Source: Lophium mytilinum (lineage: Eukaryota). From it: 64,000 nucleotides of DNA. This document shows, piece after piece, positions 1 to 64,000 of this stretch. The first letter of the stretch is position 1. Every line of letters begins with the position of its first letter. The notes below the pieces were generated by a model. The model saw only the letters and a program-made list of their open reading frames with translations, had not been told where the DNA came from and ran no database searches. Made by a program: the position numbers and the translations under genes. Location of the stretch: positions 383,502 through 447,501 of the forward strand of contig MU004182.1 of the NCBI GenBank assembly GCA_010093605.1, read 5' to 3'.

Positions 1-2122
1 CGTAGCCATACCCGCAACACCAAGGCCAAGGGCACCGCCGTGCTGGACTACTTCTTCAGAAGCATTCTGAAATTGTTGTAGAAGATAGTCCAAGACATGC
101 GTGCCGTGATTGCAGTAGATCATACCGAGGGCGTAGAGCGATCCACCCTGGCTGAAGTGGGAGCCCGGTACGTTGCTCTCTTTGGGTAGGTATGGCTCCA
201 ACAACTTCTGTCCTTGTGTGATGTTGCCCCTGTGGATCACTCCGAGGGCGGCTGTTGCAGTGAACTTTGACCAATTTACCGCTTTACCGAGCCATTCCAA
301 GTTCTCCCTGAAAAAGCTATCATTTGTAGTTCCGGAGTTCATGAAAGCATTTGCGAAGGTGACTCCAGTGTGGAAAATAGAGTTTCTCGCCTCGAGGCTA
401 TCTCGGACCTTGTTCAATATGTTTCGATCAGCGTGATTGTTGCGATAGAGGAACTCCAGGTTAAGCTCGATGCTTTTAGTACCCCTGAGTATATGCCGAA
501 CAGAGGTGAAGGCCTTTTGATCCTCTTCTGAAGCTACGTTCGGCTTCGTTCGAGAAACTACCGTTGATATTGTCGGGGCTTCATTACTATCGTCTGCGTT
601 TGACAAGAGTCCATCTGTCTCAGCGGCATCCTCTCCGCGAGGCTGTACGGCGCCTCCGTTGGCTGCAGGCTTTGCGTCTTGCGCCTCCTCATCGTCCTCT
701 TCCGTCTCAGGCAACTCCTCCATGACCTTGTTCAAGAACTCCTGTGTACCATTCTCGTAGAGGTCGAAAGATATTTGATAGGCGATGGCTAGCGATCGTG
801 CGTCATCCTTCGACACGAGTTGGCGCAACAGGTTGGAGGCCATGGAGTGTTGATTCAAGTAAACAACACATTTGGCAATCGAGAAGTAGTCCGGGTTGGG
901 GATGTCGTTGAGCAAGTCAAGGATGAGTCGAAGAATCTGCCACTGTTACTACTGCTGTATGAGGGGATTATTGAGGAGCGCGTACCTCATTCCGAAGTCC
1001 TCTTTCTTGAACAACGTTCATGCAAATGTCCAGAACGTACTCCATGAGCTCTTCGCTCTTCCCTGGAGTGTCACTTTCAGCCTTCTTACCCTTCTTTTCA
1101 TCTTGGCTTGCGCGGAGGAAAGCTTCGCGAAGGACGTCAAGATTTCGAGCTTCGATGGCAATACCAACAACCTGCCGGTATGCACCTACTTCGTAACAGC
1201 TCTCGAAGATCCGCCTGATAGTAGCCTGCAGGTTCTTCTGGACGCTTCTCTGTAATGCTAGTGGCGAAGGATGCGCACCAACTACACCCGCATTCCCACC
1301 ACCTGGAATCGAAGGGTCAAAAGTTGATGAGTCTTGCCTTGATAGGAGAGACTTTGAAGGTAGGGTTGATTGTGAGAAGGGCGTGGTGGGAGAGGTCATG
1401 CTCGCAGATGTGCTGGCTACTCCGTTTGCAGTTGTGAAAGATGTCGTCAACTGAGGCGGCGGCTGGTTGGCAGTACTCGCCGGTTTGGGGGGGTTGTGCA
1501 TGGCCGACAAAGCGATGTAAGTGTCCAGACATTTAGCTATTAAGAGTATTATGTTAGTGTATGTTGCGGGGCTGCGAAGGGGCTTGCGGAGTTTAGGGTG
1601 CTCTCGGGAATGCTGGACCCAGGGCGTGTTGAGATCCATAGAAAGCGGGTCGAACATTTATGACTTACCGAGTATAGTCTCTTCAAACTCTCCGGCATGA
1701 TGTATGTCGAACAGTTTGCCGGCACCCAGCGCAAAAACCATGCTCTCGTCGTACTCCTGTAGCTGATAGTAGACCTTGGCGGCGACCAGAGCCGCGAGCT
1801 CTCGTTCAGCGAAAGATTCGTCTTCGTAGAGCGCCTCACTGCCATGATGATTAGTATGTACGTATAGATGATGGTATTGAGCGTAGTATGACGACCATGT
1901 CGAGGCTGATCGCTTCGAGGGCGAAGCAACCGTCGGACAACGGCCGGTCTTACACAGGAAATAGTGTCTGGTTGTGACTCACATCTGGCTCACAGATCCT
2001 GCGACTTCTGGCCATAATAGGTCGATGTCCTTATTCAAGCGCTGCAGGGCGAACGACCGGAGGGCTGGATCGGGTTCTGACAAGAAGCCAACGACGCCGG
2101 CGGCAGATGTAAGGCCGACCAT
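1..2122 (-). CDS. RPN2: 26S proteasome regulatory subunit Rpn2 (5' part; runs off the window start; at least 3 introns)
   Basis: ATG at 2122 gives MVGLTSAAGVVGFLSEPDPALRSFALQRL. Later exons give EALYEDESFAERELAALVAAKVYY, YRQVVGIAIEARNLDVL and PC-repeat text (QHGGALGLGVAGMAT). GT-AG introns near 1982-1840, 1668-1532 and 985-938. Confidence 0.93.
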
Positions 2123-3076
2123 GGCAGCGAAGGTTTCCGGGTAGGCGTGGTTGCAACTGTAGTGCGCGCGGTGGTGCGATGGGGATGGAAAAGGAGCAGC
2201 GGATGGTGATGGAAGCCGATGGAGCTGTTGCTCGTAACGTGGCGCCTGACGGCGGACTGCTTGCTATCGGCGGCGGTGCGAACGGTGGGTTGACGGTCGG
2301 TGGAGGAGAAAGGCTGTGGGCGACCGAGTGAAGGAGAGTCGAGAAGAAGCAGAAGGAGATGGCGATGGAGATGGCGCAGGCCGGTGGTTGTGTTTTGGGG
2401 GGTTGTCAACGCGATGAGCTCGTCAGTGCTAGCTGTGGACCCGTGCGATCAGGCACCTAGCGCCGACGTCAGTCCGGCGAGGCGCGTACAGGTGATTGGA
2501 GAAGCGATTTTCTTCACTACAAACGAGTACCATCAGCTACCTTACCCCCTACCACCGAACCAGAACATTGGTAAGTACAGAGGTCCAACTCTGTCGCTTC
2601 CTAAAAGGCAGTTCAAGACACAGCGCGCCTACTTAACCCTTCCAACAAGCTGCCAACACGATGTTAGCATTGTGTGAACATTCCCGAATGGTGTAGAGTT
2701 GATTTAGGAAGTAACACGCTGGGTCCACGATAGTTACGGCCATAGGAGGCGCGGTAAGGTAATTCACCTTTAAGAAGCATTTGGGTCGCACAGGGAGGGC
2801 AGTGTGTCTTGTGCACGCCTAATCATTTCAAGCTCTCTTCTCCAAATAGAAGGATTAGGAGCATCGGTCCGCCAGATCACGTTCACTACAACAAGCAAAG
2901 ATTATGATGAAGTCTAAATTAGTGCCGCAAAGACACCAGGAACAAGGGTATCGCTTCGGACATTCCAGTCCTCCTAAAGAACAAAACGCCGTCTTATGTT
3001 GGACTGTCCAACATCTTATGCTCCCTTTTCAGCGCCGGCAGCCCGCCTCGATAGTATACAAAGAACAACTAGGATT

Positions 3077-4219
3077 TCAGATGGCGCGCGACAAGACGCG
3101 CAGGTTATTCACCAGCGTTCCCACTACCTCCTCGTATAGATTGGGGAGCCCTTGATTAATTTTGTCCGCCTCGCGCACCAACTTGTCCCCGTATAGCTCC
3201 AGTTCCAGCTCATGGTTCTTGACACCTGATTCATTGATCACTTGAGTGAGATCAATCTGGTATGTCTTCTGGTGGGTGTATGACATGCGATCCTTCTTCC
3301 GTTCTTGAGGAAGACCAGTCTCTGCAGCAGGTTGAAGGTCGTTGACCGCGCGAGGATAGTTGATTTCGAGGTTTATGCTGACCCGGTAGTCCCATTCCGT
3401 CTTCGGAGAGCTGATATGGAGGTTGGCGATTCGGTGCTTGATGATCTTCCCCAAGTCTCGTCCGGTCTTCATATCCATACTGACACGAACTCGTTTTCGA
3501 AGGAATGTTTGAAGGAGAGCTCTGGTGGCCGGGGAAAGCAGCTCGAAACCGGGGTGATTGAGCTCGAAGAATTTGTCGACTTCCTTGACGTGCTTGTAGT
3601 CTAATGGCGCACGAGCTCGAGTGCGGTCTCCTTTTGCGTCCGTTACGCACCCATTGAGAAACTTGTTCATCTTTTGGTGTTGACCCTCTGACATGGTACT
3701 GACAAACTTGATGCTGTCGCCCAAATCCATTTCATCCACCACGCATTCAGTCTGGTGTACCCCAGTGAAACGCTCTCCAGTGCGCTTGTCTTGCATTTGG
3801 CCCCATTTGGCCTCGATCTCGAGCTGGGTGTCTGCCGACTCTGCCAGAGCCTTCCTTACGACCGAGTTTACTATTACGTTTTGCCAGATGAAGTCACACA
3901 CACTGCGCGCGATCTCATCGTATGGGGCCCTGTTTGTGATCGAAGGCTCGAGGGTAGATTCAGACGCGTCGTTGCTCTCGATGGAAACCGGGACCGGGGC
4001 TTGGACTGGCGGCGCATTTGCTTGCGCATCTCCTTCGCGGATAGCCCAGATCGGTATGGGATCGTGTCGTTTGCGGCGCGGTCGTTTGGCCGTTTGCTTC
4101 AAAGGCGATGCTGGAGGAGGCGTGCGCTTGCGTTTTCGAGGGGCATCGGTGGAAACTGCGTTTGAGGGCGTAGAGACGCGAGAGGGAGGCGTCGGGTTTA
4201 TGAGCGACCTGATGTCCAT
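3077..4219 (-). CDS. CET1: mRNA-capping RNA 5'-triphosphatase (Cet1, CYTH fold)
   Basis: Intronless 380 aa ORF with motif A-like QLEIEAKWG, motif B RKKDRMSY, motif C HELELEL, and a PIPIWA segment resembling the Ceg1-binding WAQ motif. Confidence 0.88.
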   Translation of the reverse strand: MDIRSLINPTPPSRVSTPSNAVSTDAPRKRKRTPPPASPLKQTAKRPRRKRHDPIPIWAIREGDAQANAPPVQAPVPVSIESNDASESTLEPSITNRAPYDEIARSVCDFIWQNVIVNSVVRKALAESADTQLEIEAKWGQMQDKRTGERFTGVHQTECVVDEMDLGDSIKFVSTMSEGQHQKMNKFLNGCVTDAKGDRTRARAPLDYKHVKEVDKFFELNHPGFELLSPATRALLQTFLRKRVRVSMDMKTGRDLGKIIKHRIANLHISSPKTEWDYRVSINLEINYPRAVNDLQPAAETGLPQERKKDRMSYTHQKTYQIDLTQVINESGVKNHELELELYGDKLVREADKINQGLPNLYEEVVGTLVNNLRVLSRAI

Positions 4220-5807
4220 AGTGTGTGGTGTGCTGTGTTGCGAAGCTGTCCTGTTTCAAAAGAAGCCTGGTGAACCGAAGGTGAACCTGTCACGTGCTCT
4301 CTTTATTCCGTTTGCGCCGAGGCGGATCATGATTTGCTAGGCCCAGACTCGGAGCTTCACTCATCAATAGGCATGTATCTTAAGGTCTGCGATTCACATG
4401 GTCTAGATTTCGAGCTATTCGTGAATCTTTACTTTGACTGCTATGCGATTGCTGCTATTTAACGATGTGACAGAATTCGGGTCACTGAGTCCAGTCTCTT
4501 CAGTTGGACTTCACCGCCTTGTGAAAGAGACCGATCAAGTAAGTTCTTTGGAGGGAACAAATAGTATGAGTTTCGGCTCTATGTTGCAGAAAGCTCGGTT
4601 GAGAAGACCGCATCGATGAGACCCGGTTTGAGCAGGTGCTGGTTGCACGCAGATGATCAACATGGAAATATCTAGATATATCGAGCTGAATTCGAATGAT
4701 GTATGTATTCGTGTAATGTAGAACTCCAGAGAAAGTAATCCTCCCAAACGCCTACCATGACCTCGTGAGCGCATCCATAGCAACATGACTACGCGTTCTC
4801 GTCGCGGATTCATCTCCTGCTCGCACCGTGTCGGCCCCGGTATTCCCCAAAGGACGTGCTGCCCGAACGACACACTCGGTGGCTCAGCGCTTCCGCTCGA
4901 AGTATGAAGTTGACGCCATGACGGCGACACTCTGGTCCATGACCCACTCGCCGGCCCAGAGGTAGTTGTCGATCCACTTTTTGATGCTGGGTGATTCAGC
5001 TATAGTCTCTGATTTAATGCTAGGGCTGGGTCCCAGGATGTGGGACATGTTAGCCAGGATTCATTTTGCGGTATTTCGACGGCGCAACGTAAACATATAA
5101 CGCAGGTGTGGGCTCAACGTGGGGGAGGAGACTGCGTACGTTAGGCCGGTGGAGCGCTTCACTCCGGCGAGGAAGGCGGAGACTGAGGAACCATTAGCTT
5201 GGCTGAAGACACGGCAGCAGGGCTGAGGAAGCGCACTCATTATAGCGTCAAAGGCATAGTGGGTGAGGCGGCCGAGCTGTGGAAATTAGTCGTTGGCGCC
5301 AACGATCTCCGGGGAGTAGTTACTGTACGCACAACCATGATGGGCGAGTTGGAGGAGCGGAGGAGCGGAGGAGGCTGAAGGCGTGTAGGACTGACGCTTG
5401 TGGAGTGCGAGGGGGGCGAGGAAGCTGGCGGCGAAGTGTCGAGATGGGCGCAAATCGGTGGTTGGAGGAGGCTGAGGAGGTTGCCGGCCGTGGAGTCGAT
5501 GCAGATGGTCCCACGCGGCGGTCTGGCAGGTCACGTGCGAACGATCAAAAGAACAGTGCAAGGCTGACAAAGAGCGAAATTTTTGCTTATCGCGGCTGGA
5601 TCGGGGATAGTGTCCGACGTCGAGCCTGTGAGCCCGGCGGCCGCTTTTCAGCCCTGGTGTTGGTGGGGTGTCACAGTGTTGAGGAGCTTTTTCCCACCAC
5701 CAGATCGGCAGACCACGCCTCGAGACGTCAACACACACGGCCTAGAGGTGCAGATTTGCTTCTTTGCTGCTTGCTTCTCCGACCCCGTCTTTCTCTCCAC
5801 GGCGCTG

Positions 5808-5814
5808 TATATAA
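5808..5814 (+). promoter_or_regulatory. TATA box of pyruvate kinase gene
   Basis: TATATAA followed by a CT-rich tract, about 270 bp upstream of the PYK ATG. Confidence 0.6.
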
Positions 5815-6078
5815 CCCGCGCGTCCTCTCTCCTCGCTCCTCAACTTTCCCGTCGCAAGTCAACACAAAACACCCCTCCACCGGCCCCACGTCGCCGTTCG
5901 CTGCAAAGGTAACCCGTCCCACTCTTCGCTGTCCGAACTGCACCCCGGCCCCAGCCCAATCATCCATCCATGCTCCAGACATTCATGCAGTCCGCTGATC
6001 TGAAGTCACCCACAGCTCTGAATAACCTCCTTTGCTCTCTCCCACTCCGCACTACTTCCCCGACTACACTTGCCAAAC

Positions 6079-8058
6079 ATGGCCAACGCGCTCGACCACC
6101 TGAACGCTGGCAGGACGCGCATTGAGTGGCTGTCGCAGCTCAACACCGAGTACCACCCCGCTAAGGAATATCGTCGCACCTCAATCATCGGCACAATTGG
6201 TCAGTCACGCCTGGAAACAGCTCGAGACAGCTCCAAATCACGCTGGCGACTCAGCTGACTCTATCTAGGCCCCAAGACCAACTCCGCCGAGAAGATCAAC
6301 GCTCTCCGCAAAGGTTCGTGCCTGCTTCAAACGGCTGGATCTGGCTCTGCTGACTTGAACAGTTGGCCTCAATGTTGTTCGCATGAACTTCTCGCACGGT
6401 ACATATGAAGTAAGTCTGAAGCTGCCGTCTTTCAATTGAACACCTGTTGACCACTTATGCAGTACCACCAGTCCGTCATCGACAATGCGCGCAAGGCCGA
6501 AAAGGATATGCCTGGCAGACCTCTGGCCATTGCCCTCGACACCGTTCGTTCCCTCCCCGTTATTCACCTGCTATCACAACTCATAAATGAATAGAAAGGA
6601 CCGGAAATTCGGACGGGTAACACCGTTGGTGACGCGGATCTACCGATCAGCGCTGGTGACCTCTTGAACATCACCACTGATGAAGAGTACGCCACCAAGA
6701 GCGACAACAAGAACATGTAAGTTGCACTCGGTCCCAGGAAGCTTTAGAGGAGTCTGCTGATACAATTGCCCAATCAGGTACGTCGACTATAAGAACATCA
6801 CCAAAGTCATCGAGGCCGGCCGCACCATCTACGTCGACGACGGCGTCCTTTCCTTCGAAGTCATCGAGGTCACCGACGAAAAGACCCTGAAGTGTAGGTG
6901 CGTGAACAACGGCAAGATCTCATCCAAGAAAGGAGTCAATCTGCCCAAGACGGATGTCGACCTCCCACCTCTGTCCGAGAAGGACAAGGCCGATCTCCGC
7001 TTTGGTGTTAAGAACAACGTTGATATGGTCTTCGCTTCCTTCATCCGTAAGGGCTCTGACATCACCGCTATCCGCGAGGTCCTCGGCGAAGAGGGCAAGG
7101 ATATCCAGATCATCGCCAAGATCGAGAACCAGCAGGGAGTGAACAATTTCGACGAGATCCTCAAGGAGACAGACGGTGTCATGGTAGCCCGTGGTGATCT
7201 CGGTATTGAGATTCCCCCGAGCCAGGTCTTCATCGCACAGAAGATGATGATTACCAAGTGTAACATCGCCGGCAAGCCCGCCATCTGCGCCACCCAGATG
7301 CTGGAGAGCATGACCTATAACCCCCGCCCGACCCGTGCTGAAGTTAGTGATGTAGGAAACGCCGTCTTGGACGGCGCTGACTGCGTCATGTTGTCAGGTG
7401 AGACTGCCAAGGGCAACTACCCCGTCGAAGCCGTTACCATGATGCACGAGACCTGCCTACTTGCCGAAGTGGCTATTCCCTACGTCAATGCCTTCGACGA
7501 GTTGAGGAAGTTGGCCCCCGTACCTGTTCCAACCACCGAGACTTGCGCTATGGCCGCTGTCAGTGCTAGTCTGGAGCAGAACGCCGGTGCCATCTTAGTC
7601 CTAACCACTAGGTAAGTCGCTTCTTTGTAGGGTGAAGGGTCACAGCGTCCAAAGCTAACTCTTCTCAGCGGAAACACCGCTCGTCTAGTCTCTAAGTATC
7701 GTCCGGTCTGCCCTATCATCATGGTAACCCGAAATGCCGCAGCCTCCAGGGTAAGAATTCAGCCCTATTATCCCCTCAGAACGTGCCACTAACACGATCT
7801 TCTCAGTACTCCCATCTCTACCGTGGCGTGTATCCATTCTACTTCCCAGAAGAGAAGCCCGACTTCAAGACCGTACCATGGCAAGAGGACGTCGACCGCC
7901 GCCTTAAGTACGGCATCATGAATGCTATCAAGCTGGGCGTTCTGAACAAGGGAGACCCCGTCATCTGTGTACAAGGTTGGCGCGGAGGCATGGGTCATAC
8001 CAATACCCTTCGTATCGTACCCGCACAGGACGACCTTGGTCTTGACTTGGAATCTTAG
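6079..8058 (+). CDS. PYK1: Pyruvate kinase (about 7 coding introns)
   Basis: [73 protein letters not shown]; stop TAG at 8056-8058. Confidence 0.97.
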
Positions 8059-8728
8059 ATTAACTCGATATAGGTTTCCTGACTATAGAAGGTGAATCAG
8101 AGGATAACTTGACAGAAATCGCTTCTTCCATGGCCTTGCTCATCGGTTTGGTACCAACGCCAGAGCTCTGACGGTTCTGACACGGCGGTAACAAGGTGTC
8201 CGGATTGCTTTGGCGAATGGGATGGGACGCAATGGTCTGCAGTGGAATTCACCGCACACTGTTACATATCGAGAGCGAATGTGTGTTTGGAGGGGTCAAT
8301 GTCTTTTCAATGAGAACTGCAATACCGTAGTCTAGCCTAATTACGAGAATGACAGCCTTGATAGCCTCCGGAAAGAGTGAATTCTTCCGGAACTGTGATC
8401 GTATTGTACAGTACAAAGGAATGTCTGGCCAGCGGCCCGTTCCCAACTTCTCTAATGCAAACCTAGCTACACCTTTCACCAACAAGACCGTCCCATCAAT
8501 TTTACTCTGAGAGCATTACAGAGAACCAAGACAAACTTTTGTATTAGTGAGCAGAGACTCAAACTCTACAGCTGCAACGCGCGGCAACTAGCACCATCGA
8601 AGGAACCAGTATGAAAGAAAAAAACTTCAATTGCAGACGGCAGGGACGCAATCTCCATCCCAGAGACCCTTTCCGAAGCGCCGCATAGTCGGCATGAGAG
8701 GGGCCGAGAGCCGAGACACCATTCTCTG

Positions 8729-11088
8729 TTACTTTCTGGTAGTCTTGCGACGTCCAGACCGGGAACGGGATCGAGACGCTAGGCTTCGTCGGCTTCGTTC
8801 GAGGATCTCATTGGCAGTCCGGACGCCGTTAATGAAGGCGCTGATGAGGGCCTCGTCGTCTTGGCCGGCACGGTTGAGCGCATTTAGGAACGAGATGCCT
8901 AGTTTGTGCATGAGCCTTTCGTCAGCGAGCACCTGCGTGGCGTCGACGGCGAATCCGTCGATTAGACTGTGGATGAAGGCAGCTAGCTGGGCTGGAGGAG
9001 CTAGGCCGAGCCCGAAATGGTCGGCGAGCTGGGCGATGGCTGTTGTAGTCGCTGGACTTAGGAAAACGGGGTCCTCCATGAGGTCTTGATGCAAGTAGTA
9101 CACACGCGCTTCGGGCTTTAGCTGGCCTAGCCTCAAAATTTCGCCAATGGCAGGTTCGGCAGTTGTGAGATGTTCGAGTTCGGTATAGGGCAAGATGTTT
9201 ACGATGGCGGAGTCTGGTATTTCGCCCCAGATGAGGAGCTCTGCAGATCCCTTGTATCGCATCTCGGGGAGGTCGCCTTTGCGTTTGACCCTACGGATGA
9301 CCGCCGACGCGGAATAGATAGAGTCTTTCAGAGAGGAAAGGTCGATGGTTGCGATGGAGGGATTGTGGCCTTCTTCGGCTGAGCGCTTGGCCATCAGAAC
9401 TGCAAATAGAAGAGATGTGGAGACTGAGACGAAAGGTGAGACTCCTTCTGCGTGTTCCCAGAAATGCTTCTCGGCGAAAGCATCCAGCAGGTCATGATCG
9501 GGAGGGAGAGGGTTGGTGACTCCTCTCTTGCGGCCGTAGAAGAACGAGCTTCTGAAGCCCACATTAGGGACAAGTGGGCTCTGTTTAGTCTTGTCATGGA
9601 CTCGGTAAGCAATTCCAGCTGGGTGGGTCTCTGGCGATAGGCGTCCGCCGCTTGGGGGAAAGGCGAAAGGGGTCGAAGGGTAAGAGGGCGGTGTTAGCTG
9701 AACGACGGACAAAGGTGACGAGCTAATAAGATTGGTAGTATCGGTTTGATCAATCTCCTCCATGGCTCTATAGGAAGCATCGATAATCTGTGGCGTGAAC
9801 TCTCTATCTCGTTTTTGCTTTTGGAAAACGTCAAACTGTCGCCGAATATGCGGAGACTGGGACAGCCAGGGAGCTCCTCTTGGAGGAGTATCTTCAGTGG
9901 CCTTAAGCTGAAATTCAATGCCGTGTTGTCGGGCACAAGCCAGTATTTCTGTCCGTTGCGGCTTGAATACACCCTCGCTATCCTCGAATGGCGTGTCATC
10001 GTATACCTGCTTCCAGATCGGATGACAGCTAAAGAAGACCAGGCTTTCCCACTGCCTTCGTATTCGTCTCTCCAAGAGGTTGTTGTTCGTCAACTTGTTG
10101 AAGATGAGAACAATCGAATCCCATTCCCTGCTAAACGTGAACCATCCTACGCCAGGGATTAGTGTTGCAGCTTGTGACATGGCGACCGGGGTAACTCACG
10201 TTGAATAACGCAGAGGAGGGCTCGTTCTCGTCCGGACCAACTGTGGCGAGGAGGATTTTCAATAGATCTGTCCAGGACTTCGAACTTGTTCAGTCGTGTC
10301 CCCCTCTCAGCTAAGGACTGCCCAGGCCACGGTGATGAATTCGCTAAAGCGTGTGGACGCGCAAAGTACGTACTCACACGTCCCGTTTGATTGATGTGTT
10401 GACGTCCGTCTCTACGACGCGGACAAGGCGATCCCGGCTCTATCTGAGATTGCATCAAAGTGTCTCGATCATCATCTGTGTCGCACTCGTAAGATATTCC
10501 CAGTGACTTTAGGGCGCTTCCAAGAGCATTATCACCATCGATCAGCGGACCTTCTGGGACCGTCCCAGGGTAGCTTTGTCGAGAAGAGAGGATGACTTTG
10601 TTCTTAGATAGAGGGGCGGGTGCATCCCGGCCTCCAGAAACGAACTCTGGGGGTCCGCGTGGTCCTCCGGAGTCATGATCTTGGAAGGGCGATGTACTTC
10701 TACTCGCGGAAACGAGCCCTGATGGATCCAAGGCCCCAGAACGGTGAATATGAGACGGAGAGTTCTCCTGCTTGATCTGGACAAAGCAACGGAAATCGTT
10801 CCACGGTAGAGCGCCCCGAAAAATATCCTCGTAGCAATCAGGATAATCGTCAGGCCCCGAACCATCGGAGTCATTGTCGTCTTCTCCGGCAAGGCCTATC
10901 TCACTGCGTGCCTCCTCCGAGGGTTCAGCCTTGATTTTGTCTTGCCCGAACGCTGTCGGTTTGTGCGGTGAAGTGCTAGGTCGCTTGTGCTGTGACTCGT
11001 CGGAAGTTGTCTGAGCTAGGACTGTGGGAGCTTGATAAAGAAAGATCTTTAGTGAATTGATTTTCCCATTAAATTCCCATGAGCTCAT
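8729..11088 (-). CDS. Hypothetical fungal protein with C-terminal DUF7587-like domain
   Basis: Two long ORFs (10159-11220 and 8729-10180) join in frame through a 53-nt GTGAGT...CTAAT...TAG intron at 10199-10147 (LLCVIQR|WFTFS). C-terminal part has AYRVHD, SPFVSVSTSLLFA and ELLIWGEI. Start codon uncertain. Confidence 0.7.
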
Positions 11089-11697
11089 TTTGGCGGTTTT
11101 GTGAATTTCGAGACTTGAGGTCGGAGGGAACGCCGCATAAGACCCCAGATTCAAGCGACAGAAGAGGATGTAACGGGCGTTAAGATGGGCCGATAAAGGA
11201 AGCGGATTTGCGGATTGCAAGGAAAGGTGAAATAGGGCGAGATGGGTGAGAGGAGTGAGAGGTTGAGATAGACGTGACGGGACGCGTTAAACACGTGTCT
11301 TATGACGCAAGATGGAATATTGAAAAATTGAGCAAGATGTTAGGGACCGTCTGGCACAGCTTCAGACTTGGCCAGACGGCTATTGGTTCCCTTTCACCTA
11401 TGTATTCAACAATCCTACCTTTCAAACAACGAAAGATGAACTAGATGGCGTTCTTGAGAGTAGTGAGCTCTAAGTTAATGCTGGATATCCTACTTGAGCG
11501 GCGAGAAACACGTGACTGCCATCTCAGGTGAAATCGATATCTGTTCCACTTATTCCCATGACATCCTCCCTTCCCTAACATCTTCAACTTAGCACTACTT
11601 CCACATCAGAACCTCTGATACCGTCATAACTTTCTTGACGTCTTGCTCACTCCTGGGAAGAATGCTAGCTGCCAACTCGACTAGAGCAAAACCCGCG

Positions 11698-12073
11698 ATG
11701 GAGAATCACGAAGCCACTTCCTACCTCACCCAATTCATTGGCAAGAACCTTCGCATCTATACCAACGACAGTCGGATGTTCTCTGGCTTGCTAAAGTGCA
11801 CAGACGTGGTGCGAGATGCCCGTTAACACAGCCTAGATATGCCATTAGCTAACCTGCTACAAATAGGAACGCAATGTCATTCTCGCCATGACGCACGAAT
11901 ATCGAGAACCTTCAGAAGCTACTATCAACAAGGCAATCGAAGATTCGGGCAATCCTTCAGCTTCAGTGCCTTTGATGAGCAGATATGTCGGCCTTGTTGT
12001 GGTCCCGGGCCAATACGTCACCCGAATTGAGTACGAAGAGAGCCAGTTCAGCAAAAATACGGTAGTCCCATAA
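11698..12073 (+). CDS. MAK31: LSM-domain auxiliary subunit of NatC (Mak31/Naa38)
   Basis: Sm1 (IGKNLRIYTNDSRMFSGLLKCTDV|ERNVILAMTHEYR) and Sm2 (RYVGLVVVPGQYVTRIE) motifs; intron 11809-11866. Confidence 0.8.
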
Positions 12074-12193
12074 GGACAGTTAATGAGCAATGGACTTTGG
12101 ACACTGTGTCCTATAGATCTGCCACAAGTAATCTACCATGATATTTGAATGTTAATAGGGTGAATGTATCCGGTTCTGTGACAAGTCGAGGTT

Positions 12194-12434
12194 CAGGCTC
12201 ACCATCACAAAAAGTGAGAGTCCGGTGGCTAATGCTTTTTAATACAAGAGGTCATTCTTGTACGTCCCATTGCTAGAATTCAATTCAGAAACTTGCAGCA
12301 CATGTAAAGCCAAGCCGTGCGCTTAAGCCCAGCTAAAATGAAAATTATTCGTCCATTCGTTGCTACTGCAGATGTGAATAGGTATGTATTTTTCTGTCAG
12401 TGCGCGACTCTCACTTTTTGTGATGGTGAGCCTG
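12194..12434. mobile_element. MITE / non-autonomous DNA transposon, 241 bp
   Basis: Perfect 29-bp terminal inverted repeats CAGGCTCACCATCACAAAAAGTGAGAGTC (12194-12222 and 12406-12434), flanked on both sides by AGGTT (12189-12193, 12435-12439). AT-rich non-coding interior. Confidence 0.85.
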
Positions 12435-12606
12435 AGGTTCGAGGTCGTTAGAAACCTCAACCTCGGCTAGGTCACCCCGCCGTCGATCTCCCGCTTCGAG
12501 TTCATCTTTCTTCTTCCCTCCAGTCAGTGCTAACTTCAACTACTGTTCTATATTTGAATGCAGAGTGTTAATAGTATGCTCCTGTTCTACCGGTGATTGA
12601 AGAAGT

Positions 12607-13746
12607 ATGAAGGCGGTGGTCATCAGCAAGTTCAGTTCAGTATGCTTCCCGATCTGTAAATATCTTACCTTCGTGGTTGAGATTATTCATGATTTGGTAG
12701 AATCTCCAAGACGTTGCGCCCGTCGATGCACCAACCCCGAAACCCAATGGACCACGAGACATCCAAGTCAAGATAACCCATGCAGCTCTCACTCACGTCG
12801 ATCTGTTATACGCCCAAGGCCTGCATCAGAACAATCGTCGTCATGTAGTTCCACCTTTCATACTTGGGACTGAGTTTGCCGGCATCGTTATTTCAGCACC
12901 TTCTTCCTCTTCCTTGACGCCGGGAACGCGTGTCTTTGGGTCCGCACTTGGTTCTTTTGCGGAAGTGATTTGTGCCAACGAGGGGAGCGTGCGTAAAGTG
13001 CCCGATAATTGGACCAACGAAGAAGCTTGTGCGGTTGGAGCGAGCGGTGTGGTCAGCTGGGCGAGTTTGGTGCCTACCGCGAAGTTACACAACGGAGAAA
13101 CCGTTCTTATTCTAGGTGCTTCTGGAGGACTAGGCATAATAGCAGTCCAAGTTGCTAAGGCAATAGGGGCAAAGGTTATCGCGGTTGTTGGAGATGATGA
13201 GAAGAGTAGATTGGTGCGAGCGTATGGAGCTGACGAGGCTGTAAGATACGATGTTCCTGGCTGGGAGGATGAAGTGAAGGCGTTGACAGAGGGAGGCGAG
13301 GGCGTTGACGTAGTCTACGACGCTGTGGGAGCTGTCCAAAGCAGTATCAAATGCCTGAAGTATCGAGGGCGCGTTGTCATTGTAGGCTTCGCCGGCAGAG
13401 GTGGAAACGTTGAAGAAATCAAAGTAAACAGGGTGCTTCTAAAGTCTGCGACAGTCTTGGGATATGTAAGTATCGCTCTCTCTTGGGTTTTCGACCTGGT
13501 CCTAACATTGCGCAGAGGTTTGGAGAACACGGACGCCGTTTTCCGGACGAGACAGAAGCTATATGGGATGATTTCATGAAGTTTGTGGCTAATGGCAGTA
13601 TCAAGCCTGTTGTATTCAAAGAGAGATACAACGGACTGAGCAGTATACCGCGAGCGCTGGAGGACTTGAAGGGCAGAAAGACATGGGGAAGGGCTGTGCT
13701 TACGATCAATGCACAAGCTGAAAAGGAGCAGAAAGCTAAACTGTAG
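12607..13746 (+). CDS. Zeta-crystallin-like NADPH:quinone oxidoreductase (MDR family), probably peroxisomal
   Basis: PPFILGTEFAG, VLILGASGGLG, GVDVVYDAVG, GRVVIVGFAG; two introns (about 12640-12700 and 13466-13516); C-terminus ...KAKL* (PTS1-type). Confidence 0.85.
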
Positions 13747-14229
13747 GTAGCTATCGTGCCCTTGTGTACTAATTTCGAAATCACAACAAGAACCTTAGGC
13801 ACCTTTGCGGCTCTCGTCCACCTCGTGAAACTAGAATGCGTGATGGACCCGGATCCAGGACTGTATGCATGCTGATGAAAGATGCTATCAAACGATAAAG
13901 AAATCGAGGAATCGTGGCGCAGGAGGTGAGCCTTCGTGGCGCTGAGACGCCAAGAGATGTGGCGGAATTACGGCGCAACCGCGTCTCCATGGCTCCGTCC
14001 TTCGTGAATGGCCATCAATAGCTCACCTTGCCAACATCTTCTATCAGCGACCACACCTCTCCCACCGCCTTCACCTTTCTGCTAGCGACTGGGTGCTTTG
14101 AGCTCACCTAGTCTCCCGCTGCAAGGTTGGAGGTTCGCGCCTTTGAACACCAAGTCTTCCGACTCCTTCTTTGTTCTTGATCAACCCGCACCACGAGAAC
14201 CTTCCCATCGCCTCACCACAACCGCAAGC

Positions 14230-17200
14230 ATGTCCGCACATGATATCCATAGCGGCTCGGAGTCCGAAGATGACTTCAATCCACAGCCTGAGATAGACGA
14301 TGAAGATATCGGCGACAGGCAAACAGCAAGACCCCGAGCGAAGGAGGTTGTTGAGGACGATGACGACGAAGACACAGAGCAGGCAGCAGCGCCCCGCAAC
14401 AGTGGAGCGACTGAAGGTGCAGGCGATGATGATGACGAGGGTGAAGATGAGGCAGACGACGACGACGAGGAGGATGAAGAGGAAGAAGAGGAGGACGAAG
14501 TTGTGGTGAGCATGCATTCAGCCCCAAAGTTTTCTCCCAATCTAAATATTTCCTAGGGCCGATCCCGTAAGCGCAGAAAGAGGGATGCTCGCATGCAGTT
14601 CATCGATGTCGAGGCCGAGGTCGACGAGGACGAAGAGGAGGAGGAGGAAGAAGACGATGTACCCGATGAAATCCACCCCGATGACCTCTTGGAAGCAGCG
14701 GGCCCCGACCTTGACGACCGGCGACATCGAGAACTCGATAGGAAGCGCGAAGCCGAAGCCGACCTGGATGCGGAGCAAGTCGCAGCACAATTCGACCAGA
14801 AGTACAGGCGTCGGGAAATAGCCCGCGGGCAAAAGGCCGCTGGTCCCACCCCTCTGGATCTCCCTACCGTCGACGACCCTTCGATATGGGGTGTGAAGTG
14901 CAAACCTGGGAAAGAGAAGGACATCATCTTCGCTATCATGAAGCGAATGGAGCAACGGCAGGGCACACAGCATCCTTTGCGCATATTCTCGGCCTTTGAG
15001 CGAGGCGGGGCCATGGCTGGATACATCTATGTTGAAGCCAATGGAAAGCAGGACATGTTAGATGCTATGGCTGACATCCCTAATGTCTACACTGGCAGTG
15101 GACCCATTGCAATTGAGGTCAAAGAGCGGCCCGACCTTCTGCGGAAGCGGAAGAAGGACCCTCTCAATCCGAATGACTGGGTTCGAATGAAGAGACCACC
15201 TCTTTATGCTGGAGACTTGGCTCAAATATACGAGGTCAATTCCAACGGACTGGACTGCGTTGTCAAGCTTGTTCCTCGTCTGGACTACGGGTTGCACGAA
15301 GACATCAATGCTGCGCCCGATGCAAACAAGCGAAAGCGAGGAGCTGCGGCGGCTGGGCCACGACCGCCGCCGAGACTCTTCAATGAAGCAGACGCCAAGA
15401 AGAAGCACATGAAATTCCTCTCACAGATTGGCAGCGCTGGAACGAAATCTTTCCAGTACAAGAACGAAGACTACACGAACGGTCTGCTCATCAAAGAGGT
15501 CAAGATCAGTCATTTCACCAAGAAGGACGTCAACCCTACTATGGCTGAGATGCAGCTGTTTGCCAGACTGGGTGAAGATGGAAACCAAGAGATTGACCTG
15601 ATTGCTGTGCAGGCCGCTCAGAGGGCCACTACTACCGGATCGTCCTTCGTCCCTGGTGACAACGTTGAAATCTTTGAGGGAGAGCAAAAGGGAGTCAATG
15701 GCACAACCGTGTCGGTAACCGGCGACATAGTCACGTTGAAGGTCACATCGGGTGAACTCAAGGGCCAGAGCATCGAAGCCCCCGTCAAAACTCTTCGCAA
15801 GCTGTTCAGAGAAGGTGACCATGTCAAGGTCATCGGTGGCAGCAAGTACATCGATGAGGTCGGCTTAGTCACTAAGATCAGGGACGACAAAGTCACTCTG
15901 CTCTCGGACTCAACACAGCAGGAAATCACAGTTTTCAGCAAGGACCTAAAGAGAGCAGCCGATTCGGCACAGCTAGGTAACGACTCTGATTTCCAACTGA
16001 GTGATCTAGTACAGCTCGAGTAAGTATCAGCTCAACACTTCTATCGTGATGATGAATGCTAATATGGATTCAGCGCCGCGACTGTTGGATATGTGATTAA
16101 AGTTGACCGCGAAATTGTCCGTGTTCTGGATCAGAACGGATCTGTTCGGAATCTGTTGAACTCTCAGATCTCTTCCGTGATTCCATACAACCGAAACGCA
16201 GTGGCAACCGACAAGGACGGCTCCGAAATTCGACAAGAGGACATGGTGAAGGAGATTGGTGGCGAAGACCGGGTCGGCAAGGTGGTCCTTATTCACCGCG
16301 GCTATCTTTATATCAACAATCCGACGGTATCAGAGAACAACAGCATCTTCGTCGTAAAGAGTGGCAACGTCACCACGATGGCAGCAAAGAGCGGTCGTAC
16401 CCAAGCCGCTGGCCCTGACCTATCGAAGATGAATCCAACCATGATGCAGGGTGCTAATGGAGCTGCTATGGCGCCGCCTAGGACCATTGGTAGAGACAAG
16501 ATGATTGGTAAAACCGTTACCGTCCGCAAAGGAAATTACAAGGGTCTACTGGGAATAGTCAGAGACTCAAACGGCTCGGAAGCCCGTATTGAGCTCCACA
16601 CGAAGAACAAGGTTATCAGTCTCCCCAAGGACCTCCTAATCATCAAAGATCCAATCACTGGTAACACCATCGACTTTAACGGCAAGCTCGCTAATCGCTC
16701 GCGTGGGATGCCAACGTCATATGGATCAGGGACTCCAAGTACTCGGACCTATGGCGCAGGAGGTCAGACACCATCATGGGGTGGGGGTGGTCAATCTTCC
16801 CGTGGCCCTTCTTGGGGCACACCCCATGGCGGTGGCGGAGGTGGGCGTACCCCGGCTTGGAACAATTCAAATCGCACACCAGCGTGGAACGGTGCAGGCA
16901 ACGATGGTTCTCGCACATCCTATGGTGGGAATGACGGCTCTCGGACAGCCTATGGAGGCAACGATGGCTCCAGGACGGCATATGGCGGTGCTACAGCCTA
17001 TGGGGGCAACGACGGCAATCGAACAGCATACGGAGGCGCCAACAGCGGTGGCAGGACTCCGGGTGGCCCTACATGGGGTGCTGCTCCTTCGGGCTCTAAG
17101 ACCCCTTCCCATGCTTCCAACGGCGCGAACTCGTACAGCTCGAACACTTATGCCCCGACACCCGGCGCTTACCAGCAAGCGCCAACCCCTGCCGCCTACA

Positions 17201-17457
17201 ATTCCTACGTCGGCGCTCCAACCCCTGGTGGTGGGCCTATGGACGCCCCTACTCCTGGCTTCTCGGCACCGACGCCTGGTGACACCGCACACCACCCTAC
17301 CCCGAGGGGCTATGGCGGATACGGAGGTGGTTACGGGGCGACGCCTGCCGCCGCTCCGACGCCTGGAGCGCCGACTCCTGGAGCGTGGCAACCGGAAACG
17401 CCTTGGAATAACCCAGAGACGCCGGCGGCTGGCGATGATGAACCACGGTACGAGTAA
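14230..17457 (+). CDS. SPT5: Transcription elongation factor Spt5
   Basis: Acidic N-terminus, FIDVEAEVD, NGN domain (DPSIWGVKCKPGKEK, GYIYVEA), several KOW motifs, C-terminal RTPAW/APTPG repeats; introns about 14506-14556 and 16020-16073. Confidence 0.96.
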
Positions 17458-18075
17458 ATCATGCTGCAAAAGGCCCAGCGGGAGGGGATGAGATGTTCTG
17501 GTTTAGGGAAGAATCACTATGGCGGGAGGGCATTGCAAGGCGTTGGGACCTGAAAATTCGGGCCTTTTGTATCATTCATTCAACCTCAGCTTTTCAGTCT
17601 ATCCCTAGTCACAATATGCACCATCTTGTTGTGTGCTTTGATTAGATTCTACCTCATCGAGTCAAGCGTATCACTAAGACCATTGCAAACTTTACTGAAC
17701 TTGGTCGTGCAAGCCACACACATAAACTTTACTGTCTTGAGTTTTGTCTTCGGGGTCTCTGCTGGATAGAGCAGAGGGACAGAGTTATGACTCCTCCACT
17801 AAAAATCCCCTGCTTGAACCAGGGGTTCTCGTAGGGTTTCGGCCCGAGTTTTTGCTTGCTGATGGTTCGCGTCGCAGGGTCACTCGTGGATGACCCGTGT
17901 GGACGAATGATCGAATGTCTTTGTTGAAGACTCTGGAGGCGTGATGTCTATACGTAGTCAATTTCCAAGGCACCTCGCAAGCAATCATCTACCATCGATA
18001 TCTTTACATTGCGGTTCAAAGCCTAGCTTCAACATAAAAGGTCGACTTTCTTACCAACTAAAAGTATCATTGTAG

Positions 18076-20062
18076 TCACTCATCCTCATCTCCCTCGTCT
18101 CGAGGCATTTGCATTCCCATCAAACCTAACATATTTCCAACCGGCCCCGACATTCCTCCTTGTCCCTTCAGACTCTCCAAAAGGTTCTTCGCAAGATTGT
18201 AGTCAATGTCAACCTCATCTTCAGAAAGATTATCAGCATCTTCTTCGGATGCAATGGCTTTCTCTTTCCCTTTTTTGCTTCCGCTGCCCCCCTTTGCAGT
18301 TATCTCGCGGGGCGTAGAATCCAAACTCAGAGCACCAGCTCCCTTGAGCTCGGCCTCCATTCTCTGCATAACATCTCGGATCTCATCTCCTTCAATCATA
18401 TCCTCTTCCTCTTCTTCCGAGTCAACTTCTTGGACTCTCGCAAGCGCTCGCGCCTCCTCGACTAATGTGGCTTTGTCGGCAGTTGATGGCATTCCCATCA
18501 TCTCTCGTATCAGGCGGCCAAATTCAGCTTCATCGAATTCCACCTCCTTCTCTTCATCACTGCCATTACTCTCATCCTCATCTGTATCATCGTCGTTATC
18601 GTAATCCATATCGTCCAGTTCCTCGGCGCCCTCAACGCCAGCTTCGTCGTCGTTGAGAAAGGATTCGAATCTTTCGACCATCTTTCGCAAATTCTCTTGA
18701 GCTGCCTGGTCGCCAAATCCCGTGTTTGCCCCATCTTTCGCTCCCATGCCCGTAGGCTGTTCCGCTGCTTTCGCGCCCTTCCCAGCCAGCTCCCTCTCAA
18801 AGTCTTCGAAATTGATATCGAGCCATTTCTCATCGTCTTCTCTGATGCCCCAGTCTTTGATTTCGGAATCATTTGGCAGCTGCTCCTCTCCGCTTTCGAT
18901 GTCTTCTACTAGTAGCTGTATCTCGCGAACAGCTTTCTTGTCTTTATTCTGCTTATCCTGAACCAACATTTCGAACCCTGCGGCGAGTTTGAGACCAATC
19001 TCAGCCTTTTCCAGATCACGGCTGTTGGGAGTCTTCGACATGAAGGAGGCGAGAGCATCGCCCCATAGACCTGGTGGCACCCACTCCTGACTTCGGAGTT
19101 GCGCAAAGAGTGTTCTAGTAAAGCGCGTACTTACTTGAACAAAGTCTTCGGGAGGAAACATGAACTCGGAAATCTCTTTACGTTGCAGCGAGCGAAGAGA
19201 TATGGGGTCGCGGAGGTAGAAAGCTTCAACGGCTGGTGCAATGTGGGAGGGACTAGCGTGGAGTATTGCTGCCACTTTTCTTGGGATTGGAATAGTGGCG
19301 TGGTGCTGATTGTCAGATATAGCAGACGGATACGACGACAGCCGGTCGAATGCCTCTAATTCGACTTTGACGAGGTTTTGAAGTAGTCTCGGAGTAGAAG
19401 AAATCGTCTGGAGCGATTCTTTGAGCGTTAACGGCGCTGGGTTGGATGGCGAGCTTAGTGGTATGATCAAAAGTTTCGAATTATTGATCCAGACCTGTTT
19501 AAAATTAGCATTTCCCAGTTGTTATGGCTCGTGAATCTTTCTTACCCTATTCTCAGCAACTTCAGGGTTTAGCCACTTAGGAAGCGCGTTGGCGGCCTGG
19601 ATGAGTAGGAACTCGCCATCTGTGTCGTACAGTCGTATCCAGGCATCAGAGAACTGTTTGCTGAGTTCTCGGAGAAGAAATACGATGAGCCACTCGTCAG
19701 CTACAGAATCGCCGTAGTTTGTACGTCCGCGGAGCAGCCATGAGCCTGGATGTAGATTAGAAATGGGTGTTCCTTCATTAGATGAAATCCGAAGAGGGAA
19801 ATTCCAACTGACTATCCTCATGAACGAGAGTAAGCTTGAAGCTTTCCCGCTGCCATATGTATTCTTTGAGCAGCTTTTTCTCTAGGTCGGTTGCCACTCG
19901 CTGAATTTTTTGCAAGCGCTCGCGCTTTTGGATGTCTGACAGTTTGGCATCGATCACGAAGATGATGTATTCGACACAGTCCTCTGGAAGGTGTTTTGGG
20001 AAACCGTCAAAGCCTTCGCCAAACCACTTGAAGTCATCTTTTGGGACTTTGCTGTGAGCCAT
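18076..20062 (-). CDS. Ecdysoneless/SGT1 (Ecd) family protein
   Basis: YIWQRESFKL, LRGRTNYGDSVADEWLIVFLL, DTDGEFLLIQAANALPKWL, EDDEKWLDI, NLAKNLLESLKGQGGMSGPVGNML; two introns. Confidence 0.88.
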
Positions 20063-20421
20063 GACTCAAGTGAAGAAATGAGAGAGGTTAAGGTGAAAGC
20101 CAAACGAAGGCAAAGGGCTTAAAAATATACCACTCTGTTGGCGACTCTCGTTCTCCGCAGCTTTCTCACGTTAAGCCGGTGCAATGATGGAAATTGATGA
20201 AATGGTGAATGTCGAAGGCACGTGCGAGGGCGTTAGAGACTTAGCGTTTTGAGAGAGCCGCTAGCCGCTGAGGGACTAGCGTATTCATTCGCTTGTTTAC
20301 ATCTATTTCGCGGCTTTGACAACACCTCACTAAATCAACACTGCGCCGCGCAATCGCTCCACCACCACCCATTCTTTTTCCCATGAAACCTACCTAGGAA
20401 CATCAAATACCGGGAGCGATC

Positions 20422-23400
20422 ATGGCCGGACTGTACGTCTCTTCCCCGCCCACCGGGGCTGGCGACGCGACGCGAATCACGCAGATTGGCGATGCCGAGT
20501 TCACCCAACTCCCCTCCTTCGCCTCGCCTTCGAAGGGACAGAACGACTTGATTGCGCAAATACGAGGGGCCCGGCCACAGGGCTCACGAACACCATCTGC
20601 GCGGAACCCTTTAGGTCAGCTTCGACAGCCGCCGGGGAAAGTCGAGTTCACGCCGCTGCTGAAGAGCGCAACCCACAACCGAATGCAAGCCAATGCAAAT
20701 GGATATGGCGTAGGGCAACCAGACTTCAGGGCCGATGGAAAGCCGCGTACCCCAGCCGCGATGAAGCCCGGCTTCAAGTTCAACGGCAGTCCCTTACCAG
20801 AGCCCAGCGTTTACGACGCAATGAACTCAAGTTCCATAGGTGAGACTGGCATGAGTGGAACGCCACTTCCACCGGTTGCAAGCTCGAGTGCCATGTCGAC
20901 CCCATTAGCATTACCTAGACGAGACGGAGAGGGTGCTTTGGATGGAGGCAATATGATGACCCTGCGAGAGCAGGAAGCTGTACGTATTCGTTACCTCAAT
21001 TTGGTGCCTCACATTCTAACACGTCACTACAGCGTATCGAATCCATTGACAAGGAGAACTTCGGCCTGAAACTCAAGATTCACTTCCTCGAAGAAAACCT
21101 CAAGCGAGCCGGGCCCGAATTCAATCAGAATGCCTTCAGGGAGAACACGGAACTCAAGATGGACAAGGTCACCATCCAGCGAGACCTACAGAAGTATCAG
21201 AAGATGCTCAAGCGCGCCGAGAATGAAATGGAGGAGTACAAGAAGCAGTTCCAAGACTATGTGGAAAAGGTCAAGCGTCGACACAAAGATGAAGGCATGC
21301 AAGAAGAAATGGAAGAGCTGCGGAAGCTTGCAGATGAGCGAGCTGCCGATTTAGAGGAGCGAGAAGCCGAACTGGAGAATCTCAAGCGCGAGGCTGCCAA
21401 TATGAATGATAACGACGAGGAGCTGGAGGAGCTTCGAGGGGATCTGGATGACATGGAGGCGGAAATCAAGGAAAAAGACCGACTTCTGGATGAGAAGAAG
21501 GACGAGCTCGAGGCACTCCAGGCTAAGCTTCAGGCAGGAGAGAACAATCAAGACGGGGAGCTCGAAGAAAAGGAGCGCTTGATCGACGAGCAAGCAGATC
21601 AGATCGAAGACCTCCAGGAACAGCTACAGCAACTGGCGCGGGAGAAGGATGCGGAGCTTGATGCCCTGCAAGAGAACCTAGATTCCATGGATGCGCGCAG
21701 AGAGCAGGAGCTACGAGAGCTTGAGAAGAGGCTGGAGGCTGCTGAAGAGTCTGAACGACAGCAGGTTGAATCTTTACGGGAAAATGAACGACAGCATGTT
21801 GAAGCCGCACGAGAGAAAGAGATGGAAATCAAAGCCCTCCAGCGACAAGTGCAGGCCGCCGAGCGCGCAAAGCAAGGCGAGATTGATGCTTTGACGGACA
21901 GATTACGCCTAGCAGAGTCACAAGGTGATAACCAGGTCCAGCTTGCTCAACAAGCCGCCCAGGACGCACGCCAACAAGTTCTCCACGTGACACGTGAAAA
22001 AGATACTGAGATGGAACTCCTGCGGTCTCGGCTTGATGCGGCAGAAGCCAAAGAAGACGAGCTCGACGATTGCCGCCGGCAGCTACGTCAGACACAAGAA
22101 GATCTCAAGCGCCTACGGTCACAGGAATCACTACGAGAAGAAGACGTTCAACAGCTTCGTAATAGCCTTGCTACAAAGGAACAAGACCTTGAGAGGATCA
22201 AGCGGGAACGCGATACAGCTATGCAAAACGTCTCTTCCAAGGAAACCCAGATTGAAGCCTTGCAAAAGACGACGCGTGAGCGTGATAATGCTCTACGGGA
22301 AATCCTCGCTCTCCGTAGTACTCTCAAAGAGCGCGAACGCGAGCTTGAGACCACGCAAAAGACAATGTCAGCATTGGAGACAGCTCAGCAAACAAGTATG
22401 GACAGCCTGAAGACGCTTCAATCGACCCTGAATGAGCGAGCACGCGACCTGGAGACCGCACGGAAGACTATCGAAGAACGGAACGCTGAGCTAGAGGCTC
22501 TTCGGGAATACGCCGACGAGCCTGACACTCAACTCGAAGCTGTACAGAACATTGTGCGCGAGCGTGACCACGACTTGGAGTCCCTCCGTGACCAAGTCAA
22601 CTCCCAAAGAGGCCAACTTGATGACCTCCAGCGGACAGCCGAAGAACGACTAGCTGCCATGGAGAACTTGAGGACTGAGCTGTCCAACACGAAGCAAGAT
22701 CACGAAGATGAGATCCTAGTGTTGGAAGAGAGCATTGAAGAGGCGGATGAGGAGAAGCGGGGCCTTGAAGCTAAGATTGATGTCCTTGAGAAGGAGATTC
22801 GGGGCTCCTATGATCTTCAAGCCAAAATCGAACCACTTGAGAAGGATCTACGGACCGCACAACGGGAAAAGACGAAGCTACAGTCACGAATCGAGAGCTT
22901 AGAAAAGGACCTCAACGTCGCGGATCAAGATCGCGAGGCCCTTACAACTCGTATGGAGAAGCTCAACAAGGACATCCAATCCGCGCGGCAAGCTGCCAGC
23001 GCCAGCTCTGATGTTACCATTGCACAGGAACGCAAGGACCTTCATAATCTCCTTAAAGCTGCAAAGCTCGAGGCCGAGGAGCTCCAAATCGCTGTTGAGG
23101 ACAAAGAACAGAAGCTTGCTGATGCACAGAAGCGATTACGCCAGGAGGTGCGAGACCGAGACACCAAGCTGCGAGCTGCGGAAACCGAAGTCCAGAATTT
23201 GCAACTTCAGCTGTCAGAAAAGGATGGCGAACTCTCGGCTTATGCGTCGAAACTGAGGCAAGGATCTACGAGCAAGGAGTCACCGAAGAGGCAACCAAGG
23301 GAGCTTCGCGATCTCCAGAATCGTCTCCAGACGGCCGAACTGGAAGTTGAGGATCTCCGGCTCCAGATCTCGGACCGAGACGAACGTCTAGCAGCTCTCA

Positions 23401-23979
23401 AGACCGAGTCGAAGAACTTGGTTCGTGAGAAGGAAAAGAAGATTCGTGCGGCTGAGCTCGGCCTCGCATCCGCGCAGAAACAACTCCGGGCTGCGGCGGA
23501 CAACAACACTGTCGACCTTATGGAACTCAAGGAAGACATCACGGGCAAAGATAAGAGACATGCCGGCGAGCTTCGAGGCTTGGCAAAGCAAATTCAGTAC
23601 TTGCGTGCTAAGTGTCAACGCGAGGAGGGCTTCAGGGAGGCACTCGGGTTTCAGAAGAAGTTCTTCTTGATGATGATTGAGGTTTATGGTCAATGGTATG
23701 TATTGCTTTTTACACTTGGACTTTACAACACGCTAATATTTCTGTAGTAACAAAGAAGACTTGAAGCTCATCGAAGAAATCGGCATCACTCCTGACATAT
23801 CCATCCGCGAGAAGAGGCACTCTCTGCGCTCCGTGGGCCTAATGGTGATTGCGAGTGTACGAATGCGGAAGATGCAGATGGATTGGGCGGGTAACAAGAA
23901 GCTGCACGCTGCCCTGGCGAGGAAGGTGGAGTCGATGAGGAGGCAGAGCCGAAGAAACGCAAGCGTTGCAGCGAGGTAA
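20422..23979 (+). CDS. Spindle pole body protein, Pcp1/Spc110-like (CM1 + coiled coil + PACT)
   Basis: CM1/Cnn_1N motif MTLREQEA|RIESIDKENFGLKLKIHFLEE across an intron, a long heptad coiled coil, and a PACT-like end (KRHAGELRGLAKQIQYLRAKCQREEGFREALGFQKKFF ... LRSVGLMVIASVRMRK). Confidence 0.85.
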
Positions 23980-24524
23980 GGGGGCCTGTTCTGAACAGTG
24001 TTGTCGAGTGGTTACGCGGCTCTACTTGCATAATGACGAGTTCAAGAATGTGCTTTGGTTAGCTGTTTAGCATTAGGAGTCTTGGGCGGGCTGGAGCATG
24101 ACCCGGCGTTCGGGGAATCAAATGGGAATCAAATCAATTAACGGAGTGACGATCCCGGTCGCATTACTATTTCACGCTTTCCACGAGCCACGGTCGGATG
24201 CTACTTCAATTTTCGCTACGTAAGTGATTGTGAACTCTGCTGCCCTCCTGGATGGAAATACCGCCAACCCGAATGAATCGAAAATATGAGAAAGTGAAGC
24301 GCGCGAAATGATTGGTCGAAGTTGTCCTGCCCGCAGCAGTTCAGCCCTGAAGGCAGACAGCTGAATCAAGGTTCCGAGACAGCTCGCCCCGCCATCTACC
24401 AAGCCGCAAGGACACTTGCACGACAACCTTCAAGATTCCTCATCTTGCACTCCTTACAATTCTGTAGTTTTCATTGTGCGAACTATACTATTCGTCCTAC
24501 ATTCCAGCCGACTCTAGGGCAATC

Positions 24525-25424
24525 ATGGCCCGCTTGTCACGCGATATTCCTAACGCATGGAGGAAACACAACCGCAGGTATCGCTCAAAACGTCCTCGTC
24601 GTAGGGAGCTTTCCAACCCCCCACCAAGCCGTCGATGGAGTATCTCGCTGTTCGGAAGCCGTGCCTCGCGGAAGGACTTTCAGGTCGACCAGACATCCGC
24701 ATTCCTGCTTCGTCTCCCCGTCGAGCTTCGAATCCAGATATACACAGACGTGCTTGGGGGCTCTCTCTTCCACTGCCTCCCGACTCCCCGAGGAGTTCGA
24801 CATCTGCGCTGCTCGGGCATCTTCCGACCTGGGCCCAGATGCTTTCAAAGCCCCCAGGCGACTGACTCGTACTATCACGCAAACCCGCATAATTCTCGCG
24901 TCCTCTTCTCCAAAACGAACCTGGACTTTCTTGCAACGTGCCGGCAAATCTATGTTGAAGGCATTGACTTGCTTTACTCAACCAACACGTTCGACTTTGC
25001 TCACCCGCTGACCTTCCTCTGGTTCGCGCAAACTATCCTACCTCAGCGTTTGGCCTTCATCACGAAGCTGCAGATTTCGTGGTTTACAGGAAACATTTTA
25101 GAGCCTTTGTGCAGACCACGACATAAAAAGTCCGATATATGGGAAGACTCAGACCTGGCAAGCGACTGGGATCCCATGTGGAAAGTTGTCGCGGAAGATA
25201 TGCCGGGGCTGAAAGACTTATGGGTATTGATTCGTCACTATTATGCTCGACCTGATGAGCAGGCTATACAGGAGAGGGTGTTGGCACCGTTGTTGCAGCT
25301 ACGTGGGCTGAAAGCCTTTCGTTTGGTTGTAAATCGCTCGACTGGTTTTGTGGATGAGCCGATTGAGCCATCTCCGCTGGTCAAGAAGATCGAGGCGTTG
25401 GCGATATTGGGTCGAGATGGGTGA
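24525..25424 (+). CDS. Fungal hypothetical protein (DUF7730-like, F-box-like N-terminal motif)
   Basis: SAFLLRLPVELRIQIYTDVLGG, FLATCRQIYVEGIDLLYSTNTFDF and RLAFITKLQISW match this widespread ascomycete family as recalled. Confidence 0.7.
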   Translation: MARLSRDIPNAWRKHNRRYRSKRPRRRELSNPPPSRRWSISLFGSRASRKDFQVDQTSAFLLRLPVELRIQIYTDVLGGSLFHCLPTPRGVRHLRCSGIFRPGPRCFQSPQATDSYYHANPHNSRVLFSKTNLDFLATCRQIYVEGIDLLYSTNTFDFAHPLTFLWFAQTILPQRLAFITKLQISWFTGNILEPLCRPRHKKSDIWEDSDLASDWDPMWKVVAEDMPGLKDLWVLIRHYYARPDEQAIQERVLAPLLQLRGLKAFRLVVNRSTGFVDEPIEPSPLVKKIEALAILGRDG

Positions 25425-25537
25425 TGGGGCTAGGCATCTTTTCAACCATGGTGATGTCGTATGTACTGTGCGAAACGTTCGCACATTGGTTCCGACTTCG
25501 ACTGATTTTTGATCTCGACGTTCCTCTACCTTACAGT

Positions 25538-26563
25538 CTACCTCGCGGGAGAATAAAGCATCTGCTCCCCCCTTCTATATCCATCACTTAGTCCACTTCC
25601 CACTCTTTGTTCTTCCTGCCATAGTAATTCCTTTTCTTCTTGTACGAGTGCGCACCATGCACAGAAGCAATGTGTCATACAATCCGCCTTATTGCTCCCC
25701 CGTATGCCGTATCTGTGTCGGATCTCGCTTCGAGTGGACATCCCCATAACCCACCAGAAGGGTATTAACGGAACGGTGAAGACGAAGCAGCCAAGACACT
25801 GAGGCTGAATTAGCATCTCTTCACACTATTCAGAAAGAGGATCAGAATAAACACTCACATAAGCATTCGTGCTAGTCATTTCGCTCGCTTTGGTATTCTT
25901 AACGCGCAAGTACCGCCGGCCTGCTAATATACAAGGCATGAACGCGGCTTCGCAACCTGTGTATATCAGATTAGCACTTTTCTTCCTCCTATTGTTGCAT
26001 TCGCCGATCTAGCACTCACATAAACTCATCGACCCCTCATTACAGCACCCGAAAAGCGGGGCATGCCAATCCTCCCCTTCATTCATATCCAATCTCCTCC
26101 GATCAACAGCACTAGCATCCTCCTGTCCCCCAGGATCAATCCCCCGACACCCAGCAAAATCGTTATCAGGCTTTACCCCCCCAACCGGACTCGACTCATC
26201 TTCAACGGGGTATTTGGGTGTTGTCCGATCTTGCTCCTCCACAGCATATTTATTGTTATCTCGGTCGGCCTCTGGCGCCGCTTTCTTATCTAGCGTATAA
26301 CTCGGAGACTTAGAATCTTTCGGCGATTCCTGCGCGTCCATCGCGTATTTCGGGCTAACTTCATCGGCTTCCTCTGGTTGCAGGAACTCCTTCTCGTCTG
26401 ACATGTCTGCAGCTCGGGGCGCTTCAGTCGTTTGGTCATTGGGAGCGTAGGGAGGCCCAGGCGACTTCTCGTCGCGGGTAGCGGGCGCAATTGGGGCGGG
26501 GGAGATGGCGGGAGAGGAAAAAGGTGTGATGCTGCCTGGGACGACTTCTGGGGCGTCGGCCAT
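25538..26563 (-). CDS. PLAC8-family cysteine-rich protein with low-complexity N-terminus
   Basis: DWHAPLFGCC, CEAAFMPCIL, RSEIRHRYGIRGSNKADCMTHCFCAWCALVQEEKE; two introns. Confidence 0.82.
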
Positions 26564-27772
26564 GACGTAGGTTTATATGCGAACTCGTGAGGATGAGATG
26601 GGGGGTTGGGTATATGTCGGCCGGCTGAGTCGGCTACTTCGGGTATCAAAAATCAAGAAAAGTGAAGAAGAGAAATTGCGCGATGAACGAGAAATGCAGA
26701 AGTATTTCGTAGGTGTTACATGTGAGAGTGTAGGGAAGTGCCAGGAACAGAACTGCTTGTCTTATAGTAGATATATGCAGCGCTGGGGGCACAGAAATTG
26801 GCCCCCATAATCCCCGCTACGCCAGTCAGCGTAGATCCTGGGACTGATTCGCTGAGATATCTAAGACGCGATTGGATTGGCGTGCTCGTTCATAAATTGT
26901 GGATCTGCGGGTTCGTCTAATTCCCTGTTCAAGTATAGATTGGTGGTGGTAGGGCAGAGCTAGTGTTGGGGCAGAAAGCTTGGTCCTAGGTCCGTGAGGT
27001 GTGAACGGTCGGAGCTCTGCTTTTGCTGACGCATGACTGCATGGCTTCTATCTTCCCTTAAACCCTCGTACATATCTGTTGAAGATCCATTGTCAGATCT
27101 CTCGGCTTCCAATCTTCTCCTTGAAGGCTTAGAGTACCCTTAGGCAAAATAGGTGATTTGCTCCTGGGACCCATGATTGCGGGGTAGGCTGCATGGCTTC
27201 ATGGCTCATCAACTTTTGTATCACTCTTCCATTTATCGTCCCTTAAGTAGTGAGTATCAATGTGATCAATAGATAAAAGGCATTGGTCTTCTTTCCTGCA
27301 CTCTTCTATCTCGTTGTCTTCAAGTCAGTTGCTTTAGCAGCATTCATCTTATATCTCATACTCAATCTTTGTATCTTGATCGCATGTTGCCTCATCTTCA
27401 CACGTGGTCTCGGTATGGATTCTACCGAAACCGAAGTGTCATTTTGACGTCGAGTCGTGAAGTCCGATTTGACATGGGATGAGATCCCCGCAGCCATTTA
27501 AACGGCTGGCTGGAAAAATGGCAAGGATCGACACCACTCCAAGCTGTACAACTATTTACCCGTCAAATAGCGATACAGATGGCTATTTACGCCCCTAGTA
27601 CATCTGCCATACAATACTCGGTACTCAATTCGGCAATCTAGTAGCGTCAGTGTCCACAGAGAGGTTGGAATATAGAAGTAGCCCAGCTTGCTCCGGCGGA
27701 GGCCTGATCCTTCTTTAGAATTATCGCATCTAGTTACGCAAAGCCTACCAGTCTTGCGAACCGCTTTCAAAC

Positions 27773-29903
27773 ATGGCCCCGACCAGCGGCACAACCACTG
27801 AGTTCGAAGCCGCTGCACTTGCACGCCGGCAAGCTCTAATCGGCGCCTCGGGACCCCTGGCCCTCTTCAAGAACCTCCGCGTCTTCGGCATCGCCTGCTT
27901 CGCCTGCCTTGGCGGTCTTCTATATGGCTACAACCAAGGTGTTTTCAGTGGTGTGCTGACTATGACTGCGTTCAAGAAGCGTAACTAGCTCCTAATACCC
28001 CTCATTGTTAGGCTAGATTCCCGAGCTAATGTCCACAGACATGGGCGACTACATCGAAGACGAAGCCACTCTAACCTGGAACGACTCCAAGCAAGGCTGG
28101 CTTGTCTCTATCCTTGAACTTGGCGCCTGGTTCGGGACGATGTACTCAGGCTTCCTCGCCGAAATCCTCTCCCGAAAGTACGCCATCCTCGTTAACGTTG
28201 CCGTCTTCATCCTCGGCGTCGTGATTCAGGTCACCGCTATTAGTGGTTCGGGTCACAACTCCATCCTGGGCGGAAGATTCATAACGGGCATGGGCGTCGG
28301 CTCGCTTTCCATGATCGTGCCGATGTATAATGCTGAGATCGCGCCGCCGGAGGTTAGAGGCGCGCTAGTGGGATTGCAGCAGTTGAGCATTACGCTGGGC
28401 ATTATGGTCAGTTTTTGGATTGACTACGGGACTGTGAGTTCAATGCCTCTAGTTAGCAACTTCGCAAGTCTTCCTGGCTAAATCGAATACGTAGAACTTC
28501 ATCGGCGGGACTGGCGCGGGCCAGCACAACGGCGCATGGCTACTACCACTCTGCCTTCAACTTGTACCAGCTGTATTACTTGGCGTAGGGATGGTCTTCA
28601 TGCCCTTCTCCCCGCGCTGGCTCGTCCACCACGATCGCGTCCCCGAAGCCCGCCGCGTGCTCGCTAAACTCCGCAACCTTCCGCAAGACCACGAGCTGAT
28701 CGAGCTCGAGTTCGCGGAGATCAGGGCGCAGAGTCTATTTGAAAAGCGATCACTGCAGGAGAACTTCCCGCATTTGCGGGAGCAGACGGCGTGGAATGTT
28801 GCACAGCTGTGAGTCCAACTCTTTCATAATTGCGACGGGGTTAGGAGAGAAGCTGATGATCGGCAGGCAATTCGTCGCTATCGGGTCCCTATTCAAGTCA
28901 AAGCCCATGTTCAAGCGCGTTGTTGTTGCTACAGTGACGATGTTCTTCCAGCAGTGGACAGGAATCAATGCCATTCTGTATTACGCGCCTAAGATTTTCA
29001 ATGGGCTAGGGCTGTCGTCGAACGCGGTCTCTTTGCTTGCTACTGGGGTTGTTGGGATTGCTATGTTTTTGGTATGTTGAAACGACTGACATTTCTAGCA
29101 GTGCAGGTGCTGATGTGTGAGCAGGCTACGATACCGGCGGTCATGTACGTGGACAAGCTTGGTCGAAAGCCAGTTCTCATATGGGGTGCTGTGGGTATGG
29201 GAACGTGCCATGTTATCATTGTAAGCATTCGCTCTCATGGGGATGCCCTCGCTAACGATGAGAAACAGGCCGTCATCACCGCCAAAAACCAATACCAATG
29301 GCCCTCCCACCAATCCGCCGGCTGGGCCGCCGTAGTCATGGTCTGGCTGTTTGTCATCCACTTTGGTTACTCGTGGGGTCCCTGTGCCTGGATCGTTATA
29401 TCTGAAATCTGGCCTCTGTCAAATAGGCCGTACGGTATTGCGCTTGGTGCATCAAGCAACTGGTAATCATAAAACATGTGTACGTCCATACGGGTTTGGG
29501 GCTGACTGCTATTTATAGGATGAACAACTTCATCGTCGGCCAAGTGACTCCAGACATGCTGTCGAAAATGACATACGGCACTTACATTTTCTTCGGTCTC
29601 CTGACCTTCGGCGGTGCATTATTTGTCTGGCAATTCGTCCCTGAGACGAAGGGGCTCTCGCTTGAAGAGATGGATTTAGTATTCGGGAGTGTGGGTATGG
29701 CGGAAAGAGAGCGGGAGAGGTGGCAAGAGGTTCAGCGGGAAGTAGGGCTTGACCAGCTGCTTGGAAGAAGTGCGAGTATGGGAGAAGAGAAGGCTGCGGT
29801 TGAGAAGAGGGGTGTGTTAGAGGATACAGAGGTCTCTGTTGAGAAGCACGACGAGGTGCATCCTGCGGAGACAAGCGCGACTGAGAAGACTGAGGGAAAA
29901 TAG
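27773..29903 (+). CDS. MFS sugar porter (monosaccharide/quinate-type transporter)
   Basis: GGLLYGYNQG, GRFITGMGVG, YNAEIAPPEVRG, PFSPRWL, FFQQWTGINAILYY, VDKLGRK, SWGPCAW, PETKGLSLEEMD; about 6 introns. Confidence 0.93.
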
Positions 29904-30146
29904 AGACGTGTGGTATCTATCTGAGGGGGTACTTGTATCGCTCACAACTGATTTCAGATTCTTCTCCCGAGCTACGAGAACACGTTATACGACCTCAAAC
30001 GGTGGCAAGATAAGTCGACTACAACACAAGAGCTTGAAACCGTGCCCAATTTACGCTGTCCATAATGGCACATCTCGTCTATATTTCTGGTCATATGCTA
30101 GAGCACCTCAGCCAGTGGTAAGCAAATGCGTCTGATGAACTCTTGC

Positions 30147-30842
30147 CTAGGAGCGATATGGGTTTTGAGGCTTCGCAGAGGTGTTGTATTGATGTGGAGG
30201 TCTTGGAGAGGTGCTGGAGCCGCCCTGAGTAGGCCAACCGGCTGGCAACTCGGTAGGAGCCATTCCTTTTTTGCCTTCATCCTCCGCTGTTGATTCTGAG
30301 TTGGCCGGTAGCTCCACGGGAAGCCTCTCAGATTCAAATTTCTTGTAATGATGCTCTTCCTCTCTGTATGTGCTTGGGCTTTCATGTAGCGAGGCAGCTA
30401 TAGTAGCACTTGGTACGATCGCCTCGGGTGCGGCTGGCTGCCATACCCATTGCCCTCTCTTGGGGAGTCCAGCTTGTGGAGACTGAGCCTTCTGTATACG
30501 TTGCGGTGAGGCGGGTGGAGGCGGCGTTTGTGGCCAGGCGGACGAAGGCGACGTGTGAGCCGGTGGTTGATGGAAGAGAGGATACGGCACGTTCTGCCGA
30601 TTTTCAGCCGTCCAAGGTGGGTGTTGCTCGTCTGCTGGATACGGCGGTGGCTGAGGGTGCTGCTGATTCGGGTGTGACATGTCTGCATGCTTTGGAGGCC
30701 CAGATATGTAGGCTGGGTCGTGCGTTCGATACTCGTTGACCATTTCATCGTGGTGTGCAGACCCAGCTGCGAGAGCGTCCTCTTTTTCTTGCTTATGCTT
30801 CTGGTACTTCTTGTAAATGTACTTGCTAGGAATGGAAATCAT
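30147..30842 (-). CDS. Hypothetical Pro/Gln-rich protein
   Basis: Intronless ORF from ATG 30842 (MISIPSKYIYKKYQKHKQEKE) with PVELPA/PTELPA motifs common in fungal disordered proteins; no family recognised. Confidence 0.5.
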   Translation of the reverse strand: MISIPSKYIYKKYQKHKQEKEDALAAGSAHHDEMVNEYRTHDPAYISGPPKHADMSHPNQQHPQPPPYPADEQHPPWTAENRQNVPYPLFHQPPAHTSPSSAWPQTPPPPASPQRIQKAQSPQAGLPKRGQWVWQPAAPEAIVPSATIAASLHESPSTYREEEHHYKKFESERLPVELPANSESTAEDEGKKGMAPTELPAGWPTQGGSSTSPRPPHQYNTSAKPQNPYRS

Positions 30843-31951
30843 GTTCGCGACAAGGATGAATTGGAGTGTAGGGATAGCGCGAGCGATAGTGCTTAGTCGT
30901 GGGAGTATGAGGCTTTGATGAGGGAAACTGAAAGAACTCAAGAAGAAAAGAATTGATTCAGCTCATATAGGAGATGTATCTCGACTAATTAGGTAGATCC
31001 TAAGCACTACTAGGCATCTATGATATACAGGGAATTACCGAGCTATCAGCTGCGCATTGAAGCAGCAACTTGTAGATTGGTATGCGCAATTCGCTTACTT
31101 TGCCGGAAAACCCCTGTCGCCGCTAAACTTGCCTCAAACGTCTTAGCGCAGAATCCTATTTCTGCCTCCTCAAACTCCTCTTCTCTTCTACTTCTCCATT
31201 TCGTCCTTGCCATGCCATCTCCCTTCTATAAACTCATCTGTCGACGTTGATTTATATCAAGTGTTGTACCATGCTACCGACTTCTTCGGTTCCGCCACGA
31301 CCTGGGCATGTCTGGATCCGCAGTGGCGCATCCCGTCTACCAACAGGGGAGACACGGAGGGGAGGTAGGAAGAATGAGGCAGGAGGCAGGAAGTAGCAGG
31401 CAGAAGTATTATTTTCAAGACGTATCTACTGACTCAACGTAAAGAGTCTATGATTTTTCCGACAGGAGCTGGACCAAGCATAGATTGTGCATTGTTCAGC
31501 GTTGGAAGTCATAAATTAATGAATTCAGATATCCGATGATTCGAATGAGGAGGCCCGTCGACCTAGTTTATGATGCATGACCTTTCCGAAGAGAATGGGT
31601 GAGACGGGCGGACGACCGAACTCTCTCTCTCTCAAATTTCATATGGAGTCCCTCTTAATTTTTTTTAATTCCAATACGCAATTCCAATCCGTTTCGTACT
31701 TCTCCATCTTCAGAATGTCTTTGTCTCATGAGAAAATGTGTAGCCTGCTCGAATTTAATAACAAAGTGGGCAAAAGGCATGGCATCTCAACAATGTTGAA
31801 TTCTTGAAACAATGCTAACATGAACTTTGTATATAAACGTGTCATACTTCTGGCACATACTGCTCACCAGTCACTTGCAAGATCATTCACTTGCAAAAGC
31901 ATTCACAGACTGGCTAATTCATATCAAACACTCGGCCCCCTAAATACCAAC

Positions 31952-32839
31952 ATGAACCAGCCAGAAAGCAATGCTCCCGCTTCTCGCGCAGCCATTCCAG
32001 ACCTTGATTTCACGGTCTTCGAAACATATCTTGGTCTAGAAGCGGTGTTGACAAATAACCCGTCCATCTCATCTCCATGGTGGCTTCGCGGTCACTTGAT
32101 GTTCCTGATCATGGAATACGCACGACAAGTCGCAGTAGAAGTCTACGAAAACCCATCGAGGCCCACGGACGAATATCGCGAACTTTGCTTTGAACGAGTT
32201 GCCAAACTCCGTTCTCTCTTTCCCAAAGTTGAAGAACTTGGGCCATTCACAGCTTCTCTGCGAGATCGAGTTTCAGCAATGAGCCAGGATCTAAACTTAC
32301 GTGGAGGCACAGACACACACTATCGCGAACTCTCTGCTAGGATACGTGAAATTGTCTTCTCCTATGCACGGCGGTACTTCGTCCAAATGCACCGAAATCG
32401 AGCTGCAGACGTCCGACATTGGCGGGAGTTCTTTTATGGAATGGCATCGTTCGGAAATACCATTTCCCCAACTGGTCAAAGGTCAGCGGATGAGATTGGC
32501 CAAAGCCTATGCCACTTTTTCATCCGTAGAGAGCTTCTCACAAATTCCCTGACTGTGGAAGAGATTGCGGCGCGATGTGACCCCCTCGATGATGAATGCG
32601 CGATTTGTGTGAGTAGTTATGATCAAGGTCACACTCCTGTAATAACTCTAGCGTGCAAACATATCTTCGGGAAGGAATGTTTGACAGACTGGTTGGACAT
32701 CAACAAGAGGGCTACAACCTGCCCTATGTGCCGTACGCCTCTGGCAGTATCACAAGCCCCAGCATCTCAAGATGAACTTGCGGAGCGTGCACATGAGGCA
32801 GCTGGTCAGTTCTGGCATAACTGGCTTGATAGGCCTTAA
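31952..32839 (+). CDS. RING-finger protein (putative E3 ligase)
   Basis: C-terminal CAIC...CKHIFGKECL...W...CPMCR. TATATAAA at 31830 supports the ATG at 31952 over the longer ORF start. Confidence 0.75.
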   Translation: MNQPESNAPASRAAIPDLDFTVFETYLGLEAVLTNNPSISSPWWLRGHLMFLIMEYARQVAVEVYENPSRPTDEYRELCFERVAKLRSLFPKVEELGPFTASLRDRVSAMSQDLNLRGGTDTHYRELSARIREIVFSYARRYFVQMHRNRAADVRHWREFFYGMASFGNTISPTGQRSADEIGQSLCHFFIRRELLTNSLTVEEIAARCDPLDDECAICVSSYDQGHTPVITLACKHIFGKECLTDWLDINKRATTCPMCRTPLAVSQAPASQDELAERAHEAAGQFWHNWLDRP

Positions 32840-34112
32840 AGTCAGACCAAGCCGAGTCGGAGCAAGACGAATTCGAGTCTGAGTAAGATGAGATTGAAGG
32901 TTGTACATCTTGATCATCCTTACAGCTTCCAACGGCCACAGGCGGACCTCAGTCTTGACTAAGTAACGTCATGAAGCCCTGATGTAGATAGGTAAGCCAT
33001 ACAGCTCTTTTCCTTATCTTGACTCAAACTTCCGACTCCCACTATTTCAGATTCCCTCAACATAGAATGTAACATGAGATTTTCCAGCTCTACCCCTCTT
33101 CTTACTTGCGATTGATGACCATTCTAATGACATGACCATATTCGTTTACCTAGGCACGTGATGTTTCAACTCCAGTAGAATACCGTCGATATTGTTTTAA
33201 CAACTCCGCAGACCACGCCAATGTCTTCTCATCTAAGCACCCAAGAGATGTCTTCTTAAAGCGCTCATCCAGAATGTTCAGCACTTTTTCTAGTATTCAA
33301 GATGGGTCAAAGTATATAGAGCTTCGCCACGACGTACGGCCACTCGCCTAGCTAAGTAAAGTATTTATTAGTAGACGTTCACACACGACTCACAAGCCTG
33401 TTGCTTCGCGTTCCAACCTCAAAATTCTTGCGAAATTCGAAAGTAACCTCCTCACGGGGATTCTCTGCGCATCGTTCCTAGTTTATTATGGTGACATCGG
33501 TTCAAGTACTGATCCTCGTGCAGAAACTCGAGGCCTGCAATAGAGACTACACAAGTCCGCCGGGCCCATATGTCATTCTCTGTGTGTTATAGAATAGTTG
33601 ACAGTAAGCAACGTCGCTTTCAGGGATTCGTAGAGGAGTCACGACGTTCATTTCTTTCCAAGTTTATTTTTTGGAGCTTATCAGCGACACATTTAATCTT
33701 CCAAATCAATGACATAATAGTATTGCTTGCCAGCTAACGCGCAGCCTTTCATCTTCCTAAAAGAGTACACGTTCTCTATACCAGTGCCCATCGACCCTTG
33801 CAAAGTCGACTTTTTAAGGCAGTCTCACCCGGTGATATTATTTTCCAGGCCATATTAACCCCGTGTTCAGCATACGCACGGCCCCTGAACAGATCACAAG
33901 ACAGCAACACACCCCAGACTTCATTTCTACAACTCTGACGTCATCAATTTATTCCTCAAATATCATCCAGGAGGCTGGTCTTCTCACAACCACCCCACAG
34001 AGTCTAGACTCGGTCTCACGTTGTCTCACTTCCTACAAATCACCGTCCTACAACTCAAACCAACTTGCCCTTGTCTTTAGCCTCATAGTTTAGGCTTACA
34101 AGCCACCCTACC

Positions 34113-35720
34113 ATGTCTGGGCCACCTGCAGCACGCGTTGATGCCATCATCGATGGCGAGAGCGGGAGCCTTCCTGCACGGGAGACCACCACGTTACCTA
34201 TGATTGACGGAACGACCATTACCCCTATTCCGGAGTCTGTGGATCTGAGCAAAGTAGCGGCCACTTCGTCCTTGCCTTTGTCTCAAAGTGGAGCCGATCT
34301 TATCAAACTAACGGCGTCGCTATCCTCTACAATTCTCGCTGAAAACCTCGCGAGTTTCAAAACATCTTCCTCAAGCACTCAATCGGCCTCGGTAACCCGT
34401 CTCTCACATGTGGTAGCCTCGCACTACAACGTAGCCTTAGAGGACTGGGATATTTTCGTTCAGAGTTTGCCGGAAAAGCCTGAAGTCGATAGCAGGATGC
34501 CACCTCTCGAACGGTACTTCTGTACGACCAATCTTACCGTTGAAGAAGCAGCTCGATACGAACAAGACCCCATCGTGGATTGGATCCTCCTAAATCTGGA
34601 TATTACTAAATATATCGTGCATTGTGCCGACACATTGCAGGAGTGATGGATCCCGTTGGCGATTGTCCACGCCGACAAAAAGCTCGCAAAGGTGCAGCAA
34701 GATGCCGATGACTGAGAATATCACAAAAGAGCGCAAAGTGCCTCCCATCTCAGGCTGCAGCCCCAGGGCAGAAACATCGGCGTGGACGTGAATGCTTATT
34801 TTGGCACGGAACTACGGGCTGGGTCGAAGACTTGCAGGATTGGTACTGGTGGGAATCTAGGCCATCTCGCAAGCATGGTCTCCTTGATCAAGTTTCCTGA
34901 AATGGCTATTAATCGTTCTGTAGGCATCTTCAAGGGGTAGTCGACAGAATGGCATAAGACTCGATTGCAGGGAGTGCCATTCTCAAATGGCCCTTCCCTG
35001 AACTGGTCTCCAGCCTGTAGTGACGGACACGGACCAGATGATCTGGGTGGGGCCTTTCGAGGTAGCAACGTCCAGGGAACAGGTTGCGGGTTCGTAACAG
35101 TCGGACCGATATGTTAAATGTCTTCACACTGAAATTGCGTTTGGCCGATTTGTTCCTTTCTCTTGCCCGTCACATTCTTGCTCTTAGTTTCTCTTGAAGG
35201 GCTGATAATGCTGAGAGCTCATTGCTTATCGATTATGCTGGGTAGGATAGTTTAATGGTTTTTGGTTTCATTGCTCAGCTTCAATCGTCAAGTTGGTCAA
35301 TATCTACGTGAGTGGCTTCCACAGAAACTAGGTCCCGATGACGACAATATCATTACCGTCGGGTGCGTGGATAGTGACGGAAATCGTGATTGAAAGTCAC
35401 CAAACCAGCGTCCCGGAAGTGAAGGCTTTATGACGGTGTATGCGCAAGGAGTAAATGTACGAGTAGCAATTAACAAAGGAGGAGAAAGGACAGGGAGTGG
35501 ATCAAGCTTTGCAGCTCCGGCAGTTGTAAGCATGTCGTTCCCGAAGCTCTTTCAATAAAACACTAATCGATTCGGGCTAATAGGCAGGATTTGCCGCGTA
35601 TATCATGTCGATTGGATAATACTCGGACGAGGGAGCTCCTATAGATCCCGATAGGATGAAAAGGGTCATTATTGAGCGTTCCTATCCCAGGGTGGTAGTT
35701 CCGGTAGCATGCAGTGGAGC
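34113..35720 (+). pseudogene. Degenerate subtilisin-like (S8) protease
   Basis: Reading from about 35316: PQKLGPDDDNIITVGCVDSDGNRD*KSP...MTVYAQGVNV...GSGSSFAAPAV|(intron)AGFAAYIMS, the subtilase Ser motif, with in-frame TGA at 35391. Upstream remnants of the Asp motif (RIGTGGN) and His motif (DGHG); prodomain-like ORF 34113-34646. Confidence 0.7.
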
Positions 35721-36257
35721 ACCAAACGAGTAAATCCCCATGGGAATCGAACCCTTCGTCTTCGCATATACTGACTTTCGTGAATAGAGCCGCCGCCAGT
35801 AGTTACAAATCATCTTCGACAACTTCCACGGCATCTATAGTGCTCTTAAGCATGACTCCACTGTTGGGGGTGCCCTGGCTGCTAAACAGCCCCGTCGGTC
35901 AAGAGATAGTCTGATCTGTACTGCTCAGACCTTGACATCGCCCCTGGATCTTAGAAGTTCTGCGGGGTTCCTCAAGCAGTGGCGAACCAGTGTGCTCAGA
36001 CGTACGGCCTGTCGCATTCAGAGGGCGGATATTGCATCTAATCCGGAATTGTGAAACTACCCTTAGGCGCCAGCGATAGTGACAGAAAAGGTTACGAGTA
36101 TGAACGACAAAGATAAGACTGTAACTAACTTGACAAGCCGTACCTTCAATTCTTGCAAGTGAGAAGCTTGGAAAAACCATTGTGTTGTTGAAGTGCCCGA
36201 AAGCACGAATTCGTTGACTACTGCTCTAGCCATGTACCAAAGCACCATGGAAGGTTA

Positions 36258-39200
36258 TCAAGGCTTCCAACTCAAAATCATCTGCTGCCTCAGCAAAAAC
36301 CGCCTCAAATTATCGTCCACCGGCTTCACCACCATATTCAGCATATCCGCCTTCTCTGCCTCGTCCCTCTTCGCCTTCTCCTTTTCCAGCTTCCGCCTCA
36401 GCCACTCCTCTCGCTTCTCATGAATCTTCGCGAACTCCTCCCCAGCTTTCCCATCCCCCAAATACTCATCCATCACCCTCACCGCCTCCAAAAACCTCTT
36501 CACATCCTGATCCCTCTCCTCCTCCACCCTCTCAAACGTCCCCCCATGCAAAAACCCCTCATACTCCGCGCGCCACTCAAAATCCCTCTTCCCATTCTCC
36601 TCAATATCCTCCTTATCCTCCCTCCACAACCGGCCCGTCTGCCGCTCCCTATCCGGCTCCCAGACATAACTCTTCGGAATCCCCTCACGCACGCGAAACC
36701 ACTCCTTCTTCCGCCACTCCTCCCTCCGCTCCGCCTGCTTCCCCAGCCACACCTGGTGCTCCGACCTCTTCCACTCGTCCTCGGCCCGCGATGCCTTCTC
36801 ATAGCGCCTCGCCTCCCGCAGCGGCGCCTCCGTCGGCGGCGGCTTGACCACGCACTTGACGCGCTGGCAGCGGCCGCGGTGCAGGACGTTGCCCAGCTCC
36901 TGCATGCACGCCCACCACTCCGCGTCGGCGAGGTAGGCGGCGCGCATGCTGGGCTTGAGGAGCTCCCAGCCGTGGTCGTCGGGGATTTTCTGGTGCGCGC
37001 CGCTGCCGACGCCGAGGACGGCCATTTCGCGCATGAAGCGCGGCGCGGGGCCGTCGGCGTAGTGCAGGTGGGGTGGGGCTTCGGTGGCGCACTGGAGGAG
37101 GACGAGGTAGAAGGAGTCCATGTCGTGGCAGAGGTTGCGGTGCGTGAGGTCCGCGGGGATGGAGAGATAGGGGGAGGTGAAGCCGGGGGTGCTGTGGGTG
37201 AGGCCGCGCCAGGAGAGGCCGTGGTTGTCGAGGGCGTTGGACCAGTCGATTAGAGTGCCCCAGCGGTCGGAGAAGGTGGTGTTGCCGGTGAGGGGGGTGT
37301 ATTGGCGCGGGACGACGATGTTATCGATGGAGATGTCGCCGTGCATGACGCCTCTGTCGCCGCTCATCCAGGCGTCGTAGTAGACGATTATTGCGTCTCT
37401 TACGATCCGCATCAGGTCCTTCGGGCGTCTCAAAGAACGCACTACGTCGCTGAGTGGAGTGCAGTATGGCGTGAGAAGCTGTGTCATCTTCCTTGGAGGG
37501 TTTTGTGGATTTATATCTGCCACCTCCGCATAGCAAGAAGGTACTTGTCCAGATGCTATAGCCTGGCCTTCAGCATCTTCAGGCCAAGCGGAATTGATCC
37601 AGTAGGGCGTTGGGATTCCACGGATATTGACGACGAGAAAGTCCCGCATTATCTCGACTTCTGGACGGGGCAGCGAGTTCTTCGAGGGCCCCACGAGTTC
37701 CCATGAAGTCTTCAAGACGCAGGCATTCGCGGATACTCCTTCACGGCCGCCACCAGACCCATCCGCTCCATCTTCGTCAACCGTGAGGGGATCATGCAGG
37801 TATGTTTTGGCCGCCTTGACGTATCCAGTATCCGCGACGCCGTAGGCCTGTTTCTCTTCGAGACTCATGTTATTCTCGGTCCGCTCCCGCTTCGTGTAGG
37901 CATGCTCGAAGACCAACTGCTGTCTCGTTTCGTTTTTGCACATATCCGAGCCCTCAAGACACCACTCGTTGTTCTCTAGCTTCATCTTCCAGCCTTTTGT
38001 GTCGTCACCACCCTCTTTAGTGAACGGAAAACCCGCGTGATGCCGATTGGCCCAGAAAAGCTCTAACAGCGCCTCTGTTCTCTGTGCCTTTTCCCTATAT
38101 CGATCATCTTTCAGGTCTTGCAACTGCTTTGCAATTTCCGGGTTATTCCGCTGTTTTGTTTCTTCCTCGTAGTTGTAGATTTCTTTATGCCAATCATCCA
38201 GGCGATCGTGCAAGTTCTTGATAGCAGCGACCTCTCCGACGCTAAGCTCACTGTCGTTCCAGTCGAAATAACCGGTTTTCAGCTGGCTGTGACCACGGAA
38301 CTTTCCCTGGGCGGCCCAATAGTCGTCCATGCGAAACCCAAGAGGCAAGGGGCTTTCTACTCCACAATCTTCATACACAGTTTTATTGAGGGTGGGACCT
38401 CGGCGGGGTGCCAATCCATTGTCCATACGACGGTATGGAGGACTGTCGTATTCAATATCTGAAGACGAGATATCGCTATATCGCCTCCGCCTCTTTGGCG
38501 AAGGAGTTTCCGCATCATCAGAGTCCTCGGATTCTGATGTACTTGAACTCCTGTACCGCTTACGAGCGTTGGTCTTTTGGGGCTTCTTGCGACGTTCGGT
38601 TGACTCGGAACTATCGCTCGTGACTCGTAGACGGGGTAGAGGGGTTTCTGGACCTTCTTTTGTAGAGGTCCTCCAGTCGTCGTCGTCACTAACGGAAGTG
38701 TCCTCCCAATCTTCGTCTACGTGTTCAGGGTGGACTTGGTAGTCGTTTGCGTCGTCACTGGGGAAGTCTGCTCCTGTCCTCTCGTCTCCGTTCTCTGAAC
38801 CATCTTTAGCGGCCACGGAGGCGTCGTCCCGTCCTTCGGGGAGTTCTGTGTCTTCTACAATAGGTGGTAGGTCCTGAAGGGTTGGATTTGAGACGTTCGT
38901 CATGACGGCATCCTCAACCCCAATCGGAGCGGAGGAACTTCCCTCTGTACCAGATGAGGCAAGGTCGTTGGTTTCCTGGCTTGGAGCATCCGCCATGGTG
39001 ATATCTTCGCCGGCGCCTTGGGTTTCGCTAGCCTTATAGGGCTCTTTTGGGGTTTGTTCCATGGCCGTAACGGCCTGCACAAAACCGCCCCTGCATGCGA
39101 ACGATATTGGCACAGCTTTCGGGGCGCCCGTAACATCAGCCCTCTCAACCATTCCCACAACCTCTTCTCCATCATCTTCGCCACTCCCCTCATCCATCTC

Positions 39201-40142
39201 CACATCCTCCTCACTCCCGTCTCCACCCCTTTCCACAATCATCTTCAACTCCCCCTTCGCCCTCTCCACCTCCTCCTCCCCCACCTTCTCCACCCACGCC
39301 ACCCTCGTAAATGGCCCCCTAACCACCTCATTCACATGCAACACCCTCCTCTCCCGCCACCAACACTTCCCAAACCAAAACGCATCCAAATACGGACTCT
39401 CCATCCTCATCCCCCCCCTCTCCACCCTCCCACTCTCCATAAACTGCAGTACAAACCGCGCCAACGTCGCCGCATTAACCCCGCTTTGCGTAAACATCAG
39501 CGGCAAGCTCACCACATTCTCAGAATGGTCGCTATACACGATCATCGCCGCGGGGCGGATGAAGAGGATACCGAGGAGGAACCGCCGCCACGGCTGCGCT
39601 TTAAACACCTCTTCCGCTTGGTACAGCCACTGCATGTGCACGCGCTCCACGCTCTCCGGGTCGAAGGCGGACGCGGTCGAGTGCTCGCATAGCAGCGCGA
39701 CGTTGCTGTACCAGGCGGCGCCGGCGCCGGTGTAGAGTGCGAAGGGGGGGTGCATCGGGGGCGGTTCCATGGCGGTGTGGGAGTCGGCGAGGGCGTAGAA
39801 GCGTTTGCGTCGTGGGCCGAGAGGCGGGACGAGGTGTTTGGTGTAGATTAGGTTGAGGTCGCCGAGGAGGTCCGGGTGGAAGGCGGTTGTGATGGCTTTG
39901 TGGAAGGAGGCGGGCGCCCAGTTTTCGTTGCAGTTGCCGAGGGGGATTAGGGGCGCGAGGAGCTGGGTGGCTGCGCTGCGGGTGTCGTCGTCGAAGGAGG
40001 CTTCGAATTCGTCTAGGCCGGAGAAGGGGGGGAGGAGGGGCGCTGGGTTGATTTCGGGACGGCGGGGGACGTCGGGGAAGAAAGAGGGGGTGTAGGAGAA
40101 GACATGCTCGTGGAGAATAGTGAAGCAGGTTTCGTAACACAT
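36258..40142 (-). CDS. Fungal-type protein kinase (FunK1/Pkinase_fungal-like) with large internal insertion
   Basis: QPWRRFLLGIL, VLKTSW, PEVEIM, RDAII...VMHGDISIDNI, GTLIDWSNA, HSTPGF and HDMDSFYLVLL follow the FunK1 motif order in one open frame of about 1290 aa. Start codon uncertain. Confidence 0.72.
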   Translation of the reverse strand: MCYETCFTILHEHVFSYTPSFFPDVPRRPEINPAPLLPPFSGLDEFEASFDDDTRSAATQLLAPLIPLGNCNENWAPASFHKAITTAFHPDLLGDLNLIYTKHLVPPLGPRRKRFYALADSHTAMEPPPMHPPFALYTGAGAAWYSNVALLCEHSTASAFDPESVERVHMQWLYQAEEVFKAQPWRRFLLGILFIRPAAMIVYSDHSENVVSLPLMFTQSGVNAATLARFVLQFMESGRVERGGMRMESPYLDAFWFGKCWWRERRVLHVNEVVRGPFTRVAWVEKVGEEEVERAKGELKMIVERGGDGSEEDVEMDEGSGEDDGEEVVGMVERADVTGAPKAVPISFACRGGFVQAVTAMEQTPKEPYKASETQGAGEDITMADAPSQETNDLASSGTEGSSSAPIGVEDAVMTNVSNPTLQDLPPIVEDTELPEGRDDASVAAKDGSENGDERTGADFPSDDANDYQVHPEHVDEDWEDTSVSDDDDWRTSTKEGPETPLPRLRVTSDSSESTERRKKPQKTNARKRYRSSSTSESEDSDDAETPSPKRRRRYSDISSSDIEYDSPPYRRMDNGLAPRRGPTLNKTVYEDCGVESPLPLGFRMDDYWAAQGKFRGHSQLKTGYFDWNDSELSVGEVAAIKNLHDRLDDWHKEIYNYEEETKQRNNPEIAKQLQDLKDDRYREKAQRTEALLELFWANRHHAGFPFTKEGGDDTKGWKMKLENNEWCLEGSDMCKNETRQQLVFEHAYTKRERTENNMSLEEKQAYGVADTGYVKAAKTYLHDPLTVDEDGADGSGGGREGVSANACVLKTSWELVGPSKNSLPRPEVEIMRDFLVVNIRGIPTPYWINSAWPEDAEGQAIASGQVPSCYAEVADINPQNPPRKMTQLLTPYCTPLSDVVRSLRRPKDLMRIVRDAIIVYYDAWMSGDRGVMHGDISIDNIVVPRQYTPLTGNTTFSDRWGTLIDWSNALDNHGLSWRGLTHSTPGFTSPYLSIPADLTHRNLCHDMDSFYLVLLQCATEAPPHLHYADGPAPRFMREMAVLGVGSGAHQKIPDDHGWELLKPSMRAAYLADAEWWACMQELGNVLHRGRCQRVKCVVKPPPTEAPLREARRYEKASRAEDEWKRSEHQVWLGKQAERREEWRKKEWFRVREGIPKSYVWEPDRERQTGRLWREDKEDIEENGKRDFEWRAEYEGFLHGGTFERVEEERDQDVKRFLEAVRVMDEYLGDGKAGEEFAKIHEKREEWLRRKLEKEKAKRDEAEKADMLNMVVKPVDDNLRRFLLRQQMILSWKP

Positions 40143-40658
40143 GGTGGGAGTGTGGGTTATGTAGCTGGTCAGGTTGGTGCTGTGGGGGTGTGGTAGGGCG
40201 GGATTGGTGTAGGTGCGCTGGCAAGCTGAAGAAAAATACAAACATATAAGTATGCGAGATAGTGTTGTGTTTGGGTGAATGTTAGCCAAGTGCTTCTTTG
40301 ACACTAGGCGAAGTGTCTTGATGGAGTCGTTGGACGGCGAATATTGGCAACTATGGAGAAATAGGTGAATAGATAATAACAGAGGCGATTAAAGCTAGTG
40401 AAAGTCAGCCGGAAACGAAGGTGTTGTTGAAGGGAGTTCCCCGAGCTTCGCTTTAGCACTCTACCTTTACCTGTTGTGTGCCTTCTTCTAAGTGTATACT
40501 TTGCGAAAATATTCAGACCACTTTAACACGCAGTGGCAATGGTACTGCGCAAGATAGGTGCTTAACGATAGCCTACAGGAGAAGTGAGGTGATAGTGTGA
40601 GCGAGTGTAGGTCTATGTTTGGTTTAATTCTGCCAATCCCCAACTAATTCAAACAGCA

Positions 40659-40860
40659 GGTCCCTCGGCTCAGTTCGTTCAGCGCCACCAACGAGCCCCT
40701 CAGGGGTTGTGAGTTTGACTCCAGCCCTTGTTGACATTATGGCTTTCCTATAGATTCGACTGCAAAGTCGCGCGGAAACGCAATAAGTCCATCTTGTCAC
40801 GGAGCAAACTCTTCGGAGTTTCTACACCCTCCTCGAGGAGGGTGGTCTTTTGCTCTTTTT
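40659..40860 (+). ncRNA. Candidate structured ncRNA or tRNA-headed SINE-like element (identity unknown)
   Basis: A-box-like CGGCTCAGTTCG (40666-40677), B-box-like GAGTTTGACTCC (40711-40722), nested stems with GCAA, GAAA and cUUCGg tetraloops, a 20-bp palindromic hairpin, then T4 and T5 runs. Confidence 0.5.
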
Positions 40861-41112
40861 GAAAAACTGCGGCCTAATCTTGTTGCTTGTACTACTTCGC
40901 GGACTGCATGTAGACCCCCCTTATTTTTCTAGGAGGAGCGCATCTTAACTTAAGGATTATGGAACGAATGCGAAATAGAAATGAGATGTGGTTCATCCAG
41001 CGCTGTAAATTTATTGCCGCATCGGGATTACTGAAAGATATCCAAGAACTATGTTTACGCCCAGTAGTCTTTACGAAGAGCTAGGGCCTCACCATAACCC
41101 GTCCTTACCTAT

Positions 41113-42099
41113 CTACCTATCCTCCTGCTCCAAGACTTCAACCGGAACTCCTGTACTCTTTCCACGTAAATCGGCTTTCAAGACCTCCACCACCTCTTCT
41201 GGCTTTCCCATCCCCTCTGTGCCCCCTCTCCCATCCACCACTTTCCCAAGGACATCAAACACCTCAGCTACCTTCCCAAAGACTTGTCCCTGAGCACCCC
41301 AGCCTCCCTCTTCCTCAAAACAGGTCCCGATCTGGTTCATCTCTTCCACCCACCGATACGCTTTCGGGGGACAGCCCACCAAGCCCCTCGCCGCCAGCTG
41401 TCCTACCGCCGGAGTGTATTCCTCGAGGTACTTCTGCATTTGTGGCAGGACATCTAGCGAGGAAGCCGTGCTGAAGGACTGTAGCGCTAGAGCGGCAATG
41501 CCCTTGTTTATAGCACCAAAGCAACACTTCAAACCCGACGCGGAACCAATTGTAGGGGACACGTATTCGGTGTTCAGCGTATCCGCTAGATGTTGGCCGC
41601 TAACTGGGGCCGCATTGAGGGCGTGAGGCCCCGATATGGGGATACCAGGGCGTTTCCAGGTCGAGTCTGAAGCGAGCGAGGGCGGGCCGCCGATGATGCC
41701 ACCGTCTACAAATCGTAGCGCCGGAGTCTGGGACTCAAAAGTAGCATTGATGGCGCGGGCGGTAGAAGGCGCTATCGCGTTGAGGTCAAGGAAGTAGAGG
41801 GGGTGGCCAGAGGTTGCTCGTGGAGCTGGCGTCGAATTGAGAGCGCTGATGATGCGGCCGGCGGTCACCACAGCGTCTCGGGGAGGGACTATGGAGAGGA
41901 TGTAGTCGCATTGCGCGACGAGCTCTGTGTCAGTGTTTACTAGGCTGATTGAGGCCGAAGATGCGCGCGCCTGGGTTGCAGAGCTGCGGTTTGCAGCGTT
42001 TGTGAAGACGCGGTAGTTGTGGGCTTGGAGCAGTTTGGCTATGCCCAAGCCCATGCTACCGATTGACAGGATGCCGATGTTGGCGAGCGGAGCAGACAT
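41113..42099 (-). CDS. NAD(P)-binding 6-phosphogluconate-dehydrogenase-like protein (DUF1932 C-terminus)
   Basis: IGILSIGSMGLGIA Rossmann motif, ILSIVPP, FLDLNAIAP, FVDGGIIGGPP, ASGLKCCF, KAYRWVEEM. Confidence 0.82.
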   Translation of the reverse strand: MSAPLANIGILSIGSMGLGIAKLLQAHNYRVFTNAANRSSATQARASSASISLVNTDTELVAQCDYILSIVPPRDAVVTAGRIISALNSTPAPRATSGHPLYFLDLNAIAPSTARAINATFESQTPALRFVDGGIIGGPPSLASDSTWKRPGIPISGPHALNAAPVSGQHLADTLNTEYVSPTIGSASGLKCCFGAINKGIAALALQSFSTASSLDVLPQMQKYLEEYTPAVGQLAARGLVGCPPKAYRWVEEMNQIGTCFEEEGGWGAQGQVFGKVAEVFDVLGKVVDGRGGTEGMGKPEEVVEVLKADLRGKSTGVPVEVLEQEDR

Positions 42100-42203
42100 G
42101 ATGTGGCAATATGTACAGGATTGAGAAAGGAAATATCTACAATGTTGTTCACGGCGACTTACGTGCTTTGAAGTGAGAGTGACGAGATACGTCGTCGGAG
42201 ATA

Positions 42204-42895
42204 CCGTATGGCGTTTCCCTAGATTACTAACTAGGGGTTAACACGGAGTAGATAGTATCTCCGCGCCGAATCACGAGTCTACTTGAATTTGGCCAGAATG
42301 TTGTGTAAACGCCATATTCTATGCAACTTTATTCGCTTCAACTGTGTAGTTTACCTAATTATATATTTTCCGCGTAATCCTAGGGCCGCTGTGCAAGTAA
42401 GTTATAGCATAACTTTATATTTGGTAAAATCTCATGTTCGGCGTAAATTCGGGGTTAGTATGCTACTAGCAGTCTTATGTATTACTAGAGATTTTACTAG
42501 AGCTCTCTCTTAAGAAGTTGCAACGCTATTAAAATAAAAATACTCTATTAATTCCTAGCTAAGAAAGTTTACCTAGATGCTCCTGCCCCTGCTTCTGCGC
42601 AAATTACCTAGATTAGGTGGTAGAGTATAGCCTGCATACCTGCGTACCGTGCTGCTGTTGCCCAGCCGCTATTAGGTCGCTGTTCATCGCATGTTTGGAA
42701 AAACCGTTCATGTTCGGATTAATGATTCATATTTAGAAAAACTCCAAGTTAGCGCAGTAACTCTATATTAGGTGCTACTTTGCATCTATTAGAACATGGC
42801 ACATACGCAAAATTAGCTGCAACATTGCTTTGCTGCAGAGAGGCTGCTTGCTCAGTACTGATTCCGTGTTAGGGATCTAGGGAAACGCCGTACGG
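42204..42895. mobile_element. Non-autonomous Tc1/mariner-type element, 692 bp, RIP-like decay
   Basis: TIR CCGTA(T/C)GGCGTTTCCCTAGAT (42204-42224 and 42875-42895; 20/21 match) flanked by TA at 42202-42203 and 42896-42897. Interior is AT-rich with many TpA/CTAG and no transposase ORF. Confidence 0.82.
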
Positions 42896-43396
42896 TAGTA
42901 TAGCCTAAAGTCCTAGTCGTCCAGTCGGAGTCACGTGGACCCGACTGGGGGTCTCACTGAACGTCAGAGCTTCCCGTCTGACAAACAATCAAAGATACAA
43001 TCATCGAGAGTAAGCCGCTGCTCTGGCTTCCCCATCTCTGACTTAATTCTGAAATATCTTGAAGTCCACTTGCACTACGTTGCGATTCTGTAGACGCCGC
43101 TTAGTCCCTAGTTTGTACAGCTGTGGGCATCGGCGCCAGAGTAGAAACAAGTCGCAATACAAATCCATCAAAAGGCTCATATTGCCATCTCAGTTCACCG
43201 TCTCAAGTTACATATTTCAGTCTTTGAACGTTTTTGACCATCTACATCGGGTGCTTAGCGGCGGCGTTGAATCGAGTGCAATTGAGGCAGTTTCCACGCA
43301 GCCGGCCCCATCACGAACGCCAGCAACCAACCAAGCTTTAGAGCACCTTGTTGGCCCGGAATATTAGCTTGGTAATAGCATCATTGCGCCATCATC

Positions 43397-44250
43397 ATGA
43401 AGGCTTTCAACTCTTCCGTCGGCATCCTCTCGCTGTTCGGCAACCTCATCTCACCAGGAACGCCAGAGACTCAACACCCCGTCGCCGCCATGTCTGTCTC
43501 TACGTACAGCCTCCCGGCTCTCCCATATGCCTACAATGTAAAGTGACCAGCCTTTAGAACAGCAGCAGCACGTTTGCTGATACCCCGCAGGCCCTCGAAC
43601 CGCACATCTCGGCTCAGATCATGGAGCTGCATCACAGCAAGCACCACCAGACGTACATCACGAATCTGAATGCTGCCCTAAAGTCCCAGCAAGAAGCGAT
43701 TCAGTCTTCAGATATCCCAGCCCAGGTGTCCCAGCAGCAGGCTTTCCGCTTCAATGCCGGCGGTCACATCAACCACTCCCTCTTCTGGCAGAACCTAGCC
43801 CCAGCCAGCTCTGCTGAGGCCAAGTCATCAGCGGCGCCGAAGCTTGTGGCAAAGATCAAGCAGACATGGGGTGATGAGAAGGCGTTTCAGGATGCTTTCA
43901 AGGCCACGCTGTTGGGCATCCAGGGAAGTGGATGGGGATGGCTGGTCAAGGTCCAAATTGGCCAGGAAGAGCGACTGACAATCGTGACCACCAAGGACCA
44001 GGACCCAGTCGTCGGAAAGGGTGAAGTACCGATCCTCGGTGTCGATATGTGGGAGCATGCATACTATCTCCAGGTGAGACTTGATATCCAAGTACGGCGT
44101 CGTGAATCATTGCTAATAGCAGTTTAGTACCTGAATGGTAAGGCCGCTTACGTGGAGAACATCTGGAGTGTTATCAACTGGAAGACTGCAGAGGAGCGCT
44201 ATCTGGGAAAGCAGGCAGACGCCTTCAAGGTGCTAAAGGCTGGTCTCTAG
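43397..44250 (+). CDS. Manganese superoxide dismutase
   Basis: YSLPALPYAYN|ALEPHISAQIMELHHSKHHQTY, FNAGGHINHSLFW, GIQGSGWGWL, DMWEHAYYLQ|YLNGK; two introns; second in-frame ATG at 43490. Confidence 0.95.
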
Positions 44251-44718
44251 GCACCTCGTCCAAGCGACTCACGTTTCTTTGGGCCTGACTTCTCGACTGA
44301 GAACGACCTCGGGAGATGAAATGTCTAAGATATCTCATGGCGCCTAAAATGGAGAAATGAAAAGCCTAGAATGTGACATTGCTTACAGATATCCAAACTT
44401 GAGAATCAGGGACTCCTGTTATTGAAACCTGCTTATCTGCGAGACACACCATTACACTAAATACATCAAATTGGTAGCGATCTAGCCTTTCTTAAAATCA
44501 GTACCGTGATGGTACGTACCCAAGTGCATTGTACCCTAATGGACCACCAACTCTTGGCAAATCACTCAAACTTGCTCACTCATTTACTCACTCAACGATT
44601 TACGGCCCCGCCTTCCACTCTCCATTTACATATAACCATTATCTGCTTCTTAGGCCAGGCCAAACATCCAATCCACTCTCACTCTCGAGTTCTAACAACA
44701 AACACAACTCCACCCACA

Positions 44719-45271
44719 ATGTGCAACGGCGAATCATCCAGAGCCAGCCAAGGCGGCCTGGTCGCTATCCTCCACCCACTCTACGACTCCAACAAAACAT
44801 TCCACAAGGCAGCTCGGAGCCAAACATGGCATTTGTTCTTCAATGACATCCAGAGCGGGCAGACAGACTCGACCATGGTGCAATTTTCGCAAGATCTGGA
44901 TCTGATGACTTCGTCGAGGGCTTCGAGGGTGGATATACAGTAAGTCGAAATGCCAATTCTCATGCTTTCATGCATTTCTCAAAAACTTCTTTCTCAAGAT
45001 CCTCTGAACCCGTACTGATGATTTAAGTCGTGACGGCGATCTCTCCCAATCGGTTTCGCCAACCGCCTCCTCCCCACAGACACCACTCTACTCATTCCCT
45101 GTACGGCCAGAGGGTTTATGGAAGACTACAGGAGGAGCCGAGATGGGTATATCGCCGCGACTTCCCCTCGAGGTCGGAGGAGATGGAATTGTGGGACGGA
45201 GAGTGTCTGTTGTTTCTGAGACGCGGGCTGGCGAGACCTGTATCGCGGAAGGCATTATTGGATGGAATTAA
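44719..45271 (+). CDS. 154-aa protein with degenerate Cu/Zn-SOD/CCS-like fold
   Basis: Exons 44719-44939 and 45028-45271 (intron GTAAGT...TACTGAT...AAG) join to 465 nt and read ...RVDIHRDGDLS...LPLEVGGDGIVGRRVSVV...CIAEGIIGWN*. Confidence 0.65.
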
Positions 45272-45567
45272 TCACCTCGAGTATGGACGACGGTTGATTA
45301 TAGTGCGGCTGGTTGCATTTGAATCACGATATGCGGTTAATGGGTCTAGTATCTCTCATCTTTTTCTGCGCTGGTCAAGAGAAGGTGGCGTCTTTCTGAA
45401 TTTTGATGTGGGGTTTCTTGTCCTCGCCAACATGGCTGTCAGCTTTCTGCACTTTCTGCCGTATAGGTCATTGCTTTCTCATCAAATGACATAGATCAAC
45501 CGGTGCGAACCTCTCACCTGAGCTGTTCTGAATCCCCGGAAACGTGCAGAAACACCAGTATAGCCCC

Positions 45568-46413
45568 CTAATCGCAACAAGAGCAGTCATTACACGTCTC
45601 AGCCTGAACAGTCGGCGGCGTCGCACACGTCGGAACCGACGTAAAAGCCGCATACGTATAAGTAGCCGGCGCATCCTCCAGCGTCGTCACCTTCACCAAC
45701 ACCGGAATCGCAGCTCCAGTCCCGAGACTGAACGCCCGGTGTCCAAGCACTTCCAACCTCATTAGCCCCTTTCCCCAATAAAAGACAAACTCTCATAACA
45801 AGAAGACCTCATCCCAACTCACCTCTCAACAAACTCGCAATCTCCTTGGAATGACTCGTACCACTAACATAAGTACCCCCATCCCCCTCAGCACCTCATC
45901 CAACACCCTCCTACTCCTCAAATCCTGACCCCCACCCGTCTCCGCCCGCCCCGCCTCCCACAGCCCATCCCCCTCCTCAAACCCCTCCTCAAACCCAAAC
46001 CCCGGATACGCCCCCATAATCTCCCCCCCTCGTCCCCCTCCTATCACACATAAACGCCGTAATATGTTCCCTAAACCCCTCCCTCACCACCGGCCTCCAC
46101 CCCTCCTTCCCCACCTCCAACCCCCCAAACGTCAACCACACCGTCTCTAAACACCGCCGCAGCGGACTCGTAAATTACCGCTGCGGCACCGGCACCCCCC
46201 GCAAAACCAACCGCTCCCAAGACGCGCGCACCGCGAGCGCCTGCGCCCGCCCCACCGCCGTGAGGCGTGGGTGGTGGGGGAGTCTTGGAGGAAGAGGTTG
46301 GGGATGGTGGTGTAGTTTAGGTAAGTGGCATCGTGAGGAGGGGGTTTTGGGTGGGCGTTGACGATGAGGGATGTGCTTAGGAAGCAGATGGCGGAGAGGA
46401 GTGAGGGGTGCAT
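45568..46413 (-). pseudogene. Phosphoglycerate-mutase-like (Pmu1-type histidine phosphatase) pseudogene
   Basis: Signal peptide and FLQD N-terminus, then a frame change to RLTAVGRAQA...PQR*FTSPLRRCLET...CDRR...FEEGFEEGDGLW. The RHG catalytic segment is absent; TAA at 46177-46175. Confidence 0.72.
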
Positions 46414-47109
46414 TTTTGCGATTGAAGAGGCTTAGTTGATAGGGTAAAGATGCAGTTGACAAGATAGATATGCAGAGCAAAGTAGGAATTGAAGAAGAAA
46501 AGATAAAATTATAGAGTATTTATAGGCCAGATATACATCTTGGTCCGGTTATTGACTTTGATTGCATGGCTCAAGGCCGTGGGTCCATGGCTCGAGGCAA
46601 TGATCACGTGAAAATCGATCGTAATAGGACGAGAAGGACAACGCCTGAGTACTCGAGAGCTGAAGACCTGTTATTTCCGTGTACTCTTGTTGAATATCCG
46701 GGCTCGCCTACGAAGCCGTGTACACAAAGGGCTACTAGAGAGACCTCAGGACGCTCACCTGGCCGCCTCGGACAGCGTTCTCTTGCCAAGCTGTGGGTAG
46801 AAGTAAGAAAATCACGAACATGGTCTGGCAACCTATGGGAATCATTAGAATTTACTGGATCTGTCGGAATTGAACTCCCTCAACTCTTATAGAAAACCGC
46901 GCCCGATGCTCCAGGCCCAATAAGCCAACTGAACCACAACCTAAACAGATGAGACAAGGCACCGAGAATCGAGGGACTCCTTCTAGCCACCCTATTCCCT
47001 CTCCCGCAGCACTTCCTCCAAGCCCATATGGAGAATGTTTGCACACAAGACGAATCGAACCCACGAATATCAATGAAACCACAAGCGCCGCACACGCTCT
47101 CGGGGCAGT

Positions 47110-47996
47110 CTAGCAATTGCATCCTCCTGCGCCTTGCGCCTGGTTTGCTTCGGGCCTCAGATTGACGCCTTGGCGCCCGCCGGGGCCCGACCTGATGTTG
47201 CGTGGGCCTGCCTGGTCCAGCGGCAGCTTCTTGGCGATTGCGGTGAAGAGTTCCCGAACGTTCTCGGCGGTTTTGGCAGAGGTTTCAAAGAATAGCAGGC
47301 CGGCTTCTTTTGCGTACTGCTCTGCATCGATGGTGGTGATGGCGCGCTTATCCGGGCTCTCCGTCACCAGATCCAGCTTGTTGCCGGCGAGGGCGATGAT
47401 GATATTCTCGTTAGCTTGTCGTTGCAGCTCCTTTACCCACGCCTTCGCCTTATCTAGAGAGGACTGTCTGCGGTCAGCAAAGGGTTTGTTCTGGGAGGGT
47501 GGAGCCTCCCAAACATACTGCTTGCGTAATATCGTAAACTACCACGGCGCAGTTGGCGTTCCTGTAGTACATGGGCGCCAGAGACTTGTAGCGCTCCTGT
47601 CCAGCGGTATCCCATATCTCGAACTTGACTGTGGTGGTTTCGTCGAGGGCGATGGTCTGGGTGAGGAAAGCGGCGCCGATGGTCGACTCTCGGTAGTCAT
47701 CGAACTGGTCCTGGTGATTGTTAGCATATATGTCCGGAGTAGCTGCATACATAGGGGCTCCGCTGACCTTTACAAACCGTAGGACGAGCGAGCTCTGGTA
47801 GAATCGTCAATACATGTAAACTGCTGCCTTGATAGCCGTTCAACGAACCTTTCCTACGGCAGATTCACCTGTACACCTATTAGCGGAGGTTCTCGGAGAC
47901 GTTCCTCCTCGCTGAATCCATACCTAGTAGCACCAGCTTGAACTGTGCGAAGCGGGTCCCTCCAGGACGGGCGCCTTGTTGCATCCGCGCGGCCAT
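47110..47996 (-). CDS. Rab5-family GTPase (Ypt52/RabB type)
   Basis: [61 protein letters not shown]-terminal CNC prenylation motif; includes two micro-exons. Confidence 0.95.
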
Positions 47997-48433
47997 GGTT
48001 GATGGAGTGGAGTGGAGGAGCGAGGGGGCCGTCGGACGCGGAGGTGCTGAAGCAGGCGGGTAGCAGACGGGTGCGGATATGGGTAGGTCGGCGGGAGTGA
48101 CGGTCGTCGGGATCAGTGTGTCTTGGGGGCGGCGGTGTCGGTGGACGATGAAAGATGTTGAGGGTCGGTTTGAAAGGACGCAGCCCTGTGATGGAGGACC
48201 AAGGACCGAAAGCTTGGCACTTGCTGCGCTCCGCCGCAGGTCGCCTCTTGCCTTTGTTGTCGTCATCCCTGGCTGCCCGTGATATTTGCTCCCTCACCGA
48301 ACACCACAACACCACCCGTATACTCGACCTTGCCTTGCTTCCACCACTTCACCGAGGGCACACTGTGATAGCTTCATCGCGCGACCAAGGCAGAGCTGCG
48401 AGGGGCCCTCGAGCAGTCGCGGATCCAGCTGCA

Positions 48434-50667
48434 ATGGCTACAACCCTGCCCTACCGGGATATCAACGTCCATTCGTCTCCATCACACTACGCATTCTCCT
48501 CCCCCTCGTCACCCTCTTCGCCGACCCTAGTTGTAGACCGGCCTTCTGGGGATCTTAGATTGCATGATGGGAAGTTGCTGGGTTCGAAGCGCGTTTCTAG
48601 CATAGCTGGCATCTTGGGCATAATTAAGCTTCGATTAGGTATAGACATTGGCCTCAATACTGTACCTGTTGCTCACCCACTCTCTCAGACAAATATGTCA
48701 TTGTCATCACAAAAGCACAGCCTATGGGCAGGATCAAGGGGCATATGATATACAAAGTCATCACCACCGAATTCCTGCCCCTCCGCGAACGCCCTCTGCA
48801 CGACCACGACGAGGACACGTATCTCACATTGCTCAAGACCTTACTCAAGACCTCGCCCCTCTACTTCTCCTACTCGTTCGATATCACGAACAGCTTTCAG
48901 CGACAAGCGCAAGCCGACCCCTCCACCCCTTTCTGGAAACGCGCCGACGATCGATTCTTCTGGAACAGGTTCGTGCAGACGGATCTGATAGATTTCCGAG
49001 CTGGCGGAGGCAGCGGCTATGGATACAGACACTCCCTCGGGCCGCAGCCAGCTGTTGACCCCTATATCCTGCCCGTCATGTACGGGATGATGGAGATTAA
49101 GAACACGTCCATCAAAGGAACCCCTCTGACCTTCATCCTAATTACGAGGCGATCAAGACATAGGGCGGGTACCCGCTACTTCTCTCGCGGTTTGGATGAC
49201 AATGGAAACGTGTCGAACTTTAACGAGACCGAGCAGACCATCATTCTCAATGACCACGCGTCCGGAGGTCTCGGAGGATTTGAGGGCAGCGGTGGATATC
49301 AAAACGGGAAAATAGGCGGATCCGCTGGGAAAGAGGTTCAGGTTCTTGCATATGTGCAAACGAGAGGAAGCGTGCCTGCGTATTGGGCTGAAGTCAACAC
49401 CCTGAAGTATACCCCGAAATTACAGATTCGAGGCGTAGAGAGCGCCACAAATGCCGCGAAGCTGCATTTCGCAGAACAAATCCGGCTTTATGGTGACAAC
49501 TGGCTGGTCAATCTCGTCAACCAGAAAGGTCGTGAGAAGAGGGTGAAGGAAGCTTATGAGCAGATGTTCAACCTTCTTGTCGGAACTTCGTCGGAAAAGA
49601 TTGAATCGGACGGCGCGACAGACGAGAAGTTCCACGTTGTAGAACCAGACGAGAGCAAGGCGGCGTTCGATCGTCTCCACTACGTCTATTTCGACTTCCA
49701 TAACGAGACGAAAGGCCTCCAGTGGCATCGCGCGAAGCTATTGATGCAGCAAATCGAGGGCCCTGTCCTCAAGCATGGCTACTTCCGCGGGGTGGATATG
49801 CCAGGCGACGCCGCTCGCGTTGAAGTCCGTCGCCAGCAGAGCGCTGTTGTCCGCACCAACTGCATGGACTGTCTTGATCGCACAAACGTTGTTCAGAGCA
49901 TGCTTGGCCGGTATATCCTCAGCCGTATGCTCATCGACGTCGGGATCATCACAGAAGGCGAGAACGCAGAAGACGACGCGGCATTCGAATTCCTCTTCCG
50001 CAACATGTGGGCCGACAACGCCGACGTCGTCTCGAAATCCTACTCTGGCACCGGCGCCCTGAAGACCGATTTCACACGGACAGGCCAGCGAACGAAGGCG
50101 GGCATGCTCCAAGATCTTAACAACTCAATCACCAGATACGTGAAGAACAACTTCATGGACGGGCCACGCCAAGATGGATTCGACCTCTTCTTAGGCACGT
50201 ATCTGCCATCCGACTCCGGCATCGGCAGCATGCTCCACTTCGTCGACCGGAGGCCTCTCTTCATCCAATCGATCCCATACATTCTCGCTGCCAGCATATT
50301 CTTCGTTCTCGTCGGCTCGCTTACCCGCAGAGCCCCTGAGGCCACAGTCTGGCCGCTCCGAGTACTCATGCTCATCTTCCTTGGTGTGGCGGCCGCATCG
50401 CTAAATTTCATTTGGTCGCACGGCACTCTTTACGTGAGTTCGGTTTCCATCTCGCTACTGCAGGTTGCGAAATCGCCAGAGCTAACGATCTCTTAGGTGA
50501 ACTGGCCCAAACTCAACACACCACCATGGGGCATCGAAGGCTACCAGGACGCTTTGACGCACGTCCAGCAGAATCCCGTGATCGGCCCGCTGGTTGGCAG
50601 ACACGAGCGAGGCAAGAGTGACGCCAGGCTGGGCTTCTTGGAAGAAGGCAAGAAGAGAATTGAGTGA
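48434..50667 (+). CDS. SAC1: Phosphoinositide phosphatase Sac1
   Basis: GILGIIKL, LYFSYSFDITNS, DDRFFWN, RAGTRYFSRG, QTRGSVP, catalytic RTNCMDCLDRTNVVQ, two C-terminal TM helices, KKRIE* end; two introns. Confidence 0.95.
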
Positions 50668-51027
50668 AGCTTTAGGATCGAGCCTTATTGTATGCTGAGC
50701 TTGGGTCGTGGGTCTGCTGTGCTTTTTGTATCGGTATGCAACCATATGCTAGCATTGGGAGATTACCCCTTCCTGGGTAATTTTCATTGCTTTCAAACTT
50801 GAGGGTTTAAAAACATGAAATGAGATTCCTAATAAAAACCTCCCATGTCTACCTCCCGTAACGACCGGCTTAATCCTGGTATTATTCCATTCTCTGACTC
50901 AAAAGGCCAGTCCCGACTCACTAGAATCTGGGTAAGGACTGGGCAAATCTACATATGGTATCGTAATGCTGCGCGCCCACGCTAACAAACTCGAACTATT
51001 ACGCCCCCCTTGGAGACATTTGCACAA

Positions 51028-53129
51028 CTATTGCCCCTCCCCTCCACCAACCGGCCGCCGATGGATCGCGGGGCTCACGGGCGCTGGGCTCGCCAGCTCA
51101 GCTTGCGATAGCACGGGACTGACGTTGTAGTGCTGCGGCTGAGGGGGCCCTAGAGCCGGAACATAGACAGGTGCGGCATAGCCTTGCACCGGGGATGCAT
51201 ACTGCTGCTGCAGCGGTGGTAGCGAACCAACGGGCGAGTATGGCTGCGGCACAGCGACGTGCTGGAAATACTGCTGTTGCTGGAAGTGAACTTGATACTG
51301 CGGCCCCTGCGCCGGAGGTATGTATGGCTGTGACGGCGAAGCAATGGGGCTGGGAGCGCCGCTCTGGACAGTGTTATTGTAGTAGTTGAACTGCGGCGGG
51401 GTGGATTGAGGAGGTTGGTGCTGGTGCTCGTTGCTGTTCCTGCGCCGGCGACTGAAGAGGCGGAAGCGGGGGGGTTTGTGAGGGTGGTGTGGGGGGTTGT
51501 TGGTGGGCTGAGTTGAGGGGTCTGTGCCGTTCTGGTTGGGAGGGGGGTCGGCTTGGTTGGGGTGGTGTTGCGAGGGGTCTGTATTGCTGTGATTGGGAGG
51601 GGTGTCTGCTTGGTTAGGGTGAGATGGGTCCAGTTGATTTGGGTGAGAGGGGTCTAATTGATTTGGATGGGAAGGGTCCGATTGATTTGGGTGAGATGGA
51701 TCAGTTTGAGGAGGAACATTGTTTGGATCTGTCTCATTTGAATGATAAGGGTCCATGTGATTGGGATGTTGTTGCGAGGGGTCGGCTTGATTGGGGTAGT
51801 TTTGGTAGCTCGGGTAAGAGCTTGTCTGGACCATTGGTTGCTTATAAGAAGACGGATCCGTCATGGGTGGGTTATTGGGGGTATATGCTGGCGGTGCTGC
51901 CCCTGAGCTCCCGATTCCAGGAATGCTCTTCCAGTATTTCCACAAGAAGAATGATCCAGCGCCGAGGAGACCAACTAATAATGGTACTGCAATGCCAATT
52001 CCGGCCTTTGCACCTTTGCTAAAACCAGACGAACGCACGGAAGCTAGCGTGCAGTTTTGGATAGGAATGGAGGAGTTGACGCCGACGATGAACAGCGCGC
52101 CTTTCTGGCCCGAGTCTCCCGTGATCTTGAGCTGCAAATCTCCGTCTGAGGCCGCGGTCACAACGAGGTCTTCGGGATAGCCGTATGAAGATATGGATGC
52201 CGTTCCAAGCGTCTTCCCGTTGGCATCGTTAGCTGTAGCAGTGAGATCCCCCGCATTCACGCTCGTGATCTGGAACGTGAGCTTCTCCTTGGCTTCTGCT
52301 GTATATGTCAAGGTATTCGACCCCGAGCTGTCCATGACGGATGCAATAGAGAGGCCGTTGACAAGGGTACTAGCACTGTTCGACGAGGGGTTGTCGTTAC
52401 CAGTCAGACCATGAACGATCATCAGATTAACGAAGGAGTTCTGCGCCGTTGCGCCGTCAATCGTCGCATACATCCCGCCGGTTCCCAAGATAGCCGTAAG
52501 CACCTCCGGGTCTTGATATGATGCATCATAGGTCAGGAACCCGAAGGAAACACGTACCCCGAGCTGGCCACATTTGTTGATGGAGTCGATCAGCGTGGCA
52601 GTATCAGAGTCTGATCCGTCGGTCAGAACGACGATTCCGGATCGATTTGAGGTGGGATCATGGCCGGCTTTCGTAAGCTCGTTTGTCGCCATATCGACAC
52701 CGCCAGCGATGTATGTACCTCCCATGGAGTCGATTAGCTTGAAGGTATCTTCCGCGCCCGACGGATCTCCCAGCGGATATAGGAGCGTTGCGACATCGTC
52801 GAAATCGACCACGGTGACTAAATCCTCCTTCTTGCTGCCACTGGCCTCTTTGGAGGTGACAAGCCAGTCGTTGATCTGCTCACCCGCGAGAATGCGAAGG
52901 TTGTAAGGATCAGTATCGTACATAGAACCTTCCGAGATTGAATAAGCTTGACGAATCTCTACATATAAGTTGGAATCTAACCGGAGGAATCAATGACGAT
53001 GCCGATCTTGCGCCCTCCATTGTTAGCATCAGCTTTGAGATTTTTGCAAGTGGGTTGACCGCGGGGAACGAGAGGCGATGCTGAAACGATAGCTGCCAGC
53101 GACAGGCCGGCGACAAAGTTGAGCTTCAT
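51028..53129 (-). CDS. Single-pass membrane protein with extracellular vWA domain and Pro/Gln-rich tail
   Basis: Signal peptide MKLNFVAGLSLAAIVSA, MIDAS IVIDSSG|SM (split by an intron), GGT and IVVLTDG, TM GAKAGIGIAVPLLVGLLGAGSFFLW. Confidence 0.8.
51601..51710 (-). repeat. 24-bp coding tandem repeat (DPSHPNQx, 4 copies)
   Basis: TDPSHPNQSDPSHPNQLDPSHPNQLDPSHPNQAD in the vWA protein tail, with degenerate copies on both sides. Confidence 0.8.
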
Positions 53130-54906
53130 GATGGGCAGACAGCGGTGCGAAGTTGGCGCAGCGTAACAGCATATGGGGCGAGAAGGTGGCATAATAACTA
53201 CACAGCAGCCAAAAGGCTCTCATCTGCCAAGAAGCTCAGGCTTCAGCCGTACCTAGTCGATGGAGTGCGAGAGCTTGGGCAGCTCGCTCCCACATGCCCA
53301 TGGTGGAGGTTTTGGATAAGGCACTCGCTAGGCGCTCGTGATGAAAGTTTGCTTCTGCAGCAGACGAGCCAATTGAGGTCCATGTCAAGAAGATACGGTG
53401 CGAGTGGCGGATCCCACAATGCGTGAATGGCTCGCGTCGTAGTGTCGTGGTGTGAACTGGCCGAATCAGGGGTCAGTGAGGTTTTCAGCCCTAAATTGCC
53501 AAGTAGGCCCCGAACTCTCCACTCTGCGCCTCCAGCAAGGCTGCATGTCGAGACCGGCCGGGCCGCAGAAATACGAAGTAACCTCCAGCCAGCCATGTCG
53601 GCATGCCGAGCTGCGGAGGGGCTGTGCTGTCGCCGTCCCGTATCTAGACTGATGAAAGCGAGGTTGAGATGCTGGCATTCAGATAGCAAGAGTAGATCCC
53701 AAGCCGAAGACAGAGAAGCGCCGAGCGGAGAGAAGCCAAAATGATCCGATGTTGGCATGTTATTCCTTCCATCAAACCTTATTGCTACTCCTTGCTATCC
53801 TCCACCAAACGCCCTTCATACGCGAGTCAACTCTATCATCTCTTGCCCAAACCTCCTCCGAGATGGAGATTCTAACTCAAAACGCGTGCACTAGGTCATG
53901 CGCTCGGAGCATACATGAGAAATGTCGCCAAGGACTGGGCGTCCTCAGCTGCTTCGCAATCGGTTGGATGGAATTGGGCCGTAGTTCGCGAAAAAGGAAT
54001 ATTTTCTTCGTAAGCAACAATTACGTAGTGCTTCTTCTCATTCTGTCTGTTTGATTCCAGCCTGTTTGCATATGCTGTCTTCCGTCTAGCCAATTGTTCT
54101 CTAGCCCGGTCACTTTCTGCGCTGGGATGTAGAGGGCCCTTGAACGCTACATACCCTACAAGTCCTCATTATCTGACTGACTGCAAGTTATATCAAGTTG
54201 TGATATATCTAATAAATATATAGCTTTATGCTTTAAGGAAATGATGGCGGACCCAGTGAGCAGCTCAGTCACGTGAGTTCACGTGATCTTGATTGTATCC
54301 ATAATCATCTCTAAGGAAGTGGCCTAGTTATAGTGCGGCTACTACAAAGGTAATAAGTATCAAAGCTCGAGTCTACAAAGAGTAAGCAGCTTGTTGGCAT
54401 ATTTACTTGCCGAAGACGCAGGTACCAGCTGCCGCTAAGAATCAAGGGGTCATCGTTCCGTCACCGGCATTGTGCAAATTCCATGACAAAACTTTAGTTC
54501 TAGACTCATGGATCGACTTCAAGGTAGATCCCAGACTATTGATTTAATCCCGGGGAATTCTCATGCGTTTCATTGGCAAAATCCTGCTCCGAGGTCAATT
54601 GCTTGCCGGGTCCGCCTCCGCAAAACTCGCGACGTCCCGCGGAGAGCGGGTCCACGCGGATTTAATGCATCATTTATCTAGCTGGTCCCTTCTAGTCTCG
54701 TCATGAAGTCACTCAAACCTTCAAGTTTCTGCTGTACTCGCGTCCACCTAGCATGTAGCCTTGTTTCCATGGCCATCCGACCGTGCCGAGATTTCGTAAT
54801 GGATTTAATGTCTTAGAGGGTTGCCTCCTCCCAAAAATGTATAATCCGTGCCATTTCCTGCTTTTCTTCCAGCATCACTCTTTGGAATTTTCGACCAAAT
54901 TTCAAT

Positions 54907-56487
54907 ATGATTGCGAAGACCTTTGTCACGTCGGCCTGCTTCGCGGTATTTGCAGTCGCGCTCCCTAACCCTCAGGTCCCAGGATACACTGATGACGATA
55001 CGCCATTTGTGCAGACTCCTTACCCTGTGAGCAGTTTGGCAACCTCTTTCGGCCCAGATTCTCAGGTTCCCGCTACGGCGACTTCGGATGCGTCGCCCCC
55101 TCCTCTCGTGAGCAGGTATGTACATTTGCCCACACTACTCATAGTTTGTGCTCATTGAATGTAGTGATTTCACTGGCGCTACAAGCCATGGCCCGTTTAG
55201 TGGAACTCCGACCATCACTGGAGCTGCAAATGCTCCTACCACTTTAGCCTCCGAGGTTGCCCCCATGCCACTGAACCCAACGGCAACATACTACAACACC
55301 AATGGGCTACCACAAAACCCGGCGCCTGCCCCATACACGCCTAATGGTATGTATCAGTGCCCCAAGATATAGAATCTTGCTGACCTTTGACAGGTGGATT
55401 GGGAACAAACGGATCTTTGCCCCGTTACATGGTCAACAGTGATTTTGACTACGAATCCATCGCGCTTGGTCTCTACCAGGAATGGATCGAGCTCGATCTT
55501 TTCAATAACGGCCTCGCCGTCTTCTCGGAAGCGGATTTCCTTTCCGCCGGCCTGACTGCTGAAGACCGCTCTTATATTGCATTCATGGCCCAGCAAGAGG
55601 AAGGCCATGCTACCCTCTTAACGAATATGCTCGGCGAGACCGCCCCGGTGCAGTGTACATACAACTATCCCTTCGAGACGGTCCGCGAGTTTATCGACTT
55701 CAACCAGAAGCTGACTCGCTGGGGCGAATCCGGTGTCTGGGGTTTCATCAACCACCTTGACTCCCGAGAAGTTGGCCAACTGCTCGCGCAATCTATTGCA
55801 ACTGAGGCGCGCCAGCAGATGTCTTTCCGCCAGATGCTCGGTCTCCACCCAATGCCAGTCTGGTTTGAGACTGGTATTCCGCAGTCGTGGGCTTGGTCTT
55901 ACCTCGCCCCGTACATCAGCTCTTGCCCAGCCAACCAGACACGGCTGGCATGGCAAAATTTCCCAGCGCTGCACATCATCAACCAGCCGAACCCGAACCG
56001 TTTCTCGCCGAACGACACCAAGGCGAACGAGGTCGTGGGCAATCGCACCGGCGATCCATCGGACTCGCTGATCCCGTCTGAGGAGAGTTGTGTCAACCTG
56101 AATGTTACTGGTGTTGGCTGCGGTCCTGCTATCGCTCGCAACCGCTCGGAGCCTTTGTCTTTCCCTGGCAAGATGGTCAACTTCACCTGGGATGCGCCTG
56201 GCTCGGCTGTTGGGCCAAACAACAGTTATGTCACGTCTACTAGTGCTGGCAACCCCACGTTTGTGGCCTGGGTCGCTCAGCTCAATTTGACGTACACTCC
56301 TCTTACTGTCACGGGCAACAACTCCGGTTACACGTATCAGCCTGCTGGTCATGTCTATGGAGATGATGGTGCTGTCAACGGGACTATGTTTGTAGCGCTT
56401 ACGGACTCGGATCTGTTCCTGACGCCCTTCAACTTGTCGATGATCAATCCGCATGTTAGGGCTTTGGGGCTTTACCAGGCTGGTTAA
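54907..56487 (+). CDS. Secreted Rds1-like ferritin-fold protein
   Basis: Signal peptide; SDFDYESIALGLYQEWIELDLF, QQEEGHATLL, QKLTRWGESG, ATEARQQMSFRQ; introns about 55116-55164 and 55347-55393. Confidence 0.82.
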
Positions 56488-56996
56488 GTGTGGGTTTGAT
56501 AGAAGCTGCATTGAAGAACGAAGGAGAAAAATGGAGAAAAGCGGGAAGTCGGGAGACTGTAATATAATTACGACAGAAGAACTATAATATAATGAGCCAT
56601 GTGTCTGTAGTAGTCCTGTACTCCAAGATACATTGATTTGACGTCCAGTTGTATACAGCATTCAAGTGCAGCTTGTCGTACTTCGATCTGGTCCAAAGAA
56701 ATTAGACCCTCAGGTCACACTCCCGATCTTCATACGCCTATCTGGCACTACCTGAAGTCCGAATCGGCTTCATCAATCATTCAAAGCATCAGAGCCATAT
56801 CTTGTTCAGACTTACAGCTGACGATTGAGGCGCGCCGGACAGTGGCATACTAAATTAGTACGCGTCTCTGCGTGACCACTCACATCACTTCACTCATTCC
56901 GAATCGAGTGAAAGCATTGATGAAGATTTAGCTATATCCAAAACCAAATAACTGAACTACAACCAATACACAACTTCAAACCTGGTCACTCCACTC

Positions 56997-58253
56997 ATGC
57001 AAACAATGGATTTCACTTCCGAACCCGATGATTCCTTCTTTGCTACGCTGGAACATGCCCATTACTTCGACCATGTCACGTGGGCGTCTAATCCTTCCAA
57101 TTTCGAGACGGCCTCACGGGCCTTCGTATGGCACGACGCCGATGTGGCAGGCCTGCTCCAGATGAATTCCGAATCCTTAACCACCACGACGCTCGTGCCG
57201 TCCTCCACACCACGAGCCAAAATCAACTACCCAACCTTCCCCACCGACGATGCCGCCGCCAACGTCCTGCGCCCGCTCCAGCATGGCGCATCGCAATCCC
57301 CCAGAACCCCCAATCTGGACCCTTCTTTAGATGTGCCCTCCCCAAGTGCTAAGAAGCACCGTAATCACGACAAAACCGCCCCCAATGCCCTCCCCCACCC
57401 CTCTCTCGTCCATGGCAACTACGACATGCTTCCGCCTCCCGCCAGCACACACGCTACCTTCACCGTGCTGCACGACTTCGCGCAGGACTACGCCTCCCAC
57501 CACGGCTACGCCTTCGCCATCAACACCACCGCCAAGAATCGCAGCCGCATCAAGCTAACCTGCGTGTGCTACGGCGTCGCGAAGAACACGCACAAGCTCA
57601 CGCCCGAGACGCGGGTGCGCAAGAACCGGCAGAGCGCCAAGACGGACTGCAAGATGTGGATTGAGGGCAGGCGGCTGGACGACGGGAGCTGGGCGCTGCG
57701 GGTTGGCGAGCCGGCGCATAATCATGCGGGCAGGCCGGCGAAGGGGTGGGCGGTGCAGCGGAAGAGGACGTGGGGCGCGCAGGGGGGGAAGGTTGGGGTT
57801 GGGGGGGTTATTGCGAGGGAGGAGTTGGAGGTTGCAAGGCGGAGGGGGATCGTGTCGCCGTCGCTGGGGTATGCGCAGGAGGTGGCTGTACCGCAGGCAC
57901 CGCGAGAGGATGGAGCTGTCGTGAGTCCTCCGGCGGCGACAGTGTCTCCGTTTATCCTCGACCCGCACTCCCATGCCCGTGGCAGCTTGGTTTGGAAGAT
58001 TGTGGAGCAGGAGATGGAGCGGAGGGGCGAGAATGAAGGCCGGGATCGCGGTTGTGGACGGACGGTCAAGGCGCTTCAGGAGCGGCTCCCGGGTATCGAG
58101 ATCTTCAAGCGCGATGTGTATAACATTCGTGCACAGATCAAACGGACGCGAAAGGACGCTGGAGTTGCGTCTTCTCCGTCGAGTTCCCTTCACAACCAGG
58201 ATCTGAATGATGACGGCGAGCCCAATCTGGACCCGATCTATACTTCGGCTTAG
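56997..58253 (+). CDS. FAR1/Mutator-type (WRKY-GCM1 fold) DNA-binding protein without DDE domain
   Basis: FAQDYASHHGYAF...LTCVCYG...SAKTDCKMWI...WALRVGEPAHNH, later KRDVYNIRAQIKR, then a stop before any catalytic domain. Confidence 0.75.
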   Translation: MQTMDFTSEPDDSFFATLEHAHYFDHVTWASNPSNFETASRAFVWHDADVAGLLQMNSESLTTTTLVPSSTPRAKINYPTFPTDDAAANVLRPLQHGASQSPRTPNLDPSLDVPSPSAKKHRNHDKTAPNALPHPSLVHGNYDMLPPPASTHATFTVLHDFAQDYASHHGYAFAINTTAKNRSRIKLTCVCYGVAKNTHKLTPETRVRKNRQSAKTDCKMWIEGRRLDDGSWALRVGEPAHNHAGRPAKGWAVQRKRTWGAQGGKVGVGGVIAREELEVARRRGIVSPSLGYAQEVAVPQAPREDGAVVSPPAATVSPFILDPHSHARGSLVWKIVEQEMERRGENEGRDRGCGRTVKALQERLPGIEIFKRDVYNIRAQIKRTRKDAGVASSPSSSLHNQDLNDDGEPNLDPIYTSA

Positions 58254-60040
58254 GGCCGTGGCGTGTGAGGTCCCGGCCAGTTCCAGAGTTTTCCAAATAT
58301 GATATCTATCCTGCTCGGGTTTATGAAACATGCTGAAATTCCTACCTGCAGTGACAAGACGTTGTATGCAGACATATGAGAGCTAACATAGTCTAACATT
58401 GTAAGCTTGTGATCTTCAGATCAAAAGTATGTTCCTTTCCTCCTGGTCGTATCTCTAAAGAGTATCAGGGTCTTTCTCCAAGCGGTATCGCAGCCCTCAC
58501 CATTCTCATCCCCCATCTTGCTTTTCAAGCACCTCGTAGTCCTCTCCCAATCTATCACCTAGAACAACCCCCCGTCAACCACCACCAACATTCCCCACAC
58601 CACCCTCTTCGCCCATCCCCCATGACCCAACACTACCAGCTCCTCCTTCCCTTTCCCCCGCAACAGCATCTACCTCTCCTCCGAAAGCCTCCCCTCACAG
58701 CTCTCCTCTTACGTTTACATAATCCAACGCCACCCCTCCCCCTTCCCCGTACTACACGGGGCCGATCCAACCTCGGTTTTCCGAACCATCGATAAGACAA
58801 ATTCACTACCTCCACAACCGCCCCACCAGCCCACCCCTCCCCTCGCCATTGCCAGAAACCGGAGATCCTAACTTTTTCCACTACAAACACGGCGATGTAG
58901 GAATCCGAGAGGAGAGACTATATTGCTAGTTGTCACGGTTATAGGAGGCACGATCACACGCGAGCCGTGCTAAGCGTGTGATATCGTTTAAGCAACTCTG
59001 ACTAACCACGCTGCTTCGTTCTAGCTTCAACCCTTAGCGTATAGGCGGGGTTAGGTCGTGCAGAGTTGCGGATACAGGTCGTGGTGGATGCAGCGTAGAT
59101 TGCTGAATCCGAGTTGCAGTGTGCTCAGCACTAGTAGGATGGGGTAGTAGTGGTAGTGGTGGTGGTGTAGACGCTAGTGGTTCATTCTTCTCTCTTAGAT
59201 CATGGGTCCGGGGGGTGAGGGCAAAGTTATGCAGCGTTGCTCTTGTGCTTGATGTATCGAGATGGGTGGGCGGGTCGATGGCGTTCTGGTTAGTCGTGTT
59301 CAAGGGTTTAGAGCAAAGATGTTTGAGAATGGTTAGGAGTATGGGAAGGTTGGCCCATGGATTGGGGAGGCTGGTGAAGTTTGTAGTACCAGTAGGGGCG
59401 TTGCATTAGTCAAAGAAAGGATACAATTGGGATAGCCGTTAGCAGTAGAGGGTGAAAGGGGCTTTGGGTATGGAGGGTACGAAGACGGGTATTCAAGGCC
59501 CAGATATGAGGCGACGGGAGTCTATGCCTGGAACGTATGCGAGTTGCAGATTCGTGGCCGTATCGTGGGCCCATAATTTCCCAAGAAGAAGTCTCGGCGG
59601 GTATGGATATTGTGGGATTTTACAAGTCCGGTGCTGATACTGCCAAGAGAGCGAGCAACTGGGGTCTGGGGAATTGGTCTATTGGATAGATCTACATAGA
59701 GGGATATAGTGAAACATAGTCCGGAATCTCCTGGAGAAGATTGCCAGTTCGAAAGAAAAGAGGAACAAGAAATGAAGGGAATCCAAAACTTAGGTCGAAA
59801 GCCTAAGACATTCTTGGGTATCTCGGGTATCTAGGGGTAGGTGGGATATGAAAGGTGTTGTGGAAGGAAACAAGCTACAGTGATACACTGATAAAGAAAG
59901 TATCTGACAAATGAAAGGAGGGGGTGGCTAGCGAGTCAAGAGTCCGAGCCTCGCTTTACAGTATAAAATAAGAGTGTTGAATGTAAACACTTGTTCTCTT
60001 GCTTGAAGACTTCAGACCTTGAGAGCCATAGGGATCAAGG

Positions 60041-61594
60041 CTATACGGCTTTGATCTCTTGTGTCATATCTACGTCATCCGCAGGGTGGAATACTTCCCA
60101 GAACTCCTCTATCTGTTTGTCGTAGCCTGCGTCACCTGGGTCGCATTGGCCCGTGTGCTTTAGAAGTTCTATCAAAGCATTTCCGTCTTTTTGACCCTGA
60201 AGATGCGTACGATCACGAGGAAAATAGTTCTCAAAGTCAGTTCCCCCAATGCGAACCCACAAATCCAATTTTCCGGATGCGTCGACCGCTTGGTAACTGT
60301 TGAAATCTAGCCCCAGCATCTGTGAGCCCCCGATGTTGCTTTGAAGGTTTGCGTTTGGTGGCGAAGAACTAGCTTCACAAAGCTGGCAGTCGAAATAAAA
60401 TTCCTTCAGCTGTGGAAGCTTAGTCCTGAACTTGTCGAATAGATCTGGCCACATCACATTGGTCTTGAAAACGCCAAGCTCATGAACAATGGAATAGCTA
60501 TTCCCGTACTTGGTGTGATCGGTGTAATCTTCGACGTCGTTGAGGTCATTGTTGAGAGACTCTTCATTTTGTGCCAAAGCATCGCTGGTACAGTAAAAGA
60601 GGTAAACAATGGGGCACGACTCAAGGCCTAGACGCTTCAAGGTGCTTGCGTGCTCGAAAATCCAGTCCAGTTGTCTTTCGCACCAAATGCCGTAGTTCAC
60701 GAGCGAGAGAGACTGGAGCTTAGGGAAACGGCACTTGCTGAGATCGACCATTGGGCTTCTCGGTCCCACTCGTTCAAAAGTTGCGACCACTGGAAAGCAT
60801 AAGGCCAAGGACGTTACGTTCAAAAGGAGGTCGGAGTTCAACCAACAGTTAGGTAGGCGGTTCAAGAACTCAAGCGTCTTTTGACTGCAGCCGAGGAGCC
60901 GACCGTATTCGCGCCGCTCTCTGGTGATGCTCAGTTGGAAGGACTCCAACCCACGGAGGAGAGCTTCGGTTTCCGGAGCTTGTTCTAGGTCGAGGTCCTC
61001 AATATCTTGAAGGTCAACGATCGTCAAGCTCTTCACTCTCTTATCGACTTCCTTTATAGCGGATTTGTCCTTCCTATCTTTCTCAAACGTATCTTTCAAT
61101 TTTTCGCGCTCTCTTTTATTAAACATTCCTTGGATGATATGGCGCATCATTTCCTGTCGGAAGCGGAGTGTTTGCTCTGGCGCGATCCTGTCAATCATAT
61201 CGTCGTTATAACTGTGGAAATAGATGACAAGTTTCTTGAACCCCTTCATTTTGTCCCTGACTTGCTCTAGAGCCAAGTCCAGCTTCACGGGATTGCTTAA
61301 CTCTATGCACCTGCTCGGGAGTGCGAAAAGAATTTGTCGTACTTCATTCCCATGTCCGGTGTTGATGACGCGCTCAAAGATTGTGTACTCTTCAGATTGT
61401 TCCGCAGGATACACAGCCAAATTGCGAGCCAGCTGTTCGGTAGTGAAAGGCCAAAAGGGTCTGCCAGCCTTTCCAGCATTAAGGGCATCTTCATAGTCGA
61501 GAAATGTGCAGATATGTTTCCAGACATCCTCTGGCAGTGTCACAGGCTTCTCCCCAGGAGCCTGAAGAGACCATTTAGTGGAGGTTTGTTCCAT
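60041..61594 (-). CDS. F-box-like protein with LRR-like C-terminus
   Basis: TLPEDVWKHICTFLDYEDALN (F-box-like); VTSLALCF, FPKLQSLSLVNY, QLDWIFEHASTLKRLGLESCPI. Confidence 0.72.
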   Translation of the reverse strand: MEQTSTKWSLQAPGEKPVTLPEDVWKHICTFLDYEDALNAGKAGRPFWPFTTEQLARNLAVYPAEQSEEYTIFERVINTGHGNEVRQILFALPSRCIELSNPVKLDLALEQVRDKMKGFKKLVIYFHSYNDDMIDRIAPEQTLRFRQEMMRHIIQGMFNKREREKLKDTFEKDRKDKSAIKEVDKRVKSLTIVDLQDIEDLDLEQAPETEALLRGLESFQLSITRERREYGRLLGCSQKTLEFLNRLPNCWLNSDLLLNVTSLALCFPVVATFERVGPRSPMVDLSKCRFPKLQSLSLVNYGIWCERQLDWIFEHASTLKRLGLESCPIVYLFYCTSDALAQNEESLNNDLNDVEDYTDHTKYGNSYSIVHELGVFKTNVMWPDLFDKFRTKLPQLKEFYFDCQLCEASSSPPNANLQSNIGGSQMLGLDFNSYQAVDASGKLDLWVRIGGTDFENYFPRDRTHLQGQKDGNALIELLKHTGQCDPGDAGYDKQIEEFWEVFHPADDVDMTQEIKAV

Positions 61595-61782
61595 TCTATA
61601 GGCGATCGTGCGTGCTGTGGGCACCAGAGAATGGAGGCGTGTTAAGAAGCAATTCGAGGTCGTTTGAGAATAGTGATTGATGTACAGAACCAAATCGTTG
61701 GATCAGGCTTCGGTATCGTGAGGAGTATGCAAGAAGAACAGTACAGTACAGATTACTACATTATATAGAGAAGTTGTGTGTG

Positions 61783-61965
61783 ACTCTGCCGATGGCTTGT
61801 ATCCACGACAGAGCCCAGCGGTGGCCCATCGTGAGCGTTGAGCCTCCCCAGTGACTCTCTATGAAACGCGCATCACTCTGTCGATGGCTTGTGTGCACGG
61901 GAGAGCCCAGCAGCGGCCCATCCTGAGAACAGAAACTTCCCAGTGACTCTTTATAAAACGCGCAT
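61783..61965. repeat. 92-bp imperfect tandem duplication
   Basis: ACTCTG(C/T)CGATGGCTTGT...AGAGCCCAGC...GGCCCATC...CCCAGTGACTCT...AAACGCGCAT starts at both 61783 and 61875. Confidence 0.8.
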
Positions 61966-62773
61966 TTGCAGTAATCGGCCACCAGTGGGCATATGTCACT
62001 GCTAGGGAACGTTGAAGACGTCATGAGGTTTGAGAAAGGAAACGTGATGATGCAACATGAAAGAAACGGAGGGTGGGGTGGTGTAGTGGCTGGTGCTTTG
62101 CTGTTCTCTCCGAGATATCGGGTCCGGGAGGTCGAGGGTAAGGTTCTGCAGCTCTCGGTCTTCGGCGATAGTTGGACGGGTCGATAGCGTTGCGGTTAGT
62201 GAGTTTAGAGGGAAGGGGTAGGTGTCACATGATGTCCGTTAGGATTGGCTCGTAGCTTGCACTGTGAAGGAGCTGCTCTCGGCGAGGGTGGTGAGGGTGG
62301 GTAACGGCTCCGAGGAGTGATGAGAAAGAGATGGAAAGAACCGGCTCAGCTACCAACTGTCACGTAACAGGAGAGAAGTAGACGTTGTACGTGATGTATT
62401 AGATGAATGATGATGTTGTAGAGAAGAGGTCTGGAGGAAGGTGAGGCTATATACAAGAGGTAACACGTGCCTGCCTCCCGTAGCCCTCACCGCTACTCCC
62501 TGACAGTAGGGGTTTAGAGCAAAGTGGTCGTTTTTTTTGGTTTAAAAGGTGGGTTGAGGAGACAGATTATCAATGGAGTGATATGGTGGATACTGGTGCA
62601 AGGGATGATTTAACAGGGGGGTACCGCGGAGGCGGAGTTGGTGAAGGGGCGGACGGCTGACGAGGGATCGGGGGTGGAGGGATGGAGACAGGTAAGTCAA
62701 GGGTAAGCAGATCTAGTAGTTGAGGATATGAAATACATTTATGAGATGGTTCTATATAAGGAAATGAAGCCCC

Positions 62774-63075
62774 CCAATTTATCGACCCAATGTATTGAAA
62801 ATACAGAGATATAGTCCTCCAATTTATCGACCAGTTGTACAGTGGAAGTAAAGGAAATATAGCCATCCAATTTATCGACCCAATGTATTGAAAATACAGG
62901 AATATAATCCTCCAATTTATCGACCAATTGTACAGTGGAAGTAAAGGAAATATAGCCATCCAATTTATCGACCCAGTATAGTGAAAGAAGAAATACAGTC
63001 CTCCAGTTTAACGACCCAGTATATTGAAAAAGAAGAAATACAGTATCCATCTATCGACCAGCTGTACAGTGTAGA
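62774..63075. repeat. Minisatellite of 7 units with CCAATTTATCGACC core and 93-bp higher-order dimer
   Basis: Cores start at 62774, 62819, 62867, 62912, 62960, 63003 and 63047 (periods 45, 48, 45, 48, 43, 44); the last two cores are degenerate. Confidence 0.9.
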
Positions 63076-63302
63076 GAAAGAGAAAAAAAGAAAGGAAGGA
63101 AATATAAGCATCGGTTGCAAGCCGCATGAAGGGCTGGGTCTCTCGGGGTATCTCTTAAGGGTATGGTGAAATTTTTGAAGGGAAGGGAGATCGAGAATAA
63201 AAATGAGTAAGGAAACAACAGGAGAAACACCTAGAAACCTGGTCCGATCTCACGCCGGACTTCAAGCAGCTGAACCAGAATATCGAGGGAGGGTTTTGAT
63301 AC

Positions 63303-64000
63303 TTAGCAAGTATTCTCTTTCCAGCTTTCCCTTTCGAGCTTGATGTTTTCCCAGTACTCATCCATTTGAGCAGCATCATTTTCGTCAATCTGTTTCGTCT
63401 TTCTTAGAATTTTCCTTAGCGCCTTTTCGTCCTTTGTGTCCTGGTCCTCTCCGTCTTGGCTAGCATTGAAATTCGGGTGGTACTCAATGCCGTCCTTCCC
63501 GCTGATTTTGCTGGCGATCGATTCGCCCGAGCAACCCTCTCTGTTATAGGCCCTGTATCTTCCCCATATCAAAGGGAGGGGCCATTCACGTAATCTTACA
63601 GTCTCATCCAATATTGCGTGTGGTCCGCCGTATGGCACAGAGTTGAACCAGAACTTCTTGAGCTTGCCGAGGTTCTCATCGATCTTTTGGAGATAATCTG
63701 CCCATCTAACCCGCGTTGAGTACACTCCATGCGCAACTTTAGTGTAGTGATACGGATATGCATGGTAGGGGTAGATTACATCGGTAGCGATGGCGTGTTC
63801 AACGTCATCTCGCCCGTCCAGATTCTCCATCTTCCGTTCTTCACTTGTACAATAGAAGAGGTAAAGAATTGGACAGATATCAAAGCTTAGTTCTTCCAAG
63901 GTATTCTTGTGGTCGAATATCCAATTGAGCTGGTCTTTATGCCAGAGGCCATAGTTTCCTAGACAAAGAGTCTTGAGGTTCGGAAAGTGGAGGTCGCCCA
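63303..64000 (-). CDS. 3' part of a paralog of the 60041-61594 F-box-like gene (5' end outside window)
   Basis: FPNLKTLCLGNYGLWHKDQLNWIFDHKNTLEELSFDICPILYLFYCTSE aligns with FPKLQSLSLVNYGIWCERQLDWIFEHASTLKRLGLESCPIVYLFYCTSD. Confidence 0.8.
   Translation of the reverse strand, partial: GDLHFPNLKTLCLGNYGLWHKDQLNWIFDHKNTLEELSFDICPILYLFYCTSEERKMENLDGRDDVEHAIATDVIYPYHAYPYHYTKVAHGVYSTRVRWADYLQKIDENLGKLKKFWFNSVPYGGPHAILDETVRLREWPLPLIWGRYRAYNREGCSGESIASKISGKDGIEYHPNFNASQDGEDQDTKDEKALRKILRKTKQIDENDAAQMDEYWENIKLERESWKENTC

Follow-up and report, generated by a model that had tools for sequence, protein, structure and literature searches.

The element at positions 40659–40860 of the window (the whole stretch of DNA analysed, 64 kb in length) is tentatively read as one copy of an undescribed, low-copy, dispersed non-coding family, a Pol III-type SINE-like repeat, a reading that we hold at somewhat less than even confidence and for which we infer transcription, polymerase and mobility from the sequence. 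The sequence-only reading that preceded this analysis had proposed a single Pol III RNA, possibly a switch or ribozyme; that headline is unsupported, since the element is multi-copy, its GAAA hairpin and UUCG loop are not kept across copies and the A/B boxes of this copy occur at chance level.

The window is fungal. The element sits in an 808-bp gap separating a kinase-like from a dehydrogenase-like ORF, both on the minus strand, lying ~355 bp upstream of the former (36258–40304, 1348 aa, Pkinase_fungal, PF17667, E 3.2e-12) and ~250 bp downstream of the latter (41113–42099, 328 aa, DUF1932 and NAD_binding_2). No ORF of at least 60 aa crosses this gap and stops are found in all six frames, the longest spurious ORFs at the element being 58 aa (minus strand) and 44 aa (plus strand), so that its earlier description as non-coding DNA was borne out. 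The spurious 58-aa minus-strand ORF, used as a protein-database query as a proxy for copy counting, returned no candidate. Within the 1348-aa ORF the Pkinase_fungal match is C-terminal only (residues 948–1070), the first 900 residues carrying no Pfam match.

All motifs described in the sequence-only reading were found in place by direct reading of the sequence. Together with the upstream segment, the parts of the element are as follows:

40549–40654, plus strand: upstream segment common to the family, promoter-like or 5' part of the repeat unit
40557–40566, plus strand: GGTGCTTAAC block, GGTGCTTGAC-like in paralogues
40623–40629, plus strand: TATA-like TTTAATT
40659–40730, plus strand: tRNA-sized head with A-box-like and B-box-like motifs 46 nt apart and no cloverleaf
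40666–40677, plus strand: A-box-like motif CGGCTCAGTTCG
40696–40706, plus strand: hairpin CCCC-TCA-GGGG
40711–40722, plus strand: B-box-like motif GAGTTTGACTCC
40731–40799, plus strand: predicted three-way junction with the GCAA and GAAA hairpins as arms, the MFE structure being the centroid structure
40732–40736 and 40795–40799, plus strand: stem TGACA/TGTCA, a junction closing stem in the predicted fold
40739–40745 and 40785–40792, plus strand: stem ATGGCTT/AAGTCCAT, a junction closing stem in the predicted fold
40757–40770, plus strand: GCAA hairpin CGACT-GCAA-AGTCG
40772–40781, plus strand: GAAA hairpin GCG-GAAA-CGC
40799–40809, plus strand: conserved linker ACGGAGCAAAC, reading ACGGAGTAAAC in other copies by sequence comparison
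40801–40811, plus strand: B-box complement GGAGCAAACTC
40806–40821, plus strand: hairpin AAACTC-TTCG-GAGTTT, 6 bp, cUUCGg-capped in the window copy
40825–40844, plus strand: GC-rich terminal hairpin, a perfect 20-nt palindrome
40847–40860, plus strand: T4 (40847–40850) and T5 (40856–40860), the 3' limit of family homology and a putative Pol III terminator

The predicted fold of this stretch beats that of its shuffles. Positions 40640–40870 on the plus strand reached −77.8 kcal/mol (z −3.20), with 0 of 200 shuffles equally good, and 40655–40862 scored z −3.17 on the plus strand and −2.07 on the minus strand. The body alone (40731–40846, 116 nt), in which the predicted three-way junction is followed by the cUUCGg hairpin and then by the palindromic hairpin, has identical MFE and centroid structures and scored z −3.90 on the plus strand (1 of 200 shuffles equally good) and −3.21 on the minus strand, with the tRNA-like head (40655–40730) at z −1.72 (11 of 200) and +0.12, respectively. 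At z −3.2 to −3.9 the stretch is indeed strongly structured, as had been claimed, and its canonical loops were confirmed as a plus-strand feature, the three tetraloops reading correctly on that strand only. GNRA and cUUCGg hairpins with Watson–Crick stems of at least 5 bp number three on the plus strand of the 64-kb window, two of them in the element, and none on the minus strand. With stems of at least 3 bp allowed, three tetraloop hairpins fell within 100 nt of each other in 11 of 200 mononucleotide shuffles. Another such group, made up of three GNRA hairpins with 3-bp stems, is found in the window at 22205–22340 on the plus strand, inside an 862-aa ORF (21159–23747, plus strand) with purine-rich repetitive sequence, and serves as a control for chance groupings. 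Overall, the better-than-chance status of the element's motifs is mixed.

The A- and B-box-like motifs, previously put forward as marks of Pol III transcription, are present at tRNA-like spacing, but the frequency of such pairs is at chance level in the window copy. Allowing at most 2 mismatches in each box at tRNA-like spacing, 4 pairs were counted over both strands of the window, versus a mean of 5.0 in 60 shuffles, and all 60 shuffles held at least one pair; the 12-mer GAGTTTGACTCC, with at most 1 mismatch, occurred once versus 0.37 expected. ARAGORN reported 0 genes, and the B-box-like motif carries T at the position of the near-invariant C56 of tRNA genes. Relatives are more tRNA-like at one site: position 40676, C in the window copy, is G in 3 of the 3 other contigs covering it, which yields GCTCAGTTGGTT, a D-arm-like string, and this reading in relatives is the best argument that the head may have its origin in a tRNA D-arm. 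Other A/B-box-like pairs (at most 2 mismatches each) were located at 39960/40000 (plus strand), 40569/40621 (plus strand) and 46927/46876 (minus strand). The pair at 40569/40621 falls within the upstream segment conserved in the family, and a second, upstream tRNA-like unit at this position was rejected, the pair being at chance level.

Searches against known RNA families were negative throughout. Rfam 15 covariance models gave 0 matches at the gathering score over the whole 64-kb window, and at E ≤ 10 on 901 nt and 221 nt they returned fragments of unrelated families only (10.9–14.9 bits), with nothing to tRNA, SRP, RNase P/MRP, snRNAs or ribozymes, so the earlier statement that no known RNA family is represented stands. 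RNase P/MRP and SRP (Alu-like three-way junction), U1/U2/U4/U5/U6, U3 and H/ACA or C/D snoRNAs, and the hammerhead, HDV-like ribozyme and TPP riboswitch were each rejected on the lack of a covariance model match at E ≤ 10 and of a diagnostic box by eye. Nothing supports a switch or ribozyme reading.

That the element belongs to a multi-copy unit follows from comparison with other sequence data. Six public runs share words with the stretch, four of which (X3–X6) were compared as contigs at 80% likeness or above; the RNA nature of run X3 is only guessed, and it was used as contigs. This run held at least 4 separate contigs (2955–4575 nt) with one copy each and differing flanks, and two air metagenomes and one leaf-litter metagenome contributed 6 further short contigs with the element, so that the proposal of a single undescribed ~200-nt RNA is not supported. 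No second copy was found within the 64-kb window. The copy syntenic with the window is on one X3 contig (record 4, 2955 nt), which matches from 40739 to beyond 41100 with 5 substitutions, all within 40779–40805, and ~20 inserted letters, within 40783–40794. The absence of any difference over 40806–41100 implies that the genomes of X3 and the window are almost identical, and hence that X3 records 1–3 are paralogues. Record 1 (4285 nt) matches 40603–40727 at 110 of 125 letters and record 2 (4575 nt) 40614–40699 at 77 of 86, both resuming at 40815–40855 (38 of 41 letters); between these matches likeness drops below 80%, with 80 and 114 letters standing in for 87 and 115, respectively. Record 3 (3981 nt) matches 40704–40855, except that 7 nt are inserted after 40730 and the 35 nt of 40744–40778 are duplicated in tandem. 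The syntenic record 4 and paralogue record 3 have a 7-nt insertion in common, as well as C>T at 40805. The differences of record 4 over 40779–40805 suggest local duplication or gene conversion between copies.

On the 3' side the limit of the unit is sharp, with 7 contigs losing likeness at 40854–40860, at the T-run. Beyond this limit most contigs read further ..TCTTTTTGG / ..ATATTCTTTTTGG and copies diverge right after TTTTTG(G/A); from the further ..ATATTCTTTTTGG in most contigs, the family end is T5 then G, and the window copy is by comparison ~10 nt shorter. On the 5' side, the alignments of three paralogous contigs start at 40603, 40614 and 40618. By eye, the 30-letter loose ends of these three paralogues carry a (G)CTTGAC block 22–30 nt before the aligned part, the same block standing ~45 nt before it in the window, so that upstream spacing is variable; the loose ends match further upstream to about 40549–40561, one of them back to ~40549. 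From these by-eye matches the unit reaches at least 85–110 nt upstream of the A-box-like motif, and the units of the family would be about 250–320 bp long. A classical SINE begins at its own transcription start. A plain SINE is thus contradicted by the upstream homology, and of the alternatives in the sequence-only reading the tRNA-derived SINE is the nearest but imperfect, agreeing with the multi-copy state ('many copies = SINE') and not with homology extending at least 85–110 nt upstream of the A-box-like motif.

Hallmarks of mobility were sought around the unit. No TG..CA ends with a 4–6 bp target site duplication (TSD) were found for starts at 40540–40664 and ends at 40845–40989, even with 1 TSD mismatch, and no inverted repeats of at least 9 nt occur in 40480–41000 besides the internal palindrome, leaving no TIRs in this test for a DNA transposon or MITE. 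Repeated 5-mers in the flanks numbered 31, a count taken with no shuffle control and compared with an estimate of ~30 by chance; only the 6-mer ACTGCG (40544 and 40866) brackets the homologous span, and no convincing TSD was found around the element. The copies share no A-rich or simple-repeat tail. A Helitron end (hairpin and CTRR) was rejected, no CTRR being seen by eye at the homology limit, as was a complete TRIM with a PBS at 40540, there being no upstream LTR copy.

The pattern of conservation among copies is uneven along the element. Differences near the ends of aligned pieces are unlisted in this comparison, and consequently many base pairs are unscored. C>T at 40805 is found in 6 of the 6 other contigs covering the site and gives ACGGAGTAAAC, with neighbours unchanged in most. 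In X3 record 3, 40810 T>C is paired with 40817 A>G (U-A to C-G) and the local-hairpin pair is kept; changes at 40811–40813 abolish the UUCG loop. X6 record 10 carries the same variant, and in X6 record 8 the loop reads UUCA. The GAAA hairpin carries G80>A in X3 record 3 and both G80>A and C81>T in X4 record 6, X6 record 8 has lost 3 nt there and X6 record 9, by eye, a longer stretch. The GAAA hairpin and the UUCG loop are thus not kept across copies. The GCAA hairpin is unchanged where covered except for a 1-nt loop insertion and is uninformative either way. In the palindrome (40825–40844) the listed changes are only C27>T, which keeps a G-U pair (1 contig), and a 1-nt insertion (1 contig). 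Comparative support among the hairpins is thin and limited to the two 3' hairpins, as far as the aligned copies indicate. The earlier suggestion that the B-box-like motif pairs with 40801–40811 in competition with the local hairpin is not favoured, because the change at 40810 is compensated at 40817, inside the local hairpin 40806–40821. Two of the three X3 paralogues fall below 80% likeness in the middle domain, and duplications or insertions are present in records 3 and 4. Conserved across copies are the head, the linker ACGGAGYAAAC, both 3' hairpins and the T-run, with a variable, indel-prone junction domain. In X5, a 151-nt metagenome contig, 72 of 73 letters are alike inside the element, versus ~21 of 31 for its next 30 letters against the window flank (aligned by eye), a pattern suggestive of selection acting on the RNA part and not of an old insertion decaying neutrally.

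As a SINE-like repeat, the element would be transcribed on the plus strand from ~40655, 25–30 nt past the TATA-like TTTAATT and just before the degenerate, putatively tRNA-derived head, with transcription ending at the oligo-T (40847–40860). The product would be an RNA of ~200 nt whose tail is predicted to fold into the junction domain and two 3' hairpins. Transcription, termination and propagation would depend on the conserved parts, namely head, linker, 3' hairpins and T-run, leaving the junction domain free to vary.

This SINE-like reading draws on the dispersed multi-copy unit (4 X3 contigs and 6 metagenome contigs), the loss of likeness at the T-run (40854–40860) in all copies, the pairing of hairpin 40806–40821 kept through U-A to C-G alongside the G-U-compatible change in the palindrome, and a head that in relatives reads GCTCAGTTGGTT with tRNA length and box spacing. 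The fold (z −3.2 to −3.9), the absence of an ORF of at least 60 aa and of a known RNA family, and the precedent in Agaricomycetes of tRNA-like Pol III modules inside dispersed repeats, as described in the parts of PMC10886601 consulted, point the same way. Against it stand the homology at least 85–110 nt upstream of the A-box-like motif (by eye), the lack of a convincing TSD and of a shared A-rich tail, a count of only 4 or more copies in one genome, a box pair at chance level in the window copy, T at the C56 position of the B-box-like motif, and the contrast in X5 between element (72 of 73) and flank (~21 of 31, by eye). The last of these would sit better with the main rival reading, a non-mobile, lineage-specific multigene family of putative structured small RNAs, which we consider possible but rather unlikely. 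Each gene would consist of a GGTGCTTGAC block and TATA-like box, a ~200-nt RNA and an oligo-T terminator, its product being a putative trans-acting protein-binding scaffold with the linker and 3' hairpins as functional core. Patchy upstream conservation with variable block spacing, a sharp 3' limit exactly at the T-run in 7 contigs, the X5 figures just given, the compensatory change at 40810/40817, divergent middles of near-equal length (114 versus 115 and 80 versus 87 letters), a strong fold and the absence of a TSD, LTR ends or TIRs are all consistent with such genes. However, most of the RNA consists of the junction domain, whose likeness falls below 80% in two of the three X3 paralogues, ~20 letters are inserted in the syntenic, near-identical copy, record 3 has its 35-nt tandem duplication, at least 4 contigs have a disrupted GAAA hairpin, and prior odds for dispersed 300-bp intergenic families favour repeats. 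A fuller version, in which a selected, non-mobile Pol III-transcribed (or snRNA-type) small-RNA family combines a tRNA-derived 5' module, a variable junction and a protein-binding core of ACGGAGYAAAC and two 3' hairpins, is on the present sequence comparison unlikely; if true, the family would stand alongside vault, Y or BC1-type RNAs as their fungal equivalent, without a described relative.

The other two explanations dispense with a SINE-like repeat in different ways. Helenus elements are TRIMs whose LTRs hold a tRNA-like Pol III module (Kojima 2024, PMC10886601), and in the parts of that work consulted the LTRs start with TGTT.., end with ..ACA and have 5-bp TSDs and an intact tRNA-like part near the 3' end. 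A solo LTR of such a Helenus-type TRIM (TRIMp3) would account for a tRNA-like string inside a longer repeated unit of similar size and for a TGTT start, as in the LTRs described there, at 40616, where two paralogues begin aligning; moreover, the entries consulted record Helenus in Agaricus, Coprinopsis and Amylostereum, with LTRs of 209–269 bp that are sometimes solo only (PMC10886601). We nevertheless regard it as highly improbable: there is no TG..CA pair with a 4–6 bp TSD, no second copy in the 64-kb window and one per X3 contig, hence no paired LTRs, and homology continues upstream of 40616. The Agaricomycete LTRs in the consulted entries have an intact tRNA-like part near the 3' end, unlike the degenerate head (ARAGORN negative) followed by a 130-nt structured tail seen here, and three window strings (9–12 nt) are absent from the supplement of PMC10886601. 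Also improbable, if less so, is that no dedicated RNA exists and that the stretch either is what remains of a different, decayed repeat or belongs to the cis-regulatory or UTR sequence of the flanking genes, its hairpins being by-products of duplication and palindrome. The minus strand folds well too (body z −3.21), the palindrome is strand-symmetric, relatives have internal tandem duplications, the kinase-like (~355 bp) and dehydrogenase-like (~250 bp) ORFs are close by and the box pair is at chance level. Yet the three canonical tetraloops are correct on the plus strand only, 2 of the 3 long-stem plus-strand tetraloop hairpins of the window lie here against 0 on the minus strand, the 3' limit coincides with the oligo-T in all copies and one change is compensatory.

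Small RNA genes offer a further comparison. BC1 and 4.5S-type RNAs are SINE-derived or SINE-related Pol III small RNA genes, and yeast RPR1 and SNR52 have promoter-bearing leaders; they resemble the element in a 5' tRNA-like promoter module, a longer Pol III transcript, an oligo-U end and lineage restriction. They differ from it in that no sequence or structure match to the element was found, and none of this type is known from the element's fungal group. If the copies are selected small-RNA genes, they would constitute a new class of fungal Pol III RNAs whose conserved core is compact and testable. tRNA-derived SINE2 elements, such as the AfuSINE2 families of Aspergillus fumigatus (PMC5063351), are likewise short, non-coding, dispersed and multi-copy, with a degenerate tRNA-like head bearing A/B-box-like motifs at tRNA spacing, a tRNA-unrelated body and then T-runs. 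The element differs from the SINE2 type in its homology at least 85–110 nt upstream of box A, in having no convincing TSD and no shared A-rich tail, and in its at least 4 copies seen, its unusually structured body and 3' end and a conservation that ends at the terminator. With Helenus/TRIMp3 it shares a tRNA-like Pol III module in a 200–320 bp repeat unit, some families being solo only (PMC10886601), but it is without TG..CA ends, a 5-bp TSD, paired copies or PBS/PPT, and its tRNA-like part is far more degenerate and not near the 3' end, with none of the three strings searched in the supplement shared. If SINE-like or TRIMp3-like, the element would represent an undescribed family among fungal elements that are poorly catalogued as a class, and would caution against taking 'canonical' tetraloop clusters with A/B-like boxes as a mark of unique RNA genes, since repeats can bear them as well.

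Among the literature searched on fungal and Agaricomycete SINEs and Pol III ncRNAs, the Helenus work alone was relevant, and a full-text literature search with four window strings found one of the four, in an unrelated wheat paper. Gapped-pattern scans of genome contigs and of viral contigs gave 0 and 0 matches. Metagenome contigs scanned with the 3'-hairpin 21-mer TCGAGGAGGGTGGTCTTTTGC yielded 1 locus (L001, a contig of 1221 nt) that carries the 21-mer exactly and is otherwise unrelated to the element, a chance match.
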